A model generated the notes under the pieces. It was not told the DNA's origin. It saw only the letters and a program-made list of their open reading frames with translations, and did not search any database. From positions 1-52,041 of the forward strand of contig JAPLXQ010000013.1 of assembly GCA_026395995.1 (NCBI GenBank): a DNA stretch of 52,041 bases. Direction: 5' to 3'. How positions within the stretch are numbered: position 1 is the stretch's first letter; the number at the start of each line of letters is the position of its first letter. Origin of the DNA: Candidatus Nomurabacteria bacterium. Lineage in GTDB: Bacteria > Patescibacteriota > Minisyncoccia > Phycocordibacterales > UBA9973. The position numbers and the translations under genes were made by a program. Positions 1-52,041 of the stretch are shown here, piece by piece.

Positions 1-818
1 AGCGAGAGATCATCGTTTAGGGCGTGGACTACTGGGGTATCTAATCCCATTCGCTACCCACGCTTTCGTGCTTCAGTGTCAAATATGCGCCAGTTTGCTG
101 CCTTCGCATTTGGTGTTCCCCATGATATCAACGGATTTCACCCCTACACCATGAGTTCCGCAAACCTCTCACACTTTCAAGCTATGCCGTTTCCCTTGCG
201 ATCCCTATGTTAAGCACAGGGTTTTGACAAGAGACTAACATTGCAACCTACGCACCCTTTACGCCCAATAATTCCGGATAACGCTCGAGGCTCTCGTATT
301 ACCGCTCCTGCTGGCACGAGATTAGGAGCCTCTTATTCATGAGGTACCGTCAATAAACTTCTTCCCTCATAAAAGATCTTTACGCCCCAGAGGGGCTTCA
401 TCAATCACGCGGCGTCGCTCGATCAGACTTTCGTCCATTGTCGAATATTCTCGGCTGCAGCCACCCGTAGGTGTATGGTCCGTGTCTCAGTACCATCGGT
501 GGGGGTCAGCCTCTCAGCTCCCCTAGACGTCATAGCCTTGGTAAGCCATTACCTTACCAACTAGCTGATATCGCACAGGCCTTTCCCTAAGCGTTAAAAC
601 TTTACTCTTGCGAGACCATCGCGTATTACTCTGCCTTTCGGCAGGCTATTCGCGACTTAGGGGGAAGTTCCTATGTATTACTACCTCGTTCGCCACTAAA
701 CTTAAACGACCTTTGACTTGATATAATCGCATCTCTGGAAAAATAAGTTTCGTTCGACTTGCATGCCTTATCCACGCCGCCAGCGTTCATCCTGAGCTAG
801 GATCAAACTCTAATTTAA
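1..818 (-). rRNA. rrs: 16S rRNA gene, 5' part (runs off the left end of the window)
   Basis: Conserved 16S primer sites in the correct order and spacing: 27F-like at 792-811, 338 region at 457-474, 515 region at 299-317, 806R at 26-45. The 5' end is approximate. Confidence 0.98.
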
Positions 819-1083
819 AATTAGATTCTGATTAAACAGATTTAGAACGAAACAAAATAAAAAACAGAATTCGATTACTCGAATTTAATTTTCTAAAACA
901 TTCTCGATCCTGCTCACTAAAGTATTTTAAAAAATACTTAAAAAATTATTGATTGAATATAACTAGAACTTGCATCCCGACTCTCTCGGAGTCGGGGTTC
1001 TCAAACTATTAACTTTTCAAGGTTTTATAACAATACCTATTGAAATAAAAATGTCTTATCCACTTGGATGAGACGTAAGGTCT

Positions 1084-1112
1084 ATACTATACTAAGCGAA
1101 TTCATAAGTCAA
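1084..1112 (-). promoter_or_regulatory. Probable sigma70 promoter of the rRNA gene
   Basis: TTGACT-17 nt-TAGTAT on the minus strand, about 270 nt upstream of the 16S 5' end. Confidence 0.6.
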
Positions 1113-1184
1113 GCATTCTCCCGCCCTCTAAAATATGACCCAAAAATGACCTATTTTAGGGGGCTAAATAGCCCTCAAAAAGAC

Positions 1185-1213
1185 TTGACTTTTAACCCTG
1201 TTTATGCTATACT
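1185..1213 (+). promoter_or_regulatory. Sigma70 promoter for the 1315 ORF
   Basis: TTGACT-17 nt-TATACT with an extended -10 TG. Confidence 0.7.
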
Positions 1214-1314
1214 TATCTAAGATCTTTCAGTACTGACAGATGGCTTCACAGCTCCAGAGTTAGTTCTAACCTCTGTAAAATGTTTAGAACATTAAAAACA
1301 AAATACATCGTACG

Positions 1315-1626
1315 ATGAACACAACACTTGAGATTACAGGTGGTCCTTCGAGAGAAGAACTATTTGATGGTTTACGTCTTTTATCTGAAAAAAGACAAAT
1401 TCCTTTTACTTTTAAAGCAACAAAAGGAACAGAATTGATTATGCCTTTAGTTACAATGCAAAGCATTGCAGCCGAAGATGGCAGCGGACATTCTTGGAAT
1501 ATTACATTCCTAGTAAAGAAATGTTTCGTTGTAATTGGTTCAAAAGATGAAAGTCTGGTAACAGTAAAAGCGTATTATTCTTCAATGAGGCGCAAGGGTA
1601 CAGTTACTTATCAATTTGGAGAGTAA
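1315..1626 (+). CDS. Hypothetical protein (103 aa)
   Basis: ATG ORF lying between a near-consensus promoter and a terminator; no family recognised. Confidence 0.75.
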   Translation: MNTTLEITGGPSREELFDGLRLLSEKRQIPFTFKATKGTELIMPLVTMQSIAAEDGSGHSWNITFLVKKCFVVIGSKDESLVTVKAYYSSMRRKGTVTYQFGE

Positions 1627-1640
1627 GATTTATTCTTCAG

Positions 1641-1675
1641 AAAAAAGCATTCCAAAATATTGGAATGCTTTTTTT
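1641..1675. terminator. Bidirectional intrinsic terminator
   Basis: AAAAAAGCATTCCAA-aata-TTGGAATGCTTTTTT between convergent genes. Confidence 0.8.
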
Positions 1676-1684
1676 ATTTCTCCC

Positions 1685-2089
1685 CTACTGCGCCTGTGCA
1701 CAAAATGAACAACGCTTTGCATTGAGTGGAATTGTCGAGAGACATTCCGTGCATTTTTTAGTTGTGTCGTCGGCTGGTTTTTCTTTTCGAGAACGAGCAA
1801 TGAGGAGGTTCATCGGTTTGATAACAAAAAAGAAAACTGCAAAAGCTACGAGTAGAAATGAGATCAAAGCATTGATAAAATCTCCGTACATAAATTTACT
1901 TCCATTTAATATAAAAGACATATTACTGAAATCAGGAACTTTCGCTATCGCTCCGACAAGCGGAGTCAAAACATCTTTTACCAAAGCAGATACGATAGTC
2001 CCGAAAGCACTACCAATAACGACACCCACAGCGAGGTCTACCACATTCCCTCTTAATAAAAATTGTTTGAATTCTTTAAATATTTTCAT
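1685..2089 (-). CDS. mscL: Large-conductance mechanosensitive channel MscL with C-terminal CxxC...CxxC zinc ribbon
   Basis: FKEFKQFLLRGNVVDLAVGVVIGSAFGTIVSALVKDVLTP and YGDFINALISF motifs. Start moved to the ATG at 2089 (MKIFKEF). Confidence 0.95.
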   Translation of the reverse strand: MKIFKEFKQFLLRGNVVDLAVGVVIGSAFGTIVSALVKDVLTPLVGAIAKVPDFSNMSFILNGSKFMYGDFINALISFLLVAFAVFFFVIKPMNLLIARSRKEKPADDTTKKCTECLSTIPLNAKRCSFCAQAQ

Positions 2090-2115
2090 ATATAAAAGTA
2101 TATATGAATTAAACT

Positions 2116-2268
2116 TTATTTCAATGGATTTTCTCCACGAATTATACGAATCAAGAAAAGGACAACTGCTATCACGAGAAGGATATGAATAAATCCACCC
2201 ACCACATGAAAGCCGATAAAACCGACGAGCCATAGAAATATTAAAACAAAACCAATTATTGTAAGCAT
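2116..2268 (-). CDS. Small membrane protein, lmo0937/DUF5670-like (50 aa; absent from the ORF track)
   Basis: Manual translation MLTIIGFVLIFLWLVGFIGFHVVGGFIHILLVIAVVLFLIRIIRGENPLK*; carries the GGFIHILLVIA motif. Confidence 0.85.
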   Translation of the reverse strand: MLTIIGFVLIFLWLVGFIGFHVVGGFIHILLVIAVVLFLIRIIRGENPLK

Positions 2269-2305
2269 GTAATATATGCCGAGAGAATTAGAAATTTATT
2301 ACAAT

Positions 2306-2536
2306 TTACTCCCCTTCTATATCTAAAGACAAAAGCTTACTCCTATGAGTGTGGCCATTTATTATTCGTACTTTATTTTTCGGAATTTGATAATGTTCTG
2401 ACACGAGCTCTATGATTCGCGTATTCGCCATATTTCTCTCAGCTTCTTCTTTCACCCATGCATCAAAATAACCTCTTTTCTTTTCCAAAAATTTTTCCTT
2501 ATTCATCCCCGCTGTAACTGTGACTTTGATGTACAT
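2306..2536 (-). CDS. DUF167/YggU family protein
   Basis: 76 aa with IKVTV...VKEEAERNMAN...IPKNKVRIINGHTHRSKLL pattern. Confidence 0.8.
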   Translation of the reverse strand: MYIKVTVTAGMNKEKFLEKKRGYFDAWVKEEAERNMANTRIIELVSEHYQIPKNKVRIINGHTHRSKLLSLDIEGE

Positions 2537-2545
2537 GAATTTTTA

Positions 2546-2947
2546 TTAACCAGTTACAGCACTACTATATTTCATTTTTATATCAGAAAACCTTTTAACC
2601 CAATCACTATTTTGTTTAAATATTTTAAGTCTTGGTTCGATATACTGAAGAAAATTATATATTTGAGAAATGATTGTTTTACTCACGATAGGATCCGTAA
2701 GCTTATTAAAATGTTGAGAGATAAAATCAGCATAATTTAAATTATTAATAATAGGTTTTCTTAAATTAATCCTCAGTTCTAGTAGCTCACCTTCTTTACC
2801 AGGCAAAATTTGTTGTTCCAATTTAGAAGCATTGAGAGTGATAAACATAGCAAAATCATTAACAAGGTCAAGGTATTTTTCTTTATTAATATCTACGCTC
2901 TTTTTATTTTCTTGTTGATTACTCTCAGGTGGATGATTAAAATTCAT
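2546..2947 (-). CDS. Hypothetical protein
   Basis: 133-aa ORF tightly packed between co-oriented genes. Confidence 0.7.
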   Translation of the reverse strand: MNFNHPPESNQQENKKSVDINKEKYLDLVNDFAMFITLNASKLEQQILPGKEGELLELRINLRKPIINNLNYADFISQHFNKLTDPIVSKTIISQIYNFLQYIEPRLKIFKQNSDWVKRFSDIKMKYSSAVTG

Positions 2948-2960
2948 ATATTAAATAAAA

Positions 2961-3509
2961 TTAAAAATTAAAAATTCCGGCGATTGGAGAATTAAATAAA
3001 AATATAATTATATAGAGAACTATAAAAATAATAGGAATCCTTTTTTCTATTTTTGAAAGAGGTACATATTTTTTTGCATTTTTCCCCTCACCTAAAAGAA
3101 TCCATTCAGTCTTAAAAAGAGAGACTGGTAATTTTTGCTCCACTTGATGAATGACTTTAAATTTTGCTCGGCAAAGCTGACGAAGAGAAATAATAATTTC
3201 ATACCAACAATAACAAATAGCAATACCGACAAATGGAACCAAAATAAAAACAATAGAAGCATGAGGTACTATTTTAGTTTCAATATAACCCATGATCGCC
3301 ATAATAGCGGTATTGAGCCCAAGGAAAAACTCATTGGTCTTGAGGCGACGATCACTGACAGTATTGAACATATGCAAATAAATACGATATTGCTCAAGAT
3401 AATGATCAATATACTTGTCAGCATGATTTTCTTTATGATCAGTGTGAATACCGGTCAATATATTGTCTATTTCTTTTCCATCCATACTCATACACATATT
3501 ATATAACAA
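2961..3509 (-). CDS. Three-TM membrane protein, resembles the RipA-type octameric membrane protein family
   Basis: LEQY...SDRR..TN.FF..LNT, ICxxW...YxxL/RQL..AKF.VI...E..LP pattern recalled for this family. True start may be a downstream ATG. Confidence 0.6.
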   Translation of the reverse strand: MLYNMCMSMDGKEIDNILTGIHTDHKENHADKYIDHYLEQYRIYLHMFNTVSDRRLKTNEFFLGLNTAIMAIMGYIETKIVPHASIVFILVPFVGIAICYCWYEIIISLRQLCRAKFKVIHQVEQKLPVSLFKTEWILLGEGKNAKKYVPLSKIEKRIPIIFIVLYIIIFLFNSPIAGIFNF

Positions 3510-3570
3510 TATATAAAATATAAAAACCCTAGAACTTGTTTTTTAAATCCAAATATGCAATAATAGACCT

Positions 3571-3813
3571 ATGCAAAGTTTAGCTAAAATACTTCCATAT
3601 GCGGAAATCATAGTCTCTATTGTATTGATTACTTCAATCTTACTTCAACAATCCAGCGCTGGTATAGGTGGTGCATTAGGAGGTGGAGATGGAGGAAGTT
3701 TTCATCATACTCGCCGAGGTTTCGAAAAATTCCTTTTTATACTTTCAATTATTTTAGGCATATTGCTTGCTGTTTTAGCTTTTCTCGCTATAATTATAAA
3801 AGCAAAAGGTTAG
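3571..3813 (+). CDS. secG: Preprotein translocase subunit SecG
   Basis: ILLQ...GIGGALGGG...RRGFEKFL with two TM segments. Confidence 0.93.
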   Translation: MQSLAKILPYAEIIVSIVLITSILLQQSSAGIGGALGGGDGGSFHHTRRGFEKFLFILSIILGILLAVLAFLAIIIKAKG

Positions 3814-3862
3814 TATTAAACTAGCGCAATTAGCTGTTTAATATTTTCTCAATTTATTTCTT

Positions 3863-5641
3863 ATGGAAAATATTTTTAATCGTATACGTCAAATAAAAAA
3901 TACAGCAAAATTACCATCTAAAGATGAGATCAAAAAAGCAATTTCAACTTTTTCAAAAAAAGAAAAACGTGTCTTTTTAGTACTTTGTCTTATCCTAATA
4001 ATTAGCACTATTGCTATAGTAGGAAAAATTAACAAAATGTTTTTAGTAGAAGTCCCAATGTCAGGTGGAACTCTTTCTGAAGGAATGGTAGGCACACCTA
4101 GATTCGTAAACCCGATTCTAGCATTATCAGATGCAGATAGAGATCTCACTTCCCTAATCTACTCTGGCTTAATGAGAAAATCTCCAGATGGAGGTCTTAT
4201 TCCAGATTTAGCTCAAGAATATAAAATATCTTCAGATGGATTGTCTTATACTTTTACATTAAAAGATAAAATTTATTTTCAAGATAATACAAAAGTTACA
4301 GTAGATGATGTTATTTTTACAATAAATAAAATAAAAGATCCATCTGTCAAAAGTCCACATAAAAACAATTGGGACGGTATCAATGTTGAAAAAATAGACG
4401 AAAAAACAATCAAATTTACCTTAAAACAACCATATACATTATTTTTAGAAAATACAACACTAGGTATATTACCAGAACATATTTGGAAAGATTCCCCTAT
4501 TGAATTAAATGAATTAAACATAAATCCAATAGGATCTGGTCCATACCTTGTTTCAAAAGTAAACAAGCAATCATCAGGAATCATAAATTATTATAATTTA
4601 GTTCAATTTAAAAAATTTATTTTAGGTAAACCTTATATTCAAAATATAACTCTAAGATTCTACCCAAATGAAAATGATTTAATAACAGCGTTAAAAAATG
4701 GAGAAGTTGATCAAGTCAGCTCTATTACTCCAGAAAATGCTAATGTGTTAAAAAATGATAATTATAGAGTAGAGTCTTCTGTTATTCCTCGTGTTTTTGG
4801 TTTATTTTTTAATCAAAATAGAAATCAAATATTTACCGATAAACATATAAAAGAAGCTATTGATCAAGCCATAGATAAAGATGCGATAATCAATGAAGTA
4901 ATCTATGGATATGGAGTTGCTATCGATAACCCTATACCATCAAACTTGATTGCTTATCAAAAATTAAATCAAGATATTCAATCTTCCAGAGAAGAAAGTC
5001 TTCAAAAAGCTAAAGATATTTTAGCAAAAGATGGTTGGATCAAAGGAGCAGATGGATTTTTACAAAAAACAATTGTAGATAAAAAGAAAAAGAAAACTAC
5101 AAAAAATACAACTATTTTACAATTCACAATCTCCACTGGAAATGCTCCAGAATTATCAAAAGCTGCCGAGCTTATTACAAAAGATTTGACTGCTATTGGT
5201 ATGAAAGTTGATTTTAAAACTTTTGAAACTGGAAATTTAAACCAAACAGTTATACGACCAAGAGATTATGATGCCTTATTGTTTGGAGAGATAATAACCC
5301 ACGAATCTGACCTTTTTGCCTTTTGGCACTCTTCTCAAATAAAAGACCCTGGATTAAACGTCGCAATGTATACAAATGTGAAAGTAGATAAAATATTAGA
5401 AGAAGCCTTAGGTACGATTGATGATAAAAATCGAATAAAAAAATACTCACAGTTCGAAGATGAAATAAATAAAGATGTACCAGCAGTCTTTCTTTATAGT
5501 CCAGATTTTATCTATGTAGTATCAAAAAATTTAAATGGTTTAGCAATCGACCACATTGCCACACCAGGAGATAGATTTCAAAATGTCTATAATTGGTCTA
5601 TAGCCAAAGACTATATTTGGGAAATATTTGCTAAAAAATAA
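3863..5641 (+). CDS. ABC transporter substrate-binding protein, family 5 (OppA/DppA-like), with N-terminal membrane anchor
   Basis: LIYSGL, PDLA, DG..YTFTL, VTVDDVIFT and PIGSGPY motifs. Confidence 0.92.
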   Translation: MENIFNRIRQIKNTAKLPSKDEIKKAISTFSKKEKRVFLVLCLILIISTIAIVGKINKMFLVEVPMSGGTLSEGMVGTPRFVNPILALSDADRDLTSLIYSGLMRKSPDGGLIPDLAQEYKISSDGLSYTFTLKDKIYFQDNTKVTVDDVIFTINKIKDPSVKSPHKNNWDGINVEKIDEKTIKFTLKQPYTLFLENTTLGILPEHIWKDSPIELNELNINPIGSGPYLVSKVNKQSSGIINYYNLVQFKKFILGKPYIQNITLRFYPNENDLITALKNGEVDQVSSITPENANVLKNDNYRVESSVIPRVFGLFFNQNRNQIFTDKHIKEAIDQAIDKDAIINEVIYGYGVAIDNPIPSNLIAYQKLNQDIQSSREESLQKAKDILAKDGWIKGADGFLQKTIVDKKKKKTTKNTTILQFTISTGNAPELSKAAELITKDLTAIGMKVDFKTFETGNLNQTVIRPRDYDALLFGEIITHESDLFAFWHSSQIKDPGLNVAMYTNVKVDKILEEALGTIDDKNRIKKYSQFEDEINKDVPAVFLYSPDFIYVVSKNLNGLAIDHIATPGDRFQNVYNWSIAKDYIWEIFAKK

Positions 5642-5689
5642 TTATAATTAAAATAAATTACGTATAGCGTAATTAAGAAGCAAAATACT

Positions 5690-7681
5690 ATGATAAGAAA
5701 AAACAGAATGTCTTTCAGCGATATAAGTATCGAAAAGAAAAAAGAAGAAAACACAACAACAAAAACAAATCACCCTGTTCATCAACGAACAGCAACACAG
5801 GTTACACATACACATGGAGCTCATGCACCGACACGTCAACCATCACACTCTAATCCACACCAAAGTGGAGACAAAAGAATAACAAAAAGTTCTACTTTCC
5901 AATATTCAAAATTTGGTAAAGGACGTCGGTCATCTGCTGGTACAAATGACGGTAAACCTTTTGTCTCAAGAAATACAATTACAAAAATTCCAGAATTACC
6001 AATGGGAAATATTCGTATTATCCCTCTCGGTGGTGTAGAAGAAATCGGAAAAAATATGACAGCTATTGAAATCGGTAATGATATTATTATTATCGATGCT
6101 GGTATGCACTTCTCCACAGAAGAAACACCTGGAGTAGATTATGTCATTCCAAATACTACATATTTAGAAGAAAGAAAAGATAAAATTCGTGCATTATTTA
6201 TAACTCACGGACACCTAGACCATATTGGAGGTGTGCCTTTAGTCTTGTCTCGTATTGGTAATCCACCAGTCTACTCTCGTAATCTTTCAATCTTAATGAT
6301 GAAAAAAAGAGCGACTGAATTCCCTCACCTACCAGAAATGAAAACTGTTACAGTAGAGAGAGATGATGTTGTCACTGTCGGAAATATGCGTGTAAGATTT
6401 TTTGGAGTTACACACACAATTCCAGACTCTATGGGTATCATCATAGAAACTCCACACGGCTGGATCGTAAACCCTGGTGATTACAAGCTCGACCAAGTCG
6501 ATGGTATTGTTACCGACGAAGAAGAAAAAGAATATAGTATTTTTGATAAAGCAAAAGTGCTTTTATTAATGACAGATTCTACAAACATCGAAAAAGAAGG
6601 TTTTGCCTTACCTGAAATAAAAGTTCATCAAGGTTTAGAAAACTTAATCAAAAGAATTCCAGGAAAAATAATTATTGCTGCTTTTGCTTCACACATCACT
6701 CGTCTAATAAAAGTAATGCAAATTGCTGAAGCTTTAGGTAAAAAAGTAGTACTAAATGGTCGCTCAATGAAAGCCAATATGGAAGTATCTTTTGAGGCAG
6801 GACTCTTTACTCCTAAAAAAGGAACTATCATTACTATGGATGAAGTTGATAATTACCCACCTAACAAGGTTGTTATTTTAACAACAGGAGGACAAGGAGA
6901 AGAATTTTCTGGTCTGAGTCGTGCTGCAAATAAAACAGATAAAAAATTTATTTTAAAAGCTGGTGACACTATTATTATCTCTGCTTCAATTATTCCTGGA
7001 AACGAACGCCAAATGCAAAAAATGAAAGATAATCTTTCAAGACGAGGAGTAAGAATCATTAGTTACAGAACTCCTGGAGAAGACTTTGTGCATGCGACAG
7101 GTCATGGAAACAAAGAAGATATAAAATGGTTACATAATAAAATTCATTCTAAATTCTTTATTCCTATTCACGGATATCACTCTCATTTAGAGACACACAA
7201 AGAACTCGCAATGGAAATGGGTATGTCTGAAGATCATATTGTCGTACCAGACAATGGATCTATTATTGAAATTTCAGCTGATGGAGAAAAAATTTCAGTT
7301 CGCAAAGAAAAAGCTCCGAGTGCTCCAATGATGGTAGATGGTACTTCTGTTGGTGATAGTACTGATGTGGTTATTAAAGACCGTGTCATGCTTGCCCAAG
7401 ACGGTATGTTTGTCATTATTGCTGTCGTCGATCAAGCCACTGGTAAATTAAAAAAATCTCCGGACCTTATCTCTCGTGGTTTCGTTTACTTAAAAGAGAA
7501 TCAAGAACTCTTGCGTGCCTGTCGTATAATCATCAAGAAGACAATTGAAGATGGAACAGCTAATAATAAAAATGTGGATTTTGATGTCATTAAAAACAAT
7601 CTTGGTGATAGTGTTTCAAAATTCTTATTCCAAAAAACAGCCAAGCGTCCACTAGTAATACCAGTCATCCTCAGTGTATAA
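5690..7681 (+). CDS. rnj: Ribonuclease J with a low-complexity N-terminal extension of about 100 aa
   Basis: IPLGGVEEIGKNM, THGHLDHIGG, HTIPDS, HATGH, PIHG, SRGFVY and RPLVIPVI motifs. Confidence 0.96.
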   Translation: MIRKNRMSFSDISIEKKKEENTTTKTNHPVHQRTATQVTHTHGAHAPTRQPSHSNPHQSGDKRITKSSTFQYSKFGKGRRSSAGTNDGKPFVSRNTITKIPELPMGNIRIIPLGGVEEIGKNMTAIEIGNDIIIIDAGMHFSTEETPGVDYVIPNTTYLEERKDKIRALFITHGHLDHIGGVPLVLSRIGNPPVYSRNLSILMMKKRATEFPHLPEMKTVTVERDDVVTVGNMRVRFFGVTHTIPDSMGIIIETPHGWIVNPGDYKLDQVDGIVTDEEEKEYSIFDKAKVLLLMTDSTNIEKEGFALPEIKVHQGLENLIKRIPGKIIIAAFASHITRLIKVMQIAEALGKKVVLNGRSMKANMEVSFEAGLFTPKKGTIITMDEVDNYPPNKVVILTTGGQGEEFSGLSRAANKTDKKFILKAGDTIIISASIIPGNERQMQKMKDNLSRRGVRIISYRTPGEDFVHATGHGNKEDIKWLHNKIHSKFFIPIHGYHSHLETHKELAMEMGMSEDHIVVPDNGSIIEISADGEKISVRKEKAPSAPMMVDGTSVGDSTDVVIKDRVMLAQDGMFVIIAVVDQATGKLKKSPDLISRGFVYLKENQELLRACRIIIKKTIEDGTANNKNVDFDVIKNNLGDSVSKFLFQKTAKRPLVIPVILSV

Positions 7682-7689
7682 TTAAATAC

Positions 7690-8841
7690 GTGATAGAAAA
7701 AAAAAGAAAAACAATTTACTTAACTGGATTTCTATTTGCTATAAACATAGCTTTAACTTCTTATATTAGTTCTAGCTTCTTAGAAAGTTTCATAAATGTA
7801 GATTATATTGGTATTGTTTACACAATCTCAGCTATTATTACAATAATAGGCCTATTTATGATGCCTAGATTAATGTCTAAGTATGGAAATAAAAATATTG
7901 CTATATTAGTGAGTAGTTTATCTTTTCTTTCCTTAGTATTTATGTCTTTTTCAAATACTGGATTTATCGTAATTCCGGCTTTTATTTTATATTTTGCTTC
8001 TGGAAACTTTTTTATAGCTAATTTAGATATATTCTTAGAAGAATATTCAAATTCAAAAGATGTCGGCAAGACTCGTGGCTTATATTTAACATTTATCAAT
8101 ATTGCTTGGGTTGTCGCCCAAATGATTTCTGGGTCAATCATCGCCAAGAGTTCTTATAGCGGTATTTATTTATTTTCTGCTGGATTAATGGCTCTCGTGA
8201 CTGGTACATTAATATTATTTTTTAATAAATTCGAAGATCCAATTTATAAAAAAATGTCAGTACTTAAAACAGTAAAATTTTTCATTAAAGACAGAAATGT
8301 CTCAAAAATATATTTAATTAATTTAATTTTAAAATTCTTTTATGCTTGGATGGTTATTTATACACCAATATATTTACATCAATACCTTGGTTTTGGTTGG
8401 GAAAAAATTGGATTAATTTTTACAATCATGCTCTTACCTTTTGTAATTTTAGATATACCACTAGGAGGTCTTTCCGACAAAATTGGTGAGAAAAAAATAC
8501 TCATTATTGGTTTTATTGTAACTACAATATTTACCCTTTTGATTCCATTTATATCAAGCACAAGCTGGATTATTTGGGCATTTATACTATTCTGTACACG
8601 TATCGGAGCAGCTACAATAGAAATAATGTCTGAAATATATTTTTTCAAAATTGTTTCAGTAGAAAAATCAGATGAAATAAGCTTCTTTAGAAATACTCTT
8701 CCGATTTCATATATTTTAGGACCATTAATTGCTGTTCCTGTATTATTACTAGTTCCATCATTTGAATTTCTTTTCTTTGTCTTGGGTGCAATAATGCTTC
8801 TAGGAATACTTTTAACATCTAGATTAAAAGACGTAAAATAA
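7690..8841 (+). CDS. MFS transporter
   Basis: About 12 hydrophobic segments; GGLSDKIGEKK MFS loop motif. Confidence 0.88.
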   Translation: MIEKKRKTIYLTGFLFAINIALTSYISSSFLESFINVDYIGIVYTISAIITIIGLFMMPRLMSKYGNKNIAILVSSLSFLSLVFMSFSNTGFIVIPAFILYFASGNFFIANLDIFLEEYSNSKDVGKTRGLYLTFINIAWVVAQMISGSIIAKSSYSGIYLFSAGLMALVTGTLILFFNKFEDPIYKKMSVLKTVKFFIKDRNVSKIYLINLILKFFYAWMVIYTPIYLHQYLGFGWEKIGLIFTIMLLPFVILDIPLGGLSDKIGEKKILIIGFIVTTIFTLLIPFISSTSWIIWAFILFCTRIGAATIEIMSEIYFFKIVSVEKSDEISFFRNTLPISYILGPLIAVPVLLLVPSFEFLFFVLGAIMLLGILLTSRLKDVK

Positions 8842-8871
8842 AAACCTCATAATTTATGAGGTTTTTATTTT
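8835..8871. terminator. Bidirectional intrinsic terminator
   Basis: AAAATAAAAACCTCATAA-t-TTATGAGGTTTTTATTTT between convergent genes. Confidence 0.75.
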
Positions 8872-8878
8872 ATAGATT

Positions 8879-9289
8879 TTATTTTAACTTTTCTTCATCA
8901 CCCTCAAGAATATTAAATTTCTTTAATATTTCTTTACCATCCTTAGCCAGACCACCCATCACAGATGGTTCTTTTTGAGCATGTTTGGCAACTGTATTAA
9001 TGAAAGCAAACATTACTCCAAGTCCGACAAAAATATAAACCATTGTAAATATTTTACTGACAGGACTATGAGGAATCATATCATCACCGCCATAACCGAC
9101 GGTCGTCAGAGTCGTAACACTAAAAAATAATGAATCCAAATAAGACCATCCTTCGATAGTATGGTAGACAATCGCACCTCCAAATAAAATAACGATCACA
9201 ATAAAAATCAAACCCTTAAACTCTGGTTCTTTCCAGGAAGATTTTAATGCTCTACCAAAACGTATAAAGATTAAGAAAAATGAAGCCAT
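8879..9289 (-). CDS. Minimal 2-TM potassium channel family protein
   Basis: TM, pore helix (WSYLDSLFFSVTTLTTVGYG), TM. Confidence 0.9.
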   Translation of the reverse strand: MASFFLIFIRFGRALKSSWKEPEFKGLIFIVIVILFGGAIVYHTIEGWSYLDSLFFSVTTLTTVGYGGDDMIPHSPVSKIFTMVYIFVGLGVMFAFINTVAKHAQKEPSVMGGLAKDGKEILKKFNILEGDEEKLK

Positions 9290-9298
9290 TGTTTAAAA

Positions 9299-9661
9299 TT
9301 ATAAAAAAGCAATAATAATTAATAATGCACCTAGGAGTGCCATGTTTTTTGTAAAACTCATTTGTTCAGACATTTTACTTGCAGGATCAGTTATTTTCCA
9401 AAAAGCATGCATTTGAATTGTGACAAAGGTTAAAAATATTGCCAATAAAGCGATAGAAGCTTTTAAATAAACCCACAATAAAATACCAAAACCTCCCAAT
9501 AAAAGCATCACTCCAGTCAATAAAACTGCTAAATGAGCAAGTGGTACATTTTTTGATTTTGCATAATTAGTCAGCATTTCTGATTTAGAAAAATGATTAT
9601 AAGCACTCATCAAAAAATAACCTCCCAAAAGAACTCTTCCTAATAAAAATAATATCATCAT
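9299..9661 (-). CDS. DoxX family membrane protein
   Basis: GRVLLGGYF...HF, MHAFW, F.KNMALLGALL. Confidence 0.88.
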   Translation of the reverse strand: MMILFLLGRVLLGGYFLMSAYNHFSKSEMLTNYAKSKNVPLAHLAVLLTGVMLLLGGFGILLWVYLKASIALLAIFLTFVTIQMHAFWKITDPASKMSEQMSFTKNMALLGALLIIIAFL

Positions 9662-9712
9662 AAATAATTAATTAAAATCTTGTAATATAGCTATTATAAC
9701 ATAAATACACCC

Positions 9713-10960
9713 TTAGGCCGACTCACCAGCCACAAATCCTGTCGTCCAGCAAAGTTGTAAAGAATACCCTCCTGATGGTCTATTAATATGTAATAAATCA
9801 CCTGTTACAAACAAATTATCTAATTTTAATGACTGCATTGTCTTTGTATCAATTTCTTTTAAATCTACCCCACCATCAGCCACCACCGCTCGGTCATAAC
9901 CCATCAATTCAGTAATAGTCACTGGTAAGGCTTTTAATAAATCTACAATTATTTTTCTTTCTTCTTTTGTAATACTATGAACTTTTGTTTCAAAATTTAT
10001 TTGGGGTAACAAAGTCATAACTCCAGGAGACATACCTTCTGGAACAATTTCTTTAAAAATGTTTTTTAAAGATTTATTTTTATTTTCATCAAAAGTTTTA
10101 ATTATTTTTTTTTCTAGTGCTCCGTGGTCTGTATCAGGATAAGCATCGATAAGTGCAGTCACTATACCTTCATGTAGTAGCTCACTGACCTCACTCGAAC
10201 TATTCAATATTAAAGGACCCGAAAGACCAAAGTGGGTAAATAATATTTTACCTATCTTTTTAAATTTTTTTACTCCACCTAAATAAAAAGTAATTTTCAT
10301 AAAAGATAAAGAAATACCTGAAAGCATTTTTATCCACTCTTCTTCGACTGCCAATGGTACGATTGTTGGTGTTGGTTTTTTGACAGTATGACCTAGATCA
10401 GCTAACCACTTGAAACCGTCCCCTGTAGAGCCCGTCTCAGGGTGTGAGAGGCCTCCTGTAGCGAGAATATATGAGTTTGCGGTATATGTGCCATCTTTGG
10501 TTTCTAGGCCCGTAATATGACCTTTTTCGTGTAATATTTTTTTAACTCCACAATTCGTTTTAATTTTTACACCATTTGAAATTATAAATTTATTTAAAAC
10601 ATTAAAGACGTCTAATGCTTTTTCAGTCTTAGGAAAAGCTCTTTTTCTAGCTTGCACAACTAAAGGCAAACCTTTTGATTCAAAAAATTCAAAAGTGTCT
10701 TTTGCACTAAATTTTGCAAAAGCTGAGTTTAAAAACTTTCCTCCATCTCCATAGATTTTTAAAAATTCTCGAATATTAAATTCTGCATTAGTAACATTGC
10801 ATCGTCCACCACCAGTAATTTTTAATTTTTCTCCGAGGTTTTTATTTTTTTCTAAAATTAAAACTTTCTTACCTTTTTGCCCAGCTACACCCGCAGCCAT
10901 CATCCCTGATGCCCCACCCCCGATCACTACCACATCAAAATGTTCTGTATTAAGTTTCAT
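9713..10960 (-). CDS. HI0933/BaiN-family flavoprotein oxidoreductase
   Basis: GGGASGMMAA, GEKLKITGGGRCNVTN, ATGG.S.P.TGSTGDG, LFTHFGLSGP and GGYSLQ motifs. Confidence 0.93.
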   Translation of the reverse strand: MKLNTEHFDVVVIGGGASGMMAAGVAGQKGKKVLILEKNKNLGEKLKITGGGRCNVTNAEFNIREFLKIYGDGGKFLNSAFAKFSAKDTFEFFESKGLPLVVQARKRAFPKTEKALDVFNVLNKFIISNGVKIKTNCGVKKILHEKGHITGLETKDGTYTANSYILATGGLSHPETGSTGDGFKWLADLGHTVKKPTPTIVPLAVEEEWIKMLSGISLSFMKITFYLGGVKKFKKIGKILFTHFGLSGPLILNSSSEVSELLHEGIVTALIDAYPDTDHGALEKKIIKTFDENKNKSLKNIFKEIVPEGMSPGVMTLLPQINFETKVHSITKEERKIIVDLLKALPVTITELMGYDRAVVADGGVDLKEIDTKTMQSLKLDNLFVTGDLLHINRPSGGYSLQLCWTTGFVAGESA

Positions 10961-10969
10961 AGTATCTGA

Positions 10970-10998
10970 TACAAAAACCGCATTATGCGGTTTTTGTA
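10970..10998. terminator. Perfect hairpin over the stop codon of the small zeta-associated ORF
   Basis: TACAAAAACCGCA-tta-TGCGGTTTTTGTA. Confidence 0.6.
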
Positions 10999-11150
10999 CT
11001 TGTCTTATTTAAAATTTTTCGCTGGTCTTCGGTGGCTTTTTCAAGAACTTCCATAAATACTTTCTTTTTTTCACGAGAAGATGCCTCTCTGATAAATTTA
11101 GAGAATTCAGAATCTGTTTTATTGGTTTTTGTAAATATCTTGGACAACAT
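10983..11150 (-). CDS. Small protein downstream of zeta toxin, putative antitoxin (55 aa; absent from the ORF track)
   Basis: Manual translation MLSKIFTKTNKTDSEFSKFIREASSREKKKVFMEVLEKATEDQRKILNKTSTKTA*; starts 7 nt after the zeta stop codon. Confidence 0.75.
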   Translation of the reverse strand: MLSKIFTKTNKTDSEFSKFIREASSREKKKVFMEVLEKATEDQRKILNKTSTKTA

Positions 11151-11157
11151 ATATTTA

Positions 11158-11865
11158 TTATATCATATTATTTAACGTTTCCACAGTATAACTTTCTTTT
11201 ATATAATTGTCAATTACATCAATATTTTCTTTATAATACTTATCAGACCCATCAATATTTTTTACCAAAAGATCCACTTGAATTTTTTCTCCAAATTCTT
11301 TCTTTAAAAGATTAACACTATCCCTTGCAGCAAAATATTGAGTAACAAAATGTTCTTTTAGAATACGTCTTCCTTCTAAGAGTTCTCTTTTTTGGACGAA
11401 TTCCCAAGCTTGAATAGGATCTTGATATACATAAAATATCTGAACAAATCTATTACGTTTAAGTGAACGTTCGATATTTTCTCTTGCTATATCAATCCTT
11501 GAAAATGTTCCGTCAAACACGAAACTCTGTTTATTTTTCAAAGCAAGATCATGAATCTTTGAAACTAAAATTGAAACAGCCCCATGAAATAAATATGAAT
11601 TATCTCCCTCATAGCCTGGAATTCTTATACGTAATTCATCTGGATCAATTCGTAGAATTTGGCTACTAACTTTTGAAAACTTTTTAATAAGGTTTTTAGA
11701 AGACTCAGTCTTTCCTGCTCCAGGTGAACCAGCCATAAATACAGAAACTGGATTTTCTTCTGAAAGAAAAATTGCAATATTGGTAATTTCTTTTGCAATA
11801 GCATTTTTATTACTATTAGCGAAAGTATTAGCTATTTCTTTAATTTTTAATTCTTCAGGATTCAT
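11158..11865 (-). CDS. Zeta toxin family P-loop kinase
   Basis: FMAGSPGAGKT, IDPDELR, FVFDGT, R....GR.I motifs. Confidence 0.88.
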   Translation of the reverse strand: MNPEELKIKEIANTFANSNKNAIAKEITNIAIFLSEENPVSVFMAGSPGAGKTESSKNLIKKFSKVSSQILRIDPDELRIRIPGYEGDNSYLFHGAVSILVSKIHDLALKNKQSFVFDGTFSRIDIARENIERSLKRNRFVQIFYVYQDPIQAWEFVQKRELLEGRRILKEHFVTQYFAARDSVNLLKKEFGEKIQVDLLVKNIDGSDKYYKENIDVIDNYIKESYTVETLNNMI

Positions 11866-11874
11866 AAAAATAAC

Positions 11875-12693
11875 TTAGACAAATTGTTCTAAAACTTTTT
11901 TTATAATTTCTTCTTTTAACCTTAATGTTTCAATAGTACTTTCAAATAAGACATATTCTTCATCAGTAAGCCCATTTAAAAAAGCATTCATTGCAAATGA
12001 AGTATATCCAGTTATATATTTTGTATATTCTTTTTGATCAATAGTTTCAAATTTTGTATTTCCCAAATCATTAAAATACAAATGTGATTGTCCATTAACA
12101 ACACAAAGATTGAAAGAATCTTTGTGTAAGATAACTCCATGTTTAATAAGAGCTACAATTTCTTTAATAATATTATCCATTACCTGAACAATTTCTTCTT
12201 GCGTTGGTTGTTTAGATATTAATTTACTGCTTCCAATAGAAGAGTGTATATTTTTTGAATCACGAATTTCAAAAGGTAAATCTTCGTATCGTTTCATTAT
12301 TAAAGCTGGAAAATTTATATTATTAATAGAAACTGGAATAGTTTGAATAAAATCATTAGTATAAAATCCCATTTTTCGAAGATGATTTGTATTATCTGGC
12401 TCTTTCAAGACTGTTTGCCATTTTTCTAAAATTTTATTAGAACTATCAATTCCAGCATGAGGAATAGCAAGTGCGTAAGATGCATTATTAATTTTTACCT
12501 CATACACTTCTTTTGATCCCCCAGCTCCAATCGGTTTATTAGAAATCAACTCTACAGGTAATTGATTACACCCAAAGGAAAGATTACCTTTATTACGACT
12601 TTGAGATATTGTTTCAATAGTGCTTTCATCAAGAACTATATTATTAGCACTTTTAAATTCAGTATTTAATTTAAAGTCTTTTAATTTTTCCAT
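11875..12693 (-). CDS. Protein kinase-like fold protein (atypical)
   Basis: IGAGGSKEVY glycine-rich loop, LHKDSFN catalytic-loop-like segment, FNDLG as a DFG-like motif. Confidence 0.55.
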   Translation of the reverse strand: MEKLKDFKLNTEFKSANNIVLDESTIETISQSRNKGNLSFGCNQLPVELISNKPIGAGGSKEVYEVKINNASYALAIPHAGIDSSNKILEKWQTVLKEPDNTNHLRKMGFYTNDFIQTIPVSINNINFPALIMKRYEDLPFEIRDSKNIHSSIGSSKLISKQPTQEEIVQVMDNIIKEIVALIKHGVILHKDSFNLCVVNGQSHLYFNDLGNTKFETIDQKEYTKYITGYTSFAMNAFLNGLTDEEYVLFESTIETLRLKEEIIKKVLEQFV

Positions 12694-12705
12694 TTTATCT
12701 TCTTT

Positions 12706-13257
12706 TTATTGAGCTATATTTTTCTGTCGGAAATGTACTACTAGACAAAGAGTTATCAATGCGAAAAAGACAGTCAAGGCGAGCATTGGAATTGAAATAT
12801 AATTATGAAATTCGCTCACGAGTTGTTGATAACAAGAGACACCACTAGAATCACAAGGAGTATTTCCTTTTTCACCAAAATAATAACCTAGATTTTGATA
12901 AATAGAAAAAAGAAAACCTACAACAAGTAATGGTAAAGAATAACGTAACACCTTCTTATCTTTATCCCAAAGAGCAATAGCAAACATTAAAACTAATGGA
13001 TAAGTAAAGATCCTCTGCCACCAACAAAGATAACATGGAGCAAAATTTATCACCTCAGAATAAACGAGAGAGAAAACCATAGCAAATAGAGATACAATAA
13101 ATCCGATAATTAAAAAATGCTTATCAAGAAAATTTAAGATTGGATGTTTTTTATTTCCAAAAAATAATATTCCCAATGTCGCAACAGAAAAAATCTGAAG
13201 CAAAATAGCACCAAAACCTAAAAACATATTAAGATAATGTACTGTATCTGAATTCAT
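12706..13257 (-). CDS. dsbB: Disulfide bond formation protein DsbB/BdbC
   Basis: PCYLCWWQR, a second Cys pair (PCDSSGVSC) and ISIPMLAL. Start taken at ATG 13257. Confidence 0.92.
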   Translation of the reverse strand: MNSDTVHYLNMFLGFGAILLQIFSVATLGILFFGNKKHPILNFLDKHFLIIGFIVSLFAMVFSLVYSEVINFAPCYLCWWQRIFTYPLVLMFAIALWDKDKKVLRYSLPLLVVGFLFSIYQNLGYYFGEKGNTPCDSSGVSCYQQLVSEFHNYISIPMLALTVFFALITLCLVVHFRQKNIAQ

Positions 13258-13262
13258 ATTAT

Positions 13263-13661
13263 TTATTTTGGTAAAACACAAGAAGTTTTAGTTGCTAATT
13301 CTTCGAGGGTTGATTGATTTAATCTAGAACCATCTTTGAATTCCCATGTAGGATATCCTTCAATTTTTTTATCTTTACAGTTTTGTGTTTGACCTGAAGC
13401 ATCTGGTAAAGAACATTCTACATAATTAAGTAATTTTACAGAATCACCAAAAAGTTCTTTTTGAGCTTTACAATGAGGACACCAAAAAGCACCATAAAAA
13501 GTGGCACCTTGATCTTTCAGACATTGAGCAAAAGTATCAAATTTGCCTGGAACGACAGGCTTTGAATCAACCTTTGATTGAATCATAAAACCAGCAATAG
13601 AACCGACTATTAATAAGCCAATAATAGAAAAGAAGACCTTCATATTTGTTGTATTTTGCAT
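13263..13661 (-). CDS. Membrane-anchored thioredoxin-like protein (DsbA-role partner, of the type fused to cyanobacterial VKOR)
   Basis: FYGAFWCPHC...YVEC...C...IEGYPTW. Confidence 0.88.
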   Translation of the reverse strand: MQNTTNMKVFFSIIGLLIVGSIAGFMIQSKVDSKPVVPGKFDTFAQCLKDQGATFYGAFWCPHCKAQKELFGDSVKLLNYVECSLPDASGQTQNCKDKKIEGYPTWEFKDGSRLNQSTLEELATKTSCVLPK

Positions 13662-13734
13662 ATAGTTAAATATATCACATTCTCGCAGTCTCGCCAGTGT
13701 AAAAAAACTTTTTTGAATTTAAATAGCAAATATT

Positions 13735-14469
13735 CTACTCAACCTTAAACCCAAGTTCTTTTGCCTTTTCAGCAAGCTTTATTTTATATTCTTCACTTCC
13801 TGAAGTGTTACTGACACCACGCAACAATTTAACTTCTCCACTTTCTCCATCAATACCATAGCGATTCCAACCTCCTTGACCATAAATAGGCTCAGTACGA
13901 GCGCGACGGATAGATTTGCCTGTAGCAAGTGCATCTCTTACTTTATTTTGATTTACACCAACAGAATAATTACCAAGCTTAGCTTGTCCATTTATGTAAT
14001 CATCATAACGTTGTTGGTCGAATTCAAGAGTTTCAGGATGAATCGCTTCCATTTGAGCAATTTTATCTAGTAATTTTGGATTTAAAATATAATTTTCTGA
14101 AAACTCTTGTTTTGTTTCTTTGCTTTCAACTCCTTTCACTTCCTCAATTTCTTTTGCACTTTCTGTTTTAACTTCAATAATTTCTTCAGCATTTTGTGTA
14201 AGTTTTGTGTCAACTTCTACAGTTTTTTCTTGAACAACTTCAGATGAACCATTCATAGCTTCTACTTTTGTATTAGTTGCTTCGACTGGTGGGATAGGAG
14301 TATTTACTTCTATTACTTTAACATCAATGTTCTCAAGCTTTGCTTTTGCTAATGCAACAATATCCTCATGTCCACCCATGATTTCAGTATCTTCGATAAA
14401 AGCTTCAATATCTTTTTTTGTTTCTTGTTTAGCTAAATCTTGTTTCAATAACTCTTTTTCATTATCCAT
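13735..14469 (-). CDS. Hypothetical protein with acidic coiled-coil N-half
   Basis: 244-aa ORF; no family recognised. Confidence 0.75.
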   Translation of the reverse strand: MDNEKELLKQDLAKQETKKDIEAFIEDTEIMGGHEDIVALAKAKLENIDVKVIEVNTPIPPVEATNTKVEAMNGSSEVVQEKTVEVDTKLTQNAEEIIEVKTESAKEIEEVKGVESKETKQEFSENYILNPKLLDKIAQMEAIHPETLEFDQQRYDDYINGQAKLGNYSVGVNQNKVRDALATGKSIRRARTEPIYGQGGWNRYGIDGESGEVKLLRGVSNTSGSEEYKIKLAEKAKELGFKVE

Positions 14470-14484
14470 AAAATTATTCTTTAT

Positions 14485-14667
14485 TTATAATCCGAGTGAT
14501 GTTCGAATCGCATCGACTTTTTGAGCTTCAAGCTCTTTAATATAATTAGTAATAATATCTTTTCGCTCTTTTAAAAGACTTTGGCGTTCTTTGCCAAGTT
14601 CTTCAAGCTTTCGTATTGCTTCATTATATATTTCCTCTATCTTTTTCGCTTGTTCTTGTGGGGTCAT
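14485..14667 (-). CDS. Small coiled-coil hypothetical protein
   Basis: ATG at 14667 (MTPQEQAKK) lies downstream of a TATAAT box. Confidence 0.7.
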   Translation of the reverse strand: MTPQEQAKKIEEIYNEAIRKLEELGKERQSLLKERKDIITNYIKELEAQKVDAIRTSLGL

Positions 14668-14678
14668 AATATACAGCA

Positions 14679-14709
14679 ATTATAACCCCCCCCCCGCAAC
14701 AAATAGCAA
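14679..14709 (-). promoter_or_regulatory. Promoter with a G10 homopolymer in the spacer
   Basis: TTGCTA-19 nt (including G10 at 14686-14695)-TATAAT. Confidence 0.55.
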
Positions 14710-14720
14710 GCATTTACACA

Positions 14721-14743
14721 TGTTCAACACCGAGTGTTGAACA
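14721..14743. repeat. REP-like palindrome, copy 1
   Basis: TGTTCAACAC-CGA-GTGTTGAACA, 27 bp upstream of the RAYT gene. Confidence 0.92.
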
Positions 14744-14770
14744 ATTTTATAGTATTGATATAATTAAGTT

Positions 14771-15424
14771 ATGAGAAATATACAAATAAGTGTAGGTGAA
14801 TATTATCATATTTTAAATCGCGGAGTAAATAAACAAATAATATTTCACGACAAAAATGACTATTCACGTTTTTTATTTTTAATCCTTTATTTCCAATCCC
14901 CTGTTAATTTTCAAAACATAGGTCGGATATCAAAAGACATATTTGTTCAACACTCGGTGTTGAACATTGATAAAATTATAAAAGACAGATATGTTGAATT
15001 GATTTCATTTTGTCTTATGTCTAATCATTTTCATTTAATAGTTAAAGAAGAAGTAGAAGGTGGTATTTCTCAATACATGCAAAGAGTTTTAAATGCATAT
15101 ACAAAATATTTTAATAAAAAATACCAAAAAAGTGGTCATCTTTTTCAAGGACCATATAAGGCTATTCATATTATAGATGATACTTATTTATTACATCTAT
15201 CTGCTTATATTCATAGAAATCCTAGAGAAATAAAAGATTGGTTTAAAAAAGAAGAAGAATATCTTTGGTCAAGTTATCAAGATTTTATAAAAGAAAATCG
15301 CTGGAATAACCTATTAGTACCCAATATAATTCTTGAACAATTTAAAAACAAAGAAGATTATAAAAAATTTGTAAATACAAGTACTACAAAAATAATCGAA
15401 GATGAAATTATTTCTGAAATTTAA
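14771..15424 (+). CDS. REP-associated tyrosine transposase (RAYT, Y1 HUH family)
   Basis: YYHILNRGVNKQIIF, FCLMSNHFHL (HUH), HLFQGPYKA, YIHRNP and WSSY motifs; flanking palindromes. Confidence 0.93.
   Translation: MRNIQISVGEYYHILNRGVNKQIIFHDKNDYSRFLFLILYFQSPVNFQNIGRISKDIFVQHSVLNIDKIIKDRYVELISFCLMSNHFHLIVKEEVEGGISQYMQRVLNAYTKYFNKKYQKSGHLFQGPYKAIHIIDDTYLLHLSAYIHRNPREIKDWFKKEEEYLWSSYQDFIKENRWNNLLVPNIILEQFKNKEDYKKFVNTSTTKIIEDEIISEI
14944..14966. repeat. REP-like palindrome, copy 2, inside the RAYT CDS in reversed orientation
   Basis: TGTTCAACAC-TCG-GTGTTGAACA, translated within FVQHSVLNI. Confidence 0.92.
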
Positions 15425-15425
15425 T

Positions 15426-15448
15426 TGTTCAACACCGAGTGTTGAACA
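15426..15448. repeat. REP-like palindrome, copy 3
   Basis: Identical to copy 1; immediately after the RAYT stop codon. Confidence 0.92.
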
Positions 15449-15449
15449 A

Positions 15450-16634
15450 TTATTGATATTGTATAAAACTAGGTTGAGGTTGGAGTTTCATTACTTCTTC
15501 TGGGGTCATCATTCGTTTCTTTTCTTGTTGTAAGTCATTTTTATAAAATAATTTAAAACCGGTAAATTGAACTGGTTGCATTTGGATAAAATATTTATAC
15601 GTTCCCTTTTTCTTTTCCATTCCTCCCCAGCCATCCATATCCATCACCATCTGGACTTCAGGAAGTGGTTTAATGTTTTTATAATTCGTGACCATTTTTT
15701 CTGTAAAACGATGTACGATTAAAATCTTTGGAGTTAAGTTATTTTCTTTCACAAGCTTAGCTAAATATTCCGCAGCATAATTCACATCAGTAGCATCAAA
15801 AGTACCAATTACTTTTCCTGGAGCCTTCCCTGTCTTCATAGAAAATTCTGGATCAATAGCGAGGTGAACTTCCGGCATTTTTAAATATTTTTCAAGCAAA
15901 GGTAATTCTGTTTGCAAATTACTCAAACCAACTTGAATATCTAAAATAACAATTCCATTTACTTTTTTTGCTAAAGCAATAGCAATATCTGTCTGTTTAT
16001 CAGGCATTCGAAAACGATACTTTCCATCACTTCCAGCACTTCCTTGCGCTGTAATAGCAATATAGTCAATCGCTGGAATCACTGGAGTCGTCGGATCAGC
16101 TTGTCTCCACTTTTCCATTTCTGTATTTAATTTTGATATCATTTCAACTTCTGGATACTCTCCTAATACTCCCATTTTTTTAGAATAAAAATTACCATAA
16201 TAAGCAATAATTCTATTAAAAGGTAAAAGTGCCCCAGAATTTGGATAAACAGCTTTCACAGGCCAAATATTAGGCTTGGGAACTGGAATAGGCTTAACTA
16301 CTGCTGGCTTTATTGGGATTTTTCCAGTAGTACTTTTTGTATCTGTTTTTTTTACAACGACAGGAGCAGCCACTACCGGCTTTGGTATTGGATAATTAGC
16401 TAATTGTTTCAATTTTAAATCATAAGCTACAGTATCTAGCGGAATAATTTTAACTTCTGGTACTATTTCATTTTCGACTAAAGTATTATCTTTAATTTTT
16501 GGTTCTACATCAGCTTGACTGTATTTTGAAGGAAAAATATCTCCAATATAAAAAGTTCCTAAAATAATTAGAACAGAAAAAATGACCAATGAGAGTAGTC
16601 GTACTTTACTAAATTGTTTGAAAAACTTATTCAT
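15450..16634 (-). CDS. Membrane-anchored conserved hypothetical protein with a Pro/Lys-rich linker and an enzyme-like domain
   Basis: N-terminal TM; RIIAYYG, DIQVG, HLAIDPEF, LIVHRF, MDGWG and GFKLFY blocks. Confidence 0.8.
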   Translation of the reverse strand: MNKFFKQFSKVRLLSLVIFSVLIILGTFYIGDIFPSKYSQADVEPKIKDNTLVENEIVPEVKIIPLDTVAYDLKLKQLANYPIPKPVVAAPVVVKKTDTKSTTGKIPIKPAVVKPIPVPKPNIWPVKAVYPNSGALLPFNRIIAYYGNFYSKKMGVLGEYPEVEMISKLNTEMEKWRQADPTTPVIPAIDYIAITAQGSAGSDGKYRFRMPDKQTDIAIALAKKVNGIVILDIQVGLSNLQTELPLLEKYLKMPEVHLAIDPEFSMKTGKAPGKVIGTFDATDVNYAAEYLAKLVKENNLTPKILIVHRFTEKMVTNYKNIKPLPEVQMVMDMDGWGGMEKKKGTYKYFIQMQPVQFTGFKLFYKNDLQQEKKRMMTPEEVMKLQPQPSFIQYQ

Positions 16635-16740
16635 TTATAGCATAATTATACACTTTAAAAATAAAAAAGAAACTTTGCTTTATGCTATAATATAAAAGTC
16701 GTAATTATTAAAAATAAATAAAGCCTTTAGGTAAAAACAT

Positions 16741-17004
16741 ATGGAAAACAAGGAAAACAGTTGTGACTGTGAAACAAGTAAATGTGGAATGAATGTTCCA
16801 GGTTGTAATTATAAACATAGAGTATTAAAAAAACTTTTCATGCTTTTAGTTATGATTATAATTTTTAATCTTGGTGTTAAAATCGGAGAAGTAAAAGGAA
16901 TGTTAAAAATGAACATGTATTACAATTCACAAAAAACCACACAAACACAAAATAGCAACTACGCTTATCCAATGATGGGTGGATTTGAACAAGGAATAAA
17001 CTAA
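16741..17004 (+). CDS. Small single-TM hypothetical protein
   Basis: 87-aa ORF with an upstream TGCTATAAT and a downstream terminator. Confidence 0.75.
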   Translation: MENKENSCDCETSKCGMNVPGCNYKHRVLKKLFMLLVMIIIFNLGVKIGEVKGMLKMNMYYNSQKTTQTQNSNYAYPMMGGFEQGIN

Positions 17005-17024
17005 TACTTTTTAAAATTAGTATT

Positions 17025-17062
17025 AATTAAAAAACTCTACAGTAATGTAGAGTTTTTTAATT
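17025..17062. terminator. Bidirectional terminator
   Basis: AATTAAAAAACTCTACA-gtaa-TGTAGAGTTTTTTAATT. Confidence 0.78.
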
Positions 17063-18391
17063 TTATATATTAGTTTTATTTATTTCTTGTATACTATTTT
17101 CTTTATGTCTTTTAAAGATATTGTAAATTTTAGAAAAGAAAGCAGTAATTAATTTTAAGATGGTTAATAAGCCGATCAATGGTAGTAAGAAAAATACTAA
17201 TCCTCTAAATACAAAAGTTATTATTTTTTGATACATATTTCTCTGTATTGAAATTACTACAGTCTCACTTGGTTTACTTTCAATATTATTATCGGTTTTA
17301 GAAATAGCATAAATAGAGTAAATACCATGTTTAATACGGTCATTATTAACAAAAGTAAATAAACCGTTTTTGTCTGCGAGGACAGTGCCAGCTTGTTCAA
17401 AGTCCCCTGCGACGTATGAAGTTTTTCCAAGCAAAGTATTATAAATATTATCACTATTATCTAATTGAGATTTAATAAAAATATTTACATTTTCATTTGG
17501 ACTAGCATTACCAGAAATTACCAAGAAATCTCCATCTCGAAGAACTTGACCAGACATTTTAATAACGGGTTTTAGTAATGTCGCAATTTTAAAATTAGCA
17601 CTATTTATTAATTTATTTCCATCATTATCAATGGCTTCGACGGTTAAAGTATGTTCACCAGACAAAAGCTCTGGTGTTGTATATATACCAGTACCATCAT
17701 CATTCCAAACAACAAAACTTCCTTTATCTATTGATATATTATAAGAAATAATTGGAGTAATTGTGTTACTAACAGTAAAATTAAATTTCTTATAAGGCAA
17801 TTCTATTTCAACTAAAGTAGGAACTGGTGTAATGGTAAAAATTGGTTCAGGTAAATTCACAACAGGAGTTTTTGCTGGTGTTTTTATTGGAGTAGCTACT
17901 ATGGTAGATGGGGCTTTTTTAATAGTAATATTTACTGTACCTGTTTTATCTAAAACATTTGTACCAAAGCCATCATTTGCTAACACTGATGCTGAAGAAA
18001 AATTAAGGTTGGCTACACCAGTAGTCTTAGCCTTGAATGTTATAGTTGTAATTTTTCCTTTTGTTCCATTGTATCCAGGATTTAAAACAATACCTTCATA
18101 GTGAACAGTGTCACCTTCTTTGACTGGTTCAGTCGTCCAGACATTTACAATCGAATTAGCTTTAGAAAGGCTGACAATAGATAATTTATCTGCTGGGTAA
18201 GAAATTTTTCCAGAGATAGCATTTATAGCTTTGTCTGAAGTGGTAGAAACAAAAACACTCACAGTAAAAGTATCTCCTACATTGGGAGAATAATTACTTG
18301 GTGTTAAGGACAAAGAAGCAGCATTAGCTTGCTGACCAAAAACCAAAAACGAGGACAGAAATATAGCAATAATAATTATTTTTAATTTCAT
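17063..18391 (-). CDS. Secreted cohesin-domain protein with Ig-like domains and a C-terminal TM anchor
   Basis: Signal peptide (ANA-A), VGDTFTVSV...INAISGKISY...ITFKAK..G.A.L.F...VLANDG.GT cohesin-like pattern, C-terminal TM. Confidence 0.78.
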   Translation of the reverse strand: MKLKIIIIAIFLSSFLVFGQQANAASLSLTPSNYSPNVGDTFTVSVFVSTTSDKAINAISGKISYPADKLSIVSLSKANSIVNVWTTEPVKEGDTVHYEGIVLNPGYNGTKGKITTITFKAKTTGVANLNFSSASVLANDGFGTNVLDKTGTVNITIKKAPSTIVATPIKTPAKTPVVNLPEPIFTITPVPTLVEIELPYKKFNFTVSNTITPIISYNISIDKGSFVVWNDDGTGIYTTPELLSGEHTLTVEAIDNDGNKLINSANFKIATLLKPVIKMSGQVLRDGDFLVISGNASPNENVNIFIKSQLDNSDNIYNTLLGKTSYVAGDFEQAGTVLADKNGLFTFVNNDRIKHGIYSIYAISKTDNNIESKPSETVVISIQRNMYQKIITFVFRGLVFFLLPLIGLLTILKLITAFFSKIYNIFKRHKENSIQEINKTNI

Positions 18392-18394
18392 AAT

Positions 18395-19303
18395 TTAATT
18401 TTTTTGTATCCTTCTTTTATGATACCGCACATAGGCACCATGAATCAATAGTGTAATCAAAATTATTAGTAATAACACTACTATAAATATAAATTTAGAA
18501 GGAATATTTCTAGAATTAACTTTTTCTATTTTGTAGTTACCAGCCAAATCAATAGCTTTTATACTAATTTCACTTGAAAGAGTTTGATCTACTAATAAAT
18601 ATGGACTTTCAGCTAAAATCCAATTTCTATTTCCTTCCTTTATTTCATAATGATCAATACCACTCTGCTTATCATTAGTATTAAATACTAATACAGACTG
18701 ACCGTCATACATATTTGAATCTTTTGAAATCATTGGAGTAAAATCTTCTGGAGAGATAGTATCTACGATGCTTACAACATAATGACTACCAATAGAATTT
18801 AAATTCAAAAAAAGTTCCCTTGTTTGAGTAATATCTTCTGTCCCCAAACCATCGTTTTTATAAACATGAATATCATTAAATGAAATTTTTCCAACACCCT
18901 GAGCCTTAACTTTGAAAGTAATATTTAAAATTACACCTTCAATAGGATTTTGAGTTACAGGATCAACCACAGATTGATAACCACCAGGCATAATACCTGA
19001 AAATATTATAGAATTTCCTGAAATTCTAGGATTTTCAATCCAAATAGGAACAATAGAATTTGCTGATAAAATACTTTCAGCAGACAATAAATTGTCATCA
19101 AAGTTTATATCTCCAGAAATTGCATTTACATTTTCTGTATTATTTGAAAGTATTACCTGTACAGTGAATTCATCACCTACACCTAAGGTAGGTGTATTTG
19201 TTTTTAAAACTATTTCTGAAGCAAATAAATTTGTAGGAATAATAAAAAAAACAAAAAAACTTAAGATAAACAAATATTTAATTTTAAAAATATTTTTAAC
19301 CAT
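18395..19303 (-). CDS. Secreted cohesin-domain protein with a C-terminal TM anchor
   Basis: VGDEFTVQV...VNAISGDINF...ITFKVK..G...NDGLGT, paralogous to the neighbouring gene; SGIDHYE...KAIDLAGN domain; TM plus basic tail. Confidence 0.78.
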   Translation of the reverse strand: MVKNIFKIKYLFILSFFVFFIIPTNLFASEIVLKTNTPTLGVGDEFTVQVILSNNTENVNAISGDINFDDNLLSAESILSANSIVPIWIENPRISGNSIIFSGIMPGGYQSVVDPVTQNPIEGVILNITFKVKAQGVGKISFNDIHVYKNDGLGTEDITQTRELFLNLNSIGSHYVVSIVDTISPEDFTPMISKDSNMYDGQSVLVFNTNDKQSGIDHYEIKEGNRNWILAESPYLLVDQTLSSEISIKAIDLAGNYKIEKVNSRNIPSKFIFIVVLLLIILITLLIHGAYVRYHKRRIQKN

Positions 19304-20234
19304 TCCAGTGGTAAGCTAAGATACTAAAATCAACCAAGTTTATAATTCCATCCCCATTCAAATCTACACCTATTGGAGGGCCTGACCGATGATACCAATA
19401 AGCCAAAACGGAAAAATCGATTAAATTCACATGACAATCATTATTCAAATCACTTTTTGTGCCACAATCTTCTTTTTTTTCTATTGTCGTATCTCCGACA
19501 GCAAAAGTAAGTGTCTTACTATATGAAGAAGTTTCATTTGAAATTGTATTTGGTAAAGATGATTTTGATTTTGTATTATGACTACCGTATTCTAATGGCA
19601 TTGTATTTAAATTATACAAATAAGCACCATTATTATCAGAGGGTATTGTATTAAAAATTTCATTTGCGGAATGCACTTCTATCACCACTGTTGCATTCGG
19701 TGCAGTTCTACCAAAAATAGTGAGCGTTTCTCCTCGACGAACTTGTTGTTTATTTATTTCAATTGTCGGGGCAAGAAAAATTCCTGAAATGTTTGTGGCT
19801 ACACCGGAAGTGATTAAAATAGGAACAGTAAAAAGTGTAGACCTTATTCCATTTGAATCTTCACCTAAAATAGAAAAAGTATATGTCCCTGAATTTAAAC
19901 CAGAAATAGAAATTGTAAAATGAGCATCAGGACCAGAAACAGTATTCACTACTTCTTGGCCATCTTTCAATAAGATAACATGAGATAATGGATATGCAAG
20001 TCCAGAAAAAGTAATACTTGTCGGTGCATTATAACTTCCCCCACCTCCTCCGCCCCCACTAGAACCTCCACTTCCTCCACTACCGACAGTTGCTGAAATA
20101 CTCAAACTACCAGCATCTACCAAGGTTATAGCAAAAGAATTTATTGGGAAAAATAAAAAAACCAAGACACTTATAAAAAGTATCTGGTTTAAAAAAATAT
20201 TTCTAAATTTTTTTGTTTGAAAGTTTTTCTTCAT
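19296..20234 (-). CDS. Secreted protein with Ig-like domains and a C-terminal dockerin type I domain
   Basis: Duplicated Ca-binding loop-helix segments SDLNNDCHVNLIDFSVL and VDLNGDGIINLVDFSIL. Confidence 0.85.
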   Translation of the reverse strand: MKKNFQTKKFRNIFLNQILFISVLVFLFFPINSFAITLVDAGSLSISATVGSGGSGGSSGGGGGGGSYNAPTSITFSGLAYPLSHVILLKDGQEVVNTVSGPDAHFTISISGLNSGTYTFSILGEDSNGIRSTLFTVPILITSGVATNISGIFLAPTIEINKQQVRRGETLTIFGRTAPNATVVIEVHSANEIFNTIPSDNNGAYLYNLNTMPLEYGSHNTKSKSSLPNTISNETSSYSKTLTFAVGDTTIEKKEDCGTKSDLNNDCHVNLIDFSVLAYWYHRSGPPIGVDLNGDGIINLVDFSILAYHWNG

Positions 20235-21258
20235 GAACTTTCTTTTTATGATCTTCTTTTCTTAGTATTTCTTCAGCCTGTCTTATCACCCAATGATTGT
20301 ATTTCTTGATCAAGAATTTACCGCCAAAGAAAATTACTAATAATAAGATAATTACAAAAATAGTGAGATGCCATGGAAATACCCAGAAAGAAAATAATGC
20401 TGTTGCTACTTCATTCTTTAGACCATAAGATAAATTAATTTCTGCTTTATAGTGTCCGAAAGCAAAATTCCTCCATTCATAACCTATTTTATTAAAAAAG
20501 TTTCCTTTATCTTTTTCTTCGAGAGGTGTAGGTCCGTCTTTTCCTTGCCAAGTAGTTTCGAATCTACGAACCTGATTCGGTAAAACATTTCCTTCTACAG
20601 GATTACCAGAAATTTTGGCTGATATCATGCCAATAATATTTTTAAAAACGATATTTCCATTTGGTTTTATACGATTACCTCCTTCGTTTCTAAATCGATA
20701 ATAAAAAGAAACAGGAAGCGAAGTAAAGAAAGTTTGTTTATTTTGTGTAGAAAATTCTAATATACCTCCTTTTTCTGTCACATTACCATTGACTGTCAGA
20801 AGAATAAGCATACCTGTTTTTGCTCCCACACCTAGTTGTCCATTATTATTTGAAGAAGTATTACCCCAAAAAATAGCTCCAAAATGTCCACCAGCATCAG
20901 CATCTTTTGGAATATTTATTTTCACTTGAATTATTTTTGAACTCTTAGGAGGCAAGACGACTGAGGTTACAGAACTCATCCAAGTGCCTACATCGTCTTT
21001 GGCTTCTATAAAACTAGGGCTACCACTTTCACCTTGTGCTTCGAAATTAGCATAAGAAGAATAATAAGTCTCTTCTGTATCACGTTCATTTATTAAAGTC
21101 ATTTCTTGTGAGATAGTTTGGCCAGCATCACCACTTATTTCAAGACGAGTTGGTGTGAGAGTCAAAGCTGATGCTTTACTTACCGGTAAAAGTAAAATAA
21201 CAATAAAAGAAAATATTGTGAAAGTTTTTTTAATAATATTTATTGAAATATTTTTCAT
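20203..21258 (-). CDS. DUF916/DUF3324 (WxL-interacting)-like or pilus-chaperone-like exported protein with C-terminal TM
   Basis: Signal peptide (ASA-L), LTPTRLEI, W......V.LPP, IPKDADAGGHFGAI, F.NEG....KP.G, NVLP...R.F, G.YKA...L.YG, FWVFPW, TM. Confidence 0.6.
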   Translation of the reverse strand: MKNISINIIKKTFTIFSFIVILLLPVSKASALTLTPTRLEISGDAGQTISQEMTLINERDTEETYYSSYANFEAQGESGSPSFIEAKDDVGTWMSSVTSVVLPPKSSKIIQVKINIPKDADAGGHFGAIFWGNTSSNNNGQLGVGAKTGMLILLTVNGNVTEKGGILEFSTQNKQTFFTSLPVSFYYRFRNEGGNRIKPNGNIVFKNIIGMISAKISGNPVEGNVLPNQVRRFETTWQGKDGPTPLEEKDKGNFFNKIGYEWRNFAFGHYKAEINLSYGLKNEVATALFSFWVFPWHLTIFVIILLLVIFFGGKFLIKKYNHWVIRQAEEILRKEDHKKKVHEEKLSNKKI

Positions 21259-21261
21259 ATA

Positions 21262-22410
21262 TTAAAAAGTCGCAGTCGCAATCAGGGTTAATGTATCAGT
21301 ATAATCAGTATGTGCTGGTGTTACACCACTTATTGCTGCATCAACCATTATTTCTCCTCGCCCTGCACTTATAGGAGCTCCAGCAGTATTGTATATTGGT
21401 TGAGCTGAAGTAGTTAACCCGCCAACAGTATTACTACTTGGGGTAGTTCCACAAGTTGAATCAAATGGAGCAACCTTAGCCAAAGTACCAGTAGTCGCAG
21501 CATTTCGATTTGCACATATTCCATAATTTGCAGTACCAGCCACCATCGCTCCCGTAGCACTAACGATTTTGTCACCTACAGTAGAAGTAGATACTAAACC
21601 ATTGGCACCATTTAAAGAAAGAACACTGACCACTGCCCCACCACCAGCATTTGTCGAAAGATCAAACCAAATACCATTTGGAGTTGATGCCCCGCCTTCT
21701 GTTGTTCCTGTGACAGCACTAGTTGTCAAAGTTCCTAAAGCTACTGAATATGGTCCACCTGTCTCTGTACTGGTAGTGGAAGTATTATATGTATCCAAAT
21801 CAAAAGTAAGTGTTTCAGACACTGTAGCTGTAACAGTAACCTGATCTTCATCTACTACAGCCACTACAAAAGAACCAGTATCGCTTGTGGTTGTTATTGT
21901 AATAGTTGGAGTTGAAAGTGTAGGGTTCTGCATATGAGTAGCAGCAATAATAATAGTAACAATATGACCAGCAGAAATAGAGTTAGTAAAAGACCCTGAA
22001 GGAGCTGTAAAGGTAATTGTTGTTGAACCAGAAACTACAGCACCCCACTGAGTAGCAGCACCATTACCAGCAGCAATAGTTTCATCGTTAGAAGTACAAC
22101 TAGCACCAGAACCATGTTCAAGTCCAGTAGTTGCTCCGTGACAAATTTGTAAATCAGTAATTACCAAGCCTGTAGTAGTAAAACCAGCTGGAAATGCTAC
22201 AGCAATAGTATTTGCAACACCAATAGCAGAAGTTGAAGTAAATTTTATACGATGACTTGAAAATGTACTTGCTTTTTCTCGAGACATTGTATCAGAGATT
22301 GCAGTTAGAGCAGCAGCATTTACACTTTGAATATAAATAATTCCAGAACTAAAAACTACGACCGATAGAATTAATAATGAGGAAACAAATTTTGATTTAA
22401 ATAATTTCAT
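21262..22410 (-). CDS. Secreted Thr/Ser/Gly-rich beta protein, putative surface-fibre or WxL-like subunit
   Basis: Signal peptide (VNA-A); C-terminus AISGVTPAHTDYTDTLTLIATATF resembles the end of the giant protein. Confidence 0.75.
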   Translation of the reverse strand: MKLFKSKFVSSLLILSVVVFSSGIIYIQSVNAAALTAISDTMSREKASTFSSHRIKFTSTSAIGVANTIAVAFPAGFTTTGLVITDLQICHGATTGLEHGSGASCTSNDETIAAGNGAATQWGAVVSGSTTITFTAPSGSFTNSISAGHIVTIIIAATHMQNPTLSTPTITITTTSDTGSFVVAVVDEDQVTVTATVSETLTFDLDTYNTSTTSTETGGPYSVALGTLTTSAVTGTTEGGASTPNGIWFDLSTNAGGGAVVSVLSLNGANGLVSTSTVGDKIVSATGAMVAGTANYGICANRNAATTGTLAKVAPFDSTCGTTPSSNTVGGLTTSAQPIYNTAGAPISAGRGEIMVDAAISGVTPAHTDYTDTLTLIATATF

Positions 22411-22477
22411 ATATTTATATATTATATCATAATCTTAAAAAAGAAAACAATAAAAAGTTATTCACAGTTATATTTTA

Positions 22478-25400
22478 TTAAAAATTACCAGTCGCAATGT
22501 ATGTAATCGTCGTAGAGTAATTCCCCGCTGGTGTAGTATCAGAAATATTAGCAAGGTAATGCATTTCTACAGTATCAGAAGTAACAGGACCAGAAGAACT
22601 AGCAATAGGTGTCGTAGTTCCACTAACAAAAGACCATTTTGGTGTTGCATGATTATAATTTGCATACATAGCTCCTGTGCCAGAAGTAATCATTGTACCT
22701 GAAAGAGCAAATTCTGATTGACCAATAGAGCCAGCACTAATATTCACAGCTGGTGAAATAGTATTCCCTCCCGAAGTTAAAGTATTTCCAAAATACGTAA
22801 GTGTATAACCATAAGCAGCATTAGTAATAATATTTAAACTATGAGCAACAACATCACTACCTACAGAACCACCAGTAGCATTAGCATAACAAATATTTGA
22901 ACTTGATAAAGTTCCGAAGCCAATATTAGAATTATCATTTGAAAAAGAAAAAGTGATAGCGGTCGGTAACCAACAAGCATCATTATTACCACTATTTGTA
23001 AGATTACTAGTATTAATAGTTATTGCTCCAGAAAAACATCCACCATCCATGACATCGAGATAGTCTGCATTTGCAGTACCAGTAGGATCTATTGTCCATT
23101 TTGTAGGAGTCGCATCAGAACGAAGAGTAATCAAATTACCAAGAGAACCCGTAACAGTAAATATTCCTGTCACATGGAATACTGGCGAGCCTGCAGTTTG
23201 AAAATCAACTTCTTTTGCTCCTGTGTGTGTAATAGTAAAATTATTAAATGTTGTCGTTCCAGAAACTGTCGCAGTATTACCACCATTCATTAATACAGTA
23301 GAAGTACCAGCTGTAAATGTTCCAGAGTTTGACCAGTTACCTGTGACAGTGACAGTCGATGCTTGTGGTAAAAAAGTTCCACCAACACCAATAGTCATAT
23401 TTCCAGTTGTAAGATTGTAATGTGAAGCTAAAGTAGTATCCAAAGTACCAGCTGAAATATTTGTCGTACCTGTGACTGTCGTAATTGCAGCAAGGCTTTT
23501 TACTCCAGCTGCAGTAACACTAAGATTGTAATATGGATTTGTCGTTGGAATTTTTATTGTTTGTGTTCCTCCGTCATATGCAACAGTATTTACTACTGTT
23601 CCTGGTGTGAGTATTCCTGTAGCCATTACTGTACTTGCAAAATTTGTATTTGAATTTAAACCTGTGGCAAAATTAGAAGATCCATTTCCTCCTGTAATAG
23701 TACTATTGAAATCGACAGTTCCTGTATTATTATTCGTTAATGTAAATCCACTACTTATTGTCACCGCTCCACCAAAAATAATTGGTCCAGAACCAGAAAG
23801 ATTTTGGCTTGCTGTAATTGTCGTAGCACCAGCACTAGTATTAAAAGAAGTTCCATTCATTGTAATACCAGCATTAAAATTATTAACTACTGTGTATAAA
23901 GCTCCTCCTGATAGATCAAAACTACTCGCTGCATTTACTGTTACAAGTCCAGAAAATGTTTTTGGATTAGAACTACTAGAACCGACGAGTGAACCAGTCA
24001 CATTTGTCGCGCCAGAAATTGTGATAGCTACTCCACCTAAAGATGTAGTTCCATCTAGAACATTCAAATTTGGTAATGTTATAGCAGTATTGAAACCAGC
24101 TGTTCCTGAAGTATTAAATGTCGCACCTGAGTTTATAGAAATTATTCCTGCTCCAGCCATTAACCCTGTGAGTTGAATTGTTCCTGTACTTGTCTTTGTG
24201 AATCTTGTATCTGCTACTGTTCCAGAAAAAGTAAGACCTGCCCCTAATGTAATATTTCCTGTACTAGCAGTAAGAGCAGCGACCCCTGTCGCATTTGTTC
24301 CTCCGGTCAAAGTCAAAAGTCCACCGAAAGAAGAATGGCACGACCCCATTGTCATTGTCATAGTCCCTGTACTAGTTGAGTTACCGATAAATGTCACGGC
24401 ACCTGTCGTAGTCATAGTCCCCGTTCCATTGTTACAAAAAATTCCTGTATTTCCAGATCCTGTCGGTGCAGTATTGTTCATAATTGCAAGATTTAGATTT
24501 GCGTTACCATTCATCGTAATATACATATTGGAAGCACTCGAGTTTGCATTAAAACTCGTAGTACCAGTGACAGTAGTCGTCGAAAGATCTGAAAGAGATA
24601 TACCGAGTGAGCCTGAAGCCAAAATAAAGTTTCCTTGAAATGTCACAGTAGCAGTATTACTATTTGTAATAGATAATCCTGAAGCTACAGTCACTGTCCA
24701 AAACGTCATACCCATAGAACCAGAAAGTGTCGGGCTTCCTGTGAATGTAGTAGTAGAAGAGGTAGAAATTCCTGTATTTAAAACACCAGTTCCATTGTTT
24801 GTAATATTGCCTCCGAAACTTGTCGTAGGAGTTACAGTTGGTGTACCGACATTTAAATCAAATAAACCTCCAGCATTTACTGTCACATCACCAGTAAATG
24901 TTTTTAAACCAGTACATGATGCAGCAGCAATACAAATTACTGATCCAGAAATATTTGAAGCCCCAGTAAAAGTAATAGCTACAGCTCCTAATTTAGTAGT
25001 TCCATCTAAAACATTTAGATTTGGAAACGTAGTAGAAGTACTCAATGTCGCAATTCCTGAAGTATTAAATGTCGCACCTGAGTTTATAGATACTATTCCT
25101 GCACCGGTCATCGTACCTGTCAGTTGAATTGTTCCTGTACTTGTCTTTGTGAATCTTGTATTGGCTACGTTTGCTGTCGTAAAAGTAAGACCAGCTAAAA
25201 TTGTGACATTTCCAGTACTAGAAGTGACACCGGCTGTTCCTGTCGCATTTGTTCCTCCGGTCAAAGTCAAAAGTCCACCGACAGAAAGATTGCAAGAACT
25301 CATAGCCAAACTAGAATTTCCTGTTGACGTAGAATTTCCTGTGATAGTAGCAGCTCCTGTAATAGTAAATGTTCCAGTACCAGCATTACAAGTAATAGTG

Positions 25401-28400
25401 GAAAGCCCTGTATTTGACGGTGCTGGAATACTCAAAGAACCTGCATTAAGATTTGCATTTCCATTCATTGTGATAGTCTGACTAAAATTTCTATTATTGG
25501 CAGTAAAACTGATAGCTCCCGTCACAGTAGTAGTAGATAAATCTGAAAGCGATACATTTTCTGCACCTCCAGCTCCATTAAAAAGAGTTAACGCTCCAAA
25601 AGTGACAGTACTAGTATTACTATTTGTAATAGTAGCAGCGTTAGCTGTTCCCAGCGTCACAGTTCCCCCGAAAGTCATAGCGACTGGACCTGACAATGTA
25701 GATGTCGCATTGAATGTCGTTGCCCCAGTATGAGTGTTAAAAGAAATGGCACTAGAAGCCATTGTAATATCACTACCAAAAATTGTAGTAGCTACGACTG
25801 ATGGTGCACCAGTTGACAAATTAAAGGATCCTCCAGAATTTATTGTCACTGCTCCGGTAAAAGTCTTAGCGCCTGTACAAGTAGCAGCTGCTGGACAAAT
25901 TACAGATCCAGAAATACTACTCGTTCCACTTACAGTAAATCCAAACCCTCCAAATTTTAATGTAGCATTGGCTGAGACAACCAAGTTATTAGAAATAGTA
26001 TCTGCTCCACCGAGAGTCGTCGTACCGGTGCTGACTGTCAACATTGGAAAAGTATAAATAGCTCCGTTTAATGCTACGGTACCAGTCGTAGTAAAAGAAG
26101 TCGCAGAAGCCCAAGAAAGTGTACCACTCGCACCTAGTGTACAGTTATTTAAAGTAATAGCTGATGCACCAGTAGTAATCACAGAACGAGAAATGTTTCC
26201 AGCTGTTCCGAATGTGACGTTTCCATTTATTGTAAGTGCCCCAGTTCCCATAGTGAGTGATGCTGTTCCAGCCGCTCCACCAGTCAAAGTCACGGCCGCA
26301 GAAGTGAATGCGTTTGTTCCTAGAGATAGATCGATACCATTAAATTGTGTACCAGTCGCCCCACCGTTTATTGTAGTCGTTCCATTTATTGTCAGAGTTC
26401 CACTCGCACCTGATGCTGCGATAATTCCCTCTTTTGCTCCAGCGACAGTCGTAGTCGGAATTGTAAATGTTGCAGTCGTTCCGACTGTCAATGTAGCAGT
26501 TCCGTTCATTGTAATAGTATCTGAAAATGCTCCAGTTGATTGATTGGCTCCTATTGTCAATGTTGTAGTAGTAGATGTTACTGTTCCAGTAGAAAGACTT
26601 AGACCAGTATTTGCTGTAATTGCTCCTCCGGTAATTGTAAGAGTAGAAAATGTGACACCAGTAGCACTTGTATTATTATTTGTCACAATAACTCCAGCGT
26701 TAATAGTGACGGCCCCACCAAAAGACATAGCCACTGTTCCAGCGAGTGTAGTAGCAGCAGTGAAAGTAACTGCACCTGTTCCAGAGTTAAACGCTGTGGC
26801 TCCAGTACTAGCTGTCAAAGTTCCAGCAAAAGTAGTTATAGTTGCGACTCCAGACAAGTTAAAACTTCCTCCAGAATTCACCATGACACCACCACTAAAT
26901 GCTTTTGTTCCTGTCGCACCATTAGAAGCAAGTGAACCTGAAACAGTTACTAGTCCTGAAAAAGTAATACCGACGTTACCGAGAGTTGTCGTTCCAGAAG
27001 TTATATTTACAATTGGAAAAGTGTACGCAGCAGAAATAGCAGAAGTTCCAGAAATGTTTACAGTTGTTCCGGCATTAAAAGAAACTATTCCTGCACCCTG
27101 CATCGTACCAGTCAAATTAAATATTCCTGCACCTGTAGTAGTAAATCTAGTATTGGCTACAGTGTTTCCAAAACTTAAACCAGCTAAAGCAGTAATAGTC
27201 CCCGTACTAGATGTCACACTGGCTACTCCTGTAGCATTTGTTCCTCCGTTTATAGAAAGAAGACCACCCACAGATAGTGTACAAGTATCCATTGCTATAA
27301 CATTTGTTCCTGTTGTAGTACTATTTCCTGTTAAGGTTAAAGTGCTAGAAAGAGTCAAAGATCCAGAACCTGCCGCACAAGTAAATTTAGATCCTCCTGT
27401 ACTTGTCGGAACGTTTAAAACCATAGAAACAGCTGAAATACTCCCTGTTCCATTTAATGTAATTGTTTGAGCATTGGCAGTAGTGTTTCCAGTATAGGTA
27501 ATAGCTCCTGTACCACCCGAAGATGTCGTCACGGTTAAAGTGGCTCCTGTACTAATAGTCAAACCATTAGCCGCTGTCGCTACTGCCATAGTTATGGACC
27601 CAACAGATGCACTAGCAGAAAGTGTTACTGTGACTCCAGAGTTTATTGTCAAAGCATCGGCAATACCAGGCCTATTTCCTGTACCTGTCCCTGTCGTCGC
27701 TGCTCCTGTACAAGAAGTGAAACTTGCAGTATCTGTACCACCCCAAGTTCCTGTAGCTGTAGCATTACAAGCGGCATCAGAAGCTATTTGCCAATTACGA
27801 CTTTCTTCAAAAGAAATATTTCCATTATTATTTAATTGTATTTTTCCTAATACATAATATTCAGGAGAAATATTTGGCGCATCAAAAATATAACCCAATT
27901 CGATCGTTTGTCCTGCTATTAAATTAACATTCCAAGAAATCTTTTTTACTTGAAGACTAGGATTATTTGGATCTTCAATAGTATCTACAGAATTAAAGTT
28001 CTCTCCATTTTCTGGAGCTAAAATATCAAAACTTTCTGGTACAAATTCACTTACAGTTCCCTGCCAATTATTATTTGCTGTTACTTTTATTAGCATTGGA
28101 TAATTTGCCAATGGCCAAATACGAGTCGGGCCAATTCTTTCAACAGAAATATTAGAGTTTGATGAAACTTCAAAAGTATCATTAATAGTTTTGATACCAT
28201 TATATGTATTAGCAGTAAGTTTCATTTTATAAGTACCAACTTCGTTTGGAATATTAAAATGTGCATAATAATCTGGTACAGAAATTACATTGTCCGGTCC
28301 ACATTGTGATTCTCGAATTATTGAATTATTACCTGTTGAAAAATTATTTATACTTCCGCTAGGACTTGTGATAGATAAATTCAAATCAGCATCACAAATA

Positions 28401-30406
28401 GTATGTCCACCATCATTCAATACTCCCATTTGTAAATATGCATCATCACCTATTTCAAAAATACTTTTATTGGTGTTAATAGACAAAACACCCCAAGTGA
28501 AATCTTGTTGTGAGACGATTATCGCTTGTGGTGTATTTACTGTTACCTTGAGCGTATATTTTCCAGGTTTAAATTCCCTACCTTTTGTTATTTGGACCTG
28601 CTGTTTATCTATTCCGTTTATGTTTACATTTATTACTCTTGCATTTATATCTGTATCATCCCCATTTAAATCTAAAACTTTTGCTGTAACATCAGGGGTA
28701 TCAGCTAAAGCTTTTTTTGTTTTTAAAAAATCTAAAAATGAAACTGGTGCATCTATTGATTTTATTTCAGTAGTATTTATTGTCTTGTCTTCTTCTTTTT
28801 TTGGTATATCTGGTAAAACTATGATTTGAGAATCTTGTAAATTGTTAGGCAATGCTGTATTCAGAGAATCAGCAGTGGGTTTTACAATATCTTTTATAGA
28901 ATTAATAGTATTATTAGAAGTTGTGTTATCTATAACAGGAGTATCTGTGAGAACTCCAGCTTTATCATCTACCACTTCAGCAGTGCCATTATTTACTAAA
29001 TCTTTAATATCATTAATATTTAAATTTGGAGTATTGATAGTGAAGTTTACATCTTCACTGGAATTAAAATCTTGCTGAGGATTTGAAATAACAATACTAG
29101 AATCTTTTAATTCAACTGTTGGACGATTTAAAATTTCTTTTATATCTTGATATTCGACACTCATTTTCATAGCATCGAGATATATAACAGCGGGAGTATC
29201 ATAAGTCGGTAATGTTTTTATTGAAATTTGAAGATTATCTAAATTTGCCCAAGCATCGAGTGGTATATCAAAAGAAGCATTTTGCCATTGACTACGGCTA
29301 ATAGTTCCAAGACTTTTCCAATCTGTACCATCGAGAGTATATTCTACTTCAGCAAAAGCATCTTGATTTATTTTATCTGAGTTTAATTCAGTTTTCAAAA
29401 GATTGTCTTGATTTATTTTATTTATATCTGATGTTGTATTTGTTGTATCTGTATTTGTTATTGCATCAGGTAAGGTAATTGGTTCAACAACAGGCACAGC
29501 TTCTATAGATGTTGCAGTGGGATCAGAAACTATTACCGGTGCAATATCTGGCGTAGATTGTTCAACTACAGGTGTAGGTGAAGGTTCTGGAGCAGGAGTA
29601 GGAGTAGTATTTTCTTGCGCAAAAACTTTTGTAGAAAAAATATTATACAAAAAAGCTGATACTGGATTATCAGCTGGAGCTGATTCTGGTGCTGGAGCTA
29701 GACTAGGGTCTGGCGCAGGAGCTTGTTCTGCTGGAGCAGAATCTTGTGACGGAACATTCACAGAATTATCAGGATTATTTGGAACTTCTATTAAATTTAT
29801 ATTTGAATTATTATTTGTATCTGTAGTAGAAGAATTATTTGTATCTGTGGAATTAGAATTTGTATCTATAGTATTTATATTTTGTTGATCCGTATTTGAA
29901 ACATTTTCAAATGGTTTTACTTCATTGTGATTTACTGATCCATCATCTACAGACCAAGAAAAAGATAAATGAAAATTTGTTGGTTGTGTGTTATCGAGAA
30001 CTTCCCCTTTGAAACTTCCACAAAAAATAGAACCACTGGATTTATCTAAACGTGCAGAATTAGAAATACTAAAACTTTCTAGAGATGAACCTTCTGGTAA
30101 ATCAGGTTCACCTTGGGCATTTTCTGGATGCTCCCATCCACCGAGACAACTCGTAGGATAAAAATTCGTCACAGATGCATGACCCATAGAAAAAGCACTT
30201 AAAATCGAAAGAGAAATTACTAAAGTTAAAACACCAAAAATAGCTCGACGGTGCTCACGAAATAATTCTTTCATTCTATCAAAATGAATTTCAACAATCG
30301 GTAAATTTTCTTTCAAAATAGGATGATTCTCAATCGTTCTTCGAACGATATCTTGCATAAAAAAATGCTTCGCCTTTTCATCTTTTTTTGGACGCAAAAA
30401 TTTCAT
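22478..30406 (-). CDS. Giant (2642 aa) surface protein: N-terminal TM, acidic Ig-like region, long T/G/S/A-rich beta-solenoid, C-terminal shared domain
   Basis: Uninterrupted 7.9-kb ORF with internal repeats; ends ANISDTTPAGNYSTTITYIATGNF. Confidence 0.88.
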   Translation of the reverse strand: MKFLRPKKDEKAKHFFMQDIVRRTIENHPILKENLPIVEIHFDRMKELFREHRRAIFGVLTLVISLSILSAFSMGHASVTNFYPTSCLGGWEHPENAQGEPDLPEGSSLESFSISNSARLDKSSGSIFCGSFKGEVLDNTQPTNFHLSFSWSVDDGSVNHNEVKPFENVSNTDQQNINTIDTNSNSTDTNNSSTTDTNNNSNINLIEVPNNPDNSVNVPSQDSAPAEQAPAPDPSLAPAPESAPADNPVSAFLYNIFSTKVFAQENTTPTPAPEPSPTPVVEQSTPDIAPVIVSDPTATSIEAVPVVEPITLPDAITNTDTTNTTSDINKINQDNLLKTELNSDKINQDAFAEVEYTLDGTDWKSLGTISRSQWQNASFDIPLDAWANLDNLQISIKTLPTYDTPAVIYLDAMKMSVEYQDIKEILNRPTVELKDSSIVISNPQQDFNSSEDVNFTINTPNLNINDIKDLVNNGTAEVVDDKAGVLTDTPVIDNTTSNNTINSIKDIVKPTADSLNTALPNNLQDSQIIVLPDIPKKEEDKTINTTEIKSIDAPVSFLDFLKTKKALADTPDVTAKVLDLNGDDTDINARVINVNINGIDKQQVQITKGREFKPGKYTLKVTVNTPQAIIVSQQDFTWGVLSINTNKSIFEIGDDAYLQMGVLNDGGHTICDADLNLSITSPSGSINNFSTGNNSIIRESQCGPDNVISVPDYYAHFNIPNEVGTYKMKLTANTYNGIKTINDTFEVSSNSNISVERIGPTRIWPLANYPMLIKVTANNNWQGTVSEFVPESFDILAPENGENFNSVDTIEDPNNPSLQVKKISWNVNLIAGQTIELGYIFDAPNISPEYYVLGKIQLNNNGNISFEESRNWQIASDAACNATATGTWGGTDTASFTSCTGAATTGTGTGNRPGIADALTINSGVTVTLSASASVGSITMAVATAANGLTISTGATLTVTTSSGGTGAITYTGNTTANAQTITLNGTGSISAVSMVLNVPTSTGGSKFTCAAGSGSLTLSSTLTLTGNSTTTGTNVIAMDTCTLSVGGLLSINGGTNATGVASVTSSTGTITALAGLSFGNTVANTRFTTTGAGIFNLTGTMQGAGIVSFNAGTTVNISGTSAISAAYTFPIVNITSGTTTLGNVGITFSGLVTVSGSLASNGATGTKAFSGGVMVNSGGSFNLSGVATITTFAGTLTASTGATAFNSGTGAVTFTAATTLAGTVAMSFGGAVTINAGVIVTNNNTSATGVTFSTLTITGGAITANTGLSLSTGTVTSTTTTLTIGANQSTGAFSDTITMNGTATLTVGTTATFTIPTTTVAGAKEGIIAASGASGTLTINGTTTINGGATGTQFNGIDLSLGTNAFTSAAVTLTGGAAGTASLTMGTGALTINGNVTFGTAGNISRSVITTGASAITLNNCTLGASGTLSWASATSFTTTGTVALNGAIYTFPMLTVSTGTTTLGGADTISNNLVVSANATLKFGGFGFTVSGTSSISGSVICPAAATCTGAKTFTGAVTINSGGSFNLSTGAPSVVATTIFGSDITMASSAISFNTHTGATTFNATSTLSGPVAMTFGGTVTLGTANAATITNSNTSTVTFGALTLFNGAGGAENVSLSDLSTTTVTGAISFTANNRNFSQTITMNGNANLNAGSLSIPAPSNTGLSTITCNAGTGTFTITGAATITGNSTSTGNSSLAMSSCNLSVGGLLTLTGGTNATGTAGVTSSTGNVTILAGLTFTTANVANTRFTKTSTGTIQLTGTMTGAGIVSINSGATFNTSGIATLSTSTTFPNLNVLDGTTKLGAVAITFTGASNISGSVICIAAASCTGLKTFTGDVTVNAGGLFDLNVGTPTVTPTTSFGGNITNNGTGVLNTGISTSSTTTFTGSPTLSGSMGMTFWTVTVASGLSITNSNTATVTFQGNFILASGSLGISLSDLSTTTVTGTTSFNANSSASNMYITMNGNANLNLAIMNNTAPTGSGNTGIFCNNGTGTMTTTGAVTFIGNSTSTGTMTMTMGSCHSSFGGLLTLTGGTNATGVAALTASTGNITLGAGLTFSGTVADTRFTKTSTGTIQLTGLMAGAGIISINSGATFNTSGTAGFNTAITLPNLNVLDGTTSLGGVAITISGATNVTGSLVGSSSSNPKTFSGLVTVNAASSFDLSGGALYTVVNNFNAGITMNGTSFNTSAGATTITASQNLSGSGPIIFGGAVTISSGFTLTNNNTGTVDFNSTITGGNGSSNFATGLNSNTNFASTVMATGILTPGTVVNTVAYDGGTQTIKIPTTNPYYNLSVTAAGVKSLAAITTVTGTTNISAGTLDTTLASHYNLTTGNMTIGVGGTFLPQASTVTVTGNWSNSGTFTAGTSTVLMNGGNTATVSGTTTFNNFTITHTGAKEVDFQTAGSPVFHVTGIFTVTGSLGNLITLRSDATPTKWTIDPTGTANADYLDVMDGGCFSGAITINTSNLTNSGNNDACWLPTAITFSFSNDNSNIGFGTLSSSNICYANATGGSVGSDVVAHSLNIITNAAYGYTLTYFGNTLTSGGNTISPAVNISAGSIGQSEFALSGTMITSGTGAMYANYNHATPKWSFVSGTTTPIASSSGPVTSDTVEMHYLANISDTTPAGNYSTTITYIATGNF
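24103..25281. repeat. Intragenic direct repeat, period about 951-954 bp
   Basis: Identical tracts 24103-24139/25054-25090 (37 bp), 24171-24210/25122-25161 (40 bp) and 24285-24327/25239-25281 (43 bp); a more diverged third copy near 27050-27270. Confidence 0.88.
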
Positions 30407-30457
30407 AATATAATATATATTATATCAGTTTAATTAATAAAATAGAAATATTTTTAT

Positions 30458-31204
30458 TTAGTTTAATGCATCAGGATGCCTATCGCTCCAAGCGTAAAGG
30501 GCAATAGCAGTAGAAACTGCGGCATTCATTGATTCACATTGTTTATGCATAGGAATTCGGAGCATTACATCACAGTGTTCACGAGTTTTTTCTCTAATTC
30601 CACGAGCTTCATTCCCTATTATAAAAACAGTTGGTGTTTCGAATTTTTCGTCATTGAGTATTTGTTTTGATTCTCCATCTAAACCATAAATCCAGAAGCC
30701 TTTTTCTTTTAAATCTTTAATCAAATTATTTATATTTCCTATTTGAATCAGTGGTACACGAAAAGCCATTCCAGCGGAAACTTTTACTACTGCACCTGTG
30801 ACTGGAGCTTGGTTATGTTCAGGAATAAAAATACCAGCGATACCCATCGCAGCAGAAGTACGAATTATTGATCCGACGTTTTGTGGATCTTGAAGTTCTC
30901 CTAAAATCACTAGGCAAGTGTCCGGAGTTATTTTTAAATTCTTTATAAAATTATCATAATTCAAAACCAAACGATCAACAGAGAGTAAGCCGATAATCCC
31001 TTGATGTTTTGCATCACGGTCGAGTCCTCCTGTCTCAGAGCCATTGAATTTAGCGACAGACACGCCAGATTTATTCACTAAAGCCATTAATTCAGCATCG
31101 TCTTGATTCGCCAAAAAAACCTTTTTCAAACTTTCAGGTTTATTCGCGAGTGCCTCCATTACTGCATGCTTACCATATATATAGATTTTCTCTTCTTTAG
31201 CCAT
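30458..31204 (-). CDS. rlmB: 23S rRNA Gm2251 methyltransferase RlmB (SpoU family)
   Basis: IYGKHAVMEAL, HQGI, QDPQNVGSIIRT, KVSAG, IGNEARG and ESMNAAVS motifs. Confidence 0.92.
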   Translation of the reverse strand: MAKEEKIYIYGKHAVMEALANKPESLKKVFLANQDDAELMALVNKSGVSVAKFNGSETGGLDRDAKHQGIIGLLSVDRLVLNYDNFIKNLKITPDTCLVILGELQDPQNVGSIIRTSAAMGIAGIFIPEHNQAPVTGAVVKVSAGMAFRVPLIQIGNINNLIKDLKEKGFWIYGLDGESKQILNDEKFETPTVFIIGNEARGIREKTREHCDVMLRIPMHKQCESMNAAVSTAIALYAWSDRHPDALN

Positions 31205-31264
31205 TTGGCTACTATAACACTTTTTACGAATTTTGGAAATAAAATGAATTGAAAATAGCTTTAT

Positions 31265-31795
31265 TTAATCAATTTGATAAACCCAGCCCGGTTGCCATTT
31301 GAATTTAGCAGTAGTCAATGACTCGAGTGATTCTCCATTGATAAAATGGTCTAAGCCATATTGAGTCGCTCGATGACCGATAACCATAACTTTTTTATTA
31401 TTATAATTCTTTTTTAAATCATCAATAAAACTTTTCATCCGAATGTTTGTTTGCGTGTAACTTTCACCATTTGGAAATGGAATTTCGATTCTATTTGGTC
31501 TTTCATTATCAATTTCTTCACTTGGGTGTCCAGTCAAATCTCCATAATCACATTCCCGAAGTCGAGCATCTTTTATAATAGGAAATTTATTTCCAAAAGC
31601 TATTTCTGCACTCTTATATGCTCGTTGTAAATCAGAACAAAAGATTACATCAAAATGATCATCTTTGTGGCGTTCACCCATATCTTTTGCTTGTTGCATG
31701 CCCAGTGGAGACAAAGCAATATCATTATAACCTGAAGCTATTTTTGCTTCATTATCAAGCGTTGTAGAGTGCCCTTCAAAAATTATTTTTATCAT
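31265..31795 (-). CDS. Histidine phosphatase superfamily protein (non-canonical RHG motif)
   Basis: FEGHSTT, D..LS..G..QA, SDLQRA, DARLRECDYG, FPNGES and VIGH motifs. Confidence 0.88.
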   Translation of the reverse strand: MIKIIFEGHSTTLDNEAKIASGYNDIALSPLGMQQAKDMGERHKDDHFDVIFCSDLQRAYKSAEIAFGNKFPIIKDARLRECDYGDLTGHPSEEIDNERPNRIEIPFPNGESYTQTNIRMKSFIDDLKKNYNNKKVMVIGHRATQYGLDHFINGESLESLTTAKFKWQPGWVYQID

Positions 31796-31816
31796 AAGAT
31801 TATTATATTAAAAAAA

Positions 31817-31891
31817 TTAAACGAGCCATTTGTATGGCTTTAAAAGACTGAAAAGATTTGGTTTTACTTTTTTATCTCCTTTTGGGTTCAT
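31817..31891 (-). pseudogene. 24-codon ORF, possibly an N-terminal remnant of an ABC exporter gene
   Basis: MNPKGDKKVKPNLFSLLKPYKWLV* behind a TGCTATAAT box; the LFSLLKPY segment resembles ABC exporter N-termini (from recollection). Confidence 0.3.
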
Positions 31892-31955
31892 TTTTGTATA
31901 TATCTAAATAACCAGCATATTATAGCATTTTTGCGAGGTTTTGGAATTGAGAAAA

Positions 31956-33632
31956 TTATTTTTCTTCTACATTAATTCCATAGGAAATAACTCTTTCTAA
32001 ATTCATCGGTGATTCTTTTGCTATAATTTTTAATGCGCCTTCTGCATTATTACTTATAATTTGCATATTTTCATCTGAAGGATTATATGTACCAAACTTG
32101 AGAGTCTGACTAACAACTATTCTTAAAGAATCTCCTTTTATTTTTTTAAAAAGATTATAATATTCACTAACTGATATTTTGGCTAATGTTTCGATGTCTT
32201 CGTGATTCCAACTATTTGTTCTTGCGATATTAATTATAATTTCTTCAGGTTGTCTTGTATCTTTAAATGTTGCAAGTTTATTAACAAAAAATTTTTTAAA
32301 ATTTACATCATTAATGTTTAAAAACATTGAGCGACCTGGATCGTAAAATTTTTGATCTTCATTATTTCTTTCACTCATATATAGTGCAATCAACTTATCA
32401 GCTTCTGCATTTTTATTAAACTTACGGAAAAAAACTATTATATAATCTGCATTCATTGGACTCATTGATTTAACATTTTTTTCAAATGATTTATATAAAC
32501 CATCTAAAACTTCACTATCATTCTTATCAAAAGAATTATGATATTTTTTCCATGCATCATGAACTGAATTATCTCTATCTTCTAATTCATATCTTTTATC
32601 AGCTTCTTGAGAATTTTTTTCTATTGCATCAGAATCAAAATATCCATCTTGAATAGCTTTCAATAAAAGAGCATCAAATTCATCAAAACTACTAAAATTT
32701 ATTTTATTTATAATTAATCGCCATTCTTTCTCTTTTTCTCCTTCTTTATTTTTATCATCAAAAAGATCTCCATATCTAAGAAAACTTTTTATAAAATCCA
32801 AAGAAGGGGCTATGGTAGGTTGATAAATTGCCCATCCTAAAAGGGTAACTGATACTATCGCAGATTCAAAAATTCTTTCATCATGAGAAATTAAAAGTTT
32901 TTCTAGTTTTTTTAGTAAAGCTTCAATTTTTCTAATAACTCTTATATTAACTATACCTAAGCTAATACAAGTTTCTGAGAACTTTTTATTAAAAGAAGTA
33001 CTTTTATCTATACCTATTTCTGCTGATTCAATAGGAGTTGGTTCAAAATGCATTTCAACATCAATCACCTTTTCTAGTTGGTTTTTAAAATCATCATTTT
33101 TATCATTTTTGATAAGTTGCTCATCGTTCAAAAGAAGCACTACTTTACAATTTCTTTCATTTTTTAAAAACGATATAAAACCAAGAACTTCTTTAGTAGA
33201 TAAACCTTCTCCCCTACGCTCTAAATCATCAATACAAATTATTTGTCCTCTAACAGCAAGGAAAAGTTCAGGTAAATAATCTTTTATTTTAGGAATATAT
33301 TGAAAAAATTTTGATAACCAACGAACATTTTTTTCAAGAGAATAAATACTATCTTGGACTGTTTTAATACTAGGTCCAGTATCAATCTGACCAACATTTA
33401 CAGTACTTTCAAAAATAGCAGTTTTAACTTTTTCAATTGTATTTACTCCGAACAAACTTACATAAGAATATCTTTTAAGAGAAATGCCATTTTTTAATTT
33501 TGATTCTTTTTTTAAATATTCTTTCCAAGCAAATGTTTTTCCAACACCCCATTTACCCATTATACAAATTACTTCTGGATCAGGACTTTTTAAAAAACGT
33601 TTAATTTCTTCAGATACTAATTTAATTGACAT
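31956..33632 (-). CDS. KAP-family-like P-loop NTPase
   Basis: IMGKWGVGKT Walker A, YVSLFG, ICIDDLER Walker B, EKVID and N.R motifs. Confidence 0.85.
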   Translation of the reverse strand: MSIKLVSEEIKRFLKSPDPEVICIMGKWGVGKTFAWKEYLKKESKLKNGISLKRYSYVSLFGVNTIEKVKTAIFESTVNVGQIDTGPSIKTVQDSIYSLEKNVRWLSKFFQYIPKIKDYLPELFLAVRGQIICIDDLERRGEGLSTKEVLGFISFLKNERNCKVVLLLNDEQLIKNDKNDDFKNQLEKVIDVEMHFEPTPIESAEIGIDKSTSFNKKFSETCISLGIVNIRVIRKIEALLKKLEKLLISHDERIFESAIVSVTLLGWAIYQPTIAPSLDFIKSFLRYGDLFDDKNKEGEKEKEWRLIINKINFSSFDEFDALLLKAIQDGYFDSDAIEKNSQEADKRYELEDRDNSVHDAWKKYHNSFDKNDSEVLDGLYKSFEKNVKSMSPMNADYIIVFFRKFNKNAEADKLIALYMSERNNEDQKFYDPGRSMFLNINDVNFKKFFVNKLATFKDTRQPEEIIINIARTNSWNHEDIETLAKISVSEYYNLFKKIKGDSLRIVVSQTLKFGTYNPSDENMQIISNNAEGALKIIAKESPMNLERVISYGINVEEK

Positions 33633-33637
33633 ATTGG

Positions 33638-34051
33638 TTAAATTTGTTTATTTTTTAAAATTTCGGCTAATTCTTTTACATTCCTAAAAGCATTTATGGA
33701 TTCCACTTCTTCTGGTGATACGAATTTAATTTCTAAACATTCTTCTGAAGGAGTAAAATTTAAATCTTTAACTTTTGTTTCAAGTACGATATTTACACTT
33801 CTCTTACCTTTCATATTTTCTCCAACTAAAAAATAAGATGGATTTTGTTTAATTTCCACTACTTCTAATCCCATTTCTTCTTTGAGCTCACGCCTAAGGC
33901 AGTCCCCGGGTCTTTCAGGCCAATCGAGTCCTCCACCAGGTAATTCCCACCACCCGCTATCTTCAAGGATAACGAGGAACTTGTCACGACTCTCATTTAA
34001 AATAAGCGCCTTGATACTCACTCTGTAAAATGTTTTTGGGATTTCATCCAT
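33638..34051 (-). CDS. NUDIX hydrolase
   Basis: WELPGGGLDWPERPGDCLRRELKEEMGL Nudix box. Confidence 0.92.
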   Translation of the reverse strand: MDEIPKTFYRVSIKALILNESRDKFLVILEDSGWWELPGGGLDWPERPGDCLRRELKEEMGLEVVEIKQNPSYFLVGENMKGKRSVNIVLETKVKDLNFTPSEECLEIKFVSPEEVESINAFRNVKELAEILKNKQI

Positions 34052-34077
34052 GGATTGATTATAACATGTAACTCTAA

Positions 34078-34593
34078 CTAGATTTGTTTATAAACTTCTT
34101 CTACTGTTTCTTCTAAAGTGAGATTGCTAGAATCTATTATTTTACAGTTTAACTCATCTTTCTTTTCTGAAAAAGTTTTATGCAAATCTTGAGTTCTTTT
34201 ACGAAGATCTTCATTATCCCCTCTTTCATCAAAACGTTTTAATAAAGATTCAAGCGATGGTAGGAGAAGAAATGTTTTGAAATTGTCGTCTTTAAAATAT
34301 TCAGAATATTGTCCAAGTAATTTTCTTCCAACTACATCATCAATAAAAACACTAAAACCTTTTTCTAGTAAATTATGAGCCATATCACAGGTATTTTTTG
34401 CACTGAGAGAAAGCTGCAATTCTACTTCGTTATTATAAGGATAGGGTCTAACCTGTCCTCCTATAACCATTGCACGAAGTTTATCTACTTCTATTACAGC
34501 ACTTCGTTCAAATTTATTGGCTAATGCTTTTGTCACTGATGATTTCCCCGCCCCTGCCGGACCAGTGATTAAACAAATAAAATTTTCTTTCAT
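34078..34593 (-). CDS. Small P-loop kinase (AAA_33 type)
   Basis: LITGPAGAGKSS, IEVDKLR, VFIDDV, L..R...R lid. Start moved to ATG 34593. Confidence 0.85.
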   Translation of the reverse strand: MKENFICLITGPAGAGKSSVTKALANKFERSAVIEVDKLRAMVIGGQVRPYPYNNEVELQLSLSAKNTCDMAHNLLEKGFSVFIDDVVGRKLLGQYSEYFKDDNFKTFLLLPSLESLLKRFDERGDNEDLRKRTQDLHKTFSEKKDELNCKIIDSSNLTLEETVEEVYKQI

Positions 34594-34697
34594 AGTTTTA
34601 TTATAACAGATTTTAATGGGAGAGATAAGAAATCGTTTTAATTTAAAAAAATAAAAAGGCTGTTTCTTACGCAACAGCCTCAAATGTTTAAACTTTA

Positions 34698-35297
34698 TTA
34701 CTTTAGACTTTTGTTTTTTATGATTCTTAAAATGTCCTTTATTTCTAATCCAGAAATAATATCAGGATTAATTTCAAGAAAAATATCACCGGACTGAAAC
34801 TTTTGAAATTCAGTAGGGCTGATAATTTTAAAACCTAAATCTTGAAGCATTTTGAGTACAGATGTTATCTGCCCTTCAGCTTCTGGTCCCACAAGGTCGA
34901 GAATTTGGCTTTCAAGCCCTGGTAACTTTGTTTCCTTTTTTACAACAACATTTCTCTTTTGAGAATAAACTATTTTTTTATCAATATTTTTATTTTCAAA
35001 AACTAATTTATCGGATGAAGTATCTTCTTTTTCATCGTTAGTCATAAAGCCTAATGCATAATAACCAGGAACTGCGTTCATTGCCAATTTCAAATTATAG
35101 ATTTTCATAAATTCAGCTTTTTCTACATCTTTCTCAATGCGTTCTTTTATGGCTTCGACTTGATATGCCACAAACAAAATAACAAATGACTCACCAGTAC
35201 CAGGAAGAGTATTACAATTATCTTTCTTTAAGAATTCATGGCACCAGCCTTGTAACCTTGTTACCAAACTAGGATCTTTAATAAGTTTATTTCCCAT
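34698..35297 (-). CDS. Hypothetical protein
   Basis: 199-aa ORF with an upstream TTGACT box and a downstream hairpin. Confidence 0.7.
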   Translation of the reverse strand: MGNKLIKDPSLVTRLQGWCHEFLKKDNCNTLPGTGESFVILFVAYQVEAIKERIEKDVEKAEFMKIYNLKLAMNAVPGYYALGFMTNDEKEDTSSDKLVFENKNIDKKIVYSQKRNVVVKKETKLPGLESQILDLVGPEAEGQITSVLKMLQDLGFKIISPTEFQKFQSGDIFLEINPDIISGLEIKDILRIIKNKSLK

Positions 35298-35457
35298 TAT
35301 TTTTTATTTTCAAGATTAATACTATGTTTTTATCAAATTACCATATTAGAAAAAAATAGTCAATTTATACAAATATAATTAAGAAATAACTAAAAAAGTT
35401 TTTTTAGTTGAAAAAATGTTGTTTTTGTTATAGAATAGCTGAGTTATTGTTTTATAT

Positions 35458-35528
35458 TGGGAGATCGTCTAACGGTAGGACAGAGGCCTTTGAAGCCTTT
35501 AATTGGGGTTCGATTCCCTATCTCCCAG
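35458..35528 (+). tRNA. tRNA-Gln (TTG), CCA not encoded
   Basis: Acceptor stem TGGGAGA/TCTCCCA, anticodon arm GAGGC-CTTTGAA-GCCTT, T arm TGGGG-TTCGATT-CCCTA. Confidence 0.97.
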
Positions 35529-35560
35529 CAATTGACTTTTCTATTTAAATATGTTAATTT

Positions 35561-35652
35561 AAAACTAATTTCGTACTTTGAAAATAGATTTTTTGTTGTT
35601 GATTTTTGTGTTTCCCCTGCTTCTTCTTAGAGGTAGAGGAAACATAAATAAT
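35561..35652 (+). repeat. Conserved structured 5' leader, copy 1
   Basis: 84/92 identical to 36869-36960; follows TTGACT-17-TAATTT; hairpin TTTGTGTTTCC...GGAAACATAAA. Confidence 0.88.
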
Positions 35653-35684
35653 CAATAGTAAATAAACCTCAAATAAATAAACAA

Positions 35685-36578
35685 ATGAAAAAAGTAGCAA
35701 CTGTAGTATTTATACTACTTAGTATTTCATGCGAAAATACTTATGAAAAAAATCGCAACAAAACAACCAGTACAGAAACACAAAATCAAACAACAACTGA
35801 ACAAGCTGAAAGTAAGCCTATCTTATTTACATTAGATTCACTTTCAGTAGAAAACTGTAACACAGACCAACAAATTGAATTCTTGGGGAATCCACCTAAG
35901 AGGTCTAATTTTTACATTATCGGAACAGCTCATTCGTATGTTAATACGGAAAAGCTACAAGGATATATGTATGACAATGGTGGTCTTATGCACAAAGCTT
36001 TTGAAAAAATTCACGAGCTGCAAGGAAACAACAATCCGTTACCGCTTTTTAGCGAAGGTGTCTTTATCAATAAGGGCATCTCAAATGTTACTGCCTTAGC
36101 CAAAGTTGTTCCTCCTTGTGTAATTGATATGGGGTACAAATCGGTAGAAGGAATTGATACGAGAGAACCATCACGAAACAGTATTTTAAATCCGTTGAAC
36201 ATAAAGTTCTCAGATATTTTTACTGAATATTGTGAAATGCGTATTGTAGATAGTGGCAAAGTAATGGGTACTATTAAAAAAGACATTCCTACTGATGTTT
36301 TTATTTGGTTACGTGATACGTGGTATCCGACAATAATCTCTCCTGACATTTCTTTAGAAGAGAGTATTATTTCAAAATCAAAAGAATCAGGGATAGTTGT
36401 TTGTGGTCTTCGTCATGTTGCGCGAATGGGTCTATCAGGTAAACTTGATTGGGCGATCGCTGCTGTTAATGGCGGAAAAAATGTTCTGGAAAGCAAAGAA
36501 GAAGGTATGTTCAGTAATCGAATAATGGCGGAACGGTTCGTATGTGAAAACGTACTAAAATTACCCTGCCTTCCGTAA
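35685..36578 (+). CDS. Hypothetical protein, lipoprotein-like signal
   Basis: MKKVATVVFILLSISC followed by a T/Q/E-rich linker. Confidence 0.75.
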   Translation: MKKVATVVFILLSISCENTYEKNRNKTTSTETQNQTTTEQAESKPILFTLDSLSVENCNTDQQIEFLGNPPKRSNFYIIGTAHSYVNTEKLQGYMYDNGGLMHKAFEKIHELQGNNNPLPLFSEGVFINKGISNVTALAKVVPPCVIDMGYKSVEGIDTREPSRNSILNPLNIKFSDIFTEYCEMRIVDSGKVMGTIKKDIPTDVFIWLRDTWYPTIISPDISLEESIISKSKESGIVVCGLRHVARMGLSGKLDWAIAAVNGGKNVLESKEEGMFSNRIMAERFVCENVLKLPCLP

Positions 36579-36597
36579 AAAGTTAGCAAATGTAAGG

Positions 36598-36632
36598 AAT
36601 CCTCTTCAAATAACATTGAGGAGGATTTTTTT
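36598..36632 (+). terminator. Intrinsic terminator
   Basis: AATCCTCTTCAA...TTGAGGAGGATT followed by a T-run. Confidence 0.75.
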
Positions 36633-36734
36633 ATTCATTTTAACCCTTACCCCTCAACAATTCCGTTCCCACGTCATCCCAGACGGTCAGCAATGGAAAT
36701 CTGAATTGATTTTCCCATTCTAGATTTACATAGG

Positions 36735-36837
36735 TGGGAGCTAAGCGGGAGTCGAAAGCCGGAGGCGGTCGTGCCGAGGTGGGGTAGCGGAATTTTTCAG
36801 TAGAAAAATATCTGTGACCGATGACTCATCTCCCAGC
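36735..36837 (+). repeat. GC-rich structured element ending in a 10-bp copy of the tRNA-Gln 3' end
   Basis: Nested pairings TGGGAG/CTCCCA, GAGTC/GACTC, CGGTC/GACCG and ATTTTTC-agta-GAAAAAT; ATCTCCCAGC at 36828-36837 equals 35520-35529. Confidence 0.7.
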
Positions 36838-36868
36838 TATTGCTTTTTAATCTGAAGTATTGTAATAT

Positions 36869-36960
36869 AAAACTAATTTCGTACTTTGAAAATAGGTTTT
36901 TTGTTATGGATTTTTGTGTTTCCCCTGCTTCTTTATGGAGGTGGAGGAAACACAAATAAT
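36869..36960 (+). repeat. Conserved structured 5' leader, copy 2
   Basis: Direct repeat of 35561-35652; follows TTGCTT-17-TAATAT. Confidence 0.88.
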
Positions 36961-36983
36961 TAACTTAGCAATAAAACAAAAAA

Positions 36984-37244
36984 ATGAAAAAGGGAAACTT
37001 TAAGAAATTATCAAGAAGAAACCGAATAATTATTGGTTTATTATGTTTAGGGTATGTACTCTTTATCGGAGTACTATACTTTCTATGTTCAAAAGAGGAA
37101 CTTGCAAAAGCTAGCTGGGGTTTCACCACATTCGTATATTGGCTATTTGTTAGTCTTATGTGGTTTGGAATAAAAATGGAGCCGGTTTTTAATGGAGCAG
37201 TTAAAGTTTTAGTCGAAGAAACAGCAAAACAACTAAAAGAATAA
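36984..37244 (+). CDS. Small two-TM hypothetical protein
   Basis: 86-aa ORF after leader copy 2 and before a terminator. Confidence 0.75.
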   Translation: MKKGNFKKLSRRNRIIIGLLCLGYVLFIGVLYFLCSKEELAKASWGFTTFVYWLFVSLMWFGIKMEPVFNGAVKVLVEETAKQLKE

Positions 37245-37275
37245 CAAAAAAAAATCAGATTAAATCAAACAAAAT

Positions 37276-37300
37276 CTCTACAGAAATGTAGAGCTTTTTT
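37276..37300 (+). terminator. Intrinsic terminator
   Basis: CTCTACA-gaaa-TGTAGAG followed by a T-run. Confidence 0.75.
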
Positions 37301-37420
37301 ATTTGTCTTTTAATAAAAAAAATAATTAAATCATTTAAAATGACTAGTAATAATAAAGACTAAATACGGCTATTTAAGCTTGCAATATATAAATAAAATG
37401 AGATTTGCGAGTTTTCCCCC

Positions 37421-37468
37421 TTGACTCGAAAACATTACGGGTATATAGTGTACTTATTACAATAAGTA
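37421..37468 (+). promoter_or_regulatory. pnuC-nadR promoter with a palindrome over the predicted start site
   Basis: TTGACT-17-TATAGT followed by TACTTATT-ac-AATAAGTA. Confidence 0.55.
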
Positions 37469-37481
37469 ACTTATAAATATT

Positions 37482-38180
37482 ATGAAATACACAAAAATAA
37501 AGAGATTGTTAGGGACAAAGAGTGAACACATTGAAGGGGCAAAAGTAGCAGTACTCATGCTATTAGCTACAGTCGCATATGAGCTATTATCAAGACATTT
37601 CATTCCAGACTACCATTTTAATATGTGGGAGTTTATCGGGACATGGACAGGCCTTATCTGTGTTTGGCTTTCTCGTACTACAAACATCCTCTGCTGGCCT
37701 TGGGGAATAATAAGTTCAGCAGCACTCGGTATATTCTTTAGTCAAATAGGTTTACCTGGTCAACAATGGCTAAACTGGGGATACTTCGTAGTAATTCAAT
37801 TATGGGCTTGGCCACACTGGGCATTTGGTGGCAAAGAAAAAGACGATCTTCCAGTTACAGTACTATCATTGAAAGCAAGAATTCTCACAATACTTGCTAC
37901 CCTCTTGAGCACAGTAGCTATTTATTCACTCATAGATGTTTTTGTTCCAGGTTCTTCATATCCTTGGATGGATGCTCTGGTTGTATCAGCAAGTATCATT
38001 GCGCAATATTTACTAGGACAAAAAAAGGTCGAGAGTTGGATACTATGGCTCGGACCAGTAAATATGATCTCAATCGTTCTGTTCTTTTTGACAGGCGCAT
38101 ACACACTCACTGCTTTGTATATCGCCTTCTTTATTCACGCTGCTTTTGCTCTAAATAAGTGGGCAAAAGTTAATAAATAA
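37482..38180 (+). CDS. pnuC: Nicotinamide riboside transporter PnuC
   Basis: CVWL...WPWGI, P..DA....SIIAQYLL..KKVESWILW motifs; adjacent to nadR. Confidence 0.9.
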   Translation: MKYTKIKRLLGTKSEHIEGAKVAVLMLLATVAYELLSRHFIPDYHFNMWEFIGTWTGLICVWLSRTTNILCWPWGIISSAALGIFFSQIGLPGQQWLNWGYFVVIQLWAWPHWAFGGKEKDDLPVTVLSLKARILTILATLLSTVAIYSLIDVFVPGSSYPWMDALVVSASIIAQYLLGQKKVESWILWLGPVNMISIVLFFLTGAYTLTALYIAFFIHAAFALNKWAKVNK

Positions 38181-38186
38181 AAATAT

Positions 38187-39173
38187 ATGTTTAACAAAGG
38201 AATCGTTATTGGAAAATTTTATCCACCTCACCTAGGACACAAGTATCTCATTGATACTGCAAAATCTCAGTGCGAACAACTCACAGTGATAGTATGTTGG
38301 AAAAAATCACAATTAATATCTGGCGTAGAAAGAGCTCGTTGGATACAAGAAATTCATCCTGATGTTCAAGTAAAACTCCTAGACGATGATAGGCTTACAG
38401 ATGATGATTCAGAAGGATGGGCAAAAAATACTTTAGATGTCCTCGGCTTTACTCCTGATGCAGTATTTACATCTGAAGCATACGGCGATCCATACGCATC
38501 TTTTATGGGTTGTGTTCATGTACTCGTAGACAAAGAACGCACTCACCTCCCTATCTCAGCGACAATGGTACGAAGTAATCCCATGAAATATGTAAAGTTT
38601 TTAGAGCCATGTGTTCGTGCATCATTTGCACGTCGTGTATGTGTATTGGGCGCTGAATCAACAGGGACAACTACCTTAGCAATGGATTTAGCAAAACATT
38701 ATCATACAACATGGATACCTGAATATGGTAGATTTTATTCAGAAGGAAAAATATTTGGAGACGAAAATGCAGAATGGAGAACTGATGAATTTATTAAAAT
38801 AGCAAAAGCACAAGGTGTACTCGAAGATTCACTAACAGAAGATTCAAATGGTTTAGTTATTTGTGATACAGATGCTTTTGCTACGAGTATTTGGCACGAG
38901 AGATATATGGGTAGCCGTTCACCTCAAGTCGAAGCCATCGCTGCCCGAAGGAAATATGATTTATATATTTTAACTGGAGACGAGATTCCTTTCGTACAAG
39001 ATGGAACAAGAGACGGCGAACATATTCGTCATGACATGCACAAGAGATTTATTGAGAGACTAAATGAAGATCACAAAAAATATATTATAGTATCTGGAAG
39101 CAAAGAGGAACGTTTAAAGAAAGCTATAGCAGCTATTGATACTATTGAAGCAAACGTAGTAGACAATGTATAG
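38187..39173 (+). CDS. nadR: NadR-type NMN adenylyltransferase / ribosylnicotinamide kinase without HTH
   Basis: GKFYPPHLGH, ISATMVR, GAESTGTTT, PEYGR, ICDTD and DGTRDG motifs. Confidence 0.92.
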   Translation: MFNKGIVIGKFYPPHLGHKYLIDTAKSQCEQLTVIVCWKKSQLISGVERARWIQEIHPDVQVKLLDDDRLTDDDSEGWAKNTLDVLGFTPDAVFTSEAYGDPYASFMGCVHVLVDKERTHLPISATMVRSNPMKYVKFLEPCVRASFARRVCVLGAESTGTTTLAMDLAKHYHTTWIPEYGRFYSEGKIFGDENAEWRTDEFIKIAKAQGVLEDSLTEDSNGLVICDTDAFATSIWHERYMGSRSPQVEAIAARRKYDLYILTGDEIPFVQDGTRDGEHIRHDMHKRFIERLNEDHKKYIIVSGSKEERLKKAIAAIDTIEANVVDNV

Positions 39174-39199
39174 ATAACAAAATAATTTAATTCTATAAA

Positions 39200-40231
39200 T
39201 TACCCAAGTATTTTTATTATAGCCATTTCGAGTGGTAGTGAGTCTACAAAAGCTCTATCGATATTTTGATAAGCTTCTAGGATTACAGAGAGTTGTCCTG
39301 AGCGGAGCATACCTTCTTTATCGGTTTTCACGAGTTCCTTTAAGAATTCTAAATCCTCTGGAGATAAATCCCCTGACATTTCTTTTTCTAATTTTGGTGC
39401 ATAACGCAGTATCACAGCCATTCTAAATTTTTGAATAATTAACTTTGTGAAAAGTTTCATATCGAGGTTTTCCTCCCCTGCTTTTCGCACAGAAAGTATT
39501 CCTTCTTCAATATTTTTATTTGCTATAGCTGAGAGGAATTCATTTACGAGTGTCGTCTTCGGAGCACCAGTTATTTTTTCTACATCTTCACGAGTGACTT
39601 TTTTACCTGTAGCAAAGTTCAAGACTTTTTGTAAAGCTCCGAGTGCGTCACGAAAAGATCCATCACCGAGTATTGCGATAAGTTCTGCTGAGCCGTTGTC
39701 GAGCGTGTAGCCTTCTTTTTTCGCTACATCTATTAACATATTTTTTAAAATTAAATCACTAGGTTTTTTGAATGTAAAAATCTGACAACGAGAAATAATC
39801 GTATCTGGTACTTTATTTAATTCCGTCGTCGCCATAATAAATATCACATGGTTTGGTGGCTCTTCGAGGGTTTTGAGTAGCGTATTCCAAGAATCTTTAG
39901 TGAACATATGCACCTCATCAAGAATGTAGACTTTGTATTTTGAATCAAAAGGAAGTACACGCACTCCGTCACGAAGTTCACGCACATCATCTACTCCACG
40001 GTTTGAAGCCGCATCTATTTCATAAATATCATTTTCAGACACGCCGATACCACGAGCAAAAATACGGGCTGCGCTAGTCTTCCCCGTGCCTCGAGAACCA
40101 ACAAAGAGGTATGAATGTGAAATCTTGCCGGAGTCTATCGAACTCTGAAGTACACTCGCAATATGCTCCTGTCCGAGCATATCCGCAAAGCTACTTGGTC
40201 TATATTTTCTATATAATGCCAGTTCGATCAT
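39200..40231 (-). CDS. dnaX: DNA polymerase III subunit gamma/tau (short form)
   Basis: LYRKYRP, GQEH, GSRGTGKTS, EIDAASNRGVDD, DEVHM, LLKTLEEPP, SRC and GSFRDA motifs. Confidence 0.96.
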   Translation of the reverse strand: MIELALYRKYRPSSFADMLGQEHIASVLQSSIDSGKISHSYLFVGSRGTGKTSAARIFARGIGVSENDIYEIDAASNRGVDDVRELRDGVRVLPFDSKYKVYILDEVHMFTKDSWNTLLKTLEEPPNHVIFIMATTELNKVPDTIISRCQIFTFKKPSDLILKNMLIDVAKKEGYTLDNGSAELIAILGDGSFRDALGALQKVLNFATGKKVTREDVEKITGAPKTTLVNEFLSAIANKNIEEGILSVRKAGEENLDMKLFTKLIIQKFRMAVILRYAPKLEKEMSGDLSPEDLEFLKELVKTDKEGMLRSGQLSVILEAYQNIDRAFVDSLPLEMAIIKILG

Positions 40232-40265
40232 GGGTCTAGTATATCAGAAAAATTAGGAAAATAAA

Positions 40266-40295
40266 AAAGCCTACAGAATAATTTCTGTAGGCTTT
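40266..40295. terminator. Intrinsic terminator of the 40313-40792 gene
   Basis: AAAGCCTACAGAA-taat-TTCTGTAGGCTTT. Confidence 0.75.
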
Positions 40296-40312
40296 AAATT
40301 TTAGAAAAAAAA

Positions 40313-40792
40313 TCAAGAAAGAAGTGTCGGCTTACCTAATTTTCTAAAAGCTCTCATACATATATCTGGCATATAATGCATGAATAAACCATACCATTCT
40401 TCTTCACCAACCCTTAAAATAAAATCTCCATTTAATTGTTGTATGTCTTGACGATAGTAATTATAGACATCCCAGTCATCACGTATTGGATAAGGAAAGA
40501 ATCTTCTTTTTTTTGTTTCTTTTTCTGATTCATTTTTAATATGTTCTGGTTTTGGAACTTCAATTTCAAAAAAAATTTCATTATCTCGTACACCCTTTCT
40601 GAATTTCTTGTATTGCTCTTTTGGTATATCTTTCAAAAGAGAATACTTAAAAGTAAACGGGTTACCATTAAAACCATCATTATTAAAAACTTGTAATGTT
40701 ATTATTAATTCCCATTTAACATTACCAAAATACGGGTGAATTTCTTCAACATTTTCTTGTTGAGAAATTATTCTTATGTCTTGTTTTTTCAT
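40313..40792 (-). CDS. Hypothetical protein
   Basis: 159-aa ORF with its own TTGACA promoter and terminator. Confidence 0.7.
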   Translation of the reverse strand: MKKQDIRIISQQENVEEIHPYFGNVKWELIITLQVFNNDGFNGNPFTFKYSLLKDIPKEQYKKFRKGVRDNEIFFEIEVPKPEHIKNESEKETKKRRFFPYPIRDDWDVYNYYRQDIQQLNGDFILRVGEEEWYGLFMHYMPDICMRAFRKLGKPTLLS

Positions 40793-40884
40793 TATTAAAA
40801 GTTTTTAAAAGTTAATATTTTGAATATCTAACCGTACAAATTGATCAATTATATCTTAACATTTTTAAAATACTTGTCAAACAT

Positions 40885-40920
40885 ACTCACCACTCATAGC
40901 GATAGCAAAGACTGGTGAGT
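40885..40920. repeat. 36-bp hairpin repeat downstream of the Cas2/PaaX-like gene
   Basis: ACTCACCA-CTCATAGCGATAGCAAAGAC-TGGTGAGT. Confidence 0.88.
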
Positions 40921-40936
40921 CATTATCTAGATTTAC

Positions 40937-41437
40937 TTATTTTTCAATCTTATACGCTTTCGCAAGTTTAAAAGTCTTAATACAATCTTTGAGCTTTATT
41001 GATTCCACATAATTCATAAAATTTTTTGGCAAAGGTGAAGGACCAACCCAGACACTTCGCTGGATCATTACATAATTAAACTTCTTTAAGTGGAAACGGA
41101 ACCATTCCCTCTCCCCCTTTTTGCCTTCTGGTATATCGAACATTACTATTAAATTCTTTGGTGTATCTTTTTTAAATGTATTGGAGAAGACCTGTAAGCT
41201 ATCTTGCTTCTTTTTTATATACTCTTTTCCCTTAGGGGTAATTTTTAAAAACTCGCCATCATTTTCAATAAACTTATTTTTCTTCATTCTTGAAATAGCA
41301 TTCGCAAATGATGTTTTGGAATATTTTTTATTAAAAACAGGCAAACCTAATAAATTTACAGCTACACCACCGTATCTTATATTAGACTTCATAAGTTCTT
41401 CTAGGAAACTTTCAATAATAGATTTATTATTTTTCAT
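40937..41437 (-). CDS. Stand-alone wHTH + Cas2-like (PaaX central domain) protein
   Basis: AISRMKKNKFIE...LKITPKGKEY (winged helix); IVMFDIPE..K..R...R..L.......IQRSVW (Cas2/PaaX-like). Start at ATG 41437. Confidence 0.85.
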   Translation of the reverse strand: MKNNKSIIESFLEELMKSNIRYGGVAVNLLGLPVFNKKYSKTSFANAISRMKKNKFIENDGEFLKITPKGKEYIKKKQDSLQVFSNTFKKDTPKNLIVMFDIPEGKKGEREWFRFHLKKFNYVMIQRSVWVGPSPLPKNFMNYVESIKLKDCIKTFKLAKAYKIEK

Positions 41438-41455
41438 ATATAAAGTATACCACAG

Positions 41456-41491
41456 ACTCACCAATTACTGCTATCGCTAGGAGTGGTGAGT
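41456..41491. repeat. Inverted copy of the 36-bp hairpin repeat, upstream of the Cas2/PaaX-like gene
   Basis: Reverse complement ACTCACCA-CTCCTAGCGATAGCAGTAAT-TGGTGAGT is 31/36 identical to 40885-40920. Confidence 0.88.
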
Positions 41492-41538
41492 CTAAAAAAA
41501 CTATAAATTAAAACAACAAATTTAAAAGGTTATTTATT

Positions 41539-41865
41539 TTAATCTTTCCATCCGCCCTTTTTACGAGCTTCTATTTCAAAAGAATTTTTAAAATATCCAT
41601 TTTTTATAAATTCATATAAATATTTAAAATAAAATTTAAATAATCCTAATTTTTGATATTGTGCCCAATGCACATCTTCGTGTTTTTCTTCCCATGCTTC
41701 AGTAACTTCTTTTCTAACAAAAATACCAAATGGTGGAATGGTCATTCCGCGTCGTGGTTTAGGTAACCATCTTACATATGTAATTTTTGGAATTCTTTTA
41801 ATATTTCTAAAATTAAAAGATAAAATAATTAAAAAAATTATCAGAAAAATAATAAGTATTTTCAT
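41539..41865 (-). CDS. Small exported HExxH protein (minimal zincin-like)
   Basis: N-terminal TM, GMTIPPFGIF, HEDVHWAQ, N.FEIEAR. Confidence 0.7.
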   Translation of the reverse strand: MKILIIFLIIFLIILSFNFRNIKRIPKITYVRWLPKPRRGMTIPPFGIFVRKEVTEAWEEKHEDVHWAQYQKLGLFKFYFKYLYEFIKNGYFKNSFEIEARKKGGWKD

Positions 41866-41872
41866 AAAAATA

Positions 41873-42961
41873 TTATAACATAATCAAAAAACTATTAACT
41901 ATTTTAGCTACTTCGTCCGCATTTTCTGCATCCATAAGTTTTACGCGGAGTTCTTTTGCGCCATCGAAACCGTTGCAATATGCTTTGTAGTGCTTTTTCA
42001 TAATAGCGAAATTTTTGTGTTTACCGAGTAATTCTTCAAAAAGTTTTGTATGCTCTACCATCACGCGCAATTTCTCAGAAATCGAGGGAACGTATTGAGA
42101 AAAGCCTTGCGCAGGCCGACTGGGCCGAGCAGAGAAAATTTTTAGTAAAAAATTATTCGTGCTTTTAGAAATATGTTCCTGAGATTTCTGTTCGCTAAAC
42201 AACCACGGATTCCCAAAAATAGCACGGCCGAGCATTGCTCCGTCGCAACCAGTTTCAAGACATTTTTTCTTTCCATCTTCTAAATTCAAAACATCACCAT
42301 TCCCTATTATCAAAGTCTCCGGTGCTATTTTATCTCGTAGCGCGACGACACTCGGCATCAAATCCCAATGCACTGGCACGAGAGACATTTCTTTCCTAGT
42401 TCTTAAATGCACAGTTAGTACTGCGACTCCTTCTTTTAAAATTTCTGGAATCCAAGTTTCAATTTCATTTTTATTGTAACCAATACGTGTCTTCACTGAT
42501 ATTGGAATATTCGGTGCACCTTCTTTCGCGGCACGGATTATTTCCCGAGCATGAGCTGGATCCTTCATACTAGAAGCTCCTGCGCCCTGTTTTTCAATAC
42601 TTTTATCAGGACAGCCCATATTGATATCTACACCATCAAAACCGAGCTCTGCGCAGAGTTTCGCAGCTTCACGGATGTTATCAGCATTTGAACCGAATAT
42701 TTGTGCCACTATTGGGTGTTCATTTTTCTCAAATTTCAAATCAATTAAAAGTTTCTCCCTAGCATCAGGATGTGCGAGGCCATCTGCTGATACGAACTCG
42801 GTCCAAAATACATCAGGCCCGCCACCTTCTTCTCCTGCCTGCGCAGGCAGGCCATGCCTAGAATATTTCGATATAATCTGACGAAAGGCGCAGTCTGTGA
42901 CATCTGCCATCGGAGCTAATACAAAAAATGGTTTCTTTAATTTTATCCAGAAATTATTCAT
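41873..42961 (-). CDS. dusB: tRNA-dihydrouridine synthase with two in-frame palindromic insertions
   Basis: LAPMADVTD, TEFVS, DINMGCP, SVKTRIG, VHLRT, GNGD and GRAIFGNPW motifs. Confidence 0.93.
   Translation of the reverse strand: MNNFWIKLKKPFFVLAPMADVTDCAFRQIISKYSRHGLPAQAGEEGGGPDVFWTEFVSADGLAHPDAREKLLIDLKFEKNEHPIVAQIFGSNADNIREAAKLCAELGFDGVDINMGCPDKSIEKQGAGASSMKDPAHAREIIRAAKEGAPNIPISVKTRIGYNKNEIETWIPEILKEGVAVLTVHLRTRKEMSLVPVHWDLMPSVVALRDKIAPETLIIGNGDVLNLEDGKKKCLETGCDGAMLGRAIFGNPWLFSEQKSQEHISKSTNNFLLKIFSARPSRPAQGFSQYVPSISEKLRVMVEHTKLFEELLGKHKNFAIMKKHYKAYCNGFDGAKELRVKLMDAENADEVAKIVNSFLIML
42076..42190. repeat. Imperfect palindromic element of about 115 bp inside dus
   Basis: Arms CAGAAATCgagGGAACgTATTgagAAAAGC / GCTTTTagaAATAtGTTCCtgaGATTTCTG; the reading frame stays open. 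Confidence 0.7.
42834..42851. repeat. Perfect 18-bp palindrome inside dus
   Basis: CCTGCCTGCGCAGGCAGG, six codons long, translated around LPAQAG. Confidence 0.8.
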
Positions 42962-42967
42962 CTTTAT

Positions 42968-43822
42968 TTATCGGAATTTGTAGTATATCTTATTCCCAAA
43001 CCTTAAATCAATATAAAGAAGAGAATCATATTTCTTTTGAAAATCAGTATGAAATGGTTCTGTCGTCAAAGCGGCATGCAAATTCTGAATTAATTTATCA
43101 AAATCTGCATCTGGTTTGAAACGAATTTCTGCTCCACTTGAAAGATTTATAACCAAATATCCTTCAGTGTTTAAAAAGAAAGAATTTATTTTTAAATTTA
43201 ATTTTTCTAAATTTTCTTTAAAGGACACTAATCTCATAAAATCATTTTTCAAGAAGTATAGCCCAACAGGATTATTATCTGTATCATCTAAATGCCCATA
43301 GAATTTAAAATATACTCCATCAGAAAAATATGGGGCATTATCAAAAATATAACCATTATCATCTATAAAATAACATCCAGTCGTGGTATCTATAGATATA
43401 GCAGTTTCTCCACAATATAAATATTTTCCATCTCTTTCTTTTACATTTACTTCTAAAATTTTATTACCTTTTAAATCTAGAGAAATATCTATAATTCTTT
43501 TAAATTTATCCATTAAATCATTTTTGATCTTTTTCTCAGGGTAAATGAAACGATTTGAATGTGGTAAAAAATACATATAATTACCAGATAAATCCATCTT
43601 CACAATATTTTCTATGTCTTTAGTCTCAACTATTTTATTACCTGAAATGACTACAGTATCTATATTTATTTTTTTAATTCGAGATAGAAAAATCAAAATT
43701 ATAAAAAAAACCAATACAATAACAGCCCAAAATATTATTTTGTTACGCAATTCTTTACGCCTCTTTTTCTTCAGTTCTTCAACCTTAGGCGAATTTAAAA
43801 TGACTTTTTTTTGAATCATCAA
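42968..43822 (-). CDS. ftsQ: Cell division protein FtsQ/DivIB-like
   Basis: Basic N-terminus, single TM, POTRA-like I..V.ISGN...V.ER, C-terminal YIDLRFGNK. Confidence 0.75.
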   Translation of the reverse strand: MMIQKKVILNSPKVEELKKKRRKELRNKIIFWAVIVLVFFIILIFLSRIKKINIDTVVISGNKIVETKDIENIVKMDLSGNYMYFLPHSNRFIYPEKKIKNDLMDKFKRIIDISLDLKGNKILEVNVKERDGKYLYCGETAISIDTTTGCYFIDDNGYIFDNAPYFSDGVYFKFYGHLDDTDNNPVGLYFLKNDFMRLVSFKENLEKLNLKINSFFLNTEGYLVINLSSGAEIRFKPDADFDKLIQNLHAALTTEPFHTDFQKKYDSLLYIDLRFGNKIYYKFR

Positions 43823-43823
43823 T

Positions 43824-45134
43824 TTACTTTATGAATTCTTTTCCACCCATATATTTTCTGAGTACTTCCGGGATTTTTATTGAGCCATCAGCCTGCTGAT
43901 AGTTTTCTATAATACCTATCAGTACACGTCCAATAGCCACAACAGTAGCATCATTCATATGTACATGTTCTATTTTTCCATCACTTCTACGAACTCTAGT
44001 ATTCAAACGACGTGCCTGGAAACCTCCAGTAGAATCAGAGCTATGTGTTTCTCTGTATTTGTTTTGACCAGGCATCCAAGTTTCTATATCGATTTGGCGA
44101 CTATCAGGAAAACCCATATCACCAGTACAAACAGAAATAACTTGGTAAGGTAAGTTTAAAGTTTTTAATACATATTCTTGAATAGCAACAAGGAAGTTTT
44201 GTTCTTGCATTGAATTTTCTGGTAATGAGAAAACCTCCATTTCTAATTTATCAAATTGATGTTGACGCAAAATTCCATTTGTATCTTTCCCTGCTGTTCC
44301 CGCTTCACGTCTAAATGCAGTAGAATATCCTGCATAGCGAACAGGCAATTCATTCTCTTCAAAGATTTTATCCATATGCATAGAACCAAGAGTATGTTCT
44401 GCACTACCAATAAGCATTAAATCATCATTTGGAAACATATAATGATCTTCTGGCTTCATTAAACGCGCCATTTTTAATTGTGCATTAGGTCTAATAAAAA
44501 CAGGAGGTATTACAGGAATAAAACTATTTATATTTATTGTAATTCCTGCATCGTCTGCAATTTTTTTAAGAGTTTCTTTATTGGTTAACATCTCTAAACA
44601 CATTTGAATGATTCCAAACTGCAACAAAACTAAATCTCCTTTTAAATATGCAAAACGAGAACCAGCAACTTCTCCAGCAGTTTCAGTATCTATTATTCCT
44701 AAATCTTTACCGAGTTCAAAATGTTCTTTTGGTGTAAAATCAAAAACTGTTTTTTCTCCCCATGTTCTTATTACTTGATTTCCACTTTCATCAGAACCTT
44801 CTGGTGTATCAACTGATGGAATATTTGGAATAGCGAGCATTATTTTTTGCCATTCAACAATTATTTCTTTCAATTTTTCTTCTTTAGCTTTTATTTCATC
44901 TTTTACAATACGCATTTCTTCAATGAGTTGCACTTTCAAAGCTGAATCTTGGTCGCGTCCGATATCATTGGAAACTCTGTTTATTTCAGTACGTAATTGC
45001 TCTACTTCTTTCAAGATTACCAAACGCTCATCGTCAAGAGCTATAAGCTTTTCAATATCAATATCCACATGCTTTTTTACAGCACCAGCTTGAACTATCT
45101 CCTTATTTTCACGAATGAACTTTATATCTAACAT
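43824..45134 (-). CDS. serS: Serine--tRNA ligase
   Basis: MLDIKFIREN, IPNIP, FRREAG, GILRQHQFDKLE, DIETWMP and IIENYQ..DGS motifs. Confidence 0.97.
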   Translation of the reverse strand: MLDIKFIRENKEIVQAGAVKKHVDIDIEKLIALDDERLVILKEVEQLRTEINRVSNDIGRDQDSALKVQLIEEMRIVKDEIKAKEEKLKEIIVEWQKIMLAIPNIPSVDTPEGSDESGNQVIRTWGEKTVFDFTPKEHFELGKDLGIIDTETAGEVAGSRFAYLKGDLVLLQFGIIQMCLEMLTNKETLKKIADDAGITININSFIPVIPPVFIRPNAQLKMARLMKPEDHYMFPNDDLMLIGSAEHTLGSMHMDKIFEENELPVRYAGYSTAFRREAGTAGKDTNGILRQHQFDKLEMEVFSLPENSMQEQNFLVAIQEYVLKTLNLPYQVISVCTGDMGFPDSRQIDIETWMPGQNKYRETHSSDSTGGFQARRLNTRVRRSDGKIEHVHMNDATVVAIGRVLIGIIENYQQADGSIKIPEVLRKYMGGKEFIK

Positions 45135-45174
45135 ACTTTACATTATAGTATGAAAATTATTATAATTCAAATAT

Positions 45175-46041
45175 ATGAAATTCGATTTACGGATTTTAGA
45201 AAAAGAAAATATTCCTAAAAGCTTATTAGAAATTCCTCAACCGCCGAAGAAATTATATTTAGCCGGTAACTTACCAGATGAAGACACCATCTGCCTAGCT
45301 GTCGTCGGCTCTAGAAAATGCACGACTTACGGAAAAGATGTCGTAAAAAAATTAATTTCAGGATTAAAGGGCTACCCTATTGCAATAGTATCTGGACTCG
45401 CTGTAGGTATAGATGTGATAGCTCATCAATGTGCAATTCAAAATGGTTTACAGGCTGTCGCATTTTTAGGAAATGGAATTTCAAAAGAAGTTTTTTATCC
45501 ATCTTCAAACTGGAATTTTGCTGAAGAAATAGTAGCTTCAGGTGGATGTCTTATTTCAGAATTTCCACCAGAAAGGAAAGCAGAGATTTATCATTTCCCA
45601 ATGCGTAATCGCCTCGTAGCTGGAATTTCAAAAGCGGTCTTAATAATAGAAGCAGAAGAAAAATCTGGCACATTGGTGACAGCTAGAATGGCTCTCGACT
45701 ACAATCGTGAAGTACTCGCTGTACCAGGAAATATAAATTCTCCAAATTCAAAAGGAACAAACAAATTAATTCGAGAAGGTGCGACACCTATCACTTGCAG
45801 TGAAGATATTTTATCTGCTCTAGGTTTTGAAAAAGAAGATGATGAAGAAAAACAAATGAAACTTTTTGAAGATTTATCACCAGAAGAAAAAATAGTGGTA
45901 GATTTATTGCGTGAACCAATCGAGAGAGATGAATTGATTCGACTGATGAAAATGCCAACCCAAAAAGCCAATTCTATTTTATCAATCATGGAAATAAAAG
46001 GTTTAATAAAAGAAGAACTCGGAGAAATAAGACTCGGCTAA
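45175..46041 (+). CDS. dprA: DNA-protecting protein DprA
   Basis: AVVGSR, IVSGLAVGID, FPMRNRLVAG, SGTL.TA, AVPG and GTNKLI..GA motifs. Confidence 0.96.
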   Translation: MKFDLRILEKENIPKSLLEIPQPPKKLYLAGNLPDEDTICLAVVGSRKCTTYGKDVVKKLISGLKGYPIAIVSGLAVGIDVIAHQCAIQNGLQAVAFLGNGISKEVFYPSSNWNFAEEIVASGGCLISEFPPERKAEIYHFPMRNRLVAGISKAVLIIEAEEKSGTLVTARMALDYNREVLAVPGNINSPNSKGTNKLIREGATPITCSEDILSALGFEKEDDEEKQMKLFEDLSPEEKIVVDLLREPIERDELIRLMKMPTQKANSILSIMEIKGLIKEELGEIRLG

Positions 46042-49000
46042 TTTTTTCCGCAAGAATTATTTATCAAAGATATAGTCAATGGTCCTACCAATCCATCAGC
46101 TGGAGTGCCGAGGAATTTTTGCATTCTCATAATTGCACTTCTAGTAACAGGACCAATTATGCCGTCTACTTTACCTGAAGCAAAACCAAGTCGATTTAAA
46201 TGTTTTTGAAGCTTGTCTGCTTCCCTGACAATTCCTTTTGTATACGAATTATATTTTCCATTTCTACTTCCCGCTTTTAGATTTTGAGTAATAATTAATT
46301 CCGGTGCGCATTTCCCTGGAGCACCGAGAACTGGTGCTGTCGGTATTATAGGTGAGTATTTACAAAGTAATGGATTACTAGCTACAAATTGACTGTAGTT
46401 TAATGCCTTTGGATCTGTACAACCATATGTTGGATATCCACCATTTGGATGTTTAGTTTCAACTACAACAATTGGTATCAATTCAAAATTTGCAGTTACT
46501 GAAATATCTCCAATCACATTTGTATCAGTTCTAGGATTTTGAATAGAACTATCTGACCAATTTAGAAATCTATAACCTTCATTTGGTATTGCTTCTACTG
46601 CTGTACCACTACCATTATAAGATATATTTATTTGAGTCTTATCACCAGATATACTTCCATTTGAATCAGAAGTATATGAAAGATTATGACAACCAATTCC
46701 AGTATCATTAATAGTCCAACCCCAATTACTTTCTATAAACGCACGCTGAGTAGTCGAAGAACAATATTTACTATTACCTGCATCGAACGTCACAGTTTCT
46801 TGCAATAATTCTGCGGACCAAGATGATAATAATGCATCATAATTAGTAATAGATAGAGTGTCCCCAGTAAACATATCTGTCATATTTGTAACAGCTGAAA
46901 CATTCCAACTACTTATATCTTGATCAAAAGCTGTATCGTTTCGAAACATACTACTCATATTTGAAACATTGAGTGTATTTGTACCCCAAGTCAAAGGTTG
47001 GTCACCATTATTAAATTTTGTTGCACTATAAAACATTGAATCCATATTCCAAACATTCCCAACATTCCATAGATGAATATCTTGATTGAAAGCTGGATCG
47101 TTTTCAAACATATAACCCATATTATTAACATTCGAAACATCCCAACTACTTATATCTTGATTAAATGACATTGCACTTTGAAACATTCCATACATATTTT
47201 GAATAGTACTAACATCCCAGCTATTATTTATACCTTCATTTACCTTTGTGGCATTTAAAAACATATAGCTAGTGTCTGTAGCCATAGATAAATCAGGAGC
47301 TCCAGCAGATGCATCAATAATTAAATTATTGCAACCAGCAAAAGCTGCTTGCATTGAAATCCAACGAATTCCTCCCCATCGATCGACAGAAATTATTTTT
47401 TCAGGATTTACAGCTTCGTTAAAAAATATTTGTGGAAAACTATCTACTGTCTCTGGTGTAATAGAAACATGATAATCTCCAGCTAAATCATAAGTATGAG
47501 TAGCATCACCAGTATAGACAGTAGCGTCAGAAGTTCCATCCCCCCAATCAACCATATAACTATAACCACTGCCAGTAGTAGGAATAGTAATAGATTCTAA
47601 ATCAGATGTAGTTCTCCATGTTGTATTAAAAGTCGGTATTAAATTAAAAATAGCTTCAGTAGTGACATCACCTGCGACATTTTTATCAGTACGACTAGGA
47701 TTAGTGTCTGAATTGTCAGACCATTTACTAAATGAATATCCGAAATATGGAACAGCCGTAACATTGCTACCACTTCCACCGTCAGCTACTGTTTGTGGAC
47801 TATCACCACTGATAGTTCCATTAGCTCCTGCTGTATATGTAAGTGTATGACTGACAACGGGAGCAAGGTCAAAAGCAGTAAAATCTATTACCGTTGTTCC
47901 ATTTATTTTTGAAAAAAGACCACCAGCATAGAGTATAGAACTACTAGTAAGATAAAGAGTGTTTACCGTACTACCAGTCACGCCAGGATTAAAATCAGTA
48001 TTGAGAGACCCATCAGCAGTTTTTATAGAAGCAAGATGATTTCTGTCTCCAGCTGGAACACCTCCAAAATTAGTAAAATCTCCACCGACATAAAGAGCAG
48101 ATCCATCAGAGCTTATAGCCAATGCCTTTACTGGAGCATCTGCTTTTGGATCAAAACTTGGGTTCAGAGTTCCATCAGCTAATTTTATTGAAGCAAGATA
48201 ATTTCTAGTACAAGTGGCTCCGCAAGTAATAGATCCAACATTTGTAAAATTTCCACCGAGATATAAAGTAGAATTAGTACTATCTAAAACTATAGAATAA
48301 ACCTTGTCATTCACATTGGGGTCAAAAGTTGTAACTTTACCATAGTTAGGTGTTCCAAATTTAGAATCTAATGCTGCAATATTATTTCTATTTGTTCCAC
48401 CATTTAATTTAGAAAAACTTCCACCAAGATACAAGGTATGTTGATCACTACTAAAAGCTAAAGCATGTACTTCTGTGCCAGTAGCATCAGGATTGAAAGA
48501 TGAAACAGTAACACCATCAGTAGGAAGACCATTAGCAATTACTGCACCAATAATTTTTCTTGAAGTAGCACTATGGTCTAGTGTTGTAAAATCTCCACCG
48601 ACATAAAGATAGCCATCACTTGATAAAAGAAGTGCACGAACTTTTCCATCAGCAAAAATATTAAAATTAAAAGTAGTATTAACTGAGCTATCACCAGTTT
48701 TTATTTTAGCAAGATATGTAGTTGGTGTTGTTCCCATATTTAAAAAATCTCCACCGACATAAATATTACTACCAGTGGCATCTAAAGCTAAAGCACGAAC
48801 AGTAGCATCAGGACTAGGATCAAAAGGCAAAAGTGCACCTGTCAAAGCATTAATGGCTGCTATATTATTTCTAGCATTAGACGGCTTTGGTGCACCACCA
48901 TGAGACATTACATGAGTAAAAGTACCTCCAATATAAATTATATTACTAGATGCATCGTAAGCTGTTGCCAACACTTCACCATCTGTCTCTAGTATGTTTG

Positions 49001-49118
49001 AAATAGGATCATTGATACTAGCTAAAGCAATATTAGAAAAATGAAACACAGAAAAAGCTATTATAAAAATCAAGCTAAAAATTTTGAGTTTTTTGCGGAA
49101 GCTCTTCATTGTATACAT
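46038..49118 (-). CDS. Multidomain surface protein: beta-propeller repeats, InlB-B-like repeats, PKD-like domain, DUF285/BspA-like repeats, C-terminal peptidoglycan-binding domain
   Basis: About seven LYVGG.F repeats; two LTY....NG.ISG...Q...F..WSD...NP.RTD.NV units; VDWGDGT; FNQDISSWDVS.V.NM..MF repeats; LQKHLN..G...DGIIGP.T. Confidence 0.88.
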   Translation of the reverse strand: MYTMKSFRKKLKIFSLIFIIAFSVFHFSNIALASINDPISNILETDGEVLATAYDASSNIIYIGGTFTHVMSHGGAPKPSNARNNIAAINALTGALLPFDPSPDATVRALALDATGSNIYVGGDFLNMGTTPTTYLAKIKTGDSSVNTTFNFNIFADGKVRALLLSSDGYLYVGGDFTTLDHSATSRKIIGAVIANGLPTDGVTVSSFNPDATGTEVHALAFSSDQHTLYLGGSFSKLNGGTNRNNIAALDSKFGTPNYGKVTTFDPNVNDKVYSIVLDSTNSTLYLGGNFTNVGSITCGATCTRNYLASIKLADGTLNPSFDPKADAPVKALAISSDGSALYVGGDFTNFGGVPAGDRNHLASIKTADGSLNTDFNPGVTGSTVNTLYLTSSSILYAGGLFSKINGTTVIDFTAFDLAPVVSHTLTYTAGANGTISGDSPQTVADGGSGSNVTAVPYFGYSFSKWSDNSDTNPSRTDKNVAGDVTTEAIFNLIPTFNTTWRTTSDLESITIPTTGSGYSYMVDWGDGTSDATVYTGDATHTYDLAGDYHVSITPETVDSFPQIFFNEAVNPEKIISVDRWGGIRWISMQAAFAGCNNLIIDASAGAPDLSMATDTSYMFLNATKVNEGINNSWDVSTIQNMYGMFQSAMSFNQDISSWDVSNVNNMGYMFENDPAFNQDIHLWNVGNVWNMDSMFYSATKFNNGDQPLTWGTNTLNVSNMSSMFRNDTAFDQDISSWNVSAVTNMTDMFTGDTLSITNYDALLSSWSAELLQETVTFDAGNSKYCSSTTQRAFIESNWGWTINDTGIGCHNLSYTSDSNGSISGDKTQINISYNGSGTAVEAIPNEGYRFLNWSDSSIQNPRTDTNVIGDISVTANFELIPIVVVETKHPNGGYPTYGCTDPKALNYSQFVASNPLLCKYSPIIPTAPVLGAPGKCAPELIITQNLKAGSRNGKYNSYTKGIVREADKLQKHLNRLGFASGKVDGIIGPVTRSAIMRMQKFLGTPADGLVGPLTISLINNSCGKN

Positions 49119-49225
49119 TATACACTATAATATGCCGTAGCACCAAGCCAAAAGTGACAAAATTCTGGCTTTATTTTTCAAAGAAATTTGCCAAAAAGTT
49201 TAATCTCGTGTAATACTTAGCAATA

Positions 49226-51484
49226 ATGAAATTATTAATCGTGGAGTCACCAAGTAAAGCAAAGACAATCGAGAAATATCTCGGTGGTGCTTTTACTGTG
49301 CGTGCATCTGTCGGACATGTGCGTGATTTACCAAAATCAAATAAACAAGCTATCGACATCCCTGCTGGATTTGTTCCTCATTATGAAATCTCAAAAGGAA
49401 AAGAAAAAGTAATTCACGAACTCCAAGGCCTCGCAGAAAAAGCGACAGAGATAATGCTCGCGACTGACCCCGACCGTGAAGGAGAAGCAATCTCTTGGCA
49501 CTTGAAAGAAATTCTTGACGCAGATAAAAAAGTTAAAGCTCCGATCAAGCGTGTGACGTTTCACGAAATTACAAAAGAAGCAGTTGAAGAGGCATTGAAA
49601 GAACCACGCGACATCGATGCAAAACTTGTGAAAGCACAAGAAGCTCGTCGAGTACTCGATCGTCTCGTCGGCTATGATCTCTCTGGAATAATTTGGAAGA
49701 AAGTTCGTTACGGACTTTCTGCTGGACGCGTGCAATCTCCTGCTCTCCGAATAATTATGGAACGTGAAAGAGAAATTCGTGCATTCATTCCAGAAAAATA
49801 TTGGGTGCTCGAAGGGCTTTTCAAAACAGAAAAAAAAGTAGAAATAAAATTAACTTGCAACGAAGAACCTCGTGACGAAAAAATTGTTGAGAAGATTTTA
49901 GAAATTGGAAAGAAAGGAAATTGGATTGTCTCTGATGTAAAAGAAAGTGAACAAAAGCGTTCTGCTCGTGCGCCATTTACCACATCGAGTTTGCAACAAA
50001 CAGCCTCTACTCGCCTCGGCTTTTCCCCTTCTCGTACAATGCAAGTTGCGCAAAAGCTTTATGAAGCAGGACATATTACTTATATGCGTACTGACTCTGT
50101 AAACCTTTCAAAGGTTGCTCAAGAACAAATACTAAAACTTGTAGAAAAAAAATATGGCTCTGAATATGTTCAAGCTCAAACATATAAATCAAAGAGTAAA
50201 AATGCTCAAGAAGCTCACGAAGCCGTCCGTCCGACACACGTAGAAAATTTATCCGAAGGTGCAAATGACGAGCAAGTAAAATTGTATAAACTCATTTGGG
50301 AGCGCACTGTGTCTTCACAAATGTCTGACGCCAAACTTTTGAAAACAAAAGTAACTGGAACTGTCCAAAATGCGGACGAGCTTTTTCCGGACTTCTCAGC
50401 AAACGGTTCACGCGTTCTTTTTCCTGGCTGGCTAAAAGTAGATGCTGATGCTCGTGGTGAAGATGTAGAACTTCCTGAAGTGAAAAAAGGAGAAAAATTA
50501 ACTTTGATAAATCTTGAAAGTTTCGGAAAAGAAACTCAGCCACCTGGAAGATACTCTGAAGCCGGTCTCGTGAAAGAACTTGAATCTCGTGACATCGGTC
50601 GCCCTTCAACCTATGCATCTATTATGCGCACAATAGAAGAACGTGGATATGTAACAAAAGAAGGACGAACATTATTCCCTACTGATACAGGTGAAGTCGT
50701 CTCAGATTTCCTAGAACAAAATTTTGCCGAATATATTTCAGACACCTTCACTGCGGGAATGGAAGACCAACTCGATGAAATTTCTCTTGGAAAAAGAGAA
50801 TACTTAAAAACATTAAAAGATTTCTACGGACCATTTTCAAAAGACGTCAAAGAAAAAGACAAATTAGCTAAAGCGACAAATATGGGTGAAGCGCCAGCTG
50901 ATATGCTCTGCCCGACTTGTGGCAGTGCGATGATAATCAAACTCGCAAGAAACGGAAAATTTTATTCTTGTAGTAAATTCCCAGAGTGCAAAGGCGCGCG
51001 AACTCTCGAAGGTTTGGAACTCGAAGGTCCGAAAGATTTGGGACGACCATGTCCTAAATGTGGCACACCAGTCGAAGATTCAGGACTTGATAAAAATGGA
51101 AAGAAAAAAAGAAAGAGCACAAAAGTTCCAGAACTCGGCAAGCTCGTCCTTCGCCAAGGAAAATTTGGCGCATTCGTTTCTTGTTCTCGATATCCAAAAT
51201 GTAAATATATAGAAGAAGACGAAGAAGAAAAGAAAAAGAAAATGTCTGGAGTCGCCTGTCCTGTTTGTAAAAAAGGCGAAATGATGGAACGCCGCGGACG
51301 CTTTGGCATATTCTATTCTTGTTCAAATTATCCTGATTGTAAAAATGCAATCAAAGCAAAACCAACCGGAAATATTTGTCCTATGTGTAATTCTTTAATG
51401 ATGCTCGGAACTAAAACAATTCCTGAACGTTGTTCAAACAACAAATGCCCAAACCACCGCCCAGATAAATTGGAGAAGAAATAA
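49226..51484 (+). CDS. topA: DNA topoisomerase I with C-terminal zinc ribbons
   Basis: IVESPSKAKTI, ATDPDREGEAI, SAGRVQS, ITYMRTDS, AHEAVRPT, GRPSTYA and C4 repeats. Confidence 0.98.
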   Translation: MKLLIVESPSKAKTIEKYLGGAFTVRASVGHVRDLPKSNKQAIDIPAGFVPHYEISKGKEKVIHELQGLAEKATEIMLATDPDREGEAISWHLKEILDADKKVKAPIKRVTFHEITKEAVEEALKEPRDIDAKLVKAQEARRVLDRLVGYDLSGIIWKKVRYGLSAGRVQSPALRIIMEREREIRAFIPEKYWVLEGLFKTEKKVEIKLTCNEEPRDEKIVEKILEIGKKGNWIVSDVKESEQKRSARAPFTTSSLQQTASTRLGFSPSRTMQVAQKLYEAGHITYMRTDSVNLSKVAQEQILKLVEKKYGSEYVQAQTYKSKSKNAQEAHEAVRPTHVENLSEGANDEQVKLYKLIWERTVSSQMSDAKLLKTKVTGTVQNADELFPDFSANGSRVLFPGWLKVDADARGEDVELPEVKKGEKLTLINLESFGKETQPPGRYSEAGLVKELESRDIGRPSTYASIMRTIEERGYVTKEGRTLFPTDTGEVVSDFLEQNFAEYISDTFTAGMEDQLDEISLGKREYLKTLKDFYGPFSKDVKEKDKLAKATNMGEAPADMLCPTCGSAMIIKLARNGKFYSCSKFPECKGARTLEGLELEGPKDLGRPCPKCGTPVEDSGLDKNGKKKRKSTKVPELGKLVLRQGKFGAFVSCSRYPKCKYIEEDEEEKKKKMSGVACPVCKKGEMMERRGRFGIFYSCSNYPDCKNAIKAKPTGNICPMCNSLMMLGTKTIPERCSNNKCPNHRPDKLEKK

Positions 51485-51518
51485 AAAAACCAACCTTACA
51501 GGGTTAGTTTTTAACTAA

Positions 51519-51731
51519 TTATTCTATTCCTAATTCTTTTAATTCTTTTTTAAATTTATTCTTAATAAGAAAAACAATAAAATTACCACTCCAATCAGCC
51601 ATTAAAGCTAACCAGATAACAGTGGGGCAAAAAATTGTTCCACATGGATCTAATCTATATTTAATAGAAATTAAAATAATTATTACAAAAATAGTTGTAA
51701 TAATAAACGGGAAAATAAGTTTTCTTTTCAT
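51519..51731 (-). CDS. Small two-TM hypothetical protein
   Basis: 70-aa hydrophobic ORF. Confidence 0.6.
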   Translation of the reverse strand: MKRKLIFPFIITTIFVIIILISIKYRLDPCGTIFCPTVIWLALMADWSGNFIVFLIKNKFKKELKELGIE

Positions 51732-51795
51732 TTTATTAAAAGTTTAAATTGTTAATACTATTTTCTTTAAATTACCATAAAATACATTATTTAGC

Positions 51796-51826
51796 AAACA
51801 GCTCTAGGTCTTGCCTAGAGCTGTTT
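51796..51826. repeat. REP-like palindrome over the stop codon of the second RAYT
   Basis: AAACAGCTCTAGG-tcttg-CCTAGAGCTGTTT. Confidence 0.65.
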
Positions 51827-52041
51827 ATAATCTAACCATGAAAAAATTTCATTATTAAAATCTTTAGTATTTGGGAAATAATTAGGAAATGATTCTTTGC
51901 TTATTATTTTCCCTTCAGTTCTATATATTCCAAAGTAATCTAAATAACTTGAATGTTCGTAACCTCTTAAGAAATCTAAGGTTTCTTTTTTGTTTCTAAT
52001 TCCCTTCTCTTTCCAATCTTTCTGAATTAACTTTACTGGAT
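51815..52041 (-). CDS. C-terminal part of a probable second RAYT transposase (truncated by the window edge; absent from the ORF track)
   Basis: Manual translation PVKLIQKDWKEKGIRNKKETLDFLRGYEHSSYLDYFG...WLDYKQL*, comparable to the NP...W....Y.WSSY.D tail of the 14771 RAYT. Confidence 0.7.
   Translation of the reverse strand, partial: PVKLIQKDWKEKGIRNKKETLDFLRGYEHSSYLDYFGIYRTEGKIISKESFPNYFPNTKDFNNEIFSWLDYKQL

Follow-up and report, generated by a model that had tools for sequence, protein, structure and literature searches.

The window, that is, the whole stretch of 52,041 nucleotides analysed here, is contig C12 of a 760-kb genome with 33% G+C (G000), and the labels on relatives of its elements are Patescibacteria/Parcubacteria. 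The locus begins with the target gene, a tRNA-Gln(TTG) on the plus strand (35458-35529; ARAGORN; Rfam RF00005, 61.9 bits). On the same strand follow a promoter-like sequence with a first leader copy (35532-35684; fold z -4.8), a 297-aa ORFan with a lipoprotein-type signal as judged by eye (35685-36578), its intrinsic terminator (36594-36631), a 28-nt att-like site ending in CAGC (36664-36691), a mini-insert of 146 nt (36692-36837; fold z -3.1), a second promoter-like sequence with a second leader copy (36840-36983; fold z -3.4), an 86-aa ORFan with two hydrophobic stretches (36984-37244) and its intrinsic terminator (37276-37293). Both terminators were called by a terminator scan. The Rfam search returned only the tRNA above gathering score; miRNA models match hairpins below their gathering scores.

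The initial annotation had described a pattern that occurs twice after the tRNA 3' end, and this pattern is real. Copies of ATCTCCCAGC lie at 35520 and 36828, and a direct repeat of 145 nt (83% identity; starts at 35511 and 36819, spacing 1308 nt) is the sole long repeat family between 33000 and 40000. The 92-nt leader said to be common to both copies is there as well (35561-35652 vs 36869-36960; 84 of 92 letters identical), the two ORFs are indeed unrelated (best E 17 between them), and terminator-like hairpins follow both. The proposed sigma70 promoters survive as loose matches, and a consensus scan called neither of the two. It is also correct that no integrase lies nearby: there is no recombinase gene in the window, and the genome's matches are on other contigs. 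What had been overlooked, between ORF297 and the second repeat, are the 28-nt att-like site and the 146-nt hairpin insert.

ORF297 is likely secreted. It matches no Pfam or NCBIfam family over cut-off and has only three known homologues, with no relatives in viral_contigs and none in a PDB sequence search. Atlas leads (0.79-0.80, under 0.9) give the TraB/GumN/DUF5694 group as a weak lead; the AlphaFold model, at pLDDT 30, is unusable. No counterpart of ORF86 turned up in 211 other genus genomes.

Around the tRNA lie about 8 kb of accessory genes (31265-39173), none of which occur at the G091 locus. The neighbourhood also includes a 2642-aa repetitive surface-type protein (22478-30406), a KAP-family NTPase-like gene (31956-33632) and, directly behind the ORF86 unit and without a closing site, a NAD-salvage pair of pnuC and a nadR-like gene (37482-39173); pnuC was not found in the other loci compared. 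The tRNA points towards dnaX in G000, G092, G137, G141 and G108, and away from it in most other relatives.

Boundaries of the cassette

We place a single-gene cassette of 1162 nt at 35530-36691 on the plus strand. It starts at the tRNA end, stops with the last base of the 28-nt site and contains the leader, the 297-aa ORF, the terminator and the site itself, which ends in CAGC, as does the tRNA. The 23-nt tRNA 3' arm from T-loop to discriminator (35507-35529, plus strand) would be the attB/attL half-site, and the 28-nt site, an exact match to the site pattern, would be an attP arm that is now attR. When the genome is scored with a matrix built from 194 distinct sites, this site comes out on top (36.9 bits). 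Its end, position 36691, is the true right end of the cassette.

The spacing of the tRNA and the mini-insert gives the same picture. The distance from the tRNA to the conserved core of the mini-insert is 21-75 nt at 20 other loci (62-75 nt at 11 of the 20), and 1226 nt in the window. Excising the cassette in silico reduces it to 64 nt. Since 1226 nt minus the 1162-nt unit leaves 64 nt, the gap between the tRNA and the mini-insert was widened by the insertion of a discrete unit. We regard these boundaries, together with the origin of the 28-nt site from a large serine recombinase (LSR), as very probable.

The cassette had initially been bounded by the two copies of ATCTCCCAGC, which cannot be upheld because the second copy ends a separate and unrelated mini-insert. 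The second cassette, proposed around ORF86, has to be withdrawn too. No closing site scored in 36838-39300 with the 194-site matrix, and because no such site follows ORF86 its unit is not a demonstrated cassette. There is one closed cassette in the window.

The 28-nt site is not palindromic, and with its flanks it folds no better than shuffled sequences (z -0.4 to -1.7). The genome holds a second unit of 1131 nt (C13:255208-256338), behind a tRNA-Trp and without a recombinase, whose 28-nt site carries the Trp ending.

The locus varies among relatives, as a comparison suggested in the initial annotation could reveal. In G091, whose dnaX and rlmB are 97% identical to those of our genome, tRNA-Gln sits directly between dnaX and rlmB with no insert. 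The search for circular junctions, suggested at the same time, gave neither an empty-site joint nor a circle joint in four runs, all of them searched as contigs, which drop rare forms. In run X1, which may be the source of the genome, one contig spans both junctions unbroken. The same run contains an organism whose tRNA end is joined to G092-type recombinase sequence.

The mini-insert and the leader

The mini-insert consists of a hairpin (36692-36719), an inverted copy of the T-arm (36733-36756), a conserved two-hairpin core (36757-36818) and a direct copy of the last 19 nt of the tRNA (36819-36837; 15 of 19 letters match), all given on the plus strand. Outside the genome studied, 43 of 150 genus genomes contain the core. 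A tRNA lies upstream of 21 of the 33 core copies examined, and none was called in the available DNA for the remaining 12. The copies follow tRNAs of nine amino-acid types and contain no gene. Leaving the window aside, 20 are linked to a tRNA, and in 10 of these the duplication takes in 18-19 of the final 19 tRNA letters at an unchanged offset. We had considered the mini-insert as an attC-like cassette end. This was dropped, given the many tRNA types, the lack of a gene inside and the fact that it is the 28-nt site that separates genes.

MITE- and REP-type palindromic repeats are small, non-coding, hairpin-rich and dispersed. The mini-insert resembles them in all four respects and in having a core with a target duplication. 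It differs in that its arms are copied from whichever tRNA precedes it and in that the duplication starts in the T-loop.

Five further gene-free tRNA-tail inserts are found in the genome at C4:14667, C4:16877, C9:9052, C13:245357 and C13:167823 (tRNA types Arg, Pro, Ser, Leu and Thr). In these the last 17-19 nt of the tRNA are repeated 55-181 nt downstream, and four have an inverted T-arm. Two near-identical tRNA-Ser(GCT) genes lie 2.5 kb apart (C13:90609 and 93182), and tRNA-Gln(CTG) has a partial 5' copy of itself upstream (C13:272674).

The leader is a different kind of element. Its first copy contains a boxA-like word at 35572 (plus strand), which resembles the boxA antitermination signal, and a long hairpin (35599-35655); the genome encodes NusB. 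In an alignment of four sequences, from which the structure was itself derived and which left out a fifth aligned copy, 97% of cells are paired and 5 of 25 pairs are changed on both sides, and none of 500 shuffles attains the covariation score. The hairpin is thus maintained by compensatory changes.

A search for further leader copies had been proposed. There are no further copies of the whole leader in the genome beyond the two (best E 3e-40), whereas in relatives the family does precede unrelated ORFs, with four copies in G092, one in G177 and two weaker ones in G172. In G177 the leader stands with a lipoprotein-like ORF behind a site at tRNA-Gln. Five of the nine copies, including those of the window, begin within about 10 nt after a copy of the tRNA end or a site, as judged by eye; the other four do not. 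The leader stands behind only 1 of 46 other tRNA-Gln loci with at least 1.4 kb of DNA (17 of the 46 have a site, about a dozen of them chosen for it), and a boxA-type word precedes only 1 of 133 single-gene cassettes. Hence, the leader is not the standard cassette part that it had been taken for; both copies in the window belong to a family of structured 5' UTRs specific to the clade.

A metagenome scan gave leader matches in seven stretches, all of them chance matches on inspection. Units in G225 and G111 have heads of promoter plus hairpin that look similar by eye and differ in sequence.

Recombinase and attachment sites

The link to a recombinase comes from a relative, G092. Here an identical tRNA-Gln is followed by an antisense LSR of 502 aa (Resolvase, Recombinase and zinc ribbon domains) that ends inside the tRNA, by a cargo gene and by a site of the same family. 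Over 58 nt, the site region of the window and the far end of this island agree at 83% of positions. Read on the minus strand, 36640-36690 gives LTVWDDVGTELLRGKG*, a relic of an LSR C-terminal tail by its match to the G092 island end and by its tail type, which is also that of the natural LSRs P0033, P0028 and P0072. LSRs that overlap the end of the target RNA on the reverse strand are found in G092, G095, G219, G081 and G068, and absent from the window.

Five of eight LSR islands have 5-6 terminal letters common to tRNA and site. When these five are joined in silico, the recombinase is extended in frame and acquires a W-x-D/E-V-G-T tail; the remaining three gave no clean junction. According to a survey of 121 proteins by eye and by rough pattern, the C-termini of natural LSR relatives are of two kinds, tRNA-antisense sequence and amphipathic tails of the W-x-D/E-V-G-T type. 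Where the sites vary, they do so mostly at third codon positions of the antisense frame, a tendency partly built into the search pattern. At two loci, L101 (G092:C2) and L315 (G007:C1), the DNA upstream of the recombinase start holds the last ~40 codons of the same gene in inverted copy, with an amphipathic tail after them.

The two half-sites are offset from each other as in serine integrases. A GTTC word lies 5 nt further from the common end in the 28-nt site than in the 23-nt tRNA arm. The 23/28-nt arrangement recurs at three tRNAs of the genome (Gln, Trp and Glu), where the downstream 28-mer ends in the tRNA's own last letters; on the opposite strand no 28-mer with the 5-nt GTTC shift was found. 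In serine integrases, attP and attB differ in that the distal binding motif of attP lies 5 bp further out from the crossover (PMC3783163). The shift of canonical att sites is therefore matched at the three tRNAs and in the five islands. Canonical sites differ in carrying the motif on both arms, whereas here, among 194 sites, the left arm alone is conserved.

No cognate LSR of the Gln type was found in the genome. It encodes one Xer-like tyrosine recombinase and two LSRs, none of them in the window, and the two LSRs, at tRNA-Glu and tRNA-Val, are distant from the Gln-type enzyme (25% identity in one case and no match in the other). The first belongs to an island of 7280 nt at tRNA-Glu(CTC) (C2:81412-88764), where the 23/28-nt geometry recurs in a different reading frame. 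The island at tRNA-Val (C13) has its far end about 7 kb off, at a T-loop-type repeat instead.

Gene arrays in related genomes

A degenerate 20-nt site pattern matches in 65 of 212 genus genomes, a count that takes in the unpublished G097 and G098, as against 6 matches for the reversed pattern. (Loci of the unpublished G097-G099 may also add a few rows to the counts of tRNA-site pairs, units and tRNA-Gln loci; none of the examples named here depends on these genomes.) An exact GTDB scan for the pattern gave at least 146 stretches; among the 80 matches listed, most have Patescibacteria-type labels, some are just labelled 'bacterium' and one 'Gammaproteobacteria'. The 28-nt site was not found in viral_contigs. 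Across the 194 sites, conservation stops at the final C, and nothing is conserved to the right beyond 2 nt.

From the Parcubacteria-type genomes we collected 168 distinct site-to-site units under 3 kb, with a median length of 547 nt. One ORF is present in 133 of them, none in 14 and several in 21. The genes of the one-ORF units lie in either orientation (79 plus, 54 minus), many appear to have their own promoter or terminator, and their 133 proteins fall into 130 families. Membrane and envelope proteins are not over-represented in this cargo, which argues against the interchangeable envelope genes of the initial annotation: 29 of 133 cassette proteins are hydrophobic, compared with 248 of 734 ORFs in the genome. 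The longest arrays have 10 near-identical sites with one gene each. In 80 long loci no LSR match or remnant was found, and the units start directly after CAGC. One and the same cassette at two different places was not seen. In L124-L199, a stretch of about 25 nt that is conserved by eye recurs before sites that close minus-strand genes; it may be a promoter facing into the cassette.

Where do arrays start? At least 1.5 kb of upstream DNA is available for 56 of 129 first sites. Seventeen of the 56 follow tRNA-Gln, 25 follow an orphan copy of its 3' arm with no tRNA called around it, and 14 follow neither; for a few of the 25 the tRNA fragment may be longer, and the same array can enter the count twice where loci overlap. 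On the opposite strand the arm has 3 matches in 205 kb. These 23-nt arms at the head of arrays away from tRNA genes suggest that the sites were kept while their flanks were lost.

At least four terminal letters are common to 79 of 112 tRNA-site pairs, a proportion biased by the scan pattern. Where the tRNA does not end in CCAGC, 4 of 34 pairs match at the last five letters; most of these 34 came from a scan demanding CAGC, and two were later accounted for by orphan anchors. Site ends track variant tRNA ends in G219, G211 and G068. A strict rule by which the site end equals the nearest tRNA end was rejected, as it fails at tRNA-Pro, Met and Thr. Orphan Gln arms account for the Pro and Met loci L129 and L135, and none was found for L194 or L175.

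Discussion

We think it reasonably probable that 35530-36691 is a one-gene unit that was integrated at tRNA-Gln, by way of a predicted circle, by an LSR supplied from another element. The initial annotation is borne out in that single-gene cassettes at the tRNA do exist; its enzyme acting in trans corresponds to what we see as the best explanation, a recombinase from elsewhere. No cognate LSR was found in the genome and no excision was seen; true mobilisation in trans is accordingly a prediction, held with less confidence than the boundaries and the origin of the site. The cassette may by now be stranded, because the LSRs of this genome sit elsewhere and are distant from the Gln type.

The reaction would proceed as follows. 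The 23-nt tRNA arm would be attB, and the 28-nt site would supply the left arm of attP. Strands would be exchanged within the last 4-6 common letters, and a crossover there would rebuild the tRNA. Each new unit would enter at the tRNA and move what was already there downstream. Autonomous islands have their attP within the 3' end of the recombinase gene, so that the enzyme would have different C-terminal tails in the integrated and the circular form. Applied to the window, the leader-ORF86 unit would have stood behind the tRNA first. The hairpin mini-insert would then have arrived and copied the last 19 nt of the tRNA, and finally the ORF297 cassette would have been inserted between the two.

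One could also argue that the unit is simply an autonomous LSR island minus its recombinase gene, and that arrays are piled-up immobile scars. We consider this unlikely, but a good deal of what we found would fit it. LSR islands carry cargo and end in the same family of 28-nt sites. The window retains a tail relic that extends beyond the 28 nt and is close to the G092 island end, and the third-codon-position bias, in part a product of the pattern, points the same way. The lack of a cognate LSR and of excision (four runs, contigs) fits as well, and integrase-less islands are known in Dehalococcoides (PMC3146451). Three observations speak against immobile scars. First, the units start right after CAGC without a recombinase remnant (80 loci). 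Second, arrays reach up to 10 near-identical sites with one gene each. Third, some arrays away from tRNA genes begin with a minimal 23-nt tRNA arm. The relic route and the route of mobilisation in trans may also both apply.

The arrangement as initially conceived, with standard promoter/leader units bounded by ATCTCCCAGC (35530-36837) and carrying interchangeable envelope genes, is highly improbable. The 145-nt repeat is real, members of the leader family do precede unrelated ORFs (five of nine near a tRNA-end copy or site), and the lipoprotein-like ORF of G177, with its leader behind a site at tRNA-Gln, fits it. Yet the second ATCTCCCAGC ends a mini-insert that occurs gene-free behind many tRNA types, the leader and the boxA-type word are almost always missing where they should be standard (1 of 46 other tRNA-Gln loci and 1 of 133 cassette genes), the cargo shows no hydrophobic enrichment and no site follows ORF86.

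A single old tandem duplication of tRNA end and leader, after which the ORFs diverged, is more doubtful still: the two copies are adjacent, 83% identical and the only ones in the genome, but the ORFs are unrelated, an LSR-type site and a mobile mini-insert lie between them, the leader family is dispersed in G092 and a close relative has none of it. As a full explanation the duplication is refuted; the second leader alone may be of local origin. Equally hard to credit is a use of the 28-nt sites by the resident Xer-like tyrosine recombinase in the manner of dif-like modules: dif sites are 28 nt long too and an Xer-like gene is present, but the sites here are not palindromic, are in frame with LSR tails, close LSR islands and show the 5-nt attP/attB shift.

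We return to integration by an LSR from another element, for which the closest precedents are the ssrA islands of Dehalococcoides, followed by SCC composites. According to PMC3146451, the ssrA islands use a CcrB-like integrase, DsiB, and target the tmRNA gene with a 20-bp repeat from the T-loop; they have a six-gene module and multi-gene cargo, and some lack the integration module. They resemble our system in a reverse-strand LSR that overlaps the 3' end of the target RNA and has a variable C-terminus, in a conserved motif beside a short direct repeat, and in tandem islands, some of them without integration module (PMC3146451). They differ in that here the target is tRNA-Gln, only 4-6 letters are common, the units mostly carry one gene (median 547 nt), and arrays can be started in other places than the tRNA by orphan copies of its arm. 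SCC composites with ccr-less pseudo-SCC likewise stack serine-recombinase elements at a gene end, with several copies of the integration site and recombinase-free parts. Unlike our units, SCC elements integrate at orfX/rlmH, use Ccr proteins and are tens of kb long (PMC3900703). CPR LSRs score 99-134 bits against Ccr models, whose cut-off is 900.

Integrons and CALIN (PMC4889954) have co-oriented sites with one ORF between them, as in 133 of our 168 units and one in the window, a primary site heading the array, very diverse cargo and enzyme-free arrays. Here, in contrast, there is no IntI and no folded palindromic attC, and genes lie in either orientation. The sole PF00589 gene of the genome has XerD as its best model (240 bits) and reaches 132 bits against the integron integrase, with a cut-off of 265. 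Tycheposons of Prochlorococcus are tRNA-targeted as well, and newcomers push older elements inward, leaving partial tRNAs; they differ in their tyrosine recombinases (910 of 937), in carrying the integrase and in att sites that are partial tRNAs of about 40 nt (bioRxiv 10.1101/2020.12.28.424599). A literature search, which took in few subscription papers and no supplements, found no description of such an array system in CPR.

More tentatively, and with somewhat less than even confidence, we propose that Parcubacteria run an integron-like gene capture. It would be driven by an LSR, with the 23-nt tRNA-Gln arm as a portable primary site and the 28-nt recombinase-tail relic as the cassette site. 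Recognition of one arm would suffice, recombinase-free one-gene circles would be served in trans, and a swap of tails on excision would switch the direction of the reaction. The arm would even be copied behind core genes and seed arrays there. The sites are short and a specific recombinase of 502 aa can be named; the idea is therefore open to testing, in vitro or in E. coli. An LSR of this kind, which reads a tRNA end and requires a single conserved arm, would be of interest for use as an integration tool as well.

The window is a small example of such arrays, with one closed cassette, whose insertion it dates against a second element and which it links to the near-identical end of an autonomous island in a close relative. 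If the proposal is true, it would explain how ORFans are gained and shuffled in CPR genomes of 0.5-0.9 Mb, and integron-like arrays would then have had a second origin, based on another enzyme.

What the first reader, a model, noticed from the sequence alone, without database searches (positions are those of the whole stretch)
40885..41491. Stand-alone wHTH-Cas2-like gene bracketed by inverted 36-bp hairpin repeats: candidate new mini-element or self-targeting module
Seen: a 607-bp unit with one 166-aa gene and two 31/36-identical repeats in inverted orientation, 18 bp before the ATG and 16 bp after the stop. Each repeat has 8-bp arms (ACTCACCA/TGGTGAGT) around a 20-nt core with conserved TAGCGATAGCA. 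The upstream copy covers the -35 region of the gene's own promoter, and the downstream copy abuts the TTGACA of the next gene. There is no cas1, CRISPR array, paa gene or obvious target-site duplication. Established: the Cas2/VapD/PaaX ferredoxin-like fold includes nucleases, and wHTH domains bind DNA. Inference: the layout mirrors the RAYT-REP unit in this window, suggesting the protein recognises and perhaps mobilises its own flanking hairpins, or loops DNA between two operators.
Basis: partly seen in the sequence, partly recalled or inferred. Interest (0 to 1): 0.8.

Follow-up and report, generated by a model that had tools for sequence, protein, structure and literature searches.

The report
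Cas2-like gene bracketed by dispersed palindromes
A small DNA-binding protein with a Cas2-like domain, from a tiny-genome bacterium, sits between two copies of a 36-base palindrome that is also scattered through the genome, much as REP repeats surround their transposase, but with a different kind of protein.

Summary
A 166-aa gene (minus strand, 40937-41437) lies between two 36-bp hairpin repeats (40885-40920, 41456-41491). They are 31/36 identical as inverted copies, 18 nt before the ATG and 16 nt after the stop. The protein is a winged-helix domain plus a Cas2/PaaX_M-like domain. The genome has no cas1, no PaaA/PaaC-family gene, and no CRISPR-like array by a crude scan.

The pattern holds across the family. 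In 21 distinct loci at least 42% identical to the protein, 19 carry a GC(K/C)AT(M/G)GC core on both flanks, with locus-specific self-complementary arms. Some distant subfamilies carry other palindromes.

The hairpin is a dispersed, REP-like element:
- The 0.76-Mb genome holds about 16 copies, some in operon spacers and some in frame inside genes, including all three DGR-type reverse-transcriptase copies.
- One copy is present or absent among close relatives.
- The unit is missing between dus and dnaX in 14 of 15 genus relatives.

The same genome has nine RAYT genes, most of them flanked by matching REP-like palindromes in the same way.

Best reading (0.5): the protein binds the conserved core, represses its own leaderless promoter, and is the protein partner of this palindrome family. 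A role in spreading the palindromes is inferred, not shown. Main rival (0.3): an ordinary autoregulated PaaX-like repressor.

The parts
40937..41437 (-). Gene for the 166-aa wHTH + Cas2-like (PaaX_M) protein P0001; the stop codon is 40937-40939.
   Evidence: PaaX_M 6.2e-12, Cas2 3e-6. (PADLOC Cas2 3.4e-8, WH_III-A 4.4e-7). (two-domain model).
41456..41491 (.). Upstream 36-bp hairpin repeat; with 10-bp arms it spans 41454-41493. It covers about -19 to -54 relative to the ATG, and its core is centred near -36.
   Evidence: A strain-level homology break falls exactly at its outer edge, 41492.
40885..40920 (.). Downstream 36-bp hairpin repeat, 16 nt after the stop. It abuts the -35 of the next gene's promoter-like site.
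41444..41452 (-). TGgTATACT, an extended -10-like element that ends 6 nt before the ATG. This implies a leaderless mRNA.
   Evidence: Read from the sequence. TAnnnT starts at -16..-10 in 18 of 21 homolog loci, typically as TGnTATAnT + 6 nt + ATG. The consensus scan did not call it, because it has no -35.
40853..40880 (-). Promoter-like site TTGACA-16-TAAGAT (10/12, TG before the -10) for ORF159, immediately after the downstream hairpin.
   Evidence: The scan as a whole was not above the shuffles (11 found against 10.7 expected).
40313..40792 (-). ORF159, a variable cargo gene with no known family. Related strains and genomes have other genes in this slot.
41539..41865 (-). ORF108, a small membrane-anchored protein with an HEDVH motif. 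It is missing at this place in the two closest genomes and in a co-occurring strain.
   Evidence: (phrog_37302 5.2e-7; protease phrog 7.8e-4).
40266..40295 (-). Terminator-like hairpin (13-bp stem plus T run) that closes the inserted block before dnaX.

Best explanation
The gene encodes a sequence-specific DNA-binding protein. It has a variable N-terminal winged helix and a nearly invariant C-terminal Cas2/PaaX_M-like domain, which probably serves as a dimerisation and possibly a nuclease module. I propose that it recognises the conserved, near-palindromic centre (consensus about CTGC-K-AT-M-GCAG; here TAGCGATAGCA) of the two hairpin repeats around it. The upstream repeat lies over the -35/spacer region of a leaderless, extended -10 promoter, so binding would repress the gene itself. 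The second copy sits after the stop, directly before the next gene's promoter. Gene plus palindromes form a REP-RAYT-like association. The same palindrome family, with a conserved centre and freely varying but self-complementary arms, is dispersed through the genome, varies in presence between close relatives, and travels with this protein family across genomes. What is shown: the anatomy, the family-wide association, the dispersal and indel polymorphism of the hairpins, the non-fixed synteny, and the conserved promoter geometry. What is inferred: that the protein binds the core, that it represses, and, more weakly, that it helps maintain or spread the palindromes.
For: (1) Family-wide association. 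Of 21 distinct loci at least 42% identical to P0001 with both flanks available, 18 have an upstream-versus-reverse-complemented-downstream alignment with z >= 4. Nineteen have an intact GC(K/C)AT(M/G)GC core on both sides; L044 and L009 each have one degenerate side. The core occurs 59 times in 760 kb against 15.6 expected.
(2) Background. Only 15 of 375 ORFs of 100-260 aa reach a flank score of 16 or more. The ones I identified among them are RAYT genes, members of this family, a DUF559 gene and a PemK-like gene.
(3) Subfamily and palindrome co-vary. The own C11 copy and L016 (about 34% identical to P0001) are both flanked by GACGGCCGTC palindromes. L095 has two copies flanked by GACGATCGT. 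Short forms without the wHTH core (own C8:10444-10803, L014, L015, L093) are flanked by 20-30-bp perfect palindromes of the type ACGC(T/C)AT(A/G)GCGT.
(4) Conserved geometry. The order palindrome, then TGnTATAnT, then 6 nt, then ATG recurs: TAnnnT starts at -16..-10 in 18 of 21 loci.
(5) Dispersal. The genome holds 4 copies with the same arms and 16 hairpins with the core. Of 144 core occurrences in the genome plus homolog loci, 41 have 6 or more consecutive mirrored Watson-Crick pairs, where my rough estimate expects about 1. Arm sequences vary, with 3-4 pair types per position.
(6) Polymorphism. The pcrA-rsmA spacer carries the hairpin in this genome and in G057, with the loop inverted (33/36 as reverse complement), but not in G058. 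Arms at the orthologous dus-dnaX unit differ: ACTCACCA here; ACTCACCA and ATCTCA in L085; ATCTCAC in L086.
(7) Solo hairpin arm types match units in the same or sister genomes. ACTCACCA matches this unit. ATGTTAACA matches the C8 pseudogene unit, which is intact in G057. ACTTCGCA matches unit L087 of G058.
(8) Not fixed. In 14 of 15 informative genus relatives, dus and dnaX are 24-107 nt apart with no unit.
(9) Selfish-element signature. There are 1-13 matches per genome in 24 of 24 genus members. Three of 6 own copies are damaged: one frameshifted, one with an in-frame TGA, one N-truncated.
(10) Fold: wHTH plus Cas2. D101 and the Cas2-like half are nearly invariant, while the wHTH half is variable.
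Against: No binding, cleavage or movement has been observed; every link between protein and palindrome is by association. Arms change between orthologous units while the protein stays 86-95% identical, so the arms are probably not read by the protein, and their self-complementarity could be kept by hairpin self-correction alone. Across 40 relatives the count of the core pattern is only weakly linked to having a close homolog: mean 5.5 with and 3.7 without, and G021 has 10 with no close homolog. Nine RAYT genes in the same genome could be what moves small palindromes. Palindromes of several unrelated types, including ones like RAYT REPs, collect at the same reverse-transcriptase loop, so dispersal may not be specific to this protein. 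In miaA the hairpin replaces native codons with no change in length, which does not look like simple insertion. The Cas2 fold has no known transposase chemistry. Of 15 loci under 35% identity, 9 show no flanking repeat. The fold matches have middling Z (under 8), and the promoter is read by eye rather than called by the scan.
Confidence: 0.5

Rival explanations
1. This is an ordinary autoregulated PaaX-like repressor. A dimer binds a palindromic operator over its own promoter and a second operator that controls or insulates the downstream cargo gene. The dispersed hairpins are either further operators or unrelated REP-like DNA moved by other means, such as the RAYTs or recombination.
For: PaaX_M domain and wHTH. 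The best whole-chain structural match is E. coli PaaX. The operator-over-promoter geometry is conserved. The downstream copy sits at the next gene's promoter-like site. Nine RAYTs are available as mobilisers. The arms are apparently not read by the protein.
Against: Nearly every member also has a copy after the stop, whatever the neighbouring gene is. Short forms that lack the wHTH core are still flanked by perfect palindromes. Up to 13 copies per roughly 0.6-Mb genome, with frequent pseudogenes, is unusual for a regulator. Solo copies lie inside ORFs and in operon spacers 8-21 nt before ATGs with no -10. No paa genes or PaaX_C domain were found.
Confidence: 0.3
2. This is an autonomous mini-transposon. 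The two hairpins are terminal inverted repeats, the Cas2-like protein is its transposase, and solo hairpins are footprints or one-ended products.
For: The layout is like a very small IS, with a promoter next to one end. The unit is present or absent at loci across the genus, and a second locus differs between G058 and this genome. Homology breaks fall exactly at the hairpin edge.
Against: No near-identical second unit exists; the closest paralog is 63% identical. No target-site duplication was seen. The unit sits at the same locus in the three closest genomes while its neighbours change. Hairpins inside essential ORFs cannot be footprints of a 600-bp insertion unless excision is exact. No transposase fold is present.
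Confidence: 0.07
3. This is a VapD/Cas2-like toxin or defence nuclease fused to its own DNA-binding autorepressor. The palindromes are only its operators, and its patchy multi-copy distribution reflects addiction or defence-island dynamics.
For: Cas2/VapD fold with an invariant Asp. Distribution is patchy, with pseudogenes. It sits in a hypervariable slot beside changing cargo genes. The PADLOC Cas2 and WH_III-A models match.
Against: There is no conserved partner gene. This does not explain hairpins dispersed in housekeeping operons and ORFs. No defence-system model other than Cas2, WH_III-A and a weak MkoB hit matched.
Confidence: 0.08
4. The flanking is incidental. Small palindromes of many kinds accumulate next to recently acquired genes in these genomes, and this family is simply often recently acquired.
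For: PemK-like, NYN and DUF559 genes are also bracketed by palindromes. Palindromes of many types collect in one reverse-transcriptase loop.
Against: The same core accompanies the same protein subfamily in many genomes, and different cores accompany other subfamilies. The spacing to the ATG and the -10 is fixed.
Confidence: 0.05

Closest known systems
REP-RAYT systems (REP-associated tyrosine transposases and their repetitive extragenic palindromes)
   Same: A small gene is bracketed by inverted copies of a cognate palindrome. The same palindrome is dispersed elsewhere in the genome. Different gene copies go with different palindromes. RAYT genes flanked by matching palindromes lie in this same genome.
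   Different: The protein has no HUH/Y1 domain; it is wHTH plus a Cas2-like fold. The palindromes have a conserved 12-20-nt centre and variable stems, whereas the RAYT-associated REPs here have conserved stems and 1-5-nt loops. Copy number is low, about 16. The genes are multi-copy, patchy and often broken. Copies occur in frame inside ORFs.
PaaX, the repressor of phenylacetate catabolism (PDB 8a39)
   Same: wHTH followed by a Cas2-like middle domain (PF20803 6.2e-12; Z 7.3 over 140 residues). It is likely a dimeric repressor binding a palindromic operator.
   Different: About half the size. There is no PaaX_C and no hit to the PaaX N-terminal model at E <= 1. No PaaA/PaaC-family gene was found in the genome. 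It has two flanking sites and dispersed copies.
Cas2 of CRISPR adaptation modules
   Same: Ferredoxin-like fold (Z 6.5-7.1). The Cas2 models of Pfam, NCBIfam and PADLOC score above or near their cut-offs. An invariant Asp lies in the first strand. It is physically linked to roughly 36-bp partly palindromic repeats.
   Different: No cas1 anywhere in the genome. No array of repeats and spacers. It has an extra wHTH domain. The repeats are single, flank the gene and are dispersed.
VapD / BPSL1038-type stand-alone Cas2-fold nucleases
   Same: A stand-alone Cas2-fold protein outside CRISPR. VapD chains appear among the weak Foldseek hits. For BPSL1038 I saw only the title and the start of the abstract of PMC10491678 in a search listing.
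   Different: There is no antitoxin-like neighbour. It is fused to a wHTH and associated with palindromes.
Rickettsia palindromic elements (recalled from memory, no call)
   Same: Small palindromic repeats are found in frame inside protein-coding genes.
   Different: As I recall, those are about 100-150 bp and have no associated protein. Here the elements are 20-40 bp and are tied to a protein family.

Membership tests
Cas2 (CRISPR adaptation) | Cas2 sequence profile or fold | tested here: met
   PF09827 27.8 bits (cut-off 23.8). TIGR01573 26.2 bits (cut-off 24.5). PADLOC Cas2 3.4e-8. Z 6.5-7.1 to several Cas2 chains.
Cas2 (CRISPR adaptation) | Encoded with cas1 | tested here: not met
   PF01867 gave no match at E <= 0.01 in the 98%-complete genome.
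Cas2 (CRISPR adaptation) | Adjacent CRISPR array | tested here: not met
   The window holds only 2 copies of the repeat, 535 nt apart. A crude exact-word scan of the genome found no repeat-spacer array, only a 3-unit tandem at C5 about 26.2 kb, which I did not examine.
Cas2 (CRISPR adaptation) | Metal-binding Asp at the end of strand 1 | tested here: inconclusive
   D101 (FDIPE) is invariant in 37 of 37 sequences and lies at the start of the Cas2 match (residue 96 = profile position 3). I did not inspect residue-by-residue equivalence.
PaaX regulators | PaaX_M (Cas2-like) middle domain | tested here: met
   PF20803 45.9 bits (cut-off 24).
PaaX regulators | PaaX N-terminal and PaaX_C domains | tested here: not met
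   Neither model is listed at E <= 1. The protein ends with the Cas2-like domain.
PaaX regulators | Linked to paa catabolic genes | tested here: not met
   PaaA_PaaC (PF05138) was not found in the genome. The neighbours are dus, dnaX and two orphan ORFs.
REP-RAYT | Gene flanked by inverted cognate palindromes that are also dispersed in the genome | tested here: met
REP-RAYT | HUH/Y1 tyrosine transposase | tested here: not met
   P0001 has no Y1_Tnp hit. The nine Y1_Tnp genes of the genome are other genes.
Insertion sequence with terminal inverted repeats | Target-site duplication and multiple near-identical copies of the whole unit | tested here: not met
   No shared flanks or duplications at the 4 same-arm copies. 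The closest paralogous unit is 63% identical.
Type II toxin-antitoxin (VapXD-like) | Conserved adjacent partner gene | tested here: not met
   ORF108 and ORF159 have no homolog near 19 other family loci or elsewhere in the genome. The downstream gene differs in all three closest genomes.

The most novel reading that the evidence does not exclude
A Cas2-fold protein, fused to a winged helix, is the dedicated partner of a family of roughly 36-bp palindromic repeats outside any CRISPR system, and acts on them by nicking, maintaining or copying. That would make it a second, non-HUH solution to the REP-RAYT lifestyle. It would also be a living example of a Cas2-like protein natively coupled to repeat DNA, which bears on how Cas2 and repeats came together at the origin of CRISPR adaptation.
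Probability: 0.15. Interest if true: 0.9.

Novelty: new variant of a known kind. Interest (0 to 1): 0.68.

Why it matters
Public annotation calls this family 'Cas2', 'PaaX' or 'hypothetical'. It has more than a thousand members in Nomurabacteria and other Patescibacteria. The data here show that it is neither a CRISPR component nor a phenylacetate regulator. It is a palindrome-associated gene with a fixed architecture.

If the protein acts on its palindromes, this is a new protein class for REP-like elements and a possible relative of the step that tied Cas2 to repeats. Even if it is only a repressor, two points stand. These reduced genomes carry several families of small palindromes that enter coding regions in frame. 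And one loop of DGR-type reverse transcriptases collects them. Both affect gene calling, protein-family alignments and assembly in these lineages.

The hypothesis can be tested directly with a 166-aa protein and 36-nt oligonucleotides.

Tried and rejected
1. My first reading of the copy in the C8 reverse-transcriptase gene was that a 37-nt insertion broke the frame. I dropped it. The hairpin itself is in frame, as in the two other RT copies, and the frameshift lies in the A8 run just after it.

2. I first took the palindromes TGTGAAGG..CCTTCACA near the distant C2 paralog as gene-specific repeats of that paralog. They belong to the adjacent RAYT gene.

3. Co-occurrence of the core pattern YWGCKATMGCWR with close homologs across 40 relatives gave only a weak trend, so I do not use it as support.

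4. Homodimer prediction gave no verdict: score 0.14 against a mark of 0.42.

5. Sequencing runs listed no RNA holder, so nothing can be said on expression or on the transcription start.

6. Foldseek against the PDB gave no match with E <= 0.001. A profile search of PDB sequences gave nothing significant; the best was S19e at 0.016.

7. The consensus promoter scan was not above its shuffles and did not call the gene's own promoter. The extended -10 is my reading, supported by conservation.

8. PHROGs has no family for P0001.

9. Literature. Four full-text searches covered these term sets: Cas2-like / winged helix / PaaX; palindromic elements / in-frame / Candidate Phyla Radiation; orphan or stand-alone Cas2; RAYT / REPIN / Patescibacteria. 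None found a description of this family or these palindromes. I read only listings and starts of abstracts, opened no paper and saw no supplements, so a description in a subscription journal or a supplement cannot be excluded.

11. Gene names used for neighbours (dus, dnaX, ftsQ, serS, pcrA/uvrD, rsmA, miaA, atpF, gatA/gatC, amidase-like, MFS-like) are my reading of the translations and come from no family search. RVT_1, bAvd, PemK, NYN, DUF559, Y1_Tnp and PaaX_M are.

12. My gene calls for the whole genome are a crude longest-ORF caller.

13. Relatives are not independent samples, and loci were chosen as the best matches per genome.
Full report
WHAT IS THERE

The window is contig C12 of a 760,693-bp, 13-contig, 33% G+C genome (98% complete). 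Titles of near-identical public records call it Candidatus Nomurabacteria.

On the minus strand, 40937-41437 encodes a 166-aa protein, P0001. It lies between two 36-bp repeats, ACTCACCA-N20-TGGTGAGT, at 40885-40920 and 41456-41491. The repeats are 31/36 identical when one is reverse-complemented. They lie 18 nt before the ATG and 16 nt after the stop. The pattern is far from chance: 2 found against 0.01 expected. Both copies fold as hairpins better than shuffles, z -4.1 to -5.3.

THE PROTEIN

Pfam places residues 96-159 in PaaX_M (6.2e-12) and CRISPR_Cas2 (3e-6), with only sub-threshold wHTH hits for residues 40-80. NCBIfam's Cas2 model is just over its cut-off. PADLOC matches Cas2 (3.4e-8) and the winged-helix model WH_III-A (4.4e-7).

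An AlphaFold model built from 37 homologs (pLDDT 82) has two domains. Residues 1-81 align with PadR, AphA and IdeR winged helices (Z 7.3-7.9). Residues 93-166 align with Cas2 chains (Z 6.5-7.1). E. coli PaaX aligns over 140 residues (Z 7.3, rmsd 10.5). These Z values are middling, and Foldseek alone gave nothing at E <= 0.001.

In the alignment the Cas2-like half is nearly invariant (D101, E109-W112, Q126-P137), while the winged-helix half varies.

The genome has no Cas1, no PaaA/PaaC and, by a crude scan, no CRISPR-like array. The common database names 'Cas2' and 'PaaX' are therefore both misleading as statements of function.

THE PATTERN IS A PROPERTY OF THE FAMILY

The protein has more than 1192 relatives in the large protein collection. 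In the genus, 24 of 24 sampled genomes have 1-13 matches, and 6 of 16 genomes from other families of the order have some.

This genome has six PaaX_M-type copies. Three are damaged: C8:1329-1786 is frameshifted, C11 has an in-frame TGA, and C8:10444-10803 lacks the winged-helix core.

I took every locus I held that is at least 42% identical to P0001 and has both flanks. That gave 21 distinct loci, including the window's own; I dropped L088, a duplicate of L008, and three fragments of 26-105 aa.
- In 18 of 21, the best alignment between the upstream flank and the reverse complement of the downstream flank has z >= 4.
- In 19 of 21, both sides carry an intact core of the form GC(K/C)AT(M/G)GC. 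L044 and L009 each have one degenerate side.

Around the core lie arms that are self-complementary but differ from locus to locus: ACTCACCA, ATCTCAC, ACTTCGCAC, ATACATAC, TTGTTA, ATGACACAC and others.

Among loci under 35% identity, 4 of 15 have strong flanking repeats with other cores: GACGGCCGTC in the own C11 copy and in L016, and GACGATCGT twice in L095. Two are marginal and 9 show nothing.

As background, 15 of 375 ORFs of 100-260 aa in this genome reach a flank score of 16 or more. The ones I identified among them are RAYT genes, members of this family, a DUF559 gene and a PemK-like gene.

PROMOTER GEOMETRY

Between the upstream hairpin and the ATG the sequence reads CTGTGGTATACTTTATAT. 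This is an extended -10-like TGgTATACT that ends 6 nt before the ATG, and it implies a leaderless transcript. The same arrangement (palindrome, TGnTATAnT, about 6 nt, ATG) recurs in the homologs: TAnnnT starts at -16..-10 in 18 of 21 loci, and the three misses look like wrong start-codon choices on my part.

The hairpin therefore covers about -19 to -54, with its conserved centre near -36. A bound protein there would meet RNA polymerase. The consensus scan did not call this promoter, because it has no -35, and the scan as a whole was not above its shuffles. It did call TTGACA-16-TAAGAT immediately after the downstream hairpin, in front of ORF159.

THE HAIRPIN IS A DISPERSED, REP-LIKE ELEMENT

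With the same arms there are four copies in the genome: the two here, one between the ends of the pcrA-like and rsmA-like genes on C10, and one inside a reverse-transcriptase gene on C8.

With the same core and any self-complementary arms I found 16 hairpins. One of them, C13:12198 with 5-bp arms, is probably chance. The 12-nt core pattern occurs 20 times against 2 for its reversed control.

Of 144 core occurrences in the genome and the homolog loci, 41 have at least six consecutive mirrored Watson-Crick pairs outside the core, where I estimate about one by chance. Arm positions show 3-4 different pair types. The percent-paired figures in that call are inflated by the selection step; the count of 41 of 144 is not.

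Solo copies sit in short spacers inside operons, before the atpF-like gene and between the gatC- and gatA-like genes. They also sit in frame inside ORFs, always read as ..(S/L)AIA(E/K)..: in a miaA-like gene, in an amidase-like gene, and in all three reverse-transcriptase copies.

POLYMORPHISM AND SYNTENY

Two very close genomes were found: G057, whose ortholog is 95% identical (L085), and G058, at 86% (L086). Both have the unit at the same place between dus and dnaX. Three things differ, however.
- ORF108 is absent in both.
- The gene after the downstream hairpin is different in all three genomes: ORF159, a 157-aa ORF, or a 309-aa ORF.
- The hairpin arms differ while sharing CTCAC..GTGAG.

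Contigs of co-occurring strains in three metagenome runs of one study show the same mosaic. One joint skips ORF108 and breaks exactly at the outer edge of the upstream hairpin (41492 to 41921). Other joints replace ORF159 with 733 or 1040 other letters. One joint skips the whole 1657 nt, with the content between unknown.

In the wider genus, 14 of 15 informative genomes have dus and dnaX 24-107 nt apart with no unit. The fifteenth has an unrelated 251-aa ORF there.

A second unit in G058 (L087, 69% identical, arms ACTTCGCAC) lies beside DNA orthologous to 48.2-51.8 kb of this window. The window has no unit at that place. Yet this genome keeps a solo hairpin with those arms at C13:14327.

The solo hairpin in the pcrA-rsmA spacer is present here and in G057, with its loop inverted (33/36 as reverse complement), and absent in G058. 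The amidase-gene hairpin is conserved at 31/32 in G057 although the surrounding codons have diverged. The miaA hairpin replaces native codons without any length change, and I cannot explain this.

CONTEXT: A GENOME FULL OF SMALL PALINDROMES

The genome has nine Y1_Tnp (RAYT-type) genes. Matching REP-like palindromes with short loops flank six of them, and several carry a further copy inside the gene. One of the flanked genes is the unit in this window at 14721-15452. PemK-like, NYN and DUF559 genes are bracketed by GC-rich palindromes too.

The reverse transcriptases are of the DGR type: RVT_1 beside a bAvd-like gene. In 24 RT sequences from this genome and its relatives, the loop between ..SF and KGLPLGN carries an in-frame palindromic insert in 11 and none in 13. 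The inserts are of at least four kinds, including this hairpin, its GCCATGGC variant, the 20-bp ATCTACGC..GTAGAT type and GC-rich types. That loop is a general sink for palindromes, which weakens any claim that dispersal is specific to one protein.

HOW IT MOST LIKELY WORKS

The combination of features below points to specific recognition of the palindrome centre by the protein and to autoregulation. I put that part at about 0.8.
- A variable DNA-binding half sits next to an invariant Cas2-like half.
- The palindromic centre is conserved across the subfamily.
- Different centres go with different subfamilies.
- The position over a conserved leaderless promoter is fixed.

Whether the protein also maintains or spreads the palindromes, as RAYTs are thought to do for REPs, is open.

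In favour of spreading:
- There is a copy after the stop whatever the neighbour is.
- Short forms without a winged helix are still bracketed by palindromes.
- Solo hairpins carry the arm types of units in the same or sister genomes.
- The family has a multi-copy, decaying, patchy distribution.

Against spreading:
- The Cas2 fold has no known chemistry for transposition.
- RAYTs are present in the same genome.
- The co-occurrence signal is weak.
- The miaA case does not look like insertion.

The whole statement gets 0.5. The plain-repressor rival gets 0.3. The smaller rivals (mini-transposon, toxin or defence module, incidental flanking) share the rest.

COMPARISON AND NOVELTY

The system works like REP-RAYT but fails its defining protein feature. 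It resembles PaaX in fold but lacks PaaX_C and the paa context. It resembles Cas2 in fold but lacks cas1 and an array. Four full-text searches found no description of it (listings only).

I rate it a new variant of a known kind: a palindrome-associated gene with a new protein class. The bolder reading is that a Cas2-fold protein acts on repeat DNA outside CRISPR, at a probability of about 0.15.

Noticed in passing
L055/L078 (own C13:160665-161792, C8:48633-49722), own C1:7812-8465, and RT loci L056-L082 of relatives: One loop of DGR-type reverse transcriptases, between ..SF and KGLPLGN, carries in-frame palindromic inserts of at least four unrelated kinds in 11 of 24 sequences and none in 13. 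It is a hot spot or sink for small palindromes.
   Followed up: partly
L001 1537-1548 (own C8:49288-49299): The C8 reverse-transcriptase gene is out of frame because of an A8 run just after the hairpin. One A fewer would restore ..GELKKGLPLGN... This could be a real pseudogene, an assembly error or slippage.
   Followed up: no
L004 about 1820-1870 (own C10, rsmA-like gene): A different, GC-rich palindrome (CCCCTTGGCGAAGGGG, read as PLAKGEG) lies in frame in the rsmA-like gene. G058 lacks it and G057 has another, longer insert there. Copies of this element occur at many loci in all three genomes.
   Followed up: partly
window 14721-15452, and eight other loci of the genome: There are nine RAYT-type (Y1_Tnp) genes in a 0.76-Mb genome. 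Matching short-loop palindromes flank six of them, and several have a further copy about 200 nt inside the ORF.
   Followed up: partly
own C5:11715-13283 (L120) and C11:37693-38325 (L121): PemK/MazF-like, NYN-domain and DUF559 genes are each bracketed by GC-rich palindromes: CCCCATAGGC..GCCTATGGGG and CCTCCCCTTACGAAGGGGAGG.
   Followed up: partly
L042 1708-1741 (own C9:5707-5740, miaA-like gene): The hairpin replaces 12 native codons with no length change relative to G057 and G058, and keeps the L, D, I, E and I residues. This is not a simple insertion, and I have no explanation.
   Followed up: partly
window 40232-41872: The dus-dnaX junction is a hypervariable slot. There are three different downstream cargo genes in three close genomes, an unrelated 251-aa ORF in G045, and nothing in 14 other genus members.
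   Followed up: yes
window 41539-41865: ORF108 has an N-terminal membrane helix and an HEDVH motif. It matches a phage family of unknown function (phrog_37302, 5.2e-7) and weakly a protease phrog.
   Followed up: no
window 51796-52041: The contig ends about 240 nt beyond a palindrome (AGCTCTAGG-N5-CCTAGAGCT), at the place where the relative G058 has a second wHTH-Cas2 unit. The relative's contig also starts there, so repeats may be breaking both assemblies.
   Followed up: no
own C11:48100-48609 (L047): A distant paralog has a single in-frame TGA (..IRN*LRVQ..) but is otherwise intact and is flanked by perfect GACGGCCGTC palindromes.
   Followed up: no
protein P0119: Some public gene calls start inside the upstream hairpin, giving false N-terminal extensions such as MLTYSAIAEFVN...
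   Followed up: no
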